Made by a program: the position numbers and the translations under genes
In this document: piece by piece, positions 1-64,000 of the stretch
How the letters are laid out: the number at the start of each line of letters is the position of its first letter
Numbering within the stretch: position 1 is the first letter of the stretch
The notes under the pieces: model-generated
What the model was told of the DNA's origin: nothing
The model's input: the letters and a program-made list of their open reading frames with translations, nothing else
Databases searched by the model: none
Assembly (NCBI RefSeq): GCF_003704095.1
Contig: NW_020844815.1
Location: 62,001-126,000, forward strand
Source: Pocillopora damicornis
Lineage: Eukaryota
Direction: 5' to 3'
Length of the DNA: 64,000 bases

Positions 1-176
1 GACAACCTTTTTAAAAGCTAAAACATAAGGTGTTGCGGTACGTCGCGCGCAATGCTTTCTGTCTCGCGAGTTCTTTGTTCGCGCGCGTCGATCAGCCTAG
101 TCGCGCGCGGGAAAAGTGAAAGCGCGTCCGTTGTCGCGCGCCTCCACTACTCGCACATAAGTGGGAACGGCCCTTA
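1..176. mobile_element. Possible right end of a PIF/Harbinger-like non-autonomous DNA element
   Basis: CpG-rich stretch (many CGCGCG) ending ...AGTGGGAACGGCCC followed by TTA. The other end is outside the window. Confidence 0.35.
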
Positions 177-2020
177 AGCGATTTTACATTTGCTAGCAGG
201 ACTTCGATTTGAATCGCTAACTTTTCATTTTGTTTCTCGTTTTGAATGTGGTTTAAAAGTGCGGGATACGAAAAATATGTAAAACAAAAATTGTCAGAAT
301 TCAAATGAAGTTAAAAACATTCATACTAAACTTGTTAACACTAGAAAGCTCACAGCCGCTAATGAAGTCTTAAAAAGAGAAACAGACAGTGTTAAAAATA
401 AGTCTTGCTTCTTCAGCCGTATCCCTCGAGGTCGCGATGATGATTAATTGTATTTATAAATGAAACCCATCACATTTGGCGTCTACCCGGATTCCTTCTG
501 GAATTTTTAGTAACCTCAAGAACCAACCGCTAACGATTGAGAACTCGGCGACTCATTAACAGAAAGAATGTTATTGTGGAGATATTTAAGGACTAAGAAT
601 CTTTCGAAGTTTTCTAAATAAGGGAATGTGCATGGACAGAAATGAAATTTTATGCTAAATTTTTGATCCTGGATGACCACTCATTTTTTCAACAACATGA
701 CTGACATCGAATGCCTTTGCCGCTATATTCAGTGCTTTAGTATGTTCACGATTGACCGACTCACCCTTAAATTTTTATCGACCTTTTCTAACATTCTGTA
801 TCAACAATACGATTTTCATGAGGCAAAATCATAATTGTCGAGTTTGGATTCTCAGCCTCGAAGTTACCACACAAACCTACTATTGTTTATAACAAGCTGC
901 CGTCTGCGGTGCAAGATTAGAGCAGAACCTTCTGGATTCGTTTGGTTCTGCTTTTCAGTGAAGAAAATCGCACAAAGTTCGGATATTGTCAGATTATCAC
1001 CGTCAAGTGAAAATTAAAAGGAAAAGGTCAAGTTTTATGCAAAAGAATAAACCAGTAATGATGAGGTGTAAATTAGTACTTGATTGACCTACACCTAAGT
1101 TTCTGAACCAAACAAATACCCTCACTCGAATGGAACCTGATAGTGCGTTGACTAAACTTGCGGCAAAGTATTTGTTTGCTTCACCCTGACTGACCTGTAA
1201 TCATCCAAGCTAATCAGCCGTTAATTTACACTATATCATTACTCGTGTATTCTTCGGCATAAAACCATCTGACACTCTACAAGTTTATCTTAACTTAGCT
1301 GTTTTTTTTTCTCTTTAAATTGTCACTTGACAATGATATCACATGATACCGAAAATTTGTGCGTCTTAAATGGAGAGTAGTATATGGGCGCGCGTCGATA
1401 TGGAATGCACTTACTCGTGAGATATCGGGTTGAACAGTACTGAACACGAGAAGAGAAATTTCACATCTACTATGTTGTTTATTATATAGAAACACCATAG
1501 ACCTTAACTGAGAAGAAAAGTCGACTTTCTTAAAGAATGAGTGGTGCGAAAGGCGAATGACGTGTCAGCGGCTGATTGGGGATATCAAACACACGAAAAA
1601 AATATCGTATTTTTTTACATTTGAGCAGTTAAAGCTTTTCTCAGGGCTGGATATCCTTATAAAACACAGCAGTTTAAATAATGACATGCTATATAAGGTT
1701 CTCTGATATCTTTCTCGTGTACAGTCAACAGGAAAAATGAAACGCGTGACCTGAATGTAACGGACTCGTCATATCCAACGCTGTGCTCTGTCTTTAGCGA
1801 GGCTATGCTTTACGTTAAAAAATGTGATACATTGTAAACTCATCGCCATAAGCTCAACCAACCTCACTTTTTAACATGAAAGACGGTAGCGAAGTATATG
1901 CGGGAACATGTTTCGATGTGACATATCCTTTTCAGTCACAATATTTCATTAAAATTTTGATTAGGTTCTTTTAATTAAGGGAAAGATGAACCCTTTATAA
2001 TTTCCCTCCCTTCCGCCGTG

Positions 2021-2167
2021 TGGCTTCGGTGCTCAGTAAGTAGTAGCATGCACTTAACTATGGAGGCCTGGGTTCGAATCCTGTCAAAACCTGAATTTGT
2101 TTTCAGGCTTCAGTTTCTGCAATTGCTTAAATTGCAGTCCACTTGCGGGGATTATTTCTTTGTTTAA
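2021..2167 (+). mobile_element. tRNA-derived SINE (degenerate)
   Basis: A-box-like TGGCTTCGGTGCTCAGTAAG and B-box GGTTCGAATCC (2071-2081), then a body with hairpins CCTGAA...TTCAGG and TGCAATT...AATTGCA. No complete tRNA cloverleaf. Confidence 0.7.
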
Positions 2168-3254
2168 GTGTTGGAAAAACCGTTTAAACTTGTTACATAG
2201 TAAAGGAGCCTCCACATCAACTAGGAAAATCCCACTTTAAATTAAAAGTTCATTATGTAAATTTTTAGACTGAAAAGTTAACTAATTATGTAAGCCTCCT
2301 TAGGTTGTTAAAAATTCAAACGACCTCTCACCACCACTCTGAGTTATTGTAAGTGAAAAAGGTGCGTGTGATATTGAAACATGTACTACAAATTCGAACA
2401 TCTTGATCAACCGACTGCCTTCCTGACCGCAGTGTTTGTTTCACGAAATCATCAAAAGTTACCACAAAAGGATATAGAATGCTCGCATCTTGCGTTGGTG
2501 AGTTTTCGTTCTCAATATGAGTGCGCAGCACAGGATAAAAGATACCGCAACCAGTTTCAAGTATGACACAAATATTTTTGACAAAGGATTAAAGTCAATG
2601 GAGAGTTTATTTGGAAATCTCATCATATATTCCTGTGTCCAAAGAATTTGCAGTGCGTGCAACATTTTAAATACCTCAGCAAAAGTAGGGAAAAAGTAAC
2701 GTATCGAGAGTGTTTTATACTACCATCTTCATATCAAAGGCATATAACTGAAAATTTCTGAAAATTTCGCCATGGATTAAAAAAAAAAGATTAAGGCGAA
2801 ACCCACAAATTACTATTACAGATCCAGTGACATAAAAAAAAAAAAACGTAGGTCACAATGTTTTGATATTGTTCAAAAATTGTTTAAAAAACTTCATGCC
2901 TTAACTTTTTGATTTTTGCTTTTGTGACTGAGGTGCAAGGAACTTTGCTGTATTCCTTAAGTAACGAACTACGAGTTTAATAGAGAAACCTCGCAGACAG
3001 ATATCATATTATGTGCAAAGAGAAATTATAACACAATTCTCACCTAAGTTATAACAATTTTAGGTTTTTCCCTTACAAAAAACCTTTAACATGTGCTTAA
3101 GATATAAGCAACGAAATTCATGATGGGCTCTATTATTTTTAATATCCTTATCATATGGTTGTGACAGTTATCGATATCTAACGCATACCAAGCTGAGACT
3201 TAAGAGTAGAGACCTGCCAAGAGCAAAAAACAAAAAGGTGATAATTAATATTTT

Positions 3255-3520
3255 TCTTACATGGAAACAGTAAGTACGTGCGCTGTGATTGGTCAATTTA
3301 GTGACTCGTATTTCGCCGTAGGGCCCGCTAAATTCAAAAGTTGTTTTGAATTAAAATCTTCTCTCTATTTGAATCCAGAGATATAATAAATATTATACTC
3401 ACCTCGTTTTCTCGGTCCATGCTGTAAGTTACGGAACCTCGTTTTTTTCCGCTCGGATTTATGGCGCGCGCGCGCTTCACGTAACTTACAGGACGGACCT
3501 CGGACTCGGTTAGTAAGAGT
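3255..3520. repeat. Dispersed non-autonomous repeat; related fragments at ~14940-15060 and ~21295-21415
   Basis: The motif CTGTAAGTTACGG...GATTTATGGC...TAACTTACAG recurs in decayed form within the window. Confidence 0.45.
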
Positions 3521-3917
3521 TAAGCACATTGAATCTAAGCATTGACGAAATGAATGAATAAATAAAAGGAATGATGGATAAATTGATGGGTGGATGAAAA
3601 AGTAAATAGTGGTCATAAACGGCTCATGATAAAAGTGCTTACTTAAAACTGACCAAACAGTGAATTTCATCCAAATTCCTGATCATTTTCCCAACGCCTT
3701 TGCTTCCTTTGATCTTTACCACTGATAGGCGAAATTCAATTTAGCTGCAGTCAATCTTGTTTAATTAACCGCGAGAAAAGTAATGGTATTGAAAAATGAC
3801 GATATCGTCATACTTGGAAATGCCTTTTCTTGGCACACTGACTAAGCCTTCTTTCACGCTCATCACAAATCAATCACGCCCAGTCACACTTCACACTAAA
3901 TTACACTTCATATTTAC

Positions 3918-6900
3918 CTCGTTTTCCATCAGCTTTCTCCTGGTTAAACACAGTTGAGCTTCACTCCTGTTGCCAGCTTTCAAAACTTGTTGCGCCTTAG
4001 CATGCTCTTGAGGGATCTTCGTTTGAAGTTGACGTATGTAGTCTGTCGGATTAAACACCAATGTCAGAATAAAAACGTCCTAAATAGAAAGTAGTCGGGC
4101 TATTTGTTTAGTTCTTTACACAGTATAACGCGACAAGCATCCTTTCTTACTTAGAGCCTTAAGAAGGAGGTGAAGAAGTCTATACTGTGACGTGGGAGTT
4201 TTACCCTAAACATCTATCTGGTTTTCGGCACAAACCAAAAACACGGCAATCCTCTTGAATAAGATGATATAATGACCTTTTGAATCAGAAATTGAGCTCT
4301 TCTAGTCCTTGTGGGCCAATTTCGTCACTCGTTCAAAGCGTTTCAAAGCGCACAAGTATTCGGTCTCTCAAACCCTTGAGGCTATAATCACTGATACCAA
4401 TGCATTCTGTGTGATACATTCACCCAAGCTATTCCTGTCCTGCTTCGTGCAATATTTTAAAGAAAAAAGGAGATAAGCTCATACGCACTTATCAATACGT
4501 TTTTGTCACCACTCGATAGAGTCCTCTCCACTTCAGCTATCTTCTGCTGACACAGTTTGCAGCGCTGTATGAGGACTGCAGGAGGCATTTCTCCTTTGGC
4601 TTTATGAGCAGCAATCTATGACACAAAAAACAAACATGATCAGCACCATCAACATCAGTGAATAAATATGTGTCAACGCAGTCACGACGGATGGTGATAG
4701 TGAACCTTACCACCTCTGGCTCCTGATAGGAGCTATCGGTTTGTTTCTTTGACTCACAAAATAGGCTCGACTGTGCTTTGTTCTGCTGTAACACACGCAG
4801 GAAGTGGCCAGAGCACGAAACAAATGTAGGACAAACTTTACTTCTCGAGAGCTCTGGTCGCTTCCTGACTGTTTTACAACAGAACAGAGCTTAGTCGAGG
4901 CTTCTTTATTTGTTGTTATTTTTGTCTTTTTTTGTACAAATGGGTCGATGACGTGACAGCGCTACTCTTAGGTTTGATAAAGCACGCTGTTTCAGCCAAT
5001 CAGAACGCGCGTTACATAGAATCTTTATAACATAAGTTGACTCGAGAAACAGCAGCTGGTTCTCTTTTGTAGTACGACTGTTAATTTGTATCCATTCCAG
5101 TGAAATTGTGTAGAGAAGGGTTGGAGGAATAATAACTTTAGTAATAAGTATTTTACACGAGAATGTACCGTGAATAGGCTTAGCGTTGGGACTCGTGTTA
5201 TCTCTCCAACCATATTTGTCTGAAAACATGTCTGAGCCCGCTTCATCGACTTGGTCATGTACGCCGTACGAACATTGCCTGTTTGCATGGTCTTCTCTGG
5301 CGTTACTATCCAACACTTGTAAAATATTAGCAATACAAGTTCACCTGTTTTTCGGCGATCTGTTTTTCCAGTTTCAAGACCTCCAAGCTAGCAAATTCCG
5401 TCGCAATACTAGGAAAAAACAGCGCCAAAAAGATTAAAAAGTAAAACGGTGCAAAAAAATCAGTTTACCCGAGCGAAACTGTTGTATGAAGACGGTTGCC
5501 AAAACCGCAAAATAAGAGACAGAAACTCATCCTTTGTGATATACTAAGGAGAACGTATAAAAAGTGAGCAGCCTGTCCATCTCTGTTCATTTACACCCAG
5601 AGCTACCTTTTTCCATCTTAAGGCCGCCAACTAGGCGATTTAGAGGTCAAAACGTTCCTCGTTTGGGTTGGGGAAGGTGAAAGCGCTCATTTAATAATTT
5701 ACAAAAGGAATTTACCGGAGGACTGAAAAATGATTTTCACCATTTATCAGAGGTCATTTAATTTTATCTTTTCTCAGAGCCCAAGACTCAATACGATTCT
5801 AACCGCAGTGTCTTTTCTATAAACGTTAAAAATCAGTATTTATTATAATCTCTCTATTATATTATCTGCTTGACAAACAAGTTATGCCTGAACAGGTGGT
5901 CTATCTAACGTGAAGAGGCGAATACTATTTTTTCAAGTCATATATATTACTCTGTATTAATCCACTCTTTTACACTCTTTTCTGTACTGTTATTTCGCAC
6001 TCGTGTTAAAAATTCTTAGTCAACCTAAACTACTACATATTTTTACGACAGTTGTTGGTTTTCTATACAACAACAACGACGACGAGGCAAAAGCATTTCT
6101 ACATATACAAACACGAAGTTTAAGCTCCTTCGAGCATTTTATACAGCGTTACAAACCAAATTTCTTGATAATTTTTAAGTGGAAGAACTAGCCTGCTAGT
6201 ACATAAACACATGGGAACTGTTGAAGGATCTTAATAATTTATTTCTATCATTATCAAAATTAGTAAGGATAACGAAAAAATATGTTACTCGCAGCTTAGA
6301 TGAAGGAGGTAAGAGTATTTCTGATCTTTTATACACATCCTTAAACACAAACTTCGGCAAATATGATCCACGATGTTTTGCTAAACTTAGGCGCAGTACC
6401 AGCTGCACTTGTTAGATTCTAACCATAGCTTAACTTTCCTTTAAAATCTGTGATGAAAGAATGCTAGTAAAAAAATGTCAAGTACTCCTAGATAAATACC
6501 GTGATGACGTATAAAAGCCTCGATATAATGCAGATACATGGTGATGACGTATGAAAGCCTCGATATAGTGTACAGAGGGAAACGATGCGCTTAAAATTAA
6601 CTTAGTCGAACTTTCAATGCAGGATTTCTTGGCTGACTGACAAGTATGGTTTTCAGTCTTCAGTTTAATCCTCCCTCTTAGAGGCCACGAGCTTGTCAAC
6701 TGACAGAACAAACTGCTGATTTGGCGCTACGAACGAAATAGATAAGAGAGACATGAATAAATGATTTGAAAGAAAATAGGAAACTCTCAAATACACTTGA
6801 ACAGCTGAACAATTTCACGAAGAAAATTTCACATGGTGCAACAACCATGCTTTAAAAGCGACAATCTCTTTTATACAAAAACTCAGACCATCAAAGATGG

Positions 6901-8959
6901 TTTACTAATCACAAAGTTTATTCTTTACTGAAGTATAAACTATTGCTTCACTATGTCATTAGTTCACGAAAGTTCTTAAATAACACAAAAATGTGCCGAT
7001 GCTTCGCTTTCCCGGCTGCTTTTTATCTTTTATTTCAAATAAGCTATTTATTTGCTTCGCAACGCTTTTGCTTCCTGAAAAAAAGTGAAAACCGGCCATT
7101 AAAAATAAAATGCAGGAAGAGTTGCTGGTATATAATTTGAGGTTTTCACTGACACTTATTTTAGAATGCAGCCGAGCGATGAATCTCAGTTCTTCACTTA
7201 ATCTTGAAAAAGTAAAAATTATGAGTAGTAAATGTTGGAAATAACACCAACTTAAGACTGAGCAATTACCTCTGTATGGTCATCAGAATTCATCCAAACT
7301 GCACACAAAATCTAAACGTATTCTTACATGGTTTCTAACAAAGATTGCGCAAAATAGGCAATTACTAGTTGAGACAGTTTCCTTCGAGTTTGTGGACTAG
7401 CAGGCAGCTTCTTGTGTTGGTGTTAGATTGTTAGTGTGTTTATTATAACTGAAGATATCATGCCAGGACTGTTGTTCATAAGGTTGGAGTAGGCGGGGTG
7501 ATAAAGCGTAACACACAAGGACTTAATAACAATAATAATACTATTAATATTAAAAATAACAGTAATCCCATTTCATTTTAAGGATAACATTTATTTCCAC
7601 ACTAGAAGTTATTTCAATCATAACCCAAATGTGTATTTATGTGAAGATAGACTAACAGCTCGTTCACTTGTCTTCGAGCAGTTTTTACCAACAGCAGATT
7701 TAATCATGTTGAATTCAAATAGCGATCAGTGCAAATGAATGTACTCACTCTGGTCCTCTTGTTACTTTGCCAGGTTTTGGTGGCAAATTAGCCGGTTCCT
7801 AAGAGAAGAAACCAATCCAATGTCAATCTGATTATCAATCTAAACTTGTTGCACAAACCTATGACCGACCACATCACAGTTGTCGAGAAAAAATGGTTGT
7901 TCTGTCTTCTTCTGAAAACACTTGTCAATGACCAACATCGCCAAGGCTAATCAACTAATGTTCCAGTTAACCCTTCAACTCCTAGACGTGATTAACAAGT
8001 AACTTCTCCCTACAACATACATACATTAACCAGCAAACAGGTAATGAGAATACTCAAGCTTATCAGGAAGACGTCGTTATCTTGATCTAACACCAAATTC
8101 TCGTAACTAATTCACAAGGGAATGTGTAGAAGTTGAAGGAGAGAATTAACTATCAGATCTTGGGAGTTAAAGGGTTAAATCCTAGCAAATCACGTCTTGA
8201 CAATGTATTACTTCATCTTGACATGCTTTTTCTCGTGATATTTTCTTAGCATGTCGACTAAGCAAGCCAACTGGATAAGATAGCACTACATCATTTATAT
8301 ATTTTCCTTCTTTAAAATATAGCACATCAACGTTTTCAAAAGAGGACCACCAAAGACAAAAAAAACTGTGACTGTCCCATTTTTTTTGGTAATAAATTTG
8401 TCTTCAATCAAAGCCGAGAACAGAGAATGATCATTGACAGATGAAGTCTGAATTAATAGGTGACAATTATTGCGAAAGACCTGGAAAGAAAAAACACACA
8501 CTCACCTTAGAAACAGCGCCTGCCTGTTAACCAAACAAAACATGTTAACGTCTGATTTAGTTTTAATTTGCGCAAGACTGAAAGAAAGATCACTGTACCC
8601 TGAAGTTCATACAAAATATGCAATATCCACCTCGTGTGAAATGTTGGCCATGAATTTCTGAGAAAAACTACTTAAGACATATCCGGCTGAGAGGCCGACA
8701 AACAACCCTCAGTTTTTGAAGCTTAAAACGACCAGCCAGAAACTGTTTAATATCTAATTGGGTAATTTGGTATCATAAACTGAGTTGATAACGTAATTTG
8801 GCCACCGTAGAGAGTTTCAAAGCTGACGTTTCGAACGTTAGCCCCTAGACCGAGCGAAGGACGAAGGGCTAACGTTCGAAATGTCAGCTTTGAAACTGTT
8901 TACGGTGGCCAATTTACGTTATCAACTCAGGTGATAATACCAAATTACCCTGTTGTACC

Positions 8960-8993
<34 letters not shown>

Positions 8994-11900
8994 TCTTACC
9001 CCCTTTATTCATGATATCTAGTTGGTTCGAAAAAAGGCCCATGCAAAGTGGAAGAACCCAATTTGCATGGACACGCAACCAAAACGAACCAAAGAAGCTA
9101 CGCTAAAGTTCGTGGATTTTTAAAAGCTTCGTCGACAATTTGCATGAGCATCATTTGTACTCCGCGTTAATTTGCACCACTCTTAGCCATACTCATTCTT
9201 TTGCGTTTTGTTCTTTTCTAGTTAAATTGTCTGACATAACAATAATTGTTCAAAGGTTCATGCTATTGAAATAGAACTCTCCATGAGATACCAATATCAT
9301 TACGTATGTAATAAGAAAGTAGTTCGCCTCTCAGCAGGTCTCCGTTATTAACGCGGCTGCAGGACGCGCATTTTCCCGCCCGCGGGAAGATTTGAGACGG
9401 GCCGGGGAGAGGTTTACGGGGGGGTCTGGCACTAATAATCAGTTCCAGACCCATTATAGACCTCTCGCTGGCTCCCGTTGTTCAAGATCTCCTAGTTTCC
9501 CGCGGGCGAAGAAACACTCGTGCTGAAGCGCTGATAACGAGGACCTACTCGTAGGCTGGCAAATCGTCCAACACACTCACTTTCCTGGACGTCAAGTGAA
9601 CATCAATAACAAGCCATTTCCATTTTTCAACTTTCACATCTTTATCCACCAACGGCTCTCTGATCCTCATGTGAACTTCAAGTTTCCCGCCGACCGCTTT
9701 TCGTCCACGTTCCGTATCCATTACCTTGAGGGAAAAAAATATATATATATATTTATAAACGATCTGTACGTACAGATCTGGCTCCTTAGAAAACGTGCAG
9801 AGAACAGTATGGAGAATATGGCTTTTAATGTTAGGGTCCACCATAAAAACATCAATTAAAGAATAAACCAAATTAACACTTACATCAAAACAGTCGTGAA
9901 TTTCACACTTGTTATCAAATGGGGTAAGCTTCACTTGCACTTGTCCCAAAGCTTTGTCACCTTTGAGGAAGCCCCTGGAAGATATCATATCAGCTTTCAT
10001 AATCATGCGCAGTTGAGCCTGTATTAAGCAGTATCATATTAAGCGGTCACCCTGTATTAAGCGGTCAGTTGTTTAAGTCCCCAATTTGTTTCCCCTTAAT
10101 CCCTGTAATTTTCACCTCTTTTAGGCGGTCACATCTATTAAGAGGTCGCGGTCACCCTTTACTAAGCCCAACCGCCTGTTTTTATTGTTCTTCACCTGTA
10201 TTTAACGGTCACTGAAAGCAGGAACACTCAAATAAAACCAAGAAGAATCTTTCAAAATATTTTTAATCCATGTATCTCTCCCAAAAGCAAAGTAAGTAGT
10301 ATTTCCGAGCGAGATTCTGCACATTCATTTGTTAGTTATAGCACTAAACGGCGTTGTGTATCATCTTTTTGTAATACCCCTATTCTGTCGAACTGGTTGT
10401 CATCCTTCCATTCCCCTTTGGTGCGCTTAATACAGGTTTAACTGTATCTAAAAGAGAACCCTGTCGCAGATCGCCCCCTTTACCTCTCCTTCCCGAAACA
10501 CCCCATTCACACCCGCAGTCTGTCAGTAAGGGCTAGCAAGAGAATATTCTTGAACAAATTTTAACCTAACACTTCAATAGCTAATCCCCACTCCCAGGAG
10601 GGATGTAGCGACCCCTTTGATTATCCGCACAACATCCAGCAAAAACGGGACGACCACTAACGAGAAATGAGGTATTTATAAAAATAGGTAATGCAACTAA
10701 GTCATACCTTTCATATTTGACTTCAAATTTGACGGGCTGTCTCTTGAAAATTCTTCCTAAAGATCGATTTTTCCTATCTATCTGTACTTTGAAAACCTCT
10801 TTGTAATCTGTAAAGAAAGTTAACACAAGGAAGCAGTTAGGGCAGGCACTGAAATAAAAATTCAGACAACTAGAAAAACAAACAAACAAACAAAACAAAC
10901 TAGAAAATTTACCTGGATTGATAGAGTGCTTAATAGTTTGTGTCCTGCCGGTCTGAGGTTCATCTGCCTGAAGATTAACAACAGAAAGATATTCCAAACA
11001 TCTATCGTAAGTCACGTTCAGTAATTTCGGACATAGGGATAAAAAAGGCTCTTTAAGCAGAGAGGATAAAAAACTAAATTAATAAATCAATCACCAGGTA
11101 AAAATTTATGCTTCTCGCTCAGAATTGTCCTCCAAAGCCTTTGTTTGGTGCCAGGCTGTTGAATGACAAGACCAAACAAAAGCGGCTCAGGAGACTACAG
11201 TGACAAATCAGTAATGATGAACTTACACTTGGAAAAGGAAATTCATAAGATACATAAGTGTACATGTCCTTTGGTTGATAACCTGTGTTAAAAAGAAAAC
11301 AGTGAAGATTAACATCCCAAAGTAAGCCTACACAACAGAAAGTTCTTAACATACGTTTAACCTTTTAACTCCCGTGAGTGACCAAGACAGAATTTCTCCT
11401 TACAATATCAATACAACATCAACCAGATAAGTGATGAGAATAAAGAAAAATATCAATTTGGAGATAATAAGTTGATCCAGCACTAAATTCTCTGAACTAA
11501 TATCGTAAGAATTGTATGGTTGAAAGCAAGGAGAATTACAGATTTGATCTGGGTGTTAAAGGGTTAATGCAAATACATTTCAAAGTAACGATAACAGTAA
11601 CAAAAAGGTGATCAAGTGTTCCCCTAAGAAACACATCCTATAGGTACTATTCACTAGTATTTTCCATATTCCGCATTTAACGTCGACTTTCTCTAATTGG
11701 CCATAGTGGGGCATTCCTACAATTTAGAAAACCTTGGCTGAAATGGGTCAGGTACAGTAGATAAGGCAATAGGAAAGTAATAAAATTTCTTCGTGAAAAG
11801 TATTGTATAAGAATCTGTCGTCAACGTCGTCTTAATAAAGATATCCAAACCAGCCAAAATTCTGGTCGCCCTCTATGATGTGCCCACTGGGGTCAGTTAC

Positions 11901-14900
11901 AGTACGTCGATGCAAAATTCGTGATATTCAAAATAACTAAAGAACCCAGACCTTTCCCAGAGGCTTTGAAGCTTTGGTAATTAATTGGCAATAGGTTCTG
12001 GATTCAATTAATTACTAACAGTAAATCAAAGTACTCACCTGAGGGAAGAGGTATATTGAGCCCTCTAACTATTGTCAACTCCACCTCTGAATCACTCAGA
12101 TCTGGAAATGAACTAAAAAATGCATATGCACCGTAAGAAATATCAATATACAACATAATTAAATTCATTGTGAATGGCTGTGGGAATTCAAGCAGGTCCA
12201 CTGAAGACACAATGCTCTTAACTGCACCTAGCAGTAAAAATAGCAATAAACATAGGCCCTGGATAAGCCTTTCACTTCTCTGTGAAACTGTGCTAATTCA
12301 AAATTATAGGGGTATAAAAAGTTTTAAACTGGAAGCCCTTCGTTGCCCTCAAGCTTTTAAATAATTGTCATAATTTTTTGAACACAGGCTGTGAATTTGA
12401 ATTCGGAGTTTTTACTTGTCTGTAATACTAATTCAATTTTCACTGTTTGCATTGTTTGGGATTAACTGACCTGTCCTTAGTCATTATGAGCATGATGCAG
12501 TTCTTACATGATAAAATGTATATTATCAAAAAATGAACTCTGAATTAAAAACTTATAAAAAAAAAAAATTATGTGCCATAGCACTTTTCTGAGAGATTTC
12601 AAGCCTGAGGGTTGGTTGAGGGCTGATGCTGGAAAAGGATATAGTGTAGCAAGAGTTATTTCATCTTTGAAGACAAAGTTTGTAAATTATTTCTTTTTCA
12701 GTGACTGTGGCTCAATAAAGCCTTGAAATTAACTCTCTTTCAAAGTTATATTTCTTAGCTCACAGCTTTTTAAAAATAATAAAAAAATGCTTTTAAGATG
12801 ACTTACTCAACAATTGTAAATGATCTGTCTTCATAATGGAATTTTGGTGGAGGATCCTGGTATTTCCGGGCACTTTGAACTGAATCAAGGTCCTGTCTTA
12901 AATTCTTTGCCATCTTGTCAAAGCTTTATGTAATGAAAAACCAAGAAGAAATGGGAGAACAGAGAGGAACAATCAAGGTGACAGCTAAAATATATCACTT
13001 TACAAAGGCTTTTTTTAAAACTAATCAGAAACATAACTCTGTTTCTTTTGATGTCTGAATTGTGAATTCTCACTCAAAAAAGACCATTTTCCTTTTTTGA
13101 TTGACAGAGGTCATTTCCAAGCCCCTCTGTCTTTCCAGGTCCTTTTGGAATCTGTTCCCTCATTAGTAGCAGAATTTGATTTCTAGTATGATCACTTAAT
13201 TTCCACAAAATCCTTTTGCAAGTATTAATAATTATGTACACTTTGAAAGTCATCTTGAACAGACACAGCAGTCTCAGAATTACTCTGTGACTGAACATAA
13301 CAATGTCAAATGGATGAATTGTTTTCAAAAACACAAATTGACTGCCAAGGGGAATCTCCCTTAGATATCTTATAAAACATGGATGGGTCTGCTTGTGATC
13401 GCCTGCAGCTGATTACATGATTTTTGTTAATATTACAAACTTACTTTTTAGTGTTGGTTATATCACCTAACTTCTGGTAATGTTGAGCATTTCTGGCACA
13501 CATCTGTGAAATAAAATATATTCCTAAACATTTTATCAGATTAAGCTTTTTCTGCAGGGTAAAGAATGAACTATCTCCAGAGTCACAAATTATGAGTTTT
13601 TTAAACGCTCTTTAAGAACATGAAGCAAAATTCTTATCTAGCTAAAATCTNNNNNNNNNNNNNNNNNNNNNNNNNNNNNNNNNNNNNNNNNNNNNNNNNN
13701 NNNNNNNNNNNNNNNNNNNNNNNNNNNNNNNNNNNNNNNNNNNNNNNNNNNNNNNNNNNNNNNNNNNNNNNNNNNNNNNNNNNNNNNNNNNNNNNNNNNN
13801 NNNNNNNNNNNNNNNNNNNNNNNNNNNNNNNNNNNNNNNNNNNNNNNNNNNNNNNNNNNNNNNNNNNNNNNNNNNNNNNNNNNNNNNNNNNNNNNNNNNN
13901 NNNNNNNNNNNNNNNNNNNNNNNNNNNNNNNNNNNNNNNNNNNNNNNNNNNNNNNNNNNNTGGAAACCACAAATAAAAGCACCAACATGGAACTTGCACC
14001 AAAATTAAAATTTCAGTTTTAAAAACTGAACTTTTTAAGAAACTATCCCCTCTACTAGAGCTTCTGATAACCTTTTCATAAAAGACTTTAGGGACAGATA
14101 ATAATTTCAAAGTGAAGAATAAATTTATGAGGGAGTTATGGCCTATCAGCACTTTTGAACGATAAGTACATAACATTGTTATGATTAAGGTATATCACCT
14201 CAATTTGTTTAATAAGGGCATCCTCTAATCGTGAAAATAGCTCAGATTTTTCTTCTGATGTCTGAGGATTTGGCTCACAATCTTCAGCTTGGACCATCTC
14301 AAAGCTTAACTCTCTTGTGGGTGCAGGTTTTGAAGCTGCAAATGGAGAGGGGGGAACCTTCATACAAAACACAAACAGACAAAAAAGGAGAGTTAGTTTT
14401 CATAACCCTTTTACCCCTTAAATCAACAAGTATATTCTCATTACTGTTCCCTATACATTTCCTAAGATGCTGACTAAGAGAATTTGTTTAACAATCAAGA
14501 GCTTCGAAATTAAGAGACCCTCACAGCTAAGAACACTACTGAAACGAGTAGTTGAAAATAGGACTCATTTCAGTAGTGTTCTTAGCTGAGAGGGTCTCTT
14601 AATTTTGTTTCTTCATAAATATATGAATTTCATATATCTAAAATCATCAATGAAAAGCTTCTTCAGCTGGTGATCATTTCCTTTATTCTGTCAACCTTAA
14701 TGTGTGATTCAGAGGTGATATTGTAAGGAGAAATTAGATGTTGGACAGTCTTTGGGGTCAAAGGGTTAATATGCAAAAAAACTATTCTAAATTTGCACAT
14801 GCATATCAAGAAGTAACAGTTTTTGTCTGGTGGATGAAAATAAAACAGTTGTTCAAAAGTTAACATTAGAAAAAAGATGAGCCTCACACTGACTGAGTTT

Positions 14901-17900
14901 GTGATTGGTGTGGCTGTAAGCTACCAGTCAAGCTTTTTCTGCTTGGATCTTCATCCCAAGCACAAAGCAAGAGGGTCATAACTCAGAGTGGAAAAAACAA
15001 GGTCTCATAACTCACAGTATGGACTGAGAAAGGCTGAAAGATATTTATTTTATCTCTGCATTCAAATAGAGTGGGACATACATGTATAGTCAGGCAGATA
15101 AAGGGATATGTGAATGGACAGATTGTTTAGTATGTTCAACCAAGGCCAGTTCTGAAGTGGAAATGGAACAATAATAATATAAAACATCAAAATGATCAAC
15201 AATTGGTAAATGCAGATGTCACCAATGTCCATGTTTCACTACATCTAAAATATATTCTGGTCATGGTGAGTAGATAGATTCCTCAGACCATGATTACATA
15301 TCTACACACTGAAAATTTGGTTGTTCTGTGCTGGCACTTACATGTCTATTATAGACAACACACTGAACATGAATCTCTGCCNNNNNNNNNNNNNNNNNNN
15401 AAAATATGTATTAGACTTACTGATCCTAAATCAACCTTCAGTCCATTCTGAGCACTCAGAATCATTCTGTCCAGACCCTAAGGAACAAAGAAGATGCCAT
15501 TTGTCAGCACTTCTTTTATGTAAGATTCCCAACACTGATTTTCACCAAGTAGTACATCCATTGATTACATAGCTGTGGCTCTGAAATTTTAAGCTCACAA
15601 GTACAAAACAATCCCTTCATTATTGATATAGGTTGAAACTTTCTTTAATTTAAGAACCCTAGAGCCCTGTTCCTGTTTAGTATATTCAACAAATAGATTC
15701 AATGTGTTTCCTAACCTTGCTCATTCTTAGGTAGTTCTTGGCACCTTCAAGATCTCCCTGTTTTTTGGACTGCAATGCAGCTGTCTTAAACTCCTTCTGT
15801 CTTTCAAGCAAGTAATTGAGTTGCTGTTCATTGCGGCCAGGAGATTTACGAACAGATGACGTGGGTTGTAGGGCAGGTTGTGGAGACGGACTTGTGGCAG
15901 CAGGGCTTGCAGCACCAGCAGCAACAGAAGGAGAAGCAGTTGTTTGGGGTGCTGCCCCTTGCCTTGGCTCAGAAAACTGAGAATATGAATAAGGAAAGAT
16001 TTGCAAATCAGCAGTGCTTAGGTTTAAAAGGGATTTACCCTATGTACATGAAGAATTGAAATGTTTTGAATCAACTGAGTCTAGGGAAAGAACAGAAGGC
16101 TACTAGAACCTTTGATAATTGCTTGATTCTTTTCTGCTGAATTCCTCAAGACATATAAAAGTATTGTATTAAAGTATTTTTTCGTCTCTTCTGCTGTTAA
16201 AGTTTAAGATAACTTTATTTGCACTTTACCTCAGGGACAGAAAAGTTTTCAGCTGGTTCATCCTCTGGAGCTGCTACGCCTGGTATGGGTGCATATCCAG
16301 GGGGGGTCGGTAGTTCCTCATAGTCCACAGGTTTCCCAGCCTTATGGCTTTTGATAGCATCTTGATATTGCTGTTTTTTTATTTGTGATAAGTAAACAAA
16401 ACCTTATCAAAACTCATTTTTATGGTCCAAGAGTATCATAAAGCACATTCAAGTACTTGAGCCTGGACCATTTGTAGAAGAGTACCGGTAACCAGTTGGA
16501 ACATTAATGGAGGACCAAGCCTTGCAAACATGTCTTAAAAGCAGTTCAATTATGCTAAGTTACAGAAACGATAACTAGATTTGCCAGAAGTTGCCAAGCA
16601 GTTTTTCATTAGTTCCTTTTGCTCAAAAATCTAGTCAATGCTTATATCTAATAATACAAGGTACATGTATTTAAAGGGACTTCTGTCCTTGCCTAAAGGA
16701 ATGAGAAATTCATTCATAATTAATAATCAAAAATAAAGTAATATGAAAGGATGTTTAAATTAGCAGAGCTGACCTTAATAATGCTATTTAATTTAAAGAA
16801 AATTGTAAAAACTAATTATGAACTTTAAAGAGGAGCTGACCTTAACAATGCGCCCCATTCTTCGTGCCTTGCTTGAGTTGCCTTCTTGCTTAGCCTGGTT
16901 TTCAGCTTGCTGGTACTTTTCCAATCTTTGTTGCAAAGCTTCTGCAACATTTTTAGGGGGAGGGGGAGGCTCCAAGCTTTTGGCTGAACTACTTTCCCCT
17001 CCTGCCTCTCCTTTAGCTGCACTGCTTGGTGTTGCTTTAGCAGGGGGTGCAACTGACTCTTGGGAGGCTGGTGGAGTCATAGCTATTAAAGGCAAAAGGG
17101 TGAGTGAACATCAGTCTCAGTAACAGAAAATGATAATCAGTCATCTCCAGTTGAAGAATACTTGCAAAATGTGGAAGTAGAGTCAAGGAAGTGATGAACT
17201 ATTAAAACCCTTAGAGTGACTGGCATCTAATTTCTCTGTACAACATCACCCCTGAATCAAAAATTAAGGTAATAAAATTAAAGGAAATGATCACAAATTA
17301 AACCAGGTCTTGATTGTAAGATGAATCCTTCTTGTGGGTACCAAAGGAAACACATAGAGAATGTGGATACTGAAATTAGGGTGTAGGGAGTTGACCTGAG
17401 AATTCAAACAACAAAATAAACAGGGAACTGGAACACAAATTCCAGAAGCAAGGATGCCTACATTTACAACCAATGAAATCAAACAGAGCCCCACAACAAG
17501 AGACAGCGACAACAGTACAGGGAATGTCTCAATGAAATAGGAAGGATCAAATGCCTCAATAAGAGCTGTTGAAAAATTAGGGCCATCAGGGAAAAGTATC
17601 ATGCTTCATAGGTGCTCTGCAACTAGTCTTGTGTAAGCGTTCTTATCAAACGCGACCACATCATAAGACCTGGGATAAAACTTCCGCAGGATAGCAATTA
17701 TTAATTAGATAGTGTTTTGCAACAATGAACAGCTTCCTTAAGTTTATTCTTTGCTTTATTATGATAATTGCCATTACCAAAAATACAGTAGTGAACATAC
17801 CTGATGATGCTTGTGGGACAGATGGTACTGGAGGTAACTGTGAAATATCTACTGCTTCACCTTTCTCTAACAGTTCAATAGCTGAATCTATTTGCTGGCG

Positions 17901-20900
17901 AATGTAAAACAAGTATGTGTTAGAATATTAACCCTTTAACTCACAACATGTGAGTGTTAATTCTCCCCTCTAGCTGCTACACATTTCCTTGTAAATAAGT
18001 TTTGAGAATTTGGTGTTAGATCAAGGTAACAACCTGATACATTTGAGTATTCCCATTACCTGTTTGCTGGATGGTGCATGAATATTGTAGGGAGAAGTTA
18101 CTTGCTAATAACTTCTGGGAGTTAAGGGGTTAAATTAAATTTTTTCTAAATTCAAAGTATTATTGAACAACAGTATCTAGAAAACTGCATGATGGCAATG
18201 TGAGAATGCAGGTTTGCTAAGTACCTTTGACACTGCCAAAAACTGTTTGGCTTGTTGAATTTCTCCTGCTTTTTTGCAGGTCAGGGCAGCTACTCTGTAC
18301 TGATTTCGTCTCGTCATGAAAAGCTCTTTATTCTGAGCACCTTCACTGCCAGGCTAAAACAGTAACATTATTACAGAAAACTTAAAGAATACTTGATCTA
18401 TTCAATAATGTTATTGTGCCTCACTATTGCATGCATAAGAATCCAGGATTTTTTCAGACTGGAAAAGAAGACTACTGCAAAAAAAATATGTTATTATATC
18501 AAATGCTTATTTAATGCATACAGCACTGCAAATTTCAAAATTGTTCACAACAAATTTATGTTTAATTAAATTTTCAATAAACGGTTTGTGACTAGATTCT
18601 TTGGCAGTTCAATGATTGAATTGTACTGAATTGTGCACATGCAAGTACACAGAGGATTCTTAAGAAAACAGTCTAACTGATTGTCATATGAGAAATACTG
18701 TAATTTTAAAATCTTATCTCAGTTTGCTGCTATGGGAATCTGAAGGCTAAATCAAAATTTTTGGAATGCTTTCATTTTTCACATAATTAAGCTTATAATT
18801 GTTTGAGTACCTTTAATACTTGCAAAAGTTTGATGATTAAAAAATGTCCTGTTTTAATAATACAAAGCCCCATCAATATTTTCTGAATTTTCTTTTGTTG
18901 CCTTCAACAAGTGGCAAAATAGGAGGATTTTTGTTAAAGAGGGTTAGGGCTAAAAGGCCTCAATGGCACATTAAGGCCTTTCAAATCCAAGAGGGTTTTT
19001 CTTTTCTCTGGGCCCTACATGTTTTTATCCAATCCAAACTGGCAAACTAAAGTTCAGGCTTCTTTTTTCCCAACTGCTAACTCCCTATTACATATAAATA
19101 TCTAGTAACTAAATATAAACCTACCTTGGATTCACTGGGCTTTTGACTGTCTGTGACCAAAAGTAAATTAAAGCAAAATTTACTCTTGTACTTTTAATTA
19201 TCATTTTAAACAAGATCTGTCACAATAAAACAGTTTGATAGTATCCATGTTTGGCCATATTTACCCTTGGGAAGAGGGAGCCTCTGTTAGAGACTTAAAA
19301 GAGAACACAGTACAATACAATGCCAAGATAGAGTGTAGACCTATGCTTTGCCTCAGGAGTCCAGCGCACTGACCAGTGGGCTACCTGTGCTTCTCCCACA
19401 AACTTACTTAAGACTGATCACAAACTCAAAGTTCTTATAGTGCATGTATGTTTTTCTTTTTTCAAACCACTTTGATCTTTATTTACTTGGCAGTCAAAAT
19501 TAGAAGTTACAGATTTAAAAGAACACAATCTTTCAAGATAAATTGTTGTTTCCTTAAAGATTGAGAATAGGGGTTGAAATTAAAAGGAAAAAAAACTACT
19601 AGTACTTGGTGGGAGAAGTGTAAATGGGAAAAAAATTTCACCACTTACCATCTTGGACAGGTCTGGATACATCTTCTGGGGATGTTGTTTCAAGCCTTAT
19701 GGACTTATTAGCTGTCTGATCCACTTGTGCTTCAGGAACAGAATCCTGGACTGGCTGAGAAGAAACTGGAGCTGAAGGTTTAGCAGCTCCAGTGGCCACT
19801 GGTGGAGGAACTGCATCCAGATCAATTGCCTTCCCAGCTTTAGCCTGCTTGATCATTTGTTCTATTTCCTAAAATAAAAGAGAAAAACTGTAAACTCGTC
19901 ATTTGCAGAAATACAATGGTTGAGTTTCAGGAGAAATTATAGTTCTAAAATGACGTTGTCCAACAAAATTGTACGCCTATAACTAACAGGTCAACTAGTG
20001 AGTAAACGTTAAGTCTGTACTGTGAACCTCCCCTCAGAGCTTAACCCAGTTTCCATAGCACGAAATGAGTAAGAGTATTACCACTCCCCCCTGGATGGGA
20101 TGTCAGTCAATCATAAGGTCACCCCCAGCATTTCATCAAGCTTCCCTGACAATTCAACAGCACCCATTTTTTCTCCTGGGTGAGAGAAGTACTGTGAGAG
20201 TACAGTATTTTTGCCAAGTACACAACACACTGGCTTGACCAGATCTTGAATCCAAACAACTCCAGCCTGAGTTCCAGTACACTAACCGTTAGGCCTCCAA
20301 TGTTTCTCAATCTTTTTTGTGAAACAATGGCCAAATTCACAGCTATGACACCAAAACAGTCAGTAATTATCAAATGTATTTGTGTCATTTAAATCTCAAG
20401 CAATTTACAATTTTCGACCAAGGTCCTAAAATTTGGAACTCTCTTATTTGTAACAGTCAGTTGTTTGTCAAGTCTTCTCTGCTTTGAGAAGAAAATGTCA
20501 GTCAGAGTTTCTATTATTTAAAATAATCACTGAATTAGCCAAGCTGCAAACTCGCAACACTTAAATATGTCGCCAGTTACAGATAAGGTGGCCTTTCCCA
20601 TAAGCTCTGTCAGGTATCTTGAGGTCTCCTTGCCTTATTATTATCTTGCTGTAAATTATTGTAATTCATTTTTTCGTTATTGTTAAAAAAGGAAAATAAA
20701 TCATGGTGATCATAATATTGATGATTGTACCTTGAGTCCTCGGCCATATCTTCTGGCCTTGCTTCCTTCACCAGCTTTATTTGCATTTTCTATTGCCAGC
20801 TTGTAGTTTTTCTCTCTTTCTAACAACAAGTCAACTTGTGAAGAACTCCCTTTTGAACCCTTACAATTAAAAAACGCAAGAAGTATAAAGAGTGGGTGAC

Positions 20901-23891
20901 TTTCCAGTTTGATGTTGAAATCAGGCAACTTGAGGATTTTTTTTACTGGAAGTACATGTAGATGATTTTGTTTTACAGCTCAAATAAAAAGTTTACAATT
21001 AAATTACAAAAAATAGCAATTAATGATAACAATTATTTATTATATAATAACTAAATTATAACTGTAAAAAGTTCACCAATATAACTGCTGTCAGCATCAG
21101 TTGGTTTCCCAAATTATCTTACCTGATCACTGCTGGTTGACGCTGGGACAGAGGGAAGTAAGACTGGGGTTGGATCATGATGCTCTGAGCCATCTTCTCC
21201 TGGAGCAATACATTGAAGTTCAGCCTTCAAGACAAAATGCAATGGTTACCAAATGTAAACTTACCTCATAAAAAACGCACAATCAGAAATACCTTTTAAT
21301 TACCAACCGAGTTTGAGGTCTGTCCTGTAACTTATAGGCAACATTTTTCTGCTCAGATTTATGGCCCAAACACAACACATGCAGGCCATAAATTCAGGTA
21401 GAGTAAACTCAACTAAGACTGAGAAGACAAGATTGGTAAGATATTTATTTTATTGCTGGGTTCAAATAGAGGGTGAAGATTTAAACTAACACAAAAATTT
21501 TCATTTAGCCCCATCATGTTGTGAGAAATGGCCTGCAAAATTGACCAATGATGGTGCAAGTACTTACTATAAGGGATGTAACAATGCACTCTTAAAATGG
21601 TGAAGTAACCGGGGAGTGACAATACACTAACAGGTGTCATATTTGTGTAAAAAACTAGATTTAATGACTGGAAATGACTCCTCAATTACATGCACCTCCA
21701 CAAATTTACTTTGTATTAAATGCACCCATTCATAAATCCTTAATAAATACTCTCTTACACTGGTGTTGGATGAAACATCACCTCAAAAACAAAAAATATT
21801 TACACCCAAAAGAGCCCTACCAAGAGCTGTGGGTCATTTTCATCAATTTCATCATCATCATCATCATCATTTCCAAAGTCATCCTCATCTAATCCGACCA
21901 TAGATCTTCCTGGTTCTGCCGAATGAGTAAAGTAAATAATACAAACAAAAGATGACACTTGGTCCTTCGCCCTTGACCCTTTACATGCTAACATCAGTAT
22001 ACATATTCTACATCTCTACAGTATCGACAAGAAAAATTTGTTTAACAGTCAAGAATTTCTTCAGTGGGGGGTTGTTTCCTTTGTAACCTTAATGTTTGAT
22101 TTATTAGTGACAATGAGTAGAGAAATAAGATGCCAATCACTCCTGGGGGCTAAAGAGTTATGGTTAAATTAAAATAATTTTGAGAGATAATGGGTTTTTG
22201 TAGGGGAAGGAAAAATGGAGAACCCATGGCAGAAACCTAGAGGCAAGAGAGAGACCTGATAAAAACTTTAGTCTGCATGTAATACCCATTGTGAGAATCA
22301 GACCTGGACCACGCTATTAAGTGGCAAGCACGACTAATAATACTTGTGTACCAATTGTGTCAATTTGTTCGCTTCTGATTGAAATGAAAATTACCTCTAA
22401 AGTCAAAATTTGGAAAAGGTTGACAATTTTTGCTTTCCCTTTTGTTAATTTATTATGTGTCAACTAAAAAACATTATCAATAACATAGTACAAGGCAATT
22501 ACTTTTCTTCTTTCCTCTAGATGATGACTGCCCTTGTAGAGCTGCCAGTTCTGCTTCAAGGCTTTCATCATCCTCATCCTCGTCATCATCGTCATCATCA
22601 TTACCAATTCCTATCCCCCCAATCCCTAATGCAGCCATTTCATCTGGGTTGATATCAAGTCCAAGCTGTATTAAGAACAGCAAATAAGAAATAACAAATA
22701 AATAACATTGCAAATAGAGAAAAGAGCAAGTAAAAGTCGAACTACACCCAATAGCAGCAAACAAAAGAGTGGGAATGAAGCTGTTTATGTGGCAAAATCT
22801 GGTGCAGACCCCCCATGAAAAGAGTATAGACCCACAATATTTAATTTGTGGAAACTATGTGCACCATGTTATTTAGGGTGGGTACAGACCCCTGTTTATT
22901 AAGGTCTGGGCCAGAGGCATCTAAGGACCCAAAACTCTGAAAAAAATTCAGTTTTGACCACTCTCATCAGTTTTGATAGGTCCATACCTGCTTTTCCTGC
23001 AGTTTAAATAGCCTTTAGAATAAGAAAATAAATTTTTTTCCTTCTCCAAAACTCTTGATGACTTAATTCACGAAAAAAAATTGCCAGATGCGATGGTGGA
23101 TACAATTTCAACTACTAGAATAAAGTTGAGAACTACTTTGCATGTGCCTCTAAGCCAGTAACTACTTAATGCAAAAAACGAACCTCCTCCAACTCGTGAT
23201 TGTCTATGATACAAGCCCACCATGTCTGTTTACCTTGATAACCACTCCTCTTCTATCACACCAATAACTAAACAAGCTCACAATGTCATTGTTTTTTGAT
23301 ATTTGTTGTTTTGGGCATTTTCTGTCGTTTCTATTAAACCCCTACTAGTTTCTGACACTTTTACCCAATGCTAAAAACATCTGAAATGGCCACCAAATGT
23401 ATTTCACAAGGATACCAACATTTAAATCTATCAACGGGATTGACCCTCACCACAATAAAAAAAGTGACTAATATTTTACAAGGCTGTATTTCAAAATATT
23501 CTCTGCATGACTTCTTAAACATCTAGCTTGCTTTCAAACGCTGATGCGACGAGCAAGTTCGAAATTTCTCATGTAGTACGTTTGCATGTTTCAAATCCTA
23601 AGACAGCGGATGGAAAAGGATAAAAAAATAACATCAACTACAATTAATAACTATGGTACATATCGATTATTGTGGCACTTTTAAATCATATTTAAGTCGC
23701 CTGACACAGCATCGTTACAGTTTCCACTAGCACTTAGGCCCTAGAGATCTGAGTCATGCCCCACACATTCCAAATTTACACGACACAAATTTAATGAAAA
23801 AAATATATGAAATATACAGTACCAAATTGGAGAGATCGTTCTTCTTGTGTCCTTCTTGGGGACGGGGGGATTTTTTCCTCCTACTAAACAT
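3918..23891 (-). CDS. CC2D1: Coiled-coil and C2 domain-containing protein 1 (CC2D1A/CC2D1B, Lgd ortholog). At least 26 coding exons; last short exon and stop codon not located (below 3918)
   Basis: ATG at 23891 (MFSRRKKSPRPQEGHKKNDLSNL|LGLDINPDEM...). Acidic N-terminus. Four DM14 repeats (LLEREKNYKLAIENANKAGEGSKARRYGRGLK ~20730-20860; FMTRRNQYRVAALTCKKAGEIQQAKQFL ~18224-18353; LQQRLEKYQQAENQAKQEGNSSKARRMGRIVK ~16841; LLERQKEFKTAALQSKKQGDLEGAKNYLRMSK ~15715). C2 domain (FPDLSDSEVELTIVRGLNIPLP...GRKAVGGKLEVHMRIREPL...KWLVID, 12110-9581). C-terminal exons 7749-7798, 5345-5408, 4489-4615 and 3918-4042 (YIRQLQTKIPQEHAKAQQVLKAGNRSEAQLCLTRRKLMENE). Splice phases join consistently across both N gaps. 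Confidence 0.93.
7967..8178. mobile_element. TTAA-flanked (piggyBac-like) MITE, approx. 200 bp
   Basis: TTAA-CCCTTCAACTCC ... GGGAGTTAAAGGG-TTAA terminal inverted repeats; the family recurs about 11 times in the window. Confidence 0.85.
8761..9011. mobile_element. Foldback element with ~85-bp arms (8761-8845 / 8866-8950) and a unique tail; decayed hammerhead-like core
   Basis: Near-perfect inverted arms GGGTAATTTGGTAT...TTAGCCC / GGGCTAA...ATACCAAATTACCC. Homologous copies at 24738-24968, ~42960-43010, 50026-50195 and ~53385-53530. Confidence 0.8.
9325..9557. mobile_element. GC-rich MITE-like element with degenerate TIRs
   Basis: GCCTCTCAGCAGGTCTCCGTTAT ... ATAACGAGGACCTACTCGTAGGC imperfect inverted ends; GC-rich island within an AT-rich intron. 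Confidence 0.45.
10010..10446. mobile_element. Tc1/mariner(pogo)-like MITE
   Basis: CAGTTGAGCCTGTATTAAGC ... GCTTAATACAGGTTTAACTG-TA termini with internal ATTAAGCGGTCA repeats; second copy at 26117-26762. Confidence 0.75.
11357..11567. mobile_element. TTAA-flanked MITE
   Basis: TTAACCTTTTAACTCCC ... GGGTGTTAAAGGGTTAA. Confidence 0.85.
13651..13960. other. Assembly gap (310 N) in a CC2D1 intron
   Basis: Run of N. The flanking exons (~14199 and ~13504) join in frame, so no coding exon is obviously lost. Confidence 0.99.
14402..14769. mobile_element. TTAA-type MITE interrupted by a ~155-bp hairpin-containing insertion
   Basis: ATAACCCTTTTACCCC ... GGGGTCAAAGGGTTAA ends. The insertion (14506-14661) is flanked by a repeated AGCTTC. 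Confidence 0.75.
15382..15400. other. Assembly gap (19 N)
   Basis: Run of N in an intron. Confidence 0.99.
17202..17395. mobile_element. Degenerate TTAA-type MITE
   Basis: The internal sequence GAGTGACTGGCATCTAATTTCTC...CAACATCACCCCTGAATCA matches the copies at 45004 and 50847. Confidence 0.7.
17928..18133. mobile_element. TTAA-flanked MITE
   Basis: TTAACCCTTTAACTC ... GGGAGTTAAGGGGTTAA; the reverse-orientation relative of the copy at 7967. Confidence 0.85.
20040..20305 (-). mobile_element. tRNA-headed SINE; decayed fragments also at ~19240-19400, ~28925-29040 and ~56060-56230
   Basis: The minus strand begins GGAGGCCTAACGGTTAGTGTACTGGAACTC...GGATTCAAGATC (A/B-box-like), followed by the body TGTGTTGTGTACTTGGCAAAAATACT...CACCCAGGAG...CATCCCATCCAGGGGGGAGT typical of cnidarian SINEs. 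Confidence 0.7.
21965..22160. mobile_element. Degenerate TTAA-type MITE
   Basis: TTGACCCTTTACA ... GGGGGCTAAAGAGTTA ends; internal similarity to the 14402 copy (AATTTGTTTAACA.TCAAGA). Confidence 0.6.
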
Positions 23892-24112
23892 TTTGCCGAA
23901 ACTCTAAATTTGGTGAATTTTGTAATGAATTCTTTTCGGTTTCCGCGTTCCTTGCCAAACGCTCAGCGGAGTTTGTTTCCAAGTATGTACTTTATGTATG
24001 GACAACCAGACCAGAAAATGGCGACGTAGACAGCTACCATAACTAAACTAAAACTCGCTCAAATATTGAAATCGCTTTGAAATTGGCCTTTACTTTGAAA
24101 CTTGAGTGGAAG
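23892..24112. promoter_or_regulatory. Bidirectional promoter / 5'UTR region shared by CC2D1 and GPS2
   Basis: The divergent start codons are separated by only 221 bp. YY1-like AAAATGGCG at 24015-24023. Confidence 0.75.
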
Positions 24113-24927
24113 ATGCCTGTTCTGATCGAAAGAACTCGTCCGCCAAAAGCCCAATTAAGGGCTGTGCATGCGTATATACGGCGACAACGGGAGAAAGGAA
24201 AGCAAGCATTGGCCGAAAGCAAGGCAAAGGAAGAAGAAGAAAAGCAGCGTAAAAAAGAAGAAGAAAAAAAGAAGGAAACTGTAGAAGATGTCAAAAAGGA
24301 AATTGCAGAATTAGAAGCCAAACTAGAGCAACTGAAGCAGAAGAAACACGATCTTTTTTCTCAGTTCAAAAGAGCTTTAAATTATGAAAACGAATTGAAG
24401 AGACAGCAGGAGAATCAAGCTGCGTTGAAGGCATCTGTTAATGTGACAACCAGTTCTAGAGGCGTTCTTGGTTTACCAACTGGACAGCCCTTTATTTCGC
24501 AAAGTGTGCCTCCGCAACCTGGATTGATGGACGCTGTTCCCAATTCAGGTGTGTGATCATCCACGACAATAATAAGAATGGTATACGTAATTTTCAAAAT
24601 CAAAATCTACAAGAAAACGCTTTGGTTCAAAAGGTCACAAATCGAGTTCCTGTGAGCCAACCTAGTCCGAATGGTATTCCAGTTGTTAAGTCTGTCCAAC
24701 ATCGAGTTATTTTTGTTGGCAAACTGAAAGCAAAGCCGGGAAATTTAGTATTATCAACTGAGTTGATAACATAAATTGGCCACCGTGAAGAGTTTAAAAG
24801 CAGACGTTTCAAGCGCTAGTCCTTCGTTAGAGCGAAATTTCAGCTTTTGAACTCTTTACAGTGGCCAATTTATGTTATCAACTCAGTTGATAATACTAAA
24901 TTACCATGTTGTACTCTCCCACTGACA

Positions 24928-24962
<35 letters not shown>

Positions 24963-27900
24963 ATTCATTTGAAAGCAAAGCAGCTGCCTAGTTTTGCTAC
25001 AATCATGCCTTCTCTGCTTGCCATTCATAGTACATAGTAAATCAACAGCATGTACATTTTTTAACATAAATGCTCGTTTTGCTTGGGGTTAAAATGTGGA
25101 TTTGCAAGTTTTTATTGAGTGTCTACTCCATACAGAGTGGGTGGTAGGTTTCTTACTTAGAAAATAACTTAAAGGTAAATTTCAAATAAGGGTAATCTTC
25201 TTCTCATGATATATTCTTTATTTTCAGCTCTAGGAGAATCACTGAAATTTCATGAATACCCTAAAATACTTGTTTCTTGTAATCAATAGCAAATGGTTTG
25301 AACCTGGAAGTAATATTTTGTTTAATAAACTAAACAAAAAGACACATCATGATTACCTTGCGCCACCAAATTTTGTTTCATGTAAGTACAATGTAGCTCT
25401 TACTTTCATTCAAGCTAGATTTGTTTTCATTTATTATCAGGTGTGATCAGAAGACCAAGTAGTCCTTCACGGGCACACCCCCTCTCAGGTTTCATTCAGG
25501 CACAAATTCATTCACAACAGCTACAAAACCTTCAACTCCCACATGCCTCCTATCCATCTCAGACAGCACAGGTGCGTCCAACAGCAGCCCCAGAGAGATT
25601 TCCAGGGTATCCCCATGGTCAGGTACAAGCACCTGTCATCACAGGGAATCAGGTTGATGTGTGTGTTTCCATAATGTATACAATAAAAGATGTTTTGTGT
25701 GTCTTTGTGTGTGGTATCTTCCAGATTGTTTTTTTTTTATTGCATAATTCATTCATTCTAGTAAAAGTGCCTTTAGATAGATATATTTTTGATGCAGAGA
25801 TTTTCTCACTGTTCTTCAAACTTGAATAAGGATAGTGATTGGATCAATCCTGGTATCTGAGCAATTGCACACCTACCCCTCCCCTAACCCAACAACAGTC
25901 AACTGGTAACTAGTTAGGGTTAATGTTAGGTTAGGGGAGGGGTAGGTATGCAGTTGCTCAGATACTAACATTAATCCAAGTGATCAATGTCCAACCTCTC
26001 CAAAGGATTGTATTCAGATCAATAACAACAATGTTAACTTAAATGTGTTGTCTGATGAGTTGTTCTTAAACCTGTTTGAAGATTTTGTTAAGGGTTACTC
26101 AAGTGAATCACTTAATACTGTCAAACCTATCACTCACAGGAAATGGCAGAGTGACCACCTAATATAGGTTCCACAGAATAAGGGTGTTTCAAAAAACAAG
26201 TAAAATCGCCATTTTATGCCATAATTGACCACTTAATGTGCAAAAACTCACTCAAAAATACAACTCACTAACAGTGATCTTGGGAGATTAAAGTTGATTA
26301 CATTCAACTTGAAAGATTATTCTTAGTTTTATTTGGGTTGTTCCACTTAAAGTGACTGTTCAATACAGGTGGAGGACAGTACAAAAAGGCGGTTGGCACT
26401 CAGTAAAGGGTGACTTAAGGACCACTTAACCCTTTAACTCCCAGGATCTGATTGTTAATTCTCCCCACTTACTGCTACATATTTCCTTGTAAATTAGTGA
26501 CCAGAATTTGGTGTTAGATCAAGATGACAATTTCTACCTGATAAGTTTGAATATTCTCATTACTTGTTTGCTGGATACTGAAAAGATGTTACAGGGAGAA
26601 GTTTCATGTTGATCACTTCTGGGAGTTAAAGGGTAGAGGTGACCACTTAATAGGCTTGAAGATTACCGTAATCAAGGGGTAACAATTTTGGGACTTTGAC
26701 AACAGACCGCTCAATACAGGGTGACTGTGAGTGTGGTGCTGCTTAATACAGGTTTGACTGTAGTAGCATAACACCTTGTGGGTCAAGACCCTAATGCATA
26801 TCAAGAATGCACTTTGCATAATTTTAGGATAATCTTAACACTTTTTCTTACTCTGCAGACTGAAAGTCGTTTTCCAGGAAAGCAACACCCACCTTCACAG
26901 CTCCCTACCACTGGAACACCTCAAGAATCACCAGCGCAGTTCAACAGACAGCCATTGCAACAAGGTGGACAACCTCAGCAGGTGTGTAGTGTAATAAAAA
27001 ATTCACCTTGTGGCTCAAGGGACAGCATTTCCTTCTTGCTAGGGTGCAAAGGGTTTATAAGTTCAGTTTCTAGACCTTGATTCATATGAGGGTTTATTTC
27101 ATTGTAATTTCATGTTGTTCTCCCCTTCCTGACTCTGCAGTTGCACACCATGCTAATGAAGAACAAAAGCTTTTAAAGGGTGAAAGGGTGAATATTTAGA
27201 TATTTTAGTGGAGTGAAGTAATCCCAGGATACATTAAACATGAATGCTAGCTCATAATAGAAAGGTGTCAACACTGTTGGCTTTTTTGGAAAATTTATCT
27301 CATGAAAACTCTTAATTTTCAATGAACAAGCAATTTTCCAATTTTGATTGTCTCCCATCTTCATTTTTTTTTTTTACACAAGTTGATGTATTAGATAGTG
27401 TAAACAAATTTTGATGTACTGGTATTTTCTAGGTAATAAGGAGGCTGCCATGGCAGTTACATGTACCACAATTCAATATATTAAATGTATTTATTGTCAG
27501 TGAATTTATAACGTTGTAGGAAAATCAGCAGGCATTTCCAAGTCACCAAGTACAACAGCAGCAACAACAGCAACAACAACAACAACAACAACAGCAGCAG
27601 CAGCAGCAGTTTCCATATCATGTGCAGCTGCAACAACCAGGTTATCAACAATACATACAACATGGCAGTCAGAAACAAACTTTTCAACAGCCTCCACCAC
27701 ACCCTCAACAGCAACAACAACAACAACCAGGTCCAACATCACACAACCAAGGAACTCAGCATGGGTACCCTGTGCATCATTCTGGCCAGGACCAAGCACA
27801 TCTCCAGTCTTATCCTATACATGGTACAAGTGTCCACCAATTGCAAACACAGCAGTCCTATCAAGCACACCCTCAGCAACAGGGATACCAACCAAAGCAA

Positions 27901-29238
27901 CAATCAGGAGCATATCAAGTTCAGCAAGGAGCAGTAAGCAACCAGCATGTTTACCATTTGCAGCAGCAACAACAACAGCAGCCTGTGCAGCAGTCTGTGC
28001 AGTACCCTGGAATGCAGGGACACCAAGGGCAACAGCCTGACCTGACACAACACAGGCAGCAAAGCATGGCACCGCAGCAGTACCACCAGCAACAAAGCAG
28101 TCAGAGTCAAAGTCGACAAGTGCCATATGATGCAGGACATCAATCCCAACAAATGGTTCCACCTCAGCAGCAGCAGCAGCACCAGAAGCCAGAACAGAGA
28201 CCAAGTACAGGACCTGGGTATTCCCAAAACTATCAGGTAAATCTTTTCCTGTTAATTTTTATTTTAACAAATTCAAGCTAGAGTTAGGAAAATTTGAGTT
28301 TAAGAGGGGGTTTGAACTCTAAGAAACTCTAGTTCTGAATTATTTAACTTTCAACCACAACATTAACCCACTGACAGCTATTCCTGTATAATTGGGATGG
28401 AAAATGTGAAAAGATGAGACATCAAAGATTTGACATGTTTTGAAGCTGTTATGGCACTTTCAGACAATCAGCCAAATACAACTGACCATAAACAATTTTG
28501 TCACATGATGCCACTGTAGTTTTAAGAGTTACACAATTAACAAAGCCAACCTGATTTATGGGACTATGGCTTATATATTGGGCTTTAACGACAAGAAAGC
28601 AAGCTGCTCATCTGAAATGCTGTCAAGCTGCTGTGTGTAAATAAACCTTTCACTTTTTGTTTGACAGCATGAATATCAGCAGCACCATCTACAGGGATCC
28701 CAGTCAACAAAGAGAGCCAGCCACAAGTTCAGTCCTTATCCATACTCTGGATCAAAGAGCCATCATCAAGGAAATGCTGCAAAGAAATACTCAGGAAAGT
28801 ACCAAAGCTCTCAAGAAGTGACTTCATCTTCAGGATCTCACACAGGCAAGTATTAACACAGTAGAGATATGGAGAGTGCTTACTTGCCTCCCCATGTGGC
28901 TTTGGTGTGGGAGTCAAAGCCAAATGGGGGGTTAGCTTGTGATGATGAGTATTCCTTCCAGGGGGGGTGGGGTGGGGTTGGTTGGCTTGTGATGGATTAA
29001 TATTCCTTTGGGGGGGGAGAGGTTAGCTTGTGATGGCTGAGGGAGATTAGTCAGTCTGATACGTCATTTTCAGACTTAAACTTTCGCTAATCGTATTAAT
29101 TGCTCTTACATCATAGGGCCTTCAGGAAGTTCCTCCCACTCAAGACACCATCATCATCAGGGTAGCAGGAGTCACAAGCCAGGAACAGGATATAGTTCAT
29201 CCAGTAGCCAACCAAAGTCATCCAGATATTACCAGTGA
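24113..29238 (+). CDS. GPS2: G protein pathway suppressor 2 (NCoR/SMRT-HDAC3 complex subunit); 6 exons, approx. 595 aa with a long Q/H/Y/P-rich C-terminal region
   Basis: N-terminus MPVLIERTRPPKAQLRAVHAYIRRQREK...VEDVKKEIAELEAKLEQLKQKKHDLFSQFKRALNYENE resembles GPS2 (MPALLERPKL...EKHQLFLQLKKVLHEEE). Exons 24113-24548, 25441-25652, 26859-26981, 27520-28236, 28668-28845 and 29117-29238 total 1788 nt in one frame, ending SSRYYQ* (human GPS2 ends PRFYHK). Confidence 0.88.
24738..24968. mobile_element. Second copy of the foldback element, in GPS2 intron 1
   Basis: AATTTAGTATTATCAACTGAGTTGATAACATAAATTGGCCAC ... GTGGCCAATTTATGTTATCAACTCAGTTGATAATACTAAATT, plus the same tail as the 8761 copy. Confidence 0.8.
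25841..25977. mobile_element. Short palindromic MITE
   Basis: GTATCTGAGCAATTGCACACCTACCCCTCCCCTAACC ... GGTTAGGGGAGGGGTAGGTATGCAGTTGCTCAGATAC inverted arms of ~50 bp. Confidence 0.8.
26117..26762. mobile_element. Tc1/mariner-like MITE with a nested TTAA MITE (26426-26635)
   Basis: TACTGTCAAACCT ... GCTTAATACAGGTTTGACTGTA termini. The inner element is TTAACCCTTTAACTCCC...GGGAGTTAAAGGG. Confidence 0.75.
27553..27609 (+). repeat. Coding CAA/CAG repeat (Q19) in GPS2
   Basis: 19 consecutive CAA/CAG codons in exon 4. Confidence 0.95.
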
Positions 29239-30152
29239 AAATGTATATACACTGTCGCTTTACGCAGACGCGTTTATGCATGGAAACACGGGTCTTGTTT
29301 TATTACTGAGAACGAAAATGTGAAAAAAAACTGTGAAGAGTTACGTCGTCCATATGACGATGTTATACCAATGAAAACATGCATTTATGTAGAGATAGTG
29401 TCTCTTGTGCAGATGTCTGGCATCATCTTTGAAAAAATGCAACGGATGCAATCCGGCGTAGGACTTTCCAACAAGAGCAAAGTAAACCTTGAAGCTTCTA
29501 TTGATGGAATCAGTAAAATACACTGAAGGCAATCCAGTGGAGCTGTTACTATTTCAAAGAGTATCCAAGTTGCTTTAATCAGAATTCGCCAGGGTTGCTC
29601 CTTCTATGCGGGGCGCGGTGTGCAAAGACACGTAATTTCTGCATGCGTTGATGCGTTGACTTTAGAGCCTGCACTGCAGTTCGGTCTTGCCTTGGTATAA
29701 GACTACTAAGAGACCTTTAATACAGTATATTTCAGAACCCTCTTGACTTCATAGATTGGAAAATAAGAGAGAAAAGGGAAAACTGTTCTCGTTGGCCTCG
29801 TTATCTTTAACTAAAATTTTGAAAACGAAAAATCTCTACGGGCTTCAATGCTTTCAAGCTCCCGGTGTGGGAAGAGGAAAATGAAGATGAAGTAACGACG
29901 ACGATGGACTGGATAGTGTTATCTCATAACTCACAGTGTAATAATAAAGGATATCAGCACGATTTGAGTCAAAGCGAGTGTCAGACTAGTTATTTATGTT
30001 TGTAAATGCATACCTTATTTCGAATACGTTCACGGATTTTATCCACACGTGAAGGACCAAAACCATCACTGGAACGAATTCGTCCGTGTAAGGTAAGGTA
30101 AGGTAAGGTCTTTGATATATGTATATATCAAAGGAAATAGATATATGTGCAC

Positions 30153-30153
30153 A

Positions 30154-30178
<25 letters not shown>
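30153..30178. repeat. (TA)n microsatellite
   Basis: Perfect TA run of about 12 units. Confidence 0.95.
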
Positions 30179-30184
<6 letters not shown>

Positions 30185-30429
30185 GCCTTAAAATGGTCAA
30201 GCTTTGATTTATTTTGGCAGTTTTATCAGATATTATTTTTGTGCTTAAAAATACATTAAAGCCTTCCGTTGAACACTCAAATATTTAACAAAAATATTAG
30301 TCCTTTTAAGACGACCACACCCTGTTTATGCCAAAGCACCACTCTGCAAAATGGCACATTGACTTCGAATCTGGATTGTGATTCAAAACAAAATCAGTGG
30401 AATAGTTTACTATCAGATAGTTGTCGTGT

Positions 30430-30683
30430 GACGAGAGCGCCGCCAAATTGGCCTTTGTTCTTAAAATTCTTAGTGTGGCTGTGTTCCTGCGCTCGCAAGG
30501 TGACAAAAGCGAATTTACTTCCTTGGCGCTTTTTAGAACCAAATACCTAGTTGTATGCTGTGATCATCCGCCCCCCTCCCTCCCCCTAAGTATGAATGGC
30601 CACAGAATACTGTGAGGCAACAGTGGCAGCCCGCGTCACCTTTTCCCGCCAATTTGAGAACTGTTCTCAAGAAATAATCCGAC
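30430..30683 (+). promoter_or_regulatory. Proximal promoter of the RAD51AP2-like gene with E2F-type sites
   Basis: TTTTCCCGCCAA at 30641-30652, about 30 bp upstream of the ATG. Further GCGCCGCCAAA (~30437) and TTGGCGC (~30523) motifs. Confidence 0.5.
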
Positions 30684-33600
30684 ATGGGTTGCGGTGAGTA
30701 TTTTCAGTCCACAAGTTTTAGTTTTTCTCAGTTTATCTTCAAATCGCTTATTCTCAATAGCGTATTTTGTTTCATATTTAATATGTTGCTTGGCACAAGT
30801 TAAACAGATCTACCCTATAAATCAAGTTAAGCTAGTTTAGAGCTCTGTAAACAATTCGTGATGATATTTTTTGAAAGAATATTTTTTGAAAGTTTCTGCA
30901 AGTAACTGTTTTTCTTCCTTTTTGTCTTTGTTTTATTACTTGTATCAGGCATTTGCTTTGTTCCCTTTTTTCATTTTGCAGAATGTTGGATAATCTGATC
31001 CGAAGATTCCTAAGTATGGATGAAGCATCACAAAAGTCATTTTATGACGGTAAGCAGCTCTATTCTTGTACCAGATGTGAATTAATATTGTAGGCATATC
31101 AGTCGGAAAAAGGAGAGGTTGAATTGAATTTCCATGCTTGTATTCTTTTGGCATATTAGTCGAAGGAGCTTGGGTTAAATTGCGTTATGACAAAATTGGT
31201 GTTGAGCTGAGACGATGTCATTTAATAAGAGCAGTATTTCCAGTGACACCTTTCGAAGTTAAATTCATTAATTTGGACAAATTTCGTTCCAAGGAAAAAC
31301 GAACCTGTTAAAATAAGACTTTCGTAATGATAAAAGGTAGACCCAGAGAAAGCAAGACATATGAATCACATTAAAATATGTCGAAATGCTACAAGAAGAG
31401 AATTCCATTATTTGGAACTCGAGGCGTACTTGCATTACACTGTCTGACAGTAGAAGTCAAATAAAGTATGCCAGTTATTGTCATTCTAAACATAATGCTA
31501 ACAGACAAGTAATAAAAATAGGTCCGCACTGCATAAGTGTGTCTAGTACAAATTGAAAGGAATGTAATGTATTATAAGATAATTACATGCTAACAGTTGT
31601 GGTGCACTTTAAGTCTATTTGGAAGGTATACTGAATAGATATAAGTGGATTCATATGTGTACCAAAGTGCAGTAGTTTTCAAGGAAGTTTTTGGGTAAAC
31701 TATTTAACAAGTAGACGTTGAGTTCCGAGTCTTCTAAGCGAATCGATGCACGGGAGATTTTGTCAACTAATCAGAAGCAAAACTAAAACAAATTATGACT
31801 ACCGAAGACCAGAACTTTGCAAATATTTAAGTAACAGCAAATAAAATTTCAATATAAAATTAGTTTTTGGAAAAAATGGGAACGGAATAAACGGAAGATT
31901 TCAACACGAAGACTACGGATTTATGGCTTCATTTGTTTTCAACTATGCGGCCAAAATAGTTAGTGCATTTTTTAACAGAGAGAACATTGATGATATCGTA
32001 TTATTCCTTGACTGTATTCCTAATTGTCACAAATTAAGACGTTAATTAATGGTTCTCTAATCCATTAATGACGTCATTACTCTGATTAAGTTAAATACGT
32101 CAACTGATTCATCATGCCGCTGGAAAGCAGTTGCCTGAAACATTGATTAAGATCATTTGTTAAATTTTACCAGATGATCTTCAAGTGGGTGGATTTACAT
32201 CGAATGTTTTAGGAAAACTGAAGGAGGAAAGGCAGCTCGTCTTTAAAAGCGGCAGCGAGCAACTGATAGAGAGAATATCGGAATCAATCAGTCATGAACA
32301 ACGTGGAAACGATCAATCTGAATGTACAGTCCCTGTTTATGATGAGCAAATATGCCAATTAGAAACACCTCAAGTTACGACAGATCACGCAACATTATCT
32401 ATGTCAAATTCTCTGGCTCAAGATCGAAGAACAGTTACACCCGCAGGGTTACGCGCTGAAATGCTGATGATAGAGCAGGGGGCAGATCCACGTGAACTTC
32501 CCGCCAAGTTAACTGTTACCTGCTCAAAAGACAACTTCGAGTGTAGCGAAGATAACGCGGGAAAGAAATCAGTCGCCGTGCAACCTGGATTCTTCTTTGA
32601 TTGGAAAGTCTGTGGGAAGTTTGAACATGATCGGATAAACAAAGGTTAGCGAAAATGATGGGTGTGCTTTGAATGACATGTTAAAAGAACGCTTAAATTT
32701 AGACTTGTGAATTAAGAGCAGGAGGCCCATAATGTTCTCATATCACAGTGCGTTGACTTTCTTTGCCTGATCCACCGAGTTGTCTCTTTGTGAGAGTACT
32801 TCAACGTAACTTTTCCAGCATAGTAAATGTGTCACGGATGACTACGAAATTGTCTGCTAACACGCACACCGCGCCATGACAAAACAGTGAGGTCAAGGAA
32901 TCACGAATTACTTATGTTTTTTTTTCAGCGTCAGTTTTTTGGCCACCCATCGGAATCAAGTCACCAGCAATGGGGACTAAAGGTAAGTTTGTTTTCTTTC
33001 CTTATTTGATGTTGCGGTCGAAGGTATTCATTTTTTGATGCTGACAGATGTAAGGCCTAGATCGATTCTTAGCATCATTTTCCTGTATACTGATTATAGC
33101 AAAGTGTTTTCTTCTTCCAATCACAATTCTTGTTAAGTTTACTTTTCCGCTTTCATAGCTACATACCGACCCACGATATCATTCTTTACTATGGTTGAAG
33201 AAGCTCATCTGCTACCTATGGAAAAAATCGAGCAAATTAAGAATCAGTTCCACAGTAAGCATTCAGATCAAGATCCCAGAGTCCTGAAGAGAAAGAGCCC
33301 TGTTCACGAGAGAATATGCTTACGTGCTGAAAAGTTCGGCAAAATGGACTTAGACGATGACACAGACAATTTCACCGAGGATCACCAGCTCTTTTCCCAA
33401 GAAGGAACGAGTTCTGATTGCAGCCTTGGTCCTCACGTTGGCCTTGATCAAGAGGTACCCATTCAGCATGAAGACGGAAACTCCAAGGAAAAGGCAAAGG
33501 GAATGTCAGACGGACAATTGCCTCGAAATATGTTAATGAAAGTAAGCTCTTTCAACAAAGGACCACTGCCTGACTCCGAAGAAAACCGACTAACCTGGCA

Positions 33601-36600
33601 GAGTTCACAGGCAGACCCCTATCTGATTGAAAAAGCGCCATATTACGGTGTAAACACCGTAGAAACATGCACTGAATCGCTTTGCCCAAAATTGGCCAAG
33701 CAAAGTTGCTTCCCCGGAAATGATAAAAAAAGTTCAAAGGAAACAATCTTATCTGGATGTACTGTAGCTGAAGTATTGTCAACGTGCGCGAAGTTTCAAT
33801 GTGGTCACTCATGCCTCGCGGCCGACCACCCTGAGGGCAACTCAGAACCAGCAGAGAAAGAACATGTACTCAACATCATCAACGATGACTCAACTAATGT
33901 TCAGTTATATAAAGTGTCCAATAGCTTGCATGAATTTAACCATGACTTCTCATGCCAGTATCCACCACTAGCCCAGAGAATGTCCATCGACACGTGCTCG
34001 TCTCTTCGTGCAATAGGTCAACATGACCTGATAACAAACGTGAGTCGTTTTTCGATATAGTAATATAAATATGGAAATATATATGGAGACTAACTGATCA
34101 GTTAGGATGATTTAAACATTTTGCTCAGGTATCTAACCGGCAGTTAAGAGACAACCAACAGCTTTATTTCCCAGTATTCTAACCCCTAACTTCTCAGGCA
34201 CAACAATGACTACAATCAAAATTTTGCCTTAGTGTTCATCAAACTGGAACTACTTTTGTTCGTTTCTGCTGAAGTAAAATAACTCTGCGTCTCTGATTAA
34301 ATCCTGTCGCTATGATATAGGTTAGCTTTGATGACATGGATGTCAGTCCGTTACGTTCGGGAAGAGATTTATTGAAAGGAAAAATGCAGGTGTTGCACGA
34401 ACGAGAAGAGGTCATTGACTGGATGAGCCGCAGAACTGTGGTAGCGGAAGACCGACCTTTTAAAGGTTTAGAGCGCTTTTCTCCGATCTTATCAGAGAAC
34501 AGCTTCAACCATTGTACTCTTTTACATCCTGAATGTTTTGACAAAGTCAGACTGGATGACTTTCCAGACAACTCCTTGAATATCCAACCCGTCTCCCTCA
34601 TAGGAGAAGCACGAAACCAAACTAAAAAGGTTTGTGAGGGCAACCCTGAGAAAATTTTGATCACTGGTGTCCCAGTGGACTCGGGAAAAATGGATTGCCC
34701 TCAGGACATTTGTGATCAAACAACTATAGAAAACATGGAAACGGAAGAAGTTGCAGACCACCGAGAAATAAAGGTAACGAAAAATTATCCTAGTAAAGTA
34801 AATGCCAATCAGATCACAACCGCTCGAGCTCCAAATGACAAACAAGGGATGGCAAATTTGAGAACAGGAGATGACCACCCAACAATGGAAAGTAAGGATG
34901 ACGCAGGAGAATTCAATTTTGGTCATCAAAAAGATCAACGTCTTGAAGCCGCTTCAGGTCAGATATAAAATCATAGTACAAATTGTGTATTATTAAAAGC
35001 TATCAAAGTAGGAAAGGAATGATCTCTCGCTATTAGTTAAGAGTGATTTATATCACTTTCATGAGAGCTTGATAATTGTGGAATTGTTTTTTTTTTTCAG
35101 AAGAGATAAAAGATGAGAAGGAAAGCGATCACTTTCGAGCCGAAATCGAAAGGGGGATGATGAAATTGGATGGCCCTGAGCTACTTCATTTTGCCATGAT
35201 TTTTGTTAAAGGAGCTTTGGAAAAATCTCAGGTGTGTTAGTGTTCGAAAGGTGCCAGAGAAGTTGGTAGTTATCTCTCTGTGTCGCGCCCCTCTTAGTTA
35301 CCTCTCTTTTTGTAAAGTACAGATGGTGGAAAGACGTTAAGTGGCTATCAATGGAATGTAGTCACAAAAGCTTAATTAAGACAATCGCTGTATGAGTATA
35401 ACTCATGCTTTCAATAAACCAATATTGGAGAAATTTCCAAGTGGTTGTCGAAAAAAACCCGGATGGCTTTGATTTTGCTTAGCGCCGCTTTGTGATTGGT
35501 TTAGAAACTGGCGCCACCCTCTGACAAAATCAGATGCGAGACTATTTCTAATTTGTGACATGGTCAATCGCGTTTTCGTGCGCCGGAAACAATTTGTTGA
35601 TTTCACTTTGAGTTCTCATTGGCTTGTTATGTTATCCACTATTGCAATTTAACGCTGTGATTACTTTGGCTTTGGTTTTACAACACTTAAACTGTTTTTA
35701 CTACGATTTTAAATTTCAGTAAAAGCATTTCAACTTTGACTTGTAGGGCAAGGAAAATATAACTAGGATCTTTAAGATTCAAAGCTTTTTTCACAGATTG
35801 TACCTAGCTGCAACGGAGAGTTCGAAAGCGAAAAACGGAGTAAGAACTTGCGCCAAACAACATCTGCGTTTTCATGGAAAAATGACATCCTTCATCAAAA
35901 TCAGCAGGCAAAAGCCTCTGAACCTATAGAGAACGACTCACCCATTACAGGACAAGGTATTACTTGAGTTTCAATGTGAAAGAAGTTGAGAGAGACGGAA
36001 AGACAATACAAACAACCAACAAACCATATAAAGCATACAAGCTTGCAAGAACTGCCAACAGTGCATCTTTTTTTAACTACAGTATGCATAACATTTAAAA
36101 ATAATTCCTAGTTGAAAATACCGTTGTCATAACTTCTATTATAACATAGCTGGTAAATTTGTTTAATCAAATTCAATTGCGCGAGCGTGCTCCATATTCC
36201 TATTGTGCACGCTCATGACGTCAGTAAACAAATCCCTCAAGAAAAAAAATTTTCCATCGGGTTGAAAATGTTATAAAACAATTGGTTCATACGTCAGCTG
36301 TGCGTTCATCGAGATATGAAGCACTTGGGAAGTTTGGAGGACACTCAAGAAGCTAGAGTTGCTCTCGGCTACGCTCCCTGTGCATCTTTCGTGCTCTCCA
36401 AACTTCCCGCTTCATATCTCGATGAACGTACGCTGACGTATGAACCAATTGTTAAATATGAGGAAATTCAGGCATCGTGATATTTATTTACTCCCAGTGA
36501 TGTTACTTCCGGAAGGTTAGGTGATCTCACAAAAGCTAAGCCAGCGCCCTCCTGTTGGGCTCAGAGGCAGCGAAGTTTACTCCCCGTTCAGTTCAAAACG

Positions 36601-36894
36601 ATTATTCAACTGGTTACCGCTGATTTCCTGAAAAACGAACGGGATGGGGCACTGGAGTGAAACGTTTCATGAGCTGATATGACTTTTTTTATTGAACGTT
36701 TTTACCGTTTTCTTTAAGCAGACAGCGAATTCGAAGAGAATGGTGACGGCATGGAGGTTGAATATAAAGAAGGAACACCATTTCTGGTCAGACCTTTACC
36801 GAAGACTTCCAGCAACCGCCCCCTTCGACTCGGATTGTCCAGAATATATAGATGTAAATCATTACATCCTTGCCTCAAGAAGAACCTTGAATGA
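30684..36894 (+). CDS. RAD51AP2-like protein with a C-terminal RAD51-interacting motif; approx. 844 aa, mostly low-complexity/disordered
   Basis: Exons 30684-30693 (ATGGGTTGCG|GTGAGT), 32174-32644, 32929-32982, 33159-34039, 34321-34957, 35101-35231, 35797-35956, optional 36498-36515 and 36722-36894 join in frame (2535 nt). The last exon reads DSEFEENGDGMEVEYKEGTPFLVRPLPKTSSNRPLRLGLSRIYRCKSLHPCLKKNLE*, matching the RAD51AP1/RAD51AP2 motif R(L/I)GLSRxxxxKxLHP. The gene structure is well supported; orthology is inferred. Confidence 0.75.
36276..36455. mobile_element. Palindromic non-autonomous element
   Basis: AACAATTGGTTCATACGTCAGC...CGTTCATCGAGATATGAAGC and its reverse complement GCTTCATATCTCGATGAACG...GCTGACGTATGAACCAATTGTT. 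Confidence 0.8.
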
Positions 36895-37401
36895 GAACCA
36901 AACGGCACAAAAAGTTACCATAGCGACTGAAATAATCTACAAGAATAGTTTCTCGATATAGAACTTATGGTGTTTTCCATTAAGTGGAATAACTTAAACC
37001 TAAATGGGTAAGAACACTGGTTACTCGTCAATTAAAGCTCTTAAGAAGACGAAAAGAAGTGTTTTATTCACCTTTAGTAAAGAAATTGTCAAGAAAAATT
37101 CGGTATGGCTAATATCGAACTAGCAGATTTTCTCAGGAGGCGTTATAAAAGGTATCGATTAAGACAATGCAGTCAAAGTGCTGTGCCCCATTAGGTCAAA
37201 CAATACACAAACTTTGCGAAAATAGGTTTAATAAGCTATTGCTCTCGCGAATCATTTACAATATTCACCAGATAGTTTATAGTTTTAGTTTCAGCCCTCT
37301 AGAGTTAAGAAGCTGTTTCAGTCACTGAGAGAACCAGATTCTACTTTAGTTTAAAACCGATTCGTTCAATGATTTGAATTAAGCAGCCAAGCGATTCTAA
37401 G

Positions 37402-40400
37402 CTATTCTAAGTTAACAAAGGTTGCATCTGTCGCAACACCGCAGTTATTATCCTTTTGAGACATGAGGACATAGCCATCGTTGCCCCAGTGTGTAGACCA
37501 CGAATTCTTTATCAGCCAGTAAGCTTGCCCATTCATGGTGCCGTATCCAACGGCAAGCACTGCGTGATCCAAATCTTCGGGTTTATTTCCTAACAGAGAG
37601 TGAAAATATGTTATTTAAAGCTAACAAAGACGGCTATGTGCATACATTGGTCTAAAAACTCAAGTCCCTCTTCAAAACAGACAAATACTGAGGCGAAAAA
37701 AGGTTAAACATTCGAAAATGTTGGGGAATTAGTCGATACTATTAGACAACTTTAATTGGAAAAAGTTATTGTTGAAGTTTAAAGTAAAAGTTATTTAATT
37801 AGAAAACTCTGATGCAAAATGCATACGATCCATTACCTTCTTTCTCTACACTGAATTTTCAACAGCTTGATTTAGGAAGACTTTCGCTTAAGAGAATTGC
37901 TAAACATGGTTGGATAGTAACTTAAGACGTACCACACTGAGGCTCGTAGTACACTCCAAACGAGTAGAAAGCAAACGACCTGTGCGAAGCATCTATTCCA
38001 ACTGATACTGGCCCTTTCTGAGCGATGGCAATCTTGAGCGCTTCAAGATCTCCTGAGGTAACGTTTACATAGCTTTCTATTTTGGCACCAATAGTCCCTG
38101 AGTGACATCTCCCATCCTGAGTAGATCGAATAAAAAAAAGTCAGAAAAACAGAAGAAACCACTCTACCGAGTATAAGTTCCTTGATTCACCTGTGCCAGA
38201 TACTGTCCGTAGGTATATTCCGTCGCTATACCACCATGCTTCATTATCCACTGATATGATCGGAACTCCTCTCCGCCATCACATCCGTTGTTACCAAAAC
38301 CCCAAGAACAATCAATCAGATTTTGTTGAGAAAGGCGGACAAGATTCTTCGTCTGCAGGAAATTATAAATAGTAGTGATAGTAATGCTATCCTACTTGTT
38401 AAGCATGAGGGTCTGACAATGGTAGAATCTGTTGTAAAAAGCGCTAGTAAACAACTTGTGATGAATCACAAGGCAGGAAAATCCGAAGGTTAATTGTGTA
38501 TATAAGCTTTGTTTCGATTCGCTTGGAGTTCTGAGAGTAAATTGATTATATCTACCTTGAGAAACAATGCACCTTCAATTGTTCCGGTGGCGCCAAAACT
38601 CCAACACGACCCACACACTGCTTGATCTTTCACAGGGGTCACCGCTCCTAAAATCGACGCAAACAGCTACTTTAATCTACTTGTCTGAAATTCAGTGCCA
38701 ACACAAGGAATTTCAGTCGACGTCAGTTAATTATCTTCGCAACGAAAGAGCAATGAGAATTTAATTATTTTATCAAAGCTTCTCATAAGATGCATTACTC
38801 ATTTCAACTCACCGCCACAACGTGAAAATCATTTACAATTCTCCACTGTTTCTAAAATCTTCCAACTTAGAGTGCAAGTATACAATAAACACATTTTACA
38901 AACCAACATATTACTTTCCCCATAATGGATGTTTTAAAATTAATACGCGATGTCATAGGAATAATAAAAATTTCGAGAATGCGAAAAATCTACTTTTACG
39001 ATTAAAGTTTCACTCATAAAACTGCTATTACATTTTTCCATTACACGTAAATTGCGTTACCATAAAGTCGCCAATTCATAGTATCCGGGACATCCTTCAA
39101 AGTTGACAAGTCTGGTTTAAATGGAAGGCCACCGTTGTATCCTTCTGTATAAGTACGCCCCCTAAGTACTCTGAGCTCTTCAGTTGAGCGATCTGCCAGA
39201 TGATTTACAGCTACTTGAAAACCAACGTGCTTACGATTGTGCGAATTTATGAACCTGAAATCAAAGTTAGGCTCCACATAAGATAAATGTTAATACTTTC
39301 ACTCCCAAGATTTTATTGGTAATTCTCCTCGCCGTCTGCTCGTAATGTTCGGAGAATTTGGTATTGGATTAACTAACTATCCCTAATTGATATTTTTCTT
39401 TATTCTCATCGCTTGTCTACTTGATATTGTATTGACATCGTAAGGGGAAATTCTGTCTTGATCACTCAAAGGATAAAGGGTTATGCAATTGCAGACGATT
39501 ACGTTAGTGGAAAAACGTAACAAAAACACATTCACTTTTTTTACCAGTTTTCAAAAGATTATTACAATTAAAGCTTTCCCTTTCCTCTGGGCCAATCATG
39601 AATTGAAAACAGGTACTTCTTTTGGTTGCTAAAATTTGTTACAGCAACGTAAGATACAACTCACAAAACCAGTACCGGAAAATCCACAATTCCAAGTTAC
39701 TTTTCATGATTAAAATATTACCGAAACTTTTGGAGTTAACTTAAAGCTGTAAGGTTCCTCGCCAATATCATTCGGTACTGAGTTTACTAAATGAATCGAA
39801 TCTCTGACTTCAAAACAAACCCACGTTATTCTGCCCCAAAATTACCGGCTGACATGAAATAGGGAGTGTTAAGTTTATTTCTCTTAAAATGGAAAGTTTA
39901 CCGACTCCTTGTTTAAGATTGATCACAATTTGCAAGCTATCCTTGTTTTATGTTTTAATAATAATTTTAATACTATGTTTTAAACTTAATATTTCGTTTA
40001 AGAGAATCATAATTTGAGTTCTAAATTTTCAGCAAGTCAAGGAATAGAACTAAACATCGCTTCTGTCAAGCTTTCCTAAAGGTTAATTTTGTCGCAGTAA
40101 AAACAGGTGCAAATCGACCGATACCAACGGCAATGAGAACAATTTTGATTATTATTTTTCTATCAGGCAAACAATATCGATGAAGCTTTGAATTAACGTA
40201 AGTGAGCATTAGAGAAATATTGGTAACGTTATCCGTGAACCTTCAATTAAAAATAGGAAACCTCCGCTGCTCGTTTCGCGGCTTGGCCGCCTCTATTTTC
40301 ATCGAGCCCGTAAAAATCCGTTAGCACTGTGGGCAACTCTAACGCGACTAATGGGATTTTCCTTTCAAAAGTGCACGTCTAAAAACCTTAATATAATGAA

Positions 40401-43400
40401 GAGGCAAATTTTAAGTCCATAGTTCCTTCCGCTGCCCTCGCACGATGTTGTTTTCGCTCGTCATGTTTTGTTCTCGACTATTTCAGCGAGAAAGTAAGAC
40501 TAAATGACGCGTTGGTGGTAAGAAGTGCTGACAGCGCTATTTAGTGGTAATCTGGAAACGTCAAAGGATGTTTTTCCCACGAATCTAGGCACGCAGCATC
40601 AGCGGAAACCGGGATGTTAATTTGTCATATTCGCCCGAGAAATATCTTTGCGGATGTAATCAATTTTGTATCCGTTCCCGAAACAGTTAATGCGTTAATT
40701 AATAACATTTTTCCGATGTAATTTTCTTGGTTGATGAAATAAAACACATATATCAAGATCTACCAATCTTGACTCAGCTGGAAAAAGGTTTGCTTTCGTC
40801 ACCTTGGAAACGAATAGGACTAAAGGGTTACTGAGAGATATCGAATACTCACTTTAATTTTCACAATTAAAAGATTATAATACACATTTCCTTCAATCAA
40901 GATATAAAGAATTGCTGGCAACCAACGATGGAGAAGCAGAAGAGCGCTGACCTTTAACAATAATCAGACCGAACATTAACTCCAGCCACAACTGGCTAAG
41001 AAAAAAAATGGCGAACTTAACGAGCCATGAAAACCAAATTGCATTTCAAGAGTTGCTTTGCAGCACAGCGATCGGACCACGCCAGAAGATATTAATTTCA
41101 TCGTTATCTGGTCCCCTAGCAATCACTGCAATTTTCGGTAATGTTTTGATCATCAGTGCCCTTCAAAAAGTGACTACTCTTTATTCATCATCGAAAGTTC
41201 TGCTTGGGTGCCTAGCATGTACCGATTTAGGAGTGGGGATTATAATACACCCTTTACGTATTGGTTATACCATGTCTCCGGTAAACTCCGAATGGTGTTT
41301 TTATCTAATCAGATTTTACCTTACCATAGGCTCAGTATTTTGCGCAATATCCCTGTTTACACTGACTGCAATCAGTATAGACAGACTTCTCGCTATATCA
41401 TTGGGGCTAAGATACAGACATGTAGTAACTTGGAGGAAAGTGTGGATTCTCGTTGTCACCTTTTGGGTTTCAAACGCTTTCTTTGCAACGTTAGCTTTTT
41501 ACAGCATCCGTATTTATGCTGGAATCGTCGTCATTTTATTGGGGTCATGTATAGTAATCTCTACATTCTGCTACTCAAAGATCTATGTCAGCCTTTCCAA
41601 GCATCAGAAGCAAGTTCAAGAACATATTCACCAGGGACAGCCAAACGAAAGAGGAGTGCCTCTGAATATAGCACGGTACAAAAGGACAGTGTCCAGTGCA
41701 CTGTGGGTGCAAGTGACATTGCTGGTTTGTTATCTTCCGTTTGGTATAGTCACAGTTGCGTATTATATCACTGAATCACTGACACCAACCCTTAAGATCA
41801 TTATCGATGTAGCAGTGTCCCTGATGTTATCCAACTCATCTCTGAACCCTTTCCTTTATTGCTGGAAGGTAAGGGAGGTAAAGCAAGCTGTGAAGGAAAC
41901 GATCAGACAGTTTTGTTGTTTTTCAAGTCAATAATCCTCAAATGCAAAGAGTTGTTTATGTTTTCGTTTTCACGAAAACCGCTACCAAACGGCGTAAGAA
42001 CAGTGACAGAGACACAGAATTTCTGAACGTCTTGTCAGGCTTGAAAGAGTCACCGTACGCCCACTTTCTTAAAATTGAACCCTCCATAACTTGCAACCTC
42101 GATTACTCATGCCTATTTGATGTCCTTTGGAGGTTCCTATCCTACTGACGTTCGATACAAGCACACTTATACGAAGCTGGTAGTCAGTCATACTATCAAC
42201 CTAACGAAATCAGCCGTGGAGCGTTTTCGACGAAGCGTCCTATCAGAACTACGGCAAAGATGGCAAAGAGCAAATAACTCGCAGTAAACGCAAAAAACCG
42301 TCATCAAGCAAGGGAAAACGTAGGCAACCGTGTCCCTTCAACTTACTGGTTAAGAGCACAGTGGCGCGAGTTTTCTGCACCAATCACAAAGAGTCGTAAA
42401 GCAAGAGATAATCAATCTAAAATTGCTCTTCAAGATCAAAGCTTCGCCCTCCATGGTTTCTTGGTCAAACTTAACAGCGTTTTCTAAGAAATACACAGTT
42501 CAGTCGCATTTGTTCAAGATGGAAACAGTAGTTAATTAAAAACTGGCGGAAACAGAAACCCGTCGTATTTAAGCCACAGTTTATTTCCACATCCTCTGCA
42601 GTTTCCACAAGTTAACTCGGTAAACAAATGGAGAAGTAAGGCCTTTTAGTAATGGTTTTTAAAAAACAAAATCGTGTTCAACTTGAAACACTTGTGCGAT
42701 CTAATTCCCTCTTTCTTGAAGCTCATACTCATAGTAGAATACAAAATTCTCAAAAAAATTTTATATTAAACGACAGGCAGATTTTACGTTCAGTAGGCAA
42801 CTTTGATTTATTGTGTGTGCTTTTTGATGAGTGCCGAAGCGACCGAACTACGCATGGATTTTAGTTGCTAAAGAAACTGTTACACTGCGTGGGCGGGCAA
42901 TTGAAAAAATAGGTTGGCTACCTACGATAAGATACTAAACGTTGGTAGACCAATGAAGCGATTTAAAAGTATTGAACTGCTGACGTTTCGAGCTTTAGTC
43001 CTACGTCGGACTACAGTTGACCGATCACTTTTCACGGACTGCGTCTCCAATAGCGTAACAGCAAACCCAACCATTCAGCATCGATTGAATTATCGTGAGA
43101 ACTTATCATGTAATTCACTTCTTATCACCGACTTTGATAAAGAGGATGTTTGATTTTCTTGTTTTTTGATAGACCGACAAGTTGTATTGTCTGTAATGTG
43201 TTATGGTCTGAATAGAAGCACAATTAAAGTGGCAATACGCCAATTACATTACCGTTTTAATTTTGAGTCCTCTGTTTATTTCATCTGTCGTTAAACATCC
43301 CCAAATCCCATGGTTTCGCATAACCTTCAAGTTGTATTTCTATGTTCGCGCAATTAAAGCTTTCATTTCCAGTTGCATTTAAAATTTTGGGGAACTAAGC

Positions 43401-46400
43401 TGGTGGTCTAAGAATGAGCGATTTACAAATCATTTTCCTGCTTACATATTTTTCAGAACCACTCAGAACCAATATCAACATCGCTCTCACGGGGTACAGA
43501 AACAGGTTGTTCATCACTGTCACAAGCAAACCGCACTTAAAGTTTTTAGCTCACGTACTGAAATATCCAAATCAGAAGCCACCCACCGAACGAAAGAGAA
43601 GCACACGCGATTTTAAAGATGAGACTTTGATAATAGAACCTGCTTGGAAAACAAATGGCTAACGTAACTGAAGGCGAAAAACAAAGCACAACTCAAGAGT
43701 TATTTTGCGAAACAGAAACACGCCAGAAGATGCTTATCTTAATTTCAAGTTTCCCTCTGGCTGTCGTTGCATTTTTGGGGAATGCTGTGATCATTGCTGC
43801 CCTTAGAAACGTGTCAACTCTGCATCCGTCCTCGAAAATCTTACTCGTTTGTCTTGCGTGCACTGATGTGGGAGTGGGCCTTATTTCACATCCTCTTCTG
43901 ATTGGCTACCTGATGTCTGAAGGACACCTCAAAATTTGTAGCTATCTTGGAATCTTTTTTTACAAAATAGGTTTCACTCTTTGCGGTGTATCTTTGCTAA
44001 CACTGACTGCAATCAGTGTGGACAGACTTCTTGCCCTGTTATTGCGGCTCAGATACAAAGATCTTGCAACAGTAAAGAGAGCAAGGATCCTTGTTGTTGC
44101 CATTTGGCTTGTTAGCCCTGCGGGTGTGGTAGTGGTACTTTACAACTTCCGCATCGCTGCTGGTCTCTCTTTTGCTGTAGTGGTACCGTGCGTAGCAATC
44201 TCTACCCTCTGTTACACAAAAATTTATCACACCCTTCGCCATCACCAAACCCAAGCGCGAGAACAGATTCACCAAGGAAAACCGCATGGGAGAGGGATTC
44301 AACTCAAGATAGCGCGTTACAAAAAGACAGTGTCCAGTGTGCTGTGGGTGCAAATAACTTTGCTGGTTTGTTACCTTCCATATCTAACCGTGGCATTTAC
44401 ATATTCCATCAGCCGACAAGTAACACAAGCTCTTAGAGACGCTGTGGCAGTAACATTGTCTCTTTTGCTGTGTAACTCCTCCCTGAACCCTTTCCTCTAC
44501 TGCTGGAAGATAAGGGAGGTAAAACAAGCAGTGAAGGAGACAGTCAGGCAATTTTGGTGCTTCTCAAGGCAACTTTAAAGTATCTCTGTCAGTAAACATC
44601 TCACTGATTATTACAATAGACACTCCTTACAACTTCACGTCTATTTAGGGGTGTCATTCAGAAATAGGTGTTAGCGCTGGATTTTGTCCAGAGGGCTCGA
44701 TTTAATCCTTTGGGTAGTCACTTCGGGGGCCACGTAGGACCGCCGAAAGCCTTATGACTAAGTTCAGATTCACTCGTTCTGGAACAGGTGAGATCTTTTG
44801 GAGGAAGACTCAAAGGAATGAAACAATAGCGCAATTAAACGACCTCGAGTGGCAGCATCTACAAGTGTATCCTCCTTGTTTTGAAGTGTCAATGAACTCC
44901 AAAGAACGATTGAAAACAATTTATGCCTGAAGTTTTTTCGCTCAATGTTTTCACGTTTGATTTGTATTATTAAAACTGAGAATTTTCAGAGCTTTAAAAA
45001 GAGTTAAACCCTTTAACCCCTAAGCGTGACTAGCATCTAATCTCTCCTTACAATATCACCACTGAATCACACATTGATGTCATGAGAATAAAGGAAATGA
45101 TCAGCAACTAAAGAAACTCTTGATTGTTTGACAAATTCTCCTTGTCAGCACCTTAGTAAATGTACAGAAAACAATATGGAGAATATGAATACTAATGTTT
45201 GGGTGTAAAGGGTTAAAAAAACCCTAACATTGTAGGACATGATGTCTCTTGGCCTATGAAGACATAACCCTTAATTTGTGTACTATTGCTAAGCTCCAGA
45301 GTCATCAGAAAAAAGTATAAAAAAACAAACAAAAAAAAAATTCTTTACCAAAACTACATCAATGCCTATTAAGGACAACTGACAAATGGTCCACAAAAAT
45401 TATAATACTTATAGAAGTTAAGTCCTATGTGCTGGTATGGTATCATAATTTAAGCACATACTACTGCTCTTGGAACAGCCTCCTCACCTCTTAGACAGAA
45501 TCAACAATTCAATTCTGGACCTCATATTGGCCTCATAAAAATTCCTGAAATATTGTATGTGCGCCCACTTGGACCAATACCTTGTGTACCTGTTATTATA
45601 CTCTTTGCACAAATTGTTTCTAATCATTAATTCAGTACATTTCCTAAGCCAATTAAAAATCTTTTAGTATTAAACTTGTCAACTAAAGTGTAGGAACTAG
45701 AATCATTTTTAAGTCAACTGTTAGCAAAAAGTAGATAGTGATTTCAGTACAACATTTCCCAAAACAAGTCAATGAATTTAATTTGAGAGCATGTGATCTT
45801 GGGTGGACCCCTCAAATTAATTTACAGGCATGTGATCTGGGATGGATCCCTCAAGAAACAAATAATATTGCTTTTATTCAAAGTGGATGAGTTTCAATAA
45901 AATATTCACCTACAAATAATGTTATCATGAGCTTCTAGATTTTTTTGAGACCTCCTTAAATACTGGAGAAAAACTTTGTGTACTTGCATCATGGTGCAAA
46001 ATTGCTTGCACAGATTTAATAACAAAACTCAACAGGGGCAGCTTAACTAAATCTTCCAACTTATCATGGAAAACTACAGAGCAAAGCACACCATCATCCA
46101 ATATCAAAGCTTTAATTCTTACCTCAAATTTTGCCTAAAGATATCTCTGCGCCTGTGATGTTCCTCCCTCTCCACTGTGTTGGCATATTTTTTGGGGTGC
46201 TTTATCAGGAAGTGTTCAAACAGCTCATGTACTTTTTCATGGCCATAGGGTTCAACAAACTCTTGCATAGGATTTGCCAATAAGCTTGTCATTGCTCCAG
46301 GTCCAGGGAAACCTCTGCAAGTCATACCTGATTGAACAAGGAAACAATTTAAAACAACAATTAAGCACACAAATGTCTTTAAATAAAATAATGATCTTTT

Positions 46401-48339
46401 TTTAATCAATAATATTTATAACTCATTATAGCCAAAAAGTTCAAATGAGAAGGTTTAACCCTTTAACTCCCATGAGCGACCAATGCAGAATTTCTCCTTA
46501 GAGTATTCTATACAATATCAAGCAGATGAGTTATGAGAACAAAGTAAAATATTATAACTTAGGGGATAATTAGTTGATCCAATACTAATTTCTCCAAACT
46601 AATACTTTAAGAATTGTATGGCAGGCAGTAAAGAGAATTACTAATGAGATCTTGAGAATGAAAGGGTCTGACCAGGCAAAACAAACAAAAATCAAACAAA
46701 AAAACAAACCTGGGATCTCAAACACTTTAGCAGGTGGCATTAGAGGTGAATAATCCATAAAATCAATCAAATATTTGTCATAGTGAGAACCCAAAAGAGT
46801 GTCGTAGCCCAACATTTCATAGTGAACAGGATTTGGTGGTTCAGACTGGGATGTATACATGTTGTATGTGTTAACTTTGTGTTGTTCTGTTTGAGTGTAA
46901 GTCCATACTGTACAGTTGCCTACAATACAGTCACCATAGCCACCAAACTGGAGAAAAAAAAATTTGAAAACACAAACAAACAACAATCTTTACCTCATTA
47001 CTCTGTTTAACAAATGAGATATGTTTAGGACTGACTATCAATGAGACTCACTCTCTTCAAAATGCTCATCCAACAGTGTCCTCGTTAACAAAATTTTACC
47101 ATAGACAACAAATAGTTATAACCAAAAATGATGTTTCTAAGATTCCATTCTTACTTGAAGTAATAGGAAGTGTGCATTTTCAGTATTTAGTATGACTATG
47201 GGACACCAAAACTTTATTACACGTTTTTTGCATGCATGGAGTAAGGTATTCTTCCTGCAAAATGCCATAGTGAAGATAACTTCAAAAACTGATCTTCAAG
47301 AGGACTAACAGCAACATGACATATTTATCTGAAGCCCAGTTGCATTGAAACCATTTTTGACTGATAACTCCCTCACACATTTCCTCAAAGATTACATAAC
47401 ATTGCACAACTTGCCTTGAAATTTGAGAGGTCAGGTAAAACTGACTGTATTTTCACTGGGGCATCCTTGGTTCCATTCACTTGAAAGCAGGTTTTCACAT
47501 TCAACTCAGTCTCAGTGGTCTCTGGACAGACTCTGTAACTTGAACCAAACATCCCAACATCTTCTCGCTGAATTGTAATGTCCAACCCTTGCAAAAAGGA
47601 AACAATTTATCCCAAAGTTTTCATTGGTACTCATAATTACAAAACGCCAATGGTATGAGTTCATTATGAAACTGAAAATATTTGCTAAGCCTAAAAATAG
47701 AGCTCCAATTAGTTGATTTTTACTGCCCACAGCTTCATTTGAACTCCTCACAGGCTTTTGAAAAGTTTACTTAAAATAATAGAGGGAGTCTCTGGACTAT
47801 TGACAACGGAACTAAATGTCCACTTCTATTTGCTCAAGCGACGTTGTTCTCATCAAAATTCACGGAGATGAGAACATTTTATACAAGACAAAACAGTTTA
47901 GTCAGAGACGGACTTGAATTTAGATGCGCTGGTTGTGCGAAATCAGCACAAAGCGCCCATAGAAATGTTAATTAGTTGCGTGTCCCAGGCAAGTAACCTG
48001 AAGTGTGGAATACTTAAATGATATTTTCACTTGTGGGCAAACAGGGCGGACCTTGCACTCCCACCAATTTGAAAACTTAATATAAATGATGCGGAAAAGA
48101 AAGATGATGACTTGGCGACGTTTCCTGACTCTGAAGGTCTCACCTGAATAATAATCGATCCTGCTCCTGCCATTTTCACCGTCAAACCAAACCTCCATAG
48201 GTTCCACGATTTCAGCATATGGCAAGCGCAGCACGCCAGAGACGGTGTAAGCGTTAGACCATTGCGGAGGAGTATCCGACAATGGCTTTGCAACAACAAC
48301 AGATAGGAGAAGCGAAGAGATCACGTAAGTCAGAGCCAT
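37402..48339 (-). CDS. 26/29-kDa proteinase / counting-factor-associated protein D (CfaD)-like papain-family (C1A) cysteine protease; 9 exons, 543 aa
   Basis: Signal peptide [18 protein letters not shown]-terminal 26-kDa domain ([30 protein letters not shown]...SRIDYY; [17 protein letters not shown]). I29-type prodomain ([21 protein letters not shown]...AVNHLAD). Catalytic motifs [21 protein letters not shown] and YWLIKNSWS. Exons 48144-48339, 47415-47587, 46710-46947, 46123-46327, 39061-39254, 38556-38647, 38191-38352, 37933-38116 and 37402-37589 total 1632 nt in frame. Confidence 0.95.
39290..39483. mobile_element. Degenerate TTAA-type MITE
   Basis: TTAATACTTTCACTCCC ... GATAAAGGGTTA; the internal sequence is the reverse complement of the 11357 copy. 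Confidence 0.7.
41008..41934 (+). CDS. Intronless class A (rhodopsin-like) GPCR of the cnidarian-expanded adenosine/melanocortin-receptor-like group; nested antisense in the protease intron
   Basis: 308-aa ORF with 7 hydrophobic segments and motifs GN (TM1), LACTD (TM2), SIDRL (DRY variant), CYLP (TM6) and [11 protein letters not shown] (NPxxY). N-terminal N-glycosylation sequon NLT. Confidence 0.93.
   Translation: MANLTSHENQIAFQELLCSTAIGPRQKILISSLSGPLAITAIFGNVLIISALQKVTTLYSSSKVLLGCLACTDLGVGIIIHPLRIGYTMSPVNSEWCFYLIRFYLTIGSVFCAISLFTLTAISIDRLLAISLGLRYRHVVTWRKVWILVVTFWVSNAFFATLAFYSIRIYAGIVVILLGSCIVISTFCYSKIYVSLSKHQKQVQEHIHQGQPNERGVPLNIARYKRTVSSALWVQVTLLVCYLPFGIVTVAYYITESLTPTLKIIIDVAVSLMLSNSSLNPFLYCWKVREVKQAVKETIRQFCCFSSQ
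43655..44578 (+). CDS. Intronless class A GPCR, tandem paralog of 41008-41934
   Basis: 307-aa ORF with GN, LACTD, SVDRL, CYLP and [23 protein letters not shown]. Shares blocks such as [22 protein letters not shown] with the upstream copy. Confidence 0.93.
   Translation: MANVTEGEKQSTTQELFCETETRQKMLILISSFPLAVVAFLGNAVIIAALRNVSTLHPSSKILLVCLACTDVGVGLISHPLLIGYLMSEGHLKICSYLGIFFYKIGFTLCGVSLLTLTAISVDRLLALLLRLRYKDLATVKRARILVVAIWLVSPAGVVVVLYNFRIAAGLSFAVVVPCVAISTLCYTKIYHTLRHHQTQAREQIHQGKPHGRGIQLKIARYKKTVSSVLWVQITLLVCYLPYLTVAFTYSISRQVTQALRDAVAVTLSLLLCNSSLNPFLYCWKIREVKQAVKETVRQFWCFSRQL
45004..45216. mobile_element. TTAA-flanked MITE
   Basis: TTAAACCCTTTAACCCC ... GGGTGTAAAGGGTTAA. Confidence 0.85.
46455..46666. 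mobile_element. TTAA-type MITE
   Basis: TTAACCCTTTAACTCCC ... GAGAATGAAAGGG; same subfamily as the 11357 copy. Confidence 0.8.
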
Positions 48340-49526
48340 TTAATCACGACCGTTCTTCGAATCACTACAAAATCTCGTGACTGTCAAGACATATAGAGTT
48401 ACAAGGAGATAAAAACTAGACCCCAGGAATACGTCCCAACACATAATAGTCAAGGGCCCGGATTTGCCTTTTTCACAGTGATTGGAATAAAAAATAAATA
48501 GAATAATGATTGAACGGGAAACTAGAAAAAGAAAAGAAAACAAAGAAAGACAACCAAAAAAAAAACGGCTCGAAAATGTCTATAAGGTTTGCACAGGGAA
48601 AAGAGATTAACACCCTCCCTCCCCTCCTCCGTCGGGACGTTCCACACTATCCCCCCTAAAATGGATTCTTTTAGTAGGTCTGCATCCTTGATTAAAAAAA
48701 AAAACCAAGTTACTAAAGTTCATTTTCCCTAAACCTTCCCATTCGGATGATGTATTCCTTTCCTTGGCTCGACTCTCCGGCGTGTGATTATTTGCTTTCC
48801 GATTTATCTCCTTTACTCCAAATTGTCATCACCTTACAACTTACAACACAACCTCACAGTGTACCCAAGTACGTGTCAAAAAGGCAGACACTATAATTCA
48901 CAAACATGGATATTTCAATCCGTTTTGTTGGTGTTTTAAAACTACCACATCGAGTGATCACCTATAAGACCTCACAAAAACAATGAGTAAGATCCTCAGT
49001 CTCTTTAGATATTAAATCATACGCATGATAACTACAAATAGCCTTTATTAATTTTTTTCCTTACATTCGGTCGGTCTTTACAACAAAGGAAACGCTTTTT
49101 CATATCTAAATATTTTAATATGTACACATTATTATAACATTTTATATACAATAAAACATTCGAAAAACACTTTCCATGCCTTAAAAACTCACATACTGGC
49201 AATCAGTCAAACGAGATTGTGATGAGCTACGATAGCATTCCTTTTAAATGGTGCTCCGTAAACAAAATAAACTGTTTGTTTGTACTTAGTTCAGCGACCT
49301 GATTTCTACCTCTGAGACTGAAATAGAAAAATTGGCCTTTGAAATAACAAGTTATCAACAGCGAGACTGGTTTTTTTTTCAAGTCCTTGACAAATAAAAA
49401 TGATTTATTTCTCCTATACTTATAGTATGACACACGTCTATCAGTCTGGGAAGGGTAGGAGGTCACTTATCACTGAAAAATAAAAACAGTTTCTGTGTCT
49501 TTACAGCCTGGTTAGCCACATTTTCC

Positions 49527-52500
49527 TTAAGCGAAAATGGCGTCACTTGTCGGTGTTTGCGCAATTTTTGCAGCTTCCATCGAGATCACATCATGGGCGG
49601 CATTGTTGGCTTCCAGAAAACGGTTTATGTGTTCAATGACTCTCATCATTTCAGACTGTAAAGTTGTAAGTTTATCTCCATTTTTTATACATCTCAGTTC
49701 GAAGTCGGCTATGTCCGCTTTACTTTGTAAGCCACGAAGACGGTAGAAGAATTCTAATGCTTGGCGCATGCGACCTTGTAGAGCAGACAGCTGAAAAGAG
49801 AAAAACAAATGTTATCAGAAAATGGAGCCATGAGGTTTTGTTCAGGACCGAGGAGTGCAACTATATTCTTATCAGAAGCCCATTACTGAGCTCCTGATTC
49901 TGGTACATTCTTCGGTGTTATGGTATTCAAAGTGCTATCTCTGGTAAATTGAGTATTTTTGTGAGTATTTTTAGGGTTACCGCCGGTTCGTAAAAGTTAA
50001 CGAATTGTATACGGTATCATTCAACCTGACGAAAGGTTAATGCACTAAACGTCAGCTTCAGAAACCCTTTACGGAGGTCAATAAACATTATCAACTCAAT
50101 TAATAAACTATATTATCTTGTAATACCCCTTGCCTCCCCCCCCCACCACCACAACCGACGTAGCAGCAAATTTTCTTCAGAAACTTATCCCCTGTATACG
50201 GTATGGCCTCTCTTTTACTCCTCCCCCGACGAAAAATCTAACCTACTTCCTTTGACACGGTTATCATTTGAAATCTGTTCTAATCTTCCCCCATCTTTAA
50301 CCAGCCTTGTTCATTGTTGGTGCATAACTGCCTATCTTTTGTTTTCTGTCTTTTTGAGTCAACATCCTGCGGTACTCTTCAAGTCGTAGTCCATAAAAAA
50401 ACTCGCAAAACATCTTGACGTAAAGATTGCTTAATTACAAAGAAATGATGGTACTTTGAGCAATTGTACTTAAAAGCACCTCTCTGTGATCTTTCAAGCT
50501 GTCTTCATTGTTAACTCTTCTCTCGACAAGCCTCAGCAGAGCAGCTTTGTTATTCAACAAGGTGTTTTGCGACCTTTGGTAAACTATCGCCAGTTTCTTG
50601 TTTTCACTCAGGGCTGTTTTTACTCCTCTCTAGGGAATAAAAAAAAGTTAAAAAGTTTCTTTAAGTCCGATTGGGTAGTCAGGGCTCACTTCTAATACAG
50701 TGACGGACTTAGCTTGTAACCTTCTGTCTTGTTAAGTTTTGACCGTCCACTAGATTTATATTGAAACAAATAAAATTTTCGCTCTGATTAGGGCCTTGCC
50801 CCATCAACTATCACGCGATAGAAACAACGAGCTCATAATCTTATTGTTAACCTTTAACCCCTAAGAGTGACTAACATCTAATTTCTCCTTACAACATCAC
50901 CCCTGAATCAAACATTAAGGTCATGAGAATAAAGGATATGATCATCAACTAAAGAGGCTTTTGATTGTTGAACAAATTCTCCTTGTCAGAACCCTTGGAA
51001 ATGTCTAAGAGTATTTTGGAGGAATTGCACCGCGTTTGCCCCCTATCGAGTTCGCCCCTTCGAGTTCGCCCCTACCTTATGCCGTGTTCGCCCCCACACT
51101 TTTCGAGTTCGATCCCATCAAGTCGAGTTCGCCCCTTGATTGAGTGATATCCAGATGAGTTGATTTGTGACGAAGGCACTAGCAGAATGTGCCAAATGTC
51201 ACGTCGGCGACGACCATTTTGAATTTCGGCAATTGCGTGGAACCTGCTTGGGAACTGGGTTGACGGAATCAACTAAATACTCTGCGTGGTATCTGGGGTT
51301 ACCAGAAATAACTGTATACACTGAACTTGTGATAAAGAGAACCACACGGTTTATCTAACGAACACGAAATGTGTTGATCGTAACAACCAGACTTGAGAAG
51401 ATGCAAACCACGCTTTCATCGCGACAGCATTGCTTAAGTTGTTAGACTTGTACCCGTTTAGCTCTATTTATGAAATTAAGACTGAAGAATTTACCCATCA
51501 ACTTACGAATCAACTCATCTGGATATCACTCAATCAAGGGGCGAACTCGACTTGATGGGGTCGAACTCGAAAAGTTATAAATTATAATACATTGCGTTTC
51601 ACTCAGGTTTTCCCGCCACATGACAAATCTCATTACCTGATTGGTTGTTAACACCTGATCCCTTTCTTCCATATGCTTTTCATGATTATCTTTGCTTCGA
51701 TTGATTCTCTCTACAAGTCAAATCACATGCAAAGTTCTTCACTATATAAATAGCGCTCTGTGCAAGTTTTGCTTGATAGAACAACATGACGTGAATGGTA
51801 GGTAGCACGTTTTGGTTTTTATTCATAAGGTTTTTAGGAACTTCGGAGAACTTGCTTGAGAGATGATTTTGTGACAAATATAATATGCTAGTAAAATCCC
51901 TCGTTCTCATAACAAATAGAGTGAGACTTGTTCCTATCTCGGTAAACCGTGTGCAGGATACTTTCACGATAGTCTTCAGTTCACCCAAAAATGTTAAGAA
52001 ACAGAGAGAGACGCAGATAATTCTCACAACACTGCATGGGTCGCATTTATGTACAAAATACCTTCAAGTTGTTGAAGGGATTTCTTTAAGCCTTGCTCGG
52101 TTTCAAATCCTGTCTCTATTTGAATCTTTAATTCAGTCATTTCCTCGCTAAAAAAAACAACATTTTTGATATTATTTCCAGTGCTTGCAGGGTTTATGTA
52201 CACGAGTAAGAAAGGAAAAAGTTAGGATAGATATACAAGTGGCGCTGCGAAGAGGAAAACTTCAGAGCATGCGCTGATAAAGGTATCAATGTGCGGAGGA
52301 TAAGAGCTCTTTCACCAACGCAACCACAGATTACTTGCGACACTCATTTCGCCATTGCTTAGACTAAGAGCAGTCTCTACTTTTCAGTGAGGTCCGTCGC
52401 GCGAGTCACACAATATAAGCGAAAAAAAAAATGGACGTTGGAGCTTCGCACGGAAATCTGGGAGTGCGATTCGCGCGGTGCGCTTTTATAAAATTTTTTC

Positions 52501-55500
52501 GCCGGTTTTTTTTTACTTGCACGACGGACTAAGCCGAAAAGGAGGGACTGCTTTTAGTCTAACAATTGCTCTGCGAACGTTTAGGTCTTGAGAAAGCGCG
52601 CTTTATGCATGAAAGCCATTAAATAGTTGAGTGAGTGAGATTATGAATGAGTGAATAAAGAAGAAGAAAGAAATCAAACAGTTTACGACAAAGTTACTCA
52701 CTTCAGATCATTTATATTCTCTTGGGTCGTGGCTATGACTTTGTTCATCATTTGCGAGGAAGACTCCATGTCCGCCATTTTCTTCTCCATCATCTCGGAT
52801 TTCCAAGTGATGTGATCTAAACGTTTAGTTAATTCCATGGTTTCTTTCTGCAATAGACCAATCAAATGTGAAGGGAAAGTGTTCTACACATGGATAGCAC
52901 CTCTGAATGAAACCACGCATGTCATGTAACATGAAACACAAAAATTCATCCAATCAAACCTTTAATTCCTCTTCTTTCGGGAGCAGCTCAGAGATTTCAC
53001 CCTGGAATTTCGATTCCATATCGTTGTATTGTTGTTTCACCTTGTCCAAAATCTTGTTAAGTTGCGCGATGGTCTAATACAGTAAAGAAACAAAATGAAA
53101 AAACGGAAGTTGCAGATGAAATTGATGAAAACTTTATCAAAAAATCTTATCTGATCACGAAATGTAAATCTGAGAGAATAAGTCTTTCTATAGCTTACCT
53201 CTTGTCTCTCATTATGAATCTTTTCCAGTTTTGAAACCTGAGGAAATCAATCAATCAAACAATCAAGTCAAGCAGTCGGCAAGTCTGTCTGTCGTCGGTC
53301 CATAAATCAATCACTGGTCATTTCATTAGTTACAAAAACCATCAGTCACTTAGCCTGTCAATTCCTCGAGTTTCGAATGAAGGAGTTAAGTTTCTATTAA
53401 TACTGCGGTGCTGTGTCGGTGAGGGCATTACAACATAATGTGATTTTATCAACAAAGGTAATAGCGTTAATTGGAAAGTGTAGAGAGTTTCTAAAGCTGG
53501 CGGTGTTTCGAGCGTTAGCCCTTCGTCATGCAGTATGAATCGATCAGTGGGCCAGTCAGTGAGTCAGTCGGTTATTTCTTTTCATCTGCTCAAAGAACAT
53601 AGGCATTCCATAATATTTCAAGGTTAAAACACACAAAAAAAACTACCAACCTGGTCTTTTACATGATCAACAAGCTTTACCATTTCCTCTGCCCGCTGTG
53701 TAGCCTAAAAGAGGAAAAAATTATCATCTCTCAGTTGCAAGAAATGACAGGTATAAAATATTTTATTTTATGGTATATCTTAAAGAAGATTATTTTAAAG
53801 ATTTCTAAAACAATTTATGACATTAGACAAAACCTACTTTTTCCCGTTTCTTTTTGGAGTCAACGTGTGTCTTGGCAAGGTCCTGTGTGTCTGATGTGAT
53901 CCTTGCCTAGTGGGAAAAGAGAAAGCATACATTAGCCTTCCACTCGTTCAAGTCGTTAATGGTCATAGAGGTAGCTTTGAAAATCGCGCAAAATCGTCCT
54001 TTTACCTTGGGGGCTTTTGAGACGACTAGAATGATTCCGACAACCATAAAGAACAATAAGAGTGGTGTGTTATCTTCACTGACCTGTAGAACAGTCCTAG
54101 CATGAGCTTCGTCCTTAAGTTGTTTCTTGAGCGCATCAGCAGTAGTTTTCAGTGATTCTTCAATACCCATTACTTCTTCTTTCTTTACAACTAGAACTTC
54201 TGAGAGGTTGTCATGAAGAACCTCGACTTTCTTCGTCTCTTCCTTGGAAACCTGAGCAATAGTAATACAATGTTAGTATCGCGTTCAGTAAAAGTAAAAG
54301 TGAAAATCAAGGAAATCAACGGCCCTTGGAAATTTTGGAAAGTCGACCTCCCAGCCTTAAGCGCATCGTAAGACATATGTTCGACTAAGTCATGAAGGTG
54401 CTTCATTCGTCCGCCATGCAGCACACTTCAATCAATTTTTTTACGAAACAAAATAACTTTGTTCTGTTCTAAGATCTCTCCTTAAGTTTTTGGAAATTTA
54501 AGGTCAAGTAATTTGTTTTTTTTTTTCCAAGTGTTGAGTCTGATTTTAAGGAAAAAATAAAGATCGAGGTGCTTAATCAAATCCTTCACACATGCATCAC
54601 TGTCATCGGGTTCATAGTTATTTTTGACATCGTAATTTACAACAACAATTGCAATAATTATTACACAACACTTATCACACAGTTCATCAAGAATTTGCCT
54701 TACATGGAAGTACACCCTCTGTATTTGTAGTCCAAATTCCAATGTAAAACGATTTATAATTTAAAGGTCAACAAAAGCTACACCCAAGATTACTACGTAG
54801 TGATGCACATGCATATACCTCCATCTGCTCTTCAATTTTTTCCATCTCCTGTTGTGCTCTCTTCACAGCCTTTTCATCCGCAATTTTTTGTTTCGCACTG
54901 TCAGGAAAAAACAAGAGATCACCACTTGAGAGAAACTTACTTTGATCGACGCCTTTTTGGACTTGAAAACCTAATTGAGTAACTGACGCGCAGCCTATCT
55001 AAGTTATACACAGCCATTTTCCTCTCTAGTCGTTTACAATACAGCGTGAAGAATACGCATTATCTTGAGCGTTTTTCTGAGGAGCGGGGGAAAGCACAAG
55101 ACACACACGAACAGCAAGGTCAAGCGGGACGGTGAATCATTTTTCCGCGCTCCGGAATAAAAATTTTTCTTTAAGCAACGCATTGTATAGAATCTTTATA
55201 TGCTAATTAGAAAACTCCTTTAAAAAGCCCATTCATTACACACCATTGTTCCAGCTTCATGTTCAGCTTGCTATTTTCAGCTTTGCTTTCTTTGATTCTT
55301 CTGGTTAAGTCCTTAAGTTTCTTGGAAGCATTCTTGATTTCAAGCTCCAACTTGCTGTTTTCGCTTTCCATAGACGCTTGCTTAAAGAGACACAAAAATA
55401 CCAGAAATAAGTAAGGGTGTCAAAAATTGCAAAACTTCCAAGATACAAATGGCTTTCAGTTGTTATCAAAAGAGCTGTAATATGCGCATTCATAATATTT

Positions 55501-58500
55501 CGGATTCGTTGGAATGAAAGGAAACTTAGAATTTGCGCATAGAAGCTTTCAAATTGTTCTTCGCTTAGAGTTAGATTCTCTACATCCTCAATCATTCTTG
55601 CTATCTACGGCTTTTTGCTATCTATTCGAAAAAAAGCGTATTCTGGAAAACGATAATTTCTGTTATTCCACCAAGGTATGTTAAAGAAGCTTCCAAGTTA
55701 CAAATAAAATAACCTAAAATATCTGACGGGAATCTAAGACTCTTCATAGTCTGCATCTCGTCATAAGCGTCTGCTTTGAACAGTGCATTGAAATTTTAAG
55801 TGGAATCCATATATTGATTGCTCATTCTCCAACATATCGCAGTGAAAGTCTCAGCTGTCAACAACAAGTTCACTTACTGTTATCTGCTTCTCCGTCTTCA
55901 GCTTGTTGTTCTCATCTACAAGCTTTATATGTTCTGCTTCTTGTTCTACAATTTTCTCTCGAATTCTTTGCACCTAAAAAAAATGAACAACTCTTTTACT
56001 TTCTGCTGAAGGAGTAAAGTGTAGAATGGTATACGTGCTAAAAGACCCATGTTGTCACACAGTTGGCGTGTAACCCTCTATTCATAGTATGAAGCTAACA
56101 TGAGTGTCACTATACTCTCCCAAGCGAAAAAGCAATCTGTTACCAATTTCCCCTCAGTATTTTGCCAGGTGTCTCTAAAAAGTTTGCCAGTTCCCATTTG
56201 GCTCCATTTATACTCGCGAGTGCAGAGAGGTACACATGTTTATGTTATGTTGCATCTCCCACAGAGACGACAGGTGAGAAATTAGTTACAAAAAGTCGGA
56301 TTACAAGTGAAACAGATTTATCACGGATGTGGTTATAACCTTATCTTGCTGAGTTGCTTCTAAGGCCTTGATTCTTTCCTCTCTTCTTTCTGAAAAACAA
56401 AGCATACAACTTGCTGTTGATATACAATTTGAAAATGAAGTGACCAATGCAATGGAGAAAGCACTGAGTCAAATGGCTAAAGTCAAGAAAATTCAATAGG
56501 ACTGAAGTAACAGAATAAGCTGGTTGAATTGTGCCCATATTTTTGAGCTTCGAATAGTTTGATCAGATTTGATCATTATAAAGCACTGCATTCCAAAGGA
56601 ACTGGATTTTCAAATACATGTAGTTGTTTGATAGGACAAAAAGCACTGTAGAGATGAGAGTAAATCAAAAGGAGTCTGGATAGCTAAGGGGGGTGAAGAT
56701 GGAAATGGATTCCAAATGATACACTAAAATAATTTATGCTGATTCACTTTTCAGGGTGGACAGAACATGACATACAGTAGCTCCTCTGGCCACATAACTT
56801 TAACTACTCAACTCTTGCATTTAAAGCAATAATTCTTGTTTTAAAAAATTTACACACACTTGTATTACAAAAACTCACCCAGCACTACAAGCTGTTCTGC
56901 ATTTTCTGTGAGAGTGTTTCTGATGTCATTCATAGTATGTGTGTTAGACGTATAGTACATCCTTAATTGTGCCAGTTCATCGCTATTTGGTTAAAAAAAT
57001 ATATATTTATTGTTGTAATAATTTTCAGGGGTTGTTCATGGGCTATTCTCTAGCAGTGCATAACTGGGTGTGAGATACTGCACCCCATTAATTTAACCAC
57101 AAATGAAAATGATAGGGACTTTCAACTTACATGGGACACAAGGAAGTGATTAATATTAACCGAATAATTTTAGGGCAGAATCCAACGATACAAGTCATCT
57201 TTTTCAAATGCTTGTAAAGCTAACTTAAGGCAGAGGATCAAATATCATATGTTGCAGTCATCACTATTTACTTTGTCACTACCATTCCATGCAAAAGTGA
57301 CACAGAATCACTCATACACATACGATTGTCAATATTTTTATCAAAAATTTATTTACTTTCATGTGTATGCAGAGAACATGATTTCATTGAGTTTTAATAT
57401 TTTGGCCAATTTGGCCTCACTCATCCCTTTTTACTCTCCAGGTACTGTACAATTACACTTAATGTATTAAATTTTAATAGTCAATTTGTAATGCTGAAAA
57501 AATCAATAGCTTGTGAAACTAGCAGTCTTGTGGACCCAAATTGACATAAAGCCAAAAGAGTAAAAAGAACAAGCAGTGAGCTGTTTCAATTTTCATTTCT
57601 TTGCTCCCCTCAAAGCACAGTGACAGTCCAAGCACTAAAAAATCCTTAACAACTGCCAGCTTACAGGCTGGACAAGCAGAGGGAGAAAATCCATAACTAG
57701 TTCCAGAATGGGTTATTTAAAATGTTTAGTAAAACATTTAAATACCTGACAGCATTGAGTTCATTGCGTACAACATCAACCTCCTGTTTTATTAGAGCCC
57801 TTTCTTGGGTAGCTTTTCCTTGAGCTTCTGCTGTTTTTCTTTCTGTAGCCTCTAGTCTATCAAGAGTATTACTTAATTCTTCATCTGTTTCATCTTGTTT
57901 AAGTTGTATGCTTGACATTGCTTCACCTTCTAGATCAAGTTTCTCTTCAACCAAAGGACTGAAAATGTAAATTCATTAATTTTATTCATTAGATCAAACC
58001 TTAATCAAAACATTAATTTAATCTTACAAGGACAATATAATAAACTGTCCCAAATATATCCAACCATGACAATATTTAGGATTTAAAAAAGTGAGTAGAT
58101 TTGAGAGACAAAAGAACTTTGCATGTAGTTTTCAGGTGGTAACTTGTAAAATTTACTACCTGTATTGCCTCTTATTACCTCCAAAAAAATTGTTTGGAAT
58201 CCTCAATAATTCAACAGGTAAACAGACTGCTCTTCCCTTTTGAAATTTTGTTCTACTTGTTGTACTTGAAGTAAGGGAGAGCACCATGTATTTAGCATCT
58301 ACATCAGAAAACATGCTATCACCTAGTAAAAAAATTATAATTCTATTATTTTGTTCAAGTTTTAAGACTGTTGTTCATTAAGGAAGTGTGCAAGGAATTC
58401 CCAGAGGAGATGTCACTGTACACAACTGACAAATGAAACAAATGTGATGAACCCTGTTAACTCACCAGTGTTTCTGTATGTTGCTCAGATCTTGCAAAAC

Positions 58501-61500
58501 CTTTGTATGTCTAACTTCTACAGAAGGAAATAAAAGCAACATGGAATTTGATTATCTTGCTAATATAAGTAATTTATGGAGTAACATCTATTAAACAACC
58601 TAATCAAAATTAATTGAGTGGTTGGACAGTGTCCTGTGACTTAAAAGCAGTAAAATTCAGTGTTATCTCAGCATTACACATGTATAAACTAAGAAAGGAT
58701 TATTAAATTGACTAAATCAAAATCACACCTGCATGATGCACCCTTTCCTTGATCCTGGCTTCAATTCTGCCTTGATAAGCACAATGCCATCTTAACTCAT
58801 TTATATCAATAGCACAGGCTTCATGCTCTATAAAGAAGAGAGAAACTAAGTGAACCTCATTCTGTCTTGAGCATTGTACAAAAAACAAATATGAGTCAGA
58901 AAAAGACATCCACAGCAAACCTGTGTTAGGTTATGAGGAATACCAGTAAGAGTTAATGCAACAATATGTTTCAAAGTAAAGTATCTTTGGTATGTTAAGC
59001 ATGCTCATTTGGTGAATTTAGAAATATCTTAAATGCTCATGAATTCTTTTTTGTTTACCCCTTTGCACAGCCAGTGGAAGATCATGCATGCGCTTGTAGG
59101 CCTGAGCATCAATCTCATTTCTGAGGAACTGCACTCGTTCTCTTTCTTTAACCAAGCCATCTTGAGTTGAAAGTCTGTCACTTTCCATTCTCCCTAGTAA
59201 TGTTATGACCTCTTCAATGAGATCATATTCCTTAGGAACAATCTCACCAGCAGCAGACTTTGGAGTTGACACCTTACTCATCACTGTTCCAGCACTTCTT
59301 CCTCTTACCTGTAGAACAAAACATTCAGATATATGTAACTTTCTGGCCTGCATTTACAAGAGAGCAGATGATAACAGGCTTTCCACATTAGCACTGTCTA
59401 TAATGACTATGCAGCAAAACAAAAAGATTATTGTGCAGGATATTTTGAATATCCCTTAAAATAAGAACTTTGTAAGGCAAATAGGCCATTTTACAGTTGT
59501 GTACTTAGTTGCCAAGCCTCTGATTTGGAGTCAGGCTGAAGGTGACCTTGTTATGATAGAGACCAGTATATAGTTGGCATGATAACAAAGTAATTTTCAT
59601 TTGAAAAGCAGCAACGTTTGTATCATAACAAGGTCACCCTCAGCTTCGTTCCTGTTCAAAGGCTTGGCAACCAAGCACACTACTGTAAAATGGACTATTC
59701 TTCCTGCCTGCCTTTCAAACTCCACCAACTGCCTAATCATTAGTTCATGTAAATAGATTTTGATATAAAAACGTTGATCCATTCTTGAAATGACAAAATT
59801 AATTAAAATTCTTGGTATCCTAGTGATTACCATGCTTTTACTTCCTTATAAGTTGTATATACATGTATTCCTGACCTCTAAAGTAGCACCACTGGCAGAG
59901 GACTCCAGCCTTGGTTCAACTGATGTCATTTCCTCTTCAATGTTACCAAGGGATGCTGAGCTAAGAAGCCAGCGGATGCGTCTGCCATGGCTACTAGCTG
60001 AGGATAAATGGGTTGAATCTTCAAGAGGACCTTGACTTTCTAATAGTTCCTCTTTATCCTTAGCATCTAAGTCTGGAAACAAAATATAATAAGACATTAG
60101 CTGGAGTTTTGATAAGTCAAGATCAAATGTATCATGACTTGTTTGAAAGGAAAACAATTGTATGATTTTCTGCTGCAATTTCTCAAATCTGAAGGGTTTT
60201 ATAGTATATACATGTAACATAATATAACAATGAGCTGAGGCAAATCCAGAGGTTTTTTAAAAAATTGGGACATTAAACTTTTGTGGTGAGGACAAAACCT
60301 CATGCTATACCACCAACACATTTGACACCTAATCAAAAGAACTTGTGTTAAAAAAGAAAAATACCAAACCAATAAGTGCACAAGGCCTCTGTAGACTCCC
60401 TTTAAACTTGCACATCCAAATTACATGCATGATTCTACTGTAGCCTTATGATAGAGTGGCTGATGTGCACAATTTCTGAAGGAACCTCATGATTTTCTTA
60501 TTCCCTATAGTAGTACTTAGGGCTATGCCTATTTTAATACCATGCCTATTTTAATACAGTCACCTGCTTAAAGCAGTTCTGTATTACCTAATACTACACT
60601 GGATCTTTGCCTGCCATTTTTTCCCTTTTCATCTGGAAGATCAGTCATGTAGAATGCATCAATCAGGTCTTGCAGTTTATGTAGATGGGAAACTGCTTTC
60701 CTAACACATGAAGATGTGCTTTTCACCAGTTCGCAGCTTCTGCGTCGCCATGATCTGTTTCTAAATTGTGGCCATCCCTCTGGGAGTGAAGGAACAATGT
60801 CTGGAGAAGTTTGATTAAAAGTGTATTAATGACATTACACGATAACATTAATCTAAAGTATGAATAATTCATATCATGCAAAATTAGACCCTGGGAACAC
60901 TTTTTATCATATGTATTAATATTCATTATCTGGAACTTGGGCAACATCATATCCTAGATGATAATAATAAAAAAAATTCCTACATTTAGATTTTAAAATA
61001 TAAAGTGTACTGAAAATTTCATGAAACAGGTCCCAGGGGTCATAACCAGGCAAGATATGAGTCAATCAGACCCTTATCAAAGGGTGGATAACACTTTCCA
61101 CTGTATCAGGAGGATAGTGCATAACTTTTGTTACCACCTATGTATCTGCTGGATGGTGGTACGTCCAGGGGATAGTATTACCAGCCCTTTGAACTAATAG
61201 GTCCTGATGAATTTGTTTGCTTAGAGTGCAAACATCTGTTTCAGCTTTTAAAACAGTCCAGGGTGATCTATATCAACTGTGGAGATCACCATTGGAGGTG
61301 TCTGTAGGCTTACATGTACAGTGGAACCTCCATTCACAGGATCTCCAGTGTACATGAAGACAAAATGCCAGTAATGAGAGGTATACCTTCACTGAAGATA
61401 TCAAATACAAAAATAATAGGAGCATTTCTTAGTTTAAACCGGTATTTGTGTCCCTTGAATGATTGTAGCCCTGAGATGAATGAAGGCTGTTAACTATAAA

Positions 61501-61950
61501 GAGAAATGTACCTCTCCCTTCTTCCAATTTGTCCTTGTCGTGAATTTCCACTGCAGCTACCTCATGGTGCGCAAGGACAAGATCTTGTCCACTCTCTTGC
61601 GACACTAAACTTCTTCCATCAAAATAAGGCACAATTGCCAAACCAGAACTTCCACTAATTTCTGATCTTGAGTCCTCGAATAAGGGAACATCCAACTTTG
61701 CCAGCTGTACATCACTCTCGGAATAATGAGTTACAACTTTCCCTTTTAAAGGAACACCTTCCTCCTTTACAGCTAGTTTTGCTTTCAGATCTGTTTCACT
61801 GAACGCCGACCTCTCCAATGGCGACTTTTTGCTTTTACTAAGACTCCAGCTAACATTTTGACCATTTTGTGGTGCAGATGGCATCTCATTATTTCCCGGG
61901 TTTTTTTGTCCATCTATCTCATACTTCCCTACTTTATCTACAGTCGGCAT
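49527..61950 (-). CDS. CCDC178: Coiled-coil domain-containing protein 178; approx. 21 exons
   Basis: Exon peptides RRRSCELVKSTSSCVRKAVSHLHKLQ (~60587-60782), EVITLLGRMESDR...HDLPLAVQR|EHEACAIDINELRWH (59308-58728) and ENKKLAIVYQRSQ...DSLKDHRE|LSALQGRMRQAL (50628-49527) resemble CCDC178 (ELPLAVQKEHEAYLSDVIELQWH). The exons between them encode long coiled coils, and the 3' exon phases were checked. Confidence 0.85.
50847..51025. mobile_element. TTAA-type MITE truncated at its 3' end by the adjacent element
   Basis: TTAACCTTTAACCCCTAAGAGTGAC... matches the 45004 copy up to ~51025; the right TIR is missing. Confidence 0.75.
51026..51574. mobile_element. Foldback/Mutator-like non-autonomous DNA element with 67-bp inverted repeats and a CGAGTTCGCCCC motif array
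   Basis: Inverted repeat 51099-51165 / 51508-51574 with one mismatch. CGAGTTCGCCCC-type motif repeated about 6 times on the left side. Confidence 0.7.
52360..52561. mobile_element. MITE with TAGACT...AGTCTA termini
   Basis: TAGACTAAGAGCAGTC...GTCCGTCG / CGACGGAC...GACTGCTTTTAGTCTA inverted ends; GC-rich interior. Confidence 0.7.
59481..59699. mobile_element. Palindromic MITE with ~80-bp imperfect arms
   Basis: AATAGGCCATTTTACAGTTGTGT...GGTGACCTTGTTATGATA / TATCATAACAAGGTCACC...ACTGTAAAATGGACTATT. Confidence 0.8.
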
Positions 61951-62162
61951 TCCTGTGATCTTCTATGTTAAGTTTGCACACTCTGAGTCCAATTTTAATG
62001 GTGAGATTAACGATGACTTGAAATGGCATACAGAATTGACACGACCGCCATCTTGGGGTGAAATTGACTTTTGATTGCTAGGCGACGGATGAAGCAAACG
62101 GTACAAAAACGAGGCTAACGTGACGTCACGCTGTTATTCCGTGTTTTGAGTTTAAGTTTAAG
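61951..62162. promoter_or_regulatory. Bidirectional promoter of CCDC178 and CIB1 with YY1, RFX X-box and CRE motifs
   Basis: 212 bp between the divergent ATGs. CCGCCATCTTG at 62045-62055 (YY1), ATTGCTAGGCGAC at 62074-62086 (X-box RYYNYY-N-RRNRAC) and palindrome CGTGACGTCACG at 62119-62130 (full CRE). Confidence 0.75.
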
Positions 62163-63707
62163 ATGGGGGGCCAGCATTCTCAATTCACGGAAGAAGAACT
62201 GAAAGATTATCAGGTAAAAGTTCTATCTCCGAGCGAACTATTTACTCCATCCGTTTTTTAATCTTTTCACTGATATTACTTGGGTTTCTGGTGGGAAAAA
62301 AACATAAACATTCTCTCATTTGGATGTGTCTTCATGCTGCAGGAACTGACGTACTTTACTCAAAAGGAAATCTTACAGTAAGTTTCTGCTTAGCTTTACA
62401 CGATTTACGAGAAATTAATTCGTCGATATGGTATTTTTTTTTATAAATTCGAGGGTTAGAATGTTTTATGCTGACCTTTTTTATTTGCTATGTTTAAAAT
62501 GTCAATTTTACTGGTTAGAGTAGTAGTTATTAACATATTATACATGTTAGGTTGTCTAAGAGAGACATACATGTAAGATTGCATTTTAAATCATATAATC
62601 ATTTCATTAATACCTTATTTTACTCCTATAGTTGTCATAAAAGATTTTCGCAACTTGATCCAGACGCTGTGAGACTTAACAAAAATGCAAAACTTCCATC
62701 AAGAAAGATCATGACCTTACCAGAGCTAAGGGTATGTAATCTACTGCTGTTATTTTTCCATTTTAAACTAGTCAGAGTAACTTCAAGAGCAGCATAGAGC
62801 CAGGGTTTAATGCTTACCTGTGTTTTATAATGTCACTAGTAGGATTTTTACCAGTTGTATCTGATTCTTACTCTTTTCAAGATAAAATTTGAACAATGAT
62901 GTCTGGTTATTTTATTATCCAGGTGAATCCCTTTAAAGACAGAATTTGTAAAGTATTTTCCTCATCCAAGGATGGAGAACTGACATTTGAAGATTTCCTG
63001 GATATGATGTCTGTTTTCAGTGAAAATGTGAGTTTACAAGCTTTCCTAAAATGGTGAATATTTTAGGATTAAAGACTGACCTGAGTGTGTCGAAAGAAGA
63101 AATTCTGAATGCATTGACTTTAGACTAAACAAAACCTCTTTTTGGGTTTAAATTTTCAGGTATCAGTATGTCCCTAATAAACTTGGTTTTATAAAGCTTT
63201 GTAGACTGAAATTTGAAAAGTTTGATTTGGATTTAACATAATCAACAAATACACATTGAATCTTATCACCTCTCTCTACAAGGCTGTGTGTGATTAAAAA
63301 AATATGTTTCTTAAATTTCTTGTTTACTTTGGCCGATTTTTAAACTTTCAAGGAGAGAAAACATTATTTTAAAGAGATGGAACACAGAAAAATTGCACAG
63401 ATCCTGAGTCCTGTAATATCAGGCCACCTTTTTTTTGGCTATCTCAAGTATTTTACTTAGAGTGACTGTTGTTGGAGTTCAGAGAACCTTAATCAGTATA
63501 GCAATTAGATTTGTTCTGTTTTCTACTCCAAAACTGTTTTTTATCCCAAAAATCTGTCTCAGACATAGAGGAAAGGTACTCAGGGAGGGGGAGATTGCTG
63601 TTAGTTGTGTTTGTTGTTATACCCCTCCTGTGTGATTCTAACCCGTTCTTTTCCTTTACCTTAGGCTCCTAAGAGTGTAAAAGTGGAGTATGCTTTTAGG
63701 ATTTATG
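62163..63707 (+). CDS. CIB1: Calcium- and integrin-binding protein (CIB1-like EF-hand protein); 5' part only, continues past the window end
   Basis: Exons 62163-62213, 62343-62377, 62632-62731, 62923-63027 and 63665-63707 give [34 protein letters not shown]...[57 protein letters not shown]-myristoylation pattern (G2, S6). Confidence 0.9.
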
Positions 63708-64000
63708 GTAGGTTTGACACTGAGTAATTGCAATTTCTATGAAAAGGTATTATTCTATTTCTTTAATCCTCTTTTCATTTGCTTTTTGTGTCATTTTACA
63801 TAACTAAGAATTCAGAAGATTTTCAAACTTGCATACACTGTAAGTAATGTAGACTCCTGTTCCAATTGATGACAAAAGTAAATGATTTAAAAATTTTGTG
63901 ACATTTGATATCCTCATGTTATTGTTGTTGAAGGGGGGGGGGTGAAATTCTGCTTGTTTAATAGTAAAATCAAGTGTAGGGTATCTTTAATCTGAAGGTC

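What the first reader, a model, noticed from the sequence alone, without database searches (positions are those of the whole stretch)
30684..36894. Hidden RAD51AP2-like recombination gene in an apparent non-vertebrate (coral-like) genome
Seen in sequence: the unannotated-looking ORFs at 32185, 33191 and 34336 join with small exons into one ~844-aa reading frame. Its last exon (36722-36894) is in a frame absent from the ORF track and reads GTPFLVRPLPKTSSNRPLRLGLSRIYRCKSLHPCLKK. Established knowledge: RAD51AP1 and RAD51AP2 share a C-terminal RAD51-binding motif. As I recall, it reads LRLGLSRLARVKPLHP in RAD51AP1 and [29 protein letters not shown] in RAD51AP2. RAD51AP2 was described as vertebrate- and meiosis-specific. 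Inference: the upstream VRPL.KT.S.RP extension, the LHP.LK tail and the long poorly conserved body fit RAD51AP2 better than RAD51AP1. That would place this meiotic RAD51 cofactor before the cnidarian-bilaterian split.
Basis: partly seen in the sequence, partly recalled or inferred. Interest (0 to 1): 0.85.

Follow-up and report, generated by a model that had tools for sequence, protein, structure and literature searches.

The report
Second RAD51-binding-motif gene in coral
An expressed eight-exon coral gene encodes a long, fast-evolving, mostly disordered protein that ends in the short peptide RAD51AP1 and RAD51AP2 use to grip the recombinase RAD51; the residues flanking that peptide look more like RAD51AP2, which has been described as vertebrate-only.

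Summary
RNA contigs from four runs in three studies show seven canonical GT..AG introns. One 2,607-nt contig spans all eight exons, including the joint 35956>36722 into the last exon. The joined frame is open: 857 codons from the first ATG and 846 from the conserved ATG at 31016. The last exon passes Pfam RAD51_interact (29.7 bits, cut-off 25). It carries LRLGLSR, identical to the structurally defined Site-M of human RAD51AP1, and Leu-His at the same spacing as Site-C.

The genome also has a separate RAD51AP1 ortholog on another contig, so this is a second family member. Four other coral assemblies carry collinear orthologs. The body is only 29-56% identical and looks disordered, with a few conserved islands.

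The flanks (NRP[LF] before the core, GLSR-K, LHP-Y-[LF]-KK near the C-terminus) match what two papers report for RAD51AP2 (SRPI; Tyr-Leu-Lys after Leu-His). They do not match the tail shared by coral, starfish and fish RAD51AP1.

I could not obtain a vertebrate RAD51AP2 sequence with these tools, so orthology is plausible (about 0.5) but unproven. Meiotic expression is untested. No search was run on the joined model. The scan holds no other note on this gene.

The parts
31016..31049 (+). Coding part of exon 1. The conserved start codon is at 31016 (MDEASQKSFYD). An upstream in-frame ATG at 30983 is probably not used.
   Evidence: RNA contigs cover at least 30900-31049 and join 31049>32174. MDEASQ.SFY is conserved at the start of the frame in L005, L012, L014 and L015, with stops just upstream. 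SNP 31001 C>T in runs X6 and X12 puts a stop in the 30983 extension.
32174..32644 (+). Exon 2 (471 nt), acidic and poorly conserved.
   Evidence: GT..AG joints in 4 runs. 29-50% identity to collinear exons in 4 other corals.
32929..32982 (+). Exon 3, a 54-nt microexon holding the conserved W-P-x-[IV]-G-[IV]-K-S at 32940-32963. In the window it reads FWPP.
   Evidence: Joints 32644>32929 and 32982>33159 in 4 runs. WP[PAS][IV]G[IV]KS is present in L005, L012, L014 and L015.
33159..34039 (+). Exon 4 (881 nt, 293 codons), a disordered body with short conserved motifs.
   Evidence: RNA contigs. 7 ORF-level homologues at 37-98% identity. Alignment A3 has 49 invariant columns in short islands. AlphaFold2 mean pLDDT is 40.5 with one short helix.
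34321..34957 (+). Exon 5 (637 nt), acidic, the least conserved part.
   Evidence: Joints 34039>34321 and 34957>35101. 21-50% identity in the other corals.
35101..35231 (+). Exon 6. It holds the second most conserved block, at 35118-35231 (...LDGPELL.FAMI.V.GA..KSQ).
   Evidence: Joints in 4 runs. 62-71% identity in L005, L012 and L014, against about 30% for the neighbouring exons. No Pfam hit.
35797..35956 (+). Exon 7 (160 nt), with conserved IVPSC and AFSWK.
   Evidence: Joints 35231>35797 and 35956>36722. Collinear matches in L005, L012 and L014.
36722..36894 (+). Coding part of the last exon, entered in phase 1, with the stop codon at 36892-36894.
   Evidence: The joint 35956>36722 is GT..AG in 3 of 4 runs and lies inside the 2,607-nt contig that spans the whole gene. 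The same phase-1 acceptor is seen in L005 and L014.
36808..36873 (+). Pfam RAD51_interact match (profile positions 17-38 of 39).
   Evidence: 29.6-29.7 bits against a cut-off of 25. Also found by the whole-genome scan at 29.1 bits.
36823..36843 (+). LRLGLSR, the equivalent of RAD51AP1 Site-M, which inserts into the pocket between the RAD51 N-terminal bundle and N-terminal helix.
   Evidence: Identical 7/7 to human RAD51AP1 in PDB 9qnc/9qn8. The Site-M definition and contacts come from PMC12704761. Translation checked.
36862..36867 (+). Leu-His, the equivalent of RAD51AP1 L345/H346 (Site-C) and RAD51AP2 L1143/H1144.
   Evidence: Same six-residue spacing after LRLGLSR as in human RAD51AP1. Mutating these residues abolishes RAD51 binding in both human proteins (PMC1636435; PMC12704761).
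36784..36822 (+). Upstream extension LVRPLPKTSSNRP, specific to this gene's orthologs and absent from RAD51AP1-type proteins.
   Evidence: Conserved in L012, L014, L005, P0004, P0007 and P0044. RAD51AP2 has SRPI at the place of NRPL, and that SRPI is required for RAD51 binding (PMC8754306).
36868..36882 (+). Tail P-C-L-K-K after Leu-His. The other corals have P-Y-L-K-K or P-Y-F-K-K.
   Evidence: Tyr-Leu-Lys after L1143/H1144 is conserved in human, mouse and chicken RAD51AP2 and is 'not conserved in RAD51AP1' (PMC1636435).

Best explanation
This is a real, transcribed, protein-coding gene of a stony coral. It has eight coding exons on the + strand and encodes about 846 aa. The protein is acidic (pI about 5), evolves fast and is largely disordered. 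It has a few conserved short motifs and a basic C-terminal exon carrying a RAD51AP1/RAD51AP2-type RAD51-binding peptide. Inferred mechanism: the terminal peptide docks on a RAD51 protomer as in the RAD51AP1-RAD51 cryo-EM structure. LRLGLSR would sit in the hydrophobic pocket by the N-terminal domain, and Leu-His in the shallow groove on the ATPase core. This would tether the long body, whose function is unknown, to RAD51 filaments. It is the second RAD51_interact gene in this genome and is distinct from the RAD51AP1 ortholog. Its motif flanks are of the RAD51AP2 type. I put the chance that it is a true RAD51AP2 ortholog at about 0.5. The confidence below is for the gene, its family membership and the RAD51-docking mode.
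For: Shown:
- Spliced RNA with seven GT..AG introns in runs from three studies, and one contig across all exons.
- An open joined frame.
- Collinear orthologs in four other coral assemblies, two of them with the same downstream Peptidase_C1 neighbour.
- Only in-frame indels (+6, -3) and pN/pS of about 0.5 among RNA variants.
- A Pfam RAD51_interact hit above the cut-off.
- LRLGLSR identical to human RAD51AP1 Site-M, with Leu-His at the same spacing.
- The four residues whose mutation kills RAD51 binding in human RAD51AP1 (R316, L319, L328, H329), three of which were also tested with the same result in RAD51AP2, are all present.
- In the host RAD51 gene on C978, the contact positions 50, F92, R95, T119 and Q145 are identical to human, with I100>V and D184>S.
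- A separate RAD51AP1 ortholog lies at C2478:226625-231400. Its Acropora relative is named 'RAD51-associated protein 1-like' by NCBI.

For the RAD51AP2 type:
- NRP[LF], GLSR-K and LHP-Y-[LF]-KK close to the C-terminus in 8 coral sequences, against GLSR-N...KPLH-x-[NHK]-V-x-V in 15 RAD51AP1-type sequences from coral, octocoral, starfish and fish.
- Papers give SRPI and Tyr-Leu-Lys as RAD51AP2 features.
- Motif identity between coral and bilaterian RAD51AP1 is 0.62, against 0.43 between the two coral paralogs.
Against: No binding test was run, and no complex prediction was possible because host RAD51 is available only as small exons. No vertebrate RAD51AP2 sequence was compared, so body homology is untested. 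The window's own copy has Cys where RAD51AP2 has Tyr. The gene structure (8 exons) differs from human RAD51AP2 (one giant exon plus two small ones). Host RAD51 has Ser at the Asp184 position that contacts the motif's His. In one other coral lineage a TGA sits just before the motif, so the motif may be dispensable there.
Confidence: 0.8

Rival explanations
1. A cnidarian- or coral-restricted RAD51 partner that shares only the short motif with RAD51AP2. The terminal exon would have been copied from RAD51AP1 or shuffled, and the RP-aliphatic and Y-[LF]-K flanks would have arisen independently or be selected by the RAD51 surface. The gene would then say nothing about the age of RAD51AP2.
For: Sequences of the window's motif type were found only in coral-derived data. 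The body has no Pfam domain and no recognisable relative outside corals. The exon structure differs from human RAD51AP2. The motif is about 35 aa and sits on its own exon, so it is easy to move. The core is as close to RAD51AP1 as to RAD51AP2.
Against: The searches could not see proteins longer than 1.75 times an exon-sized query, and the one unrestricted search used a mixed two-sequence profile, so absence elsewhere is not informative. RAD51AP1 tails are conserved from coral to fish, so a conserved Y-L-K tail shared with RAD51AP2 is more simply explained by descent. Three separate flank features agree with RAD51AP2.
Confidence: 0.4
2. It is simply the coral's RAD51AP1 ortholog with an unusually long body.
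For: It shares the Pfam family, and LRLGLSR is identical to RAD51AP1.
Against: A collinear six-exon match (65-76% identity) to Acropora 'RAD51-associated protein 1-like' lies on another contig, and its motif scores 41 bits. The window protein is 846 aa and acidic, with a different tail and different upstream flank.
Confidence: 0.02
3. A transcribed pseudogene or chance ORFs: the motif match is fortuitous and the RNA is noise or belongs to the antisense neighbour.
For: Unspliced contigs from about 36432 across the last exon probably belong to the minus-strand protease gene. pN/pS of about 0.5 is relaxed.
Against: Seven + strand GT..AG joints were found in independent studies. The 2.5-kb frame is open. 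Exon order and reading frames are conserved in four other corals at 29-75% protein identity. Indels are in-frame only. The motif is invariant at 24 of 56 last-exon positions.
Confidence: 0.02

Closest known systems
RAD51AP2 (vertebrates; human 1,159 aa, mouse 976 aa; Kovalenko et al. 2006, PMC1636435; Ma et al. 2022, PMC8754306)
   Same: Both are long proteins with no recognisable domain. The RAD51-binding peptide sits at the extreme C-terminus and is wholly encoded by a short last exon. Both share R-x-G-L-S-R, six residues, then L-H. Both have an Arg-Pro-aliphatic triplet directly before the core (SRPI in RAD51AP2, NRPL here). After Leu-His-Pro, RAD51AP2 has Tyr-Leu-Lys; two coral orthologs have exactly Y-L-K-K, four coral sequences have Y-F-K-K, and the window has C-L-K-K. 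The protein ends a few residues later, as in mouse and chicken.
   Different: The core is LRLGLSR, as in RAD51AP1. RAD51AP2 by recollection has I-R-I-G-L-S-R. The coral gene has eight exons rather than one giant exon plus two small ones. Body similarity is untested. Meiosis-specific expression and RAD51-not-DMC1 selectivity are untested. The organism is a cnidarian, whereas the family was described as vertebrate-specific.
RAD51AP1 (human structures 9qnc/9qn8, PMC12704761; invertebrate relatives such as XP_067042660.1 of Acropora muricata and XP_038074751.1 of Patiria miniata)
   Same: Same Pfam family (PF15696). Site-M LRLGLSR is identical, and Site-C Leu-His is at the same spacing. All binding residues proven by mutagenesis are present. 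The motif is at the C-terminus.
   Different: RAD51AP1 is about 300-400 aa and lysine-rich, with GLGGV upstream of the motif and a GLSR-N...KPLH-x-N-V-x-V tail that is conserved from coral to fish. The window protein has none of these. The genome has its own RAD51AP1 ortholog elsewhere. The WVPP DMC1-binding site of RAD51AP1 has no conserved counterpart here.
Other recombinase-binding short motifs (BRCA2 and FIGNL1 FxPP 'P-motifs', PMC11229353)
   Same: The idea is the same: a disordered scaffold carrying short peptides that dock on RAD51 or DMC1. The window's microexon 3 reads F-W-P-P, which fits FxPP.
   Different: In the four other corals the same position reads [GSV]-W-P-[AS], so FxPP is not conserved. 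Only W-P-x-[IV]-G-[IV]-K-S is. No evidence links it to a recombinase.

Membership tests
RAD51_interact family (Pfam PF15696; RAD51AP1 and RAD51AP2) | Match to the family profile above the curated cut-off | tested here: met
   29.6-29.7 bits against 25 for the last exon and 29.1 bits in the genome scan. Coral orthologs P0004, P0007 and P0009 score 25.3-36.3 bits.
RAD51_interact family (Pfam PF15696; RAD51AP1 and RAD51AP2) | Site-M (L-R-L-G-L-S-R) followed after six residues by Site-C Leu-His, including the residues whose mutation abolishes RAD51 binding | tested here: met
   Identical 7/7 to human RAD51AP1 with the same spacing. Residue roles come from PMC12704761 and PMC1636435.
RAD51_interact family (Pfam PF15696; RAD51AP1 and RAD51AP2) | Motif at the extreme C-terminus, wholly encoded by a short last exon | tested here: met
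   RNA joint 35956>36722. The last exon is 173 coding nt, with the stop 6 residues after His+... at 36892. The feature is stated for both human genes in PMC1636435.
RAD51_interact family (Pfam PF15696; RAD51AP1 and RAD51AP2) | Physical binding to RAD51 | not testable with these tools
   Host RAD51 is available only as small exons, so no complex job could be set up by reference. Five of seven named contact positions in host RAD51 are identical to human.
RAD51AP2 (orthology) | Tyr-Leu-Lys directly after Leu-His-Pro, near the C-terminal end | tested here: inconclusive
   Exact in L012, L014 and P0045. Y-F-K in L005, P0004, P0007 and P0044. C-L-K in the window itself. The RAD51AP2 side is known only from the paper's text.
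RAD51AP2 (orthology) | SRPI immediately before the R-x-G-L-S-R core, required for RAD51 binding | tested here: inconclusive
   The corals have N-R-P-[LF], which shares R-P-aliphatic and differs at the first residue. The RAD51AP2 side comes from PMC8754306.
RAD51AP2 (orthology) | Sequence similarity of the long body to vertebrate RAD51AP2 | not tested
   No vertebrate RAD51AP2 sequence could be obtained. Exon-sized queries cannot reach proteins of that length. Searches with the joined model were left out by rule.
RAD51AP2 (orthology) | Expression restricted to meiotic tissue | not testable with these tools
   Only assembled contigs were available, and they cannot rank expression. The transcript is present in poly-A RNA of coral colonies from three studies.
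RAD51AP2 (orthology) | Gene built of one very large exon plus two small ones (human; not strictly defining) | tested here: not met
   Eight coding exons; the largest is 881 nt. The human structure is given in PMC1636435.
RAD51AP1 (orthology) | Being the genome's counterpart of RAD51AP1, with the GLGGV...GLSR-N...KPLH-x-N-V-x-V C-terminus and a lysine-rich body of about 350 aa | tested here: not met
   That gene is at C2478:226625-231400 on the minus strand. The window protein has different flanks and a different body.

The most novel reading that the evidence does not exclude
RAD51AP2 is not a vertebrate invention. The RAD51AP1/RAD51AP2 pair would already have existed in the last common ancestor of cnidarians and bilaterians, and this coral gene would be the RAD51AP2 ortholog. 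Its few conserved islands (the exon-6 block LDGPELL.FAMI, the W-P microexon and the exon-4 motifs) would then point to the still unknown functional parts of RAD51AP2 beyond the RAD51 anchor.
Probability: 0.45. Interest if true: 0.6.

Novelty: new member of a known kind. Interest (0 to 1): 0.5.

Why it matters
RAD51AP2 is needed for X-Y crossover and male fertility in mammals, and since 2006 it has been described as vertebrate-specific. Nothing is known about its 1,000-residue body. A cnidarian counterpart would push the origin of the RAD51AP1/RAD51AP2 pair back before the cnidarian-bilaterian split. It would separate the protein's function from sex-chromosome biology. Through the few islands conserved among corals, it would also give testable candidates for what the body does. 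Even if it is only a lineage-specific RAD51 partner, it shows that the structurally defined Site-M/Site-C peptide is a portable RAD51 anchor used by more than one protein outside vertebrates. The RAD51AP1 side is already annotated in invertebrates, so the age of the motif itself is not news.

Tried and rejected
- Exon-8 peptide against the 5.8-billion protein set: no candidate in the allowed length range. The profile of four coral exon-8 peptides found only three short coral-type fragments.
- Exon 4 search: seven unnamed ORF-level homologues of 285-341 aa. None was long enough to serve as a stepping stone to full-length proteins.
- Representative-library search with a window+RAD51AP1 two-sequence profile: 21 hits, namely RAD51AP1-type proteins, three coral window-type fragments and one bacterial chance hit, P0021. 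No vertebrate RAD51AP2 passed the threshold, which says little given the mixed profile.
- ESM Atlas: nothing above noise.
- JGI metagenome scan: two contigs of another coral only.
- Text search for the RAD51AP2 tail peptide and for supplements of PMC8754306: nothing held. No paper mentions RAD51AP2 together with cnidarians. The two that mention it with invertebrates are unrelated.
- Pfam on all other exons: no hit. Rfam on 30000-38000: nothing.
- FxPP reading of exon 3: rejected as a conserved feature.
- Complex prediction was not run. Host RAD51 is split into small exons, and the only usable piece (86 aa) lacks the ATPase core, so a result would not have moved the odds.
- The joined spliced protein was used only inside a script for a frame, length and composition check. 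No search, fold or complex job was run on it.
Full report
THE OBSERVATION

The quoted peptide lies in the frame of the small ORF 36751..36894. Translating 36722-36894 from its first base gives another frame, because the exon is entered in phase 1.

Pfam RAD51_interact (PF15696) matches the last exon at 29.6-29.7 bits against a curated cut-off of 25, with E about 7e-7. No other exon has a Pfam hit.

TRANSCRIPT EVIDENCE

Twenty-two public runs hold part of the stretch. Fifteen are on record as RNA, and they come from coral or marine metatranscriptomes. I laid four runs from three studies on 30900-36899.

- All four show the same chain of joints, and each resolves to a + strand GT..AG intron.
- One 2,607-nt contig (run X12) runs through every exon, including 35956>36722 into the motif exon.
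- The first joint is reported as CG..CA with one extra letter. It is a canonical 31049>32174 joint with a silent C>T SNP at 31048.

The model is 30983/31016-31049, 32174-32644, 32929-32982, 33159-34039, 34321-34957, 35101-35231, 35797-35956 and 36722-36894. Joined inside a script for a frame check only, it is 2,574 nt with no internal stop. That is 857 codons with a calculated pI of about 5.2.

The conserved start is the second ATG, at 31016, giving 846 aa. Two things support this. Four other corals begin the frame with MDEASQ.SFY and have stops just upstream. A C>T variant at 31001 in two runs creates a stop in the 11-codon extension.

The true 5' end lies upstream of the stretch I could lay reads on.

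Everything was done exon by exon, by reference.

IS IT A GENE UNDER SELECTION?

Variants between the assembly and the RNA contigs comprise 11 synonymous and 21 non-synonymous changes (pN/pS about 0.5). The only indels are +6 and -3 nt.

Exon 4 finds seven ORF-level homologues at 37-98% identity. Fetching their contigs, and that of a last-exon hit, gave four loci from other coral assemblies: L005, L012, L014 and L015.

- All exons present on each contig are collinear with the window.
- L005 and L012 keep the same minus-strand Peptidase_C1 neighbour just downstream.
- Identity is 29-56% in the big exons.
- Identity is 62-71% in exon 6 (...LDGPELL.FAMI.V.GA..KSQ) and 50-75% in the last exon.
- Smaller islands are the start peptide, W-P-x-[IV]-G-[IV]-K-S in the 54-nt microexon 3, and IVPSC/AFSWK in exon 7.

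Exon 4 aligned with its homologues shows short invariant islands in variable sequence. It folds to nothing: mean pLDDT is 40.5 with one short helix. The alignment is shallow, so this fits disorder but does not prove it.

THE MOTIF AND THE LIKELY MECHANISM

The PDB holds human RAD51AP1 bound to RAD51 filaments (9qnc, 9qn8). The window peptide aligns to it with LRLGLSR identical and Leu-His-Pro at the same distance. The structure paper (PMC12704761) describes two sites.

- Site-M is LRLGLSR. It sits in a pocket lined by RAD51 F92, R95, I100 and T119, with the Arg paired to residue 50.
- Site-C is L345/H346. It sits in a groove contacting D184 and Q145.

Kovalenko et al. (PMC1636435) showed that R316, L319, L328 and H329 of RAD51AP1 are needed for binding, as are L1134, L1143 and H1144 of RAD51AP2. 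All have counterparts here.

The host RAD51 gene on contig C978 aligns to human RAD51. Positions 50, 92, 95, 119 and 145 are identical, with I100>V and D184>S.

So docking of the terminal peptide on RAD51 in the RAD51AP1 manner is a strong inference. It was not tested. What the acidic, disordered body does is unknown. The conserved exon-6 block is the best candidate for a second interaction surface.

WHICH FAMILY MEMBER IS IT?

A scan of the whole assembly (234 Mb, 4,393 contigs) with PF15696 finds two loci above the cut-off: the window, and C2478 at 41 bits. C2478 carries six collinear exon matches (65-76% identity) to an Acropora protein. NCBI names cluster-mates of that protein 'RAD51-associated protein 1-like'.

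Anchoring 23 tool-derived sequences on GLSR gives two classes.

- Fifteen RAD51AP1-type sequences, including coral, octocoral, starfish and fish, read GLGGV...[IL]R[LIV]GLSR-N-x-[RK]-x-KPLH-x-[NHK]-V-x-V.
- Eight coral sequences of the window's type read [LV]-x-x-PL-x-x-x-S-x-N-R-P-[LF]-RLGLSR-K...LHP-Y-[LF]-K-K. The window has Ile for the Lys and Cys for the Tyr.

Coral RAD51AP1 motifs are closer to bilaterian RAD51AP1 (0.62 identity) than to the coral paralog (0.43).

For RAD51AP2 I have only what papers state:

- SRPI immediately before the core, essential for RAD51 binding (PMC8754306);
- R1131, L1134, L1143 and H1144;
- the protein ends there in mouse and chicken;
- a short last exon encodes the whole region (PMC1636435).

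It remains a recollection. On these flank features the coral gene is RAD51AP2-like. On the 16-residue core it is as close to RAD51AP1.

Body homology, expression pattern and DMC1 selectivity could not be tested. I put true orthology at about one half. The main rival, at about 0.4, is a lineage-restricted RAD51 partner that shares only the motif.

LIMITS OF THE SEARCHES

The word-indexed protein search accepts only targets of 0.55-1.75 times the query length. Exon-sized queries therefore cannot reach full-length coral models or vertebrate RAD51AP2. The one unrestricted HMMER job used a two-sequence mixed profile and returned 21 hits. The metagenome scan returned only another coral. The finding of window-type sequences only in coral-derived data is therefore weak evidence about the gene's range.

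No paper in the library links RAD51AP2 with cnidarians. The two papers that mention it together with invertebrates are unrelated. RAD51AP1 is already named in echinoderm and coral annotation.

ORGANISM

The runs are labelled coral or marine metagenomes, and organism names are coded. The assembly statistics match what I remember of a published Pocillopora assembly. That is my recollection, not a tool result.

VERDICT

This is a real and well-supported second RAD51_interact gene of corals, with RAD51AP2-type flanks. It is a new member of a known family and of moderate interest. It would be more interesting if RAD51AP2 orthology is confirmed by the comparisons listed under next steps.

Noticed in passing
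window 36225-36460 (last intron): A repeat of about 235 bp with 87-91% identical copies on many contigs (652 first-look candidates). It also matches itself in reverse at 77-82%, so it is MITE-like. RNA depth here is very high and contigs break at its ends.
   Followed up: partly
window 36430-36899 and beyond: In three runs, unspliced contigs start at about 36430-36432 and run through the last intron and the motif exon. In one run they continue for more than 2 kb past 36899. This is probably the 3' end of the minus-strand cathepsin-L-like gene (exons at 37402-37572 and 38490-38642) overlapping the motif exon tail-to-tail.
   Followed up: partly
L018:542-718 and L019:591-767: Two 98%-identical metagenome contigs of another coral have TGA in place of the Arg codon of N-R-P-L, one codon before an otherwise intact PLRLGLSR...LHPYFKK. 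This is a natural truncation that would remove the RAD51 anchor, either recent or polymorphic.
   Followed up: partly
window 32929-32982: A 54-nt microexon with a conserved W-P-x-[IV]-G-[IV]-K-S. In this species it reads F-W-P-P, which fits the FxPP recombinase-binding 'P-motif', but the Phe and second Pro are not conserved in other corals.
   Followed up: yes
window 35118-35231: The exon-6 block (LDGPELL.FAMI.V.GA..KSQ) is 62-71% identical across corals while the flanking exons are about 30%. It has no Pfam match and no known counterpart.
   Followed up: partly
G000:C2478:226625-231400 (L001, L006-L011), minus strand: The RAD51AP1 ortholog of this genome, with six exon matches. NCBI names one isoform of the Acropora relative 'NUCKS1-like', echoing the known RAD51AP1/NUCKS1 kinship. 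Its motif exon is entered in phase 0, about 37 residues before the GLS-Leu. The window gene's is entered in phase 1, at 38-39 residues.
   Followed up: partly
L017 (G000:C978:45500-53500), minus strand: The host RAD51 gene is split into many small exons and has a run of N in this stretch. Human Asp184, which contacts the motif's His, is Ser in the coral.
   Followed up: partly
L014:17296-21026: A Pao/BEL-type retrotransposon (RVT_1, rve, Pao_retrotransp, by the precomputed Pfam hits) lies downstream of the ortholog in that coral, where the window, L005 and L012 have the protease gene.
   Followed up: no
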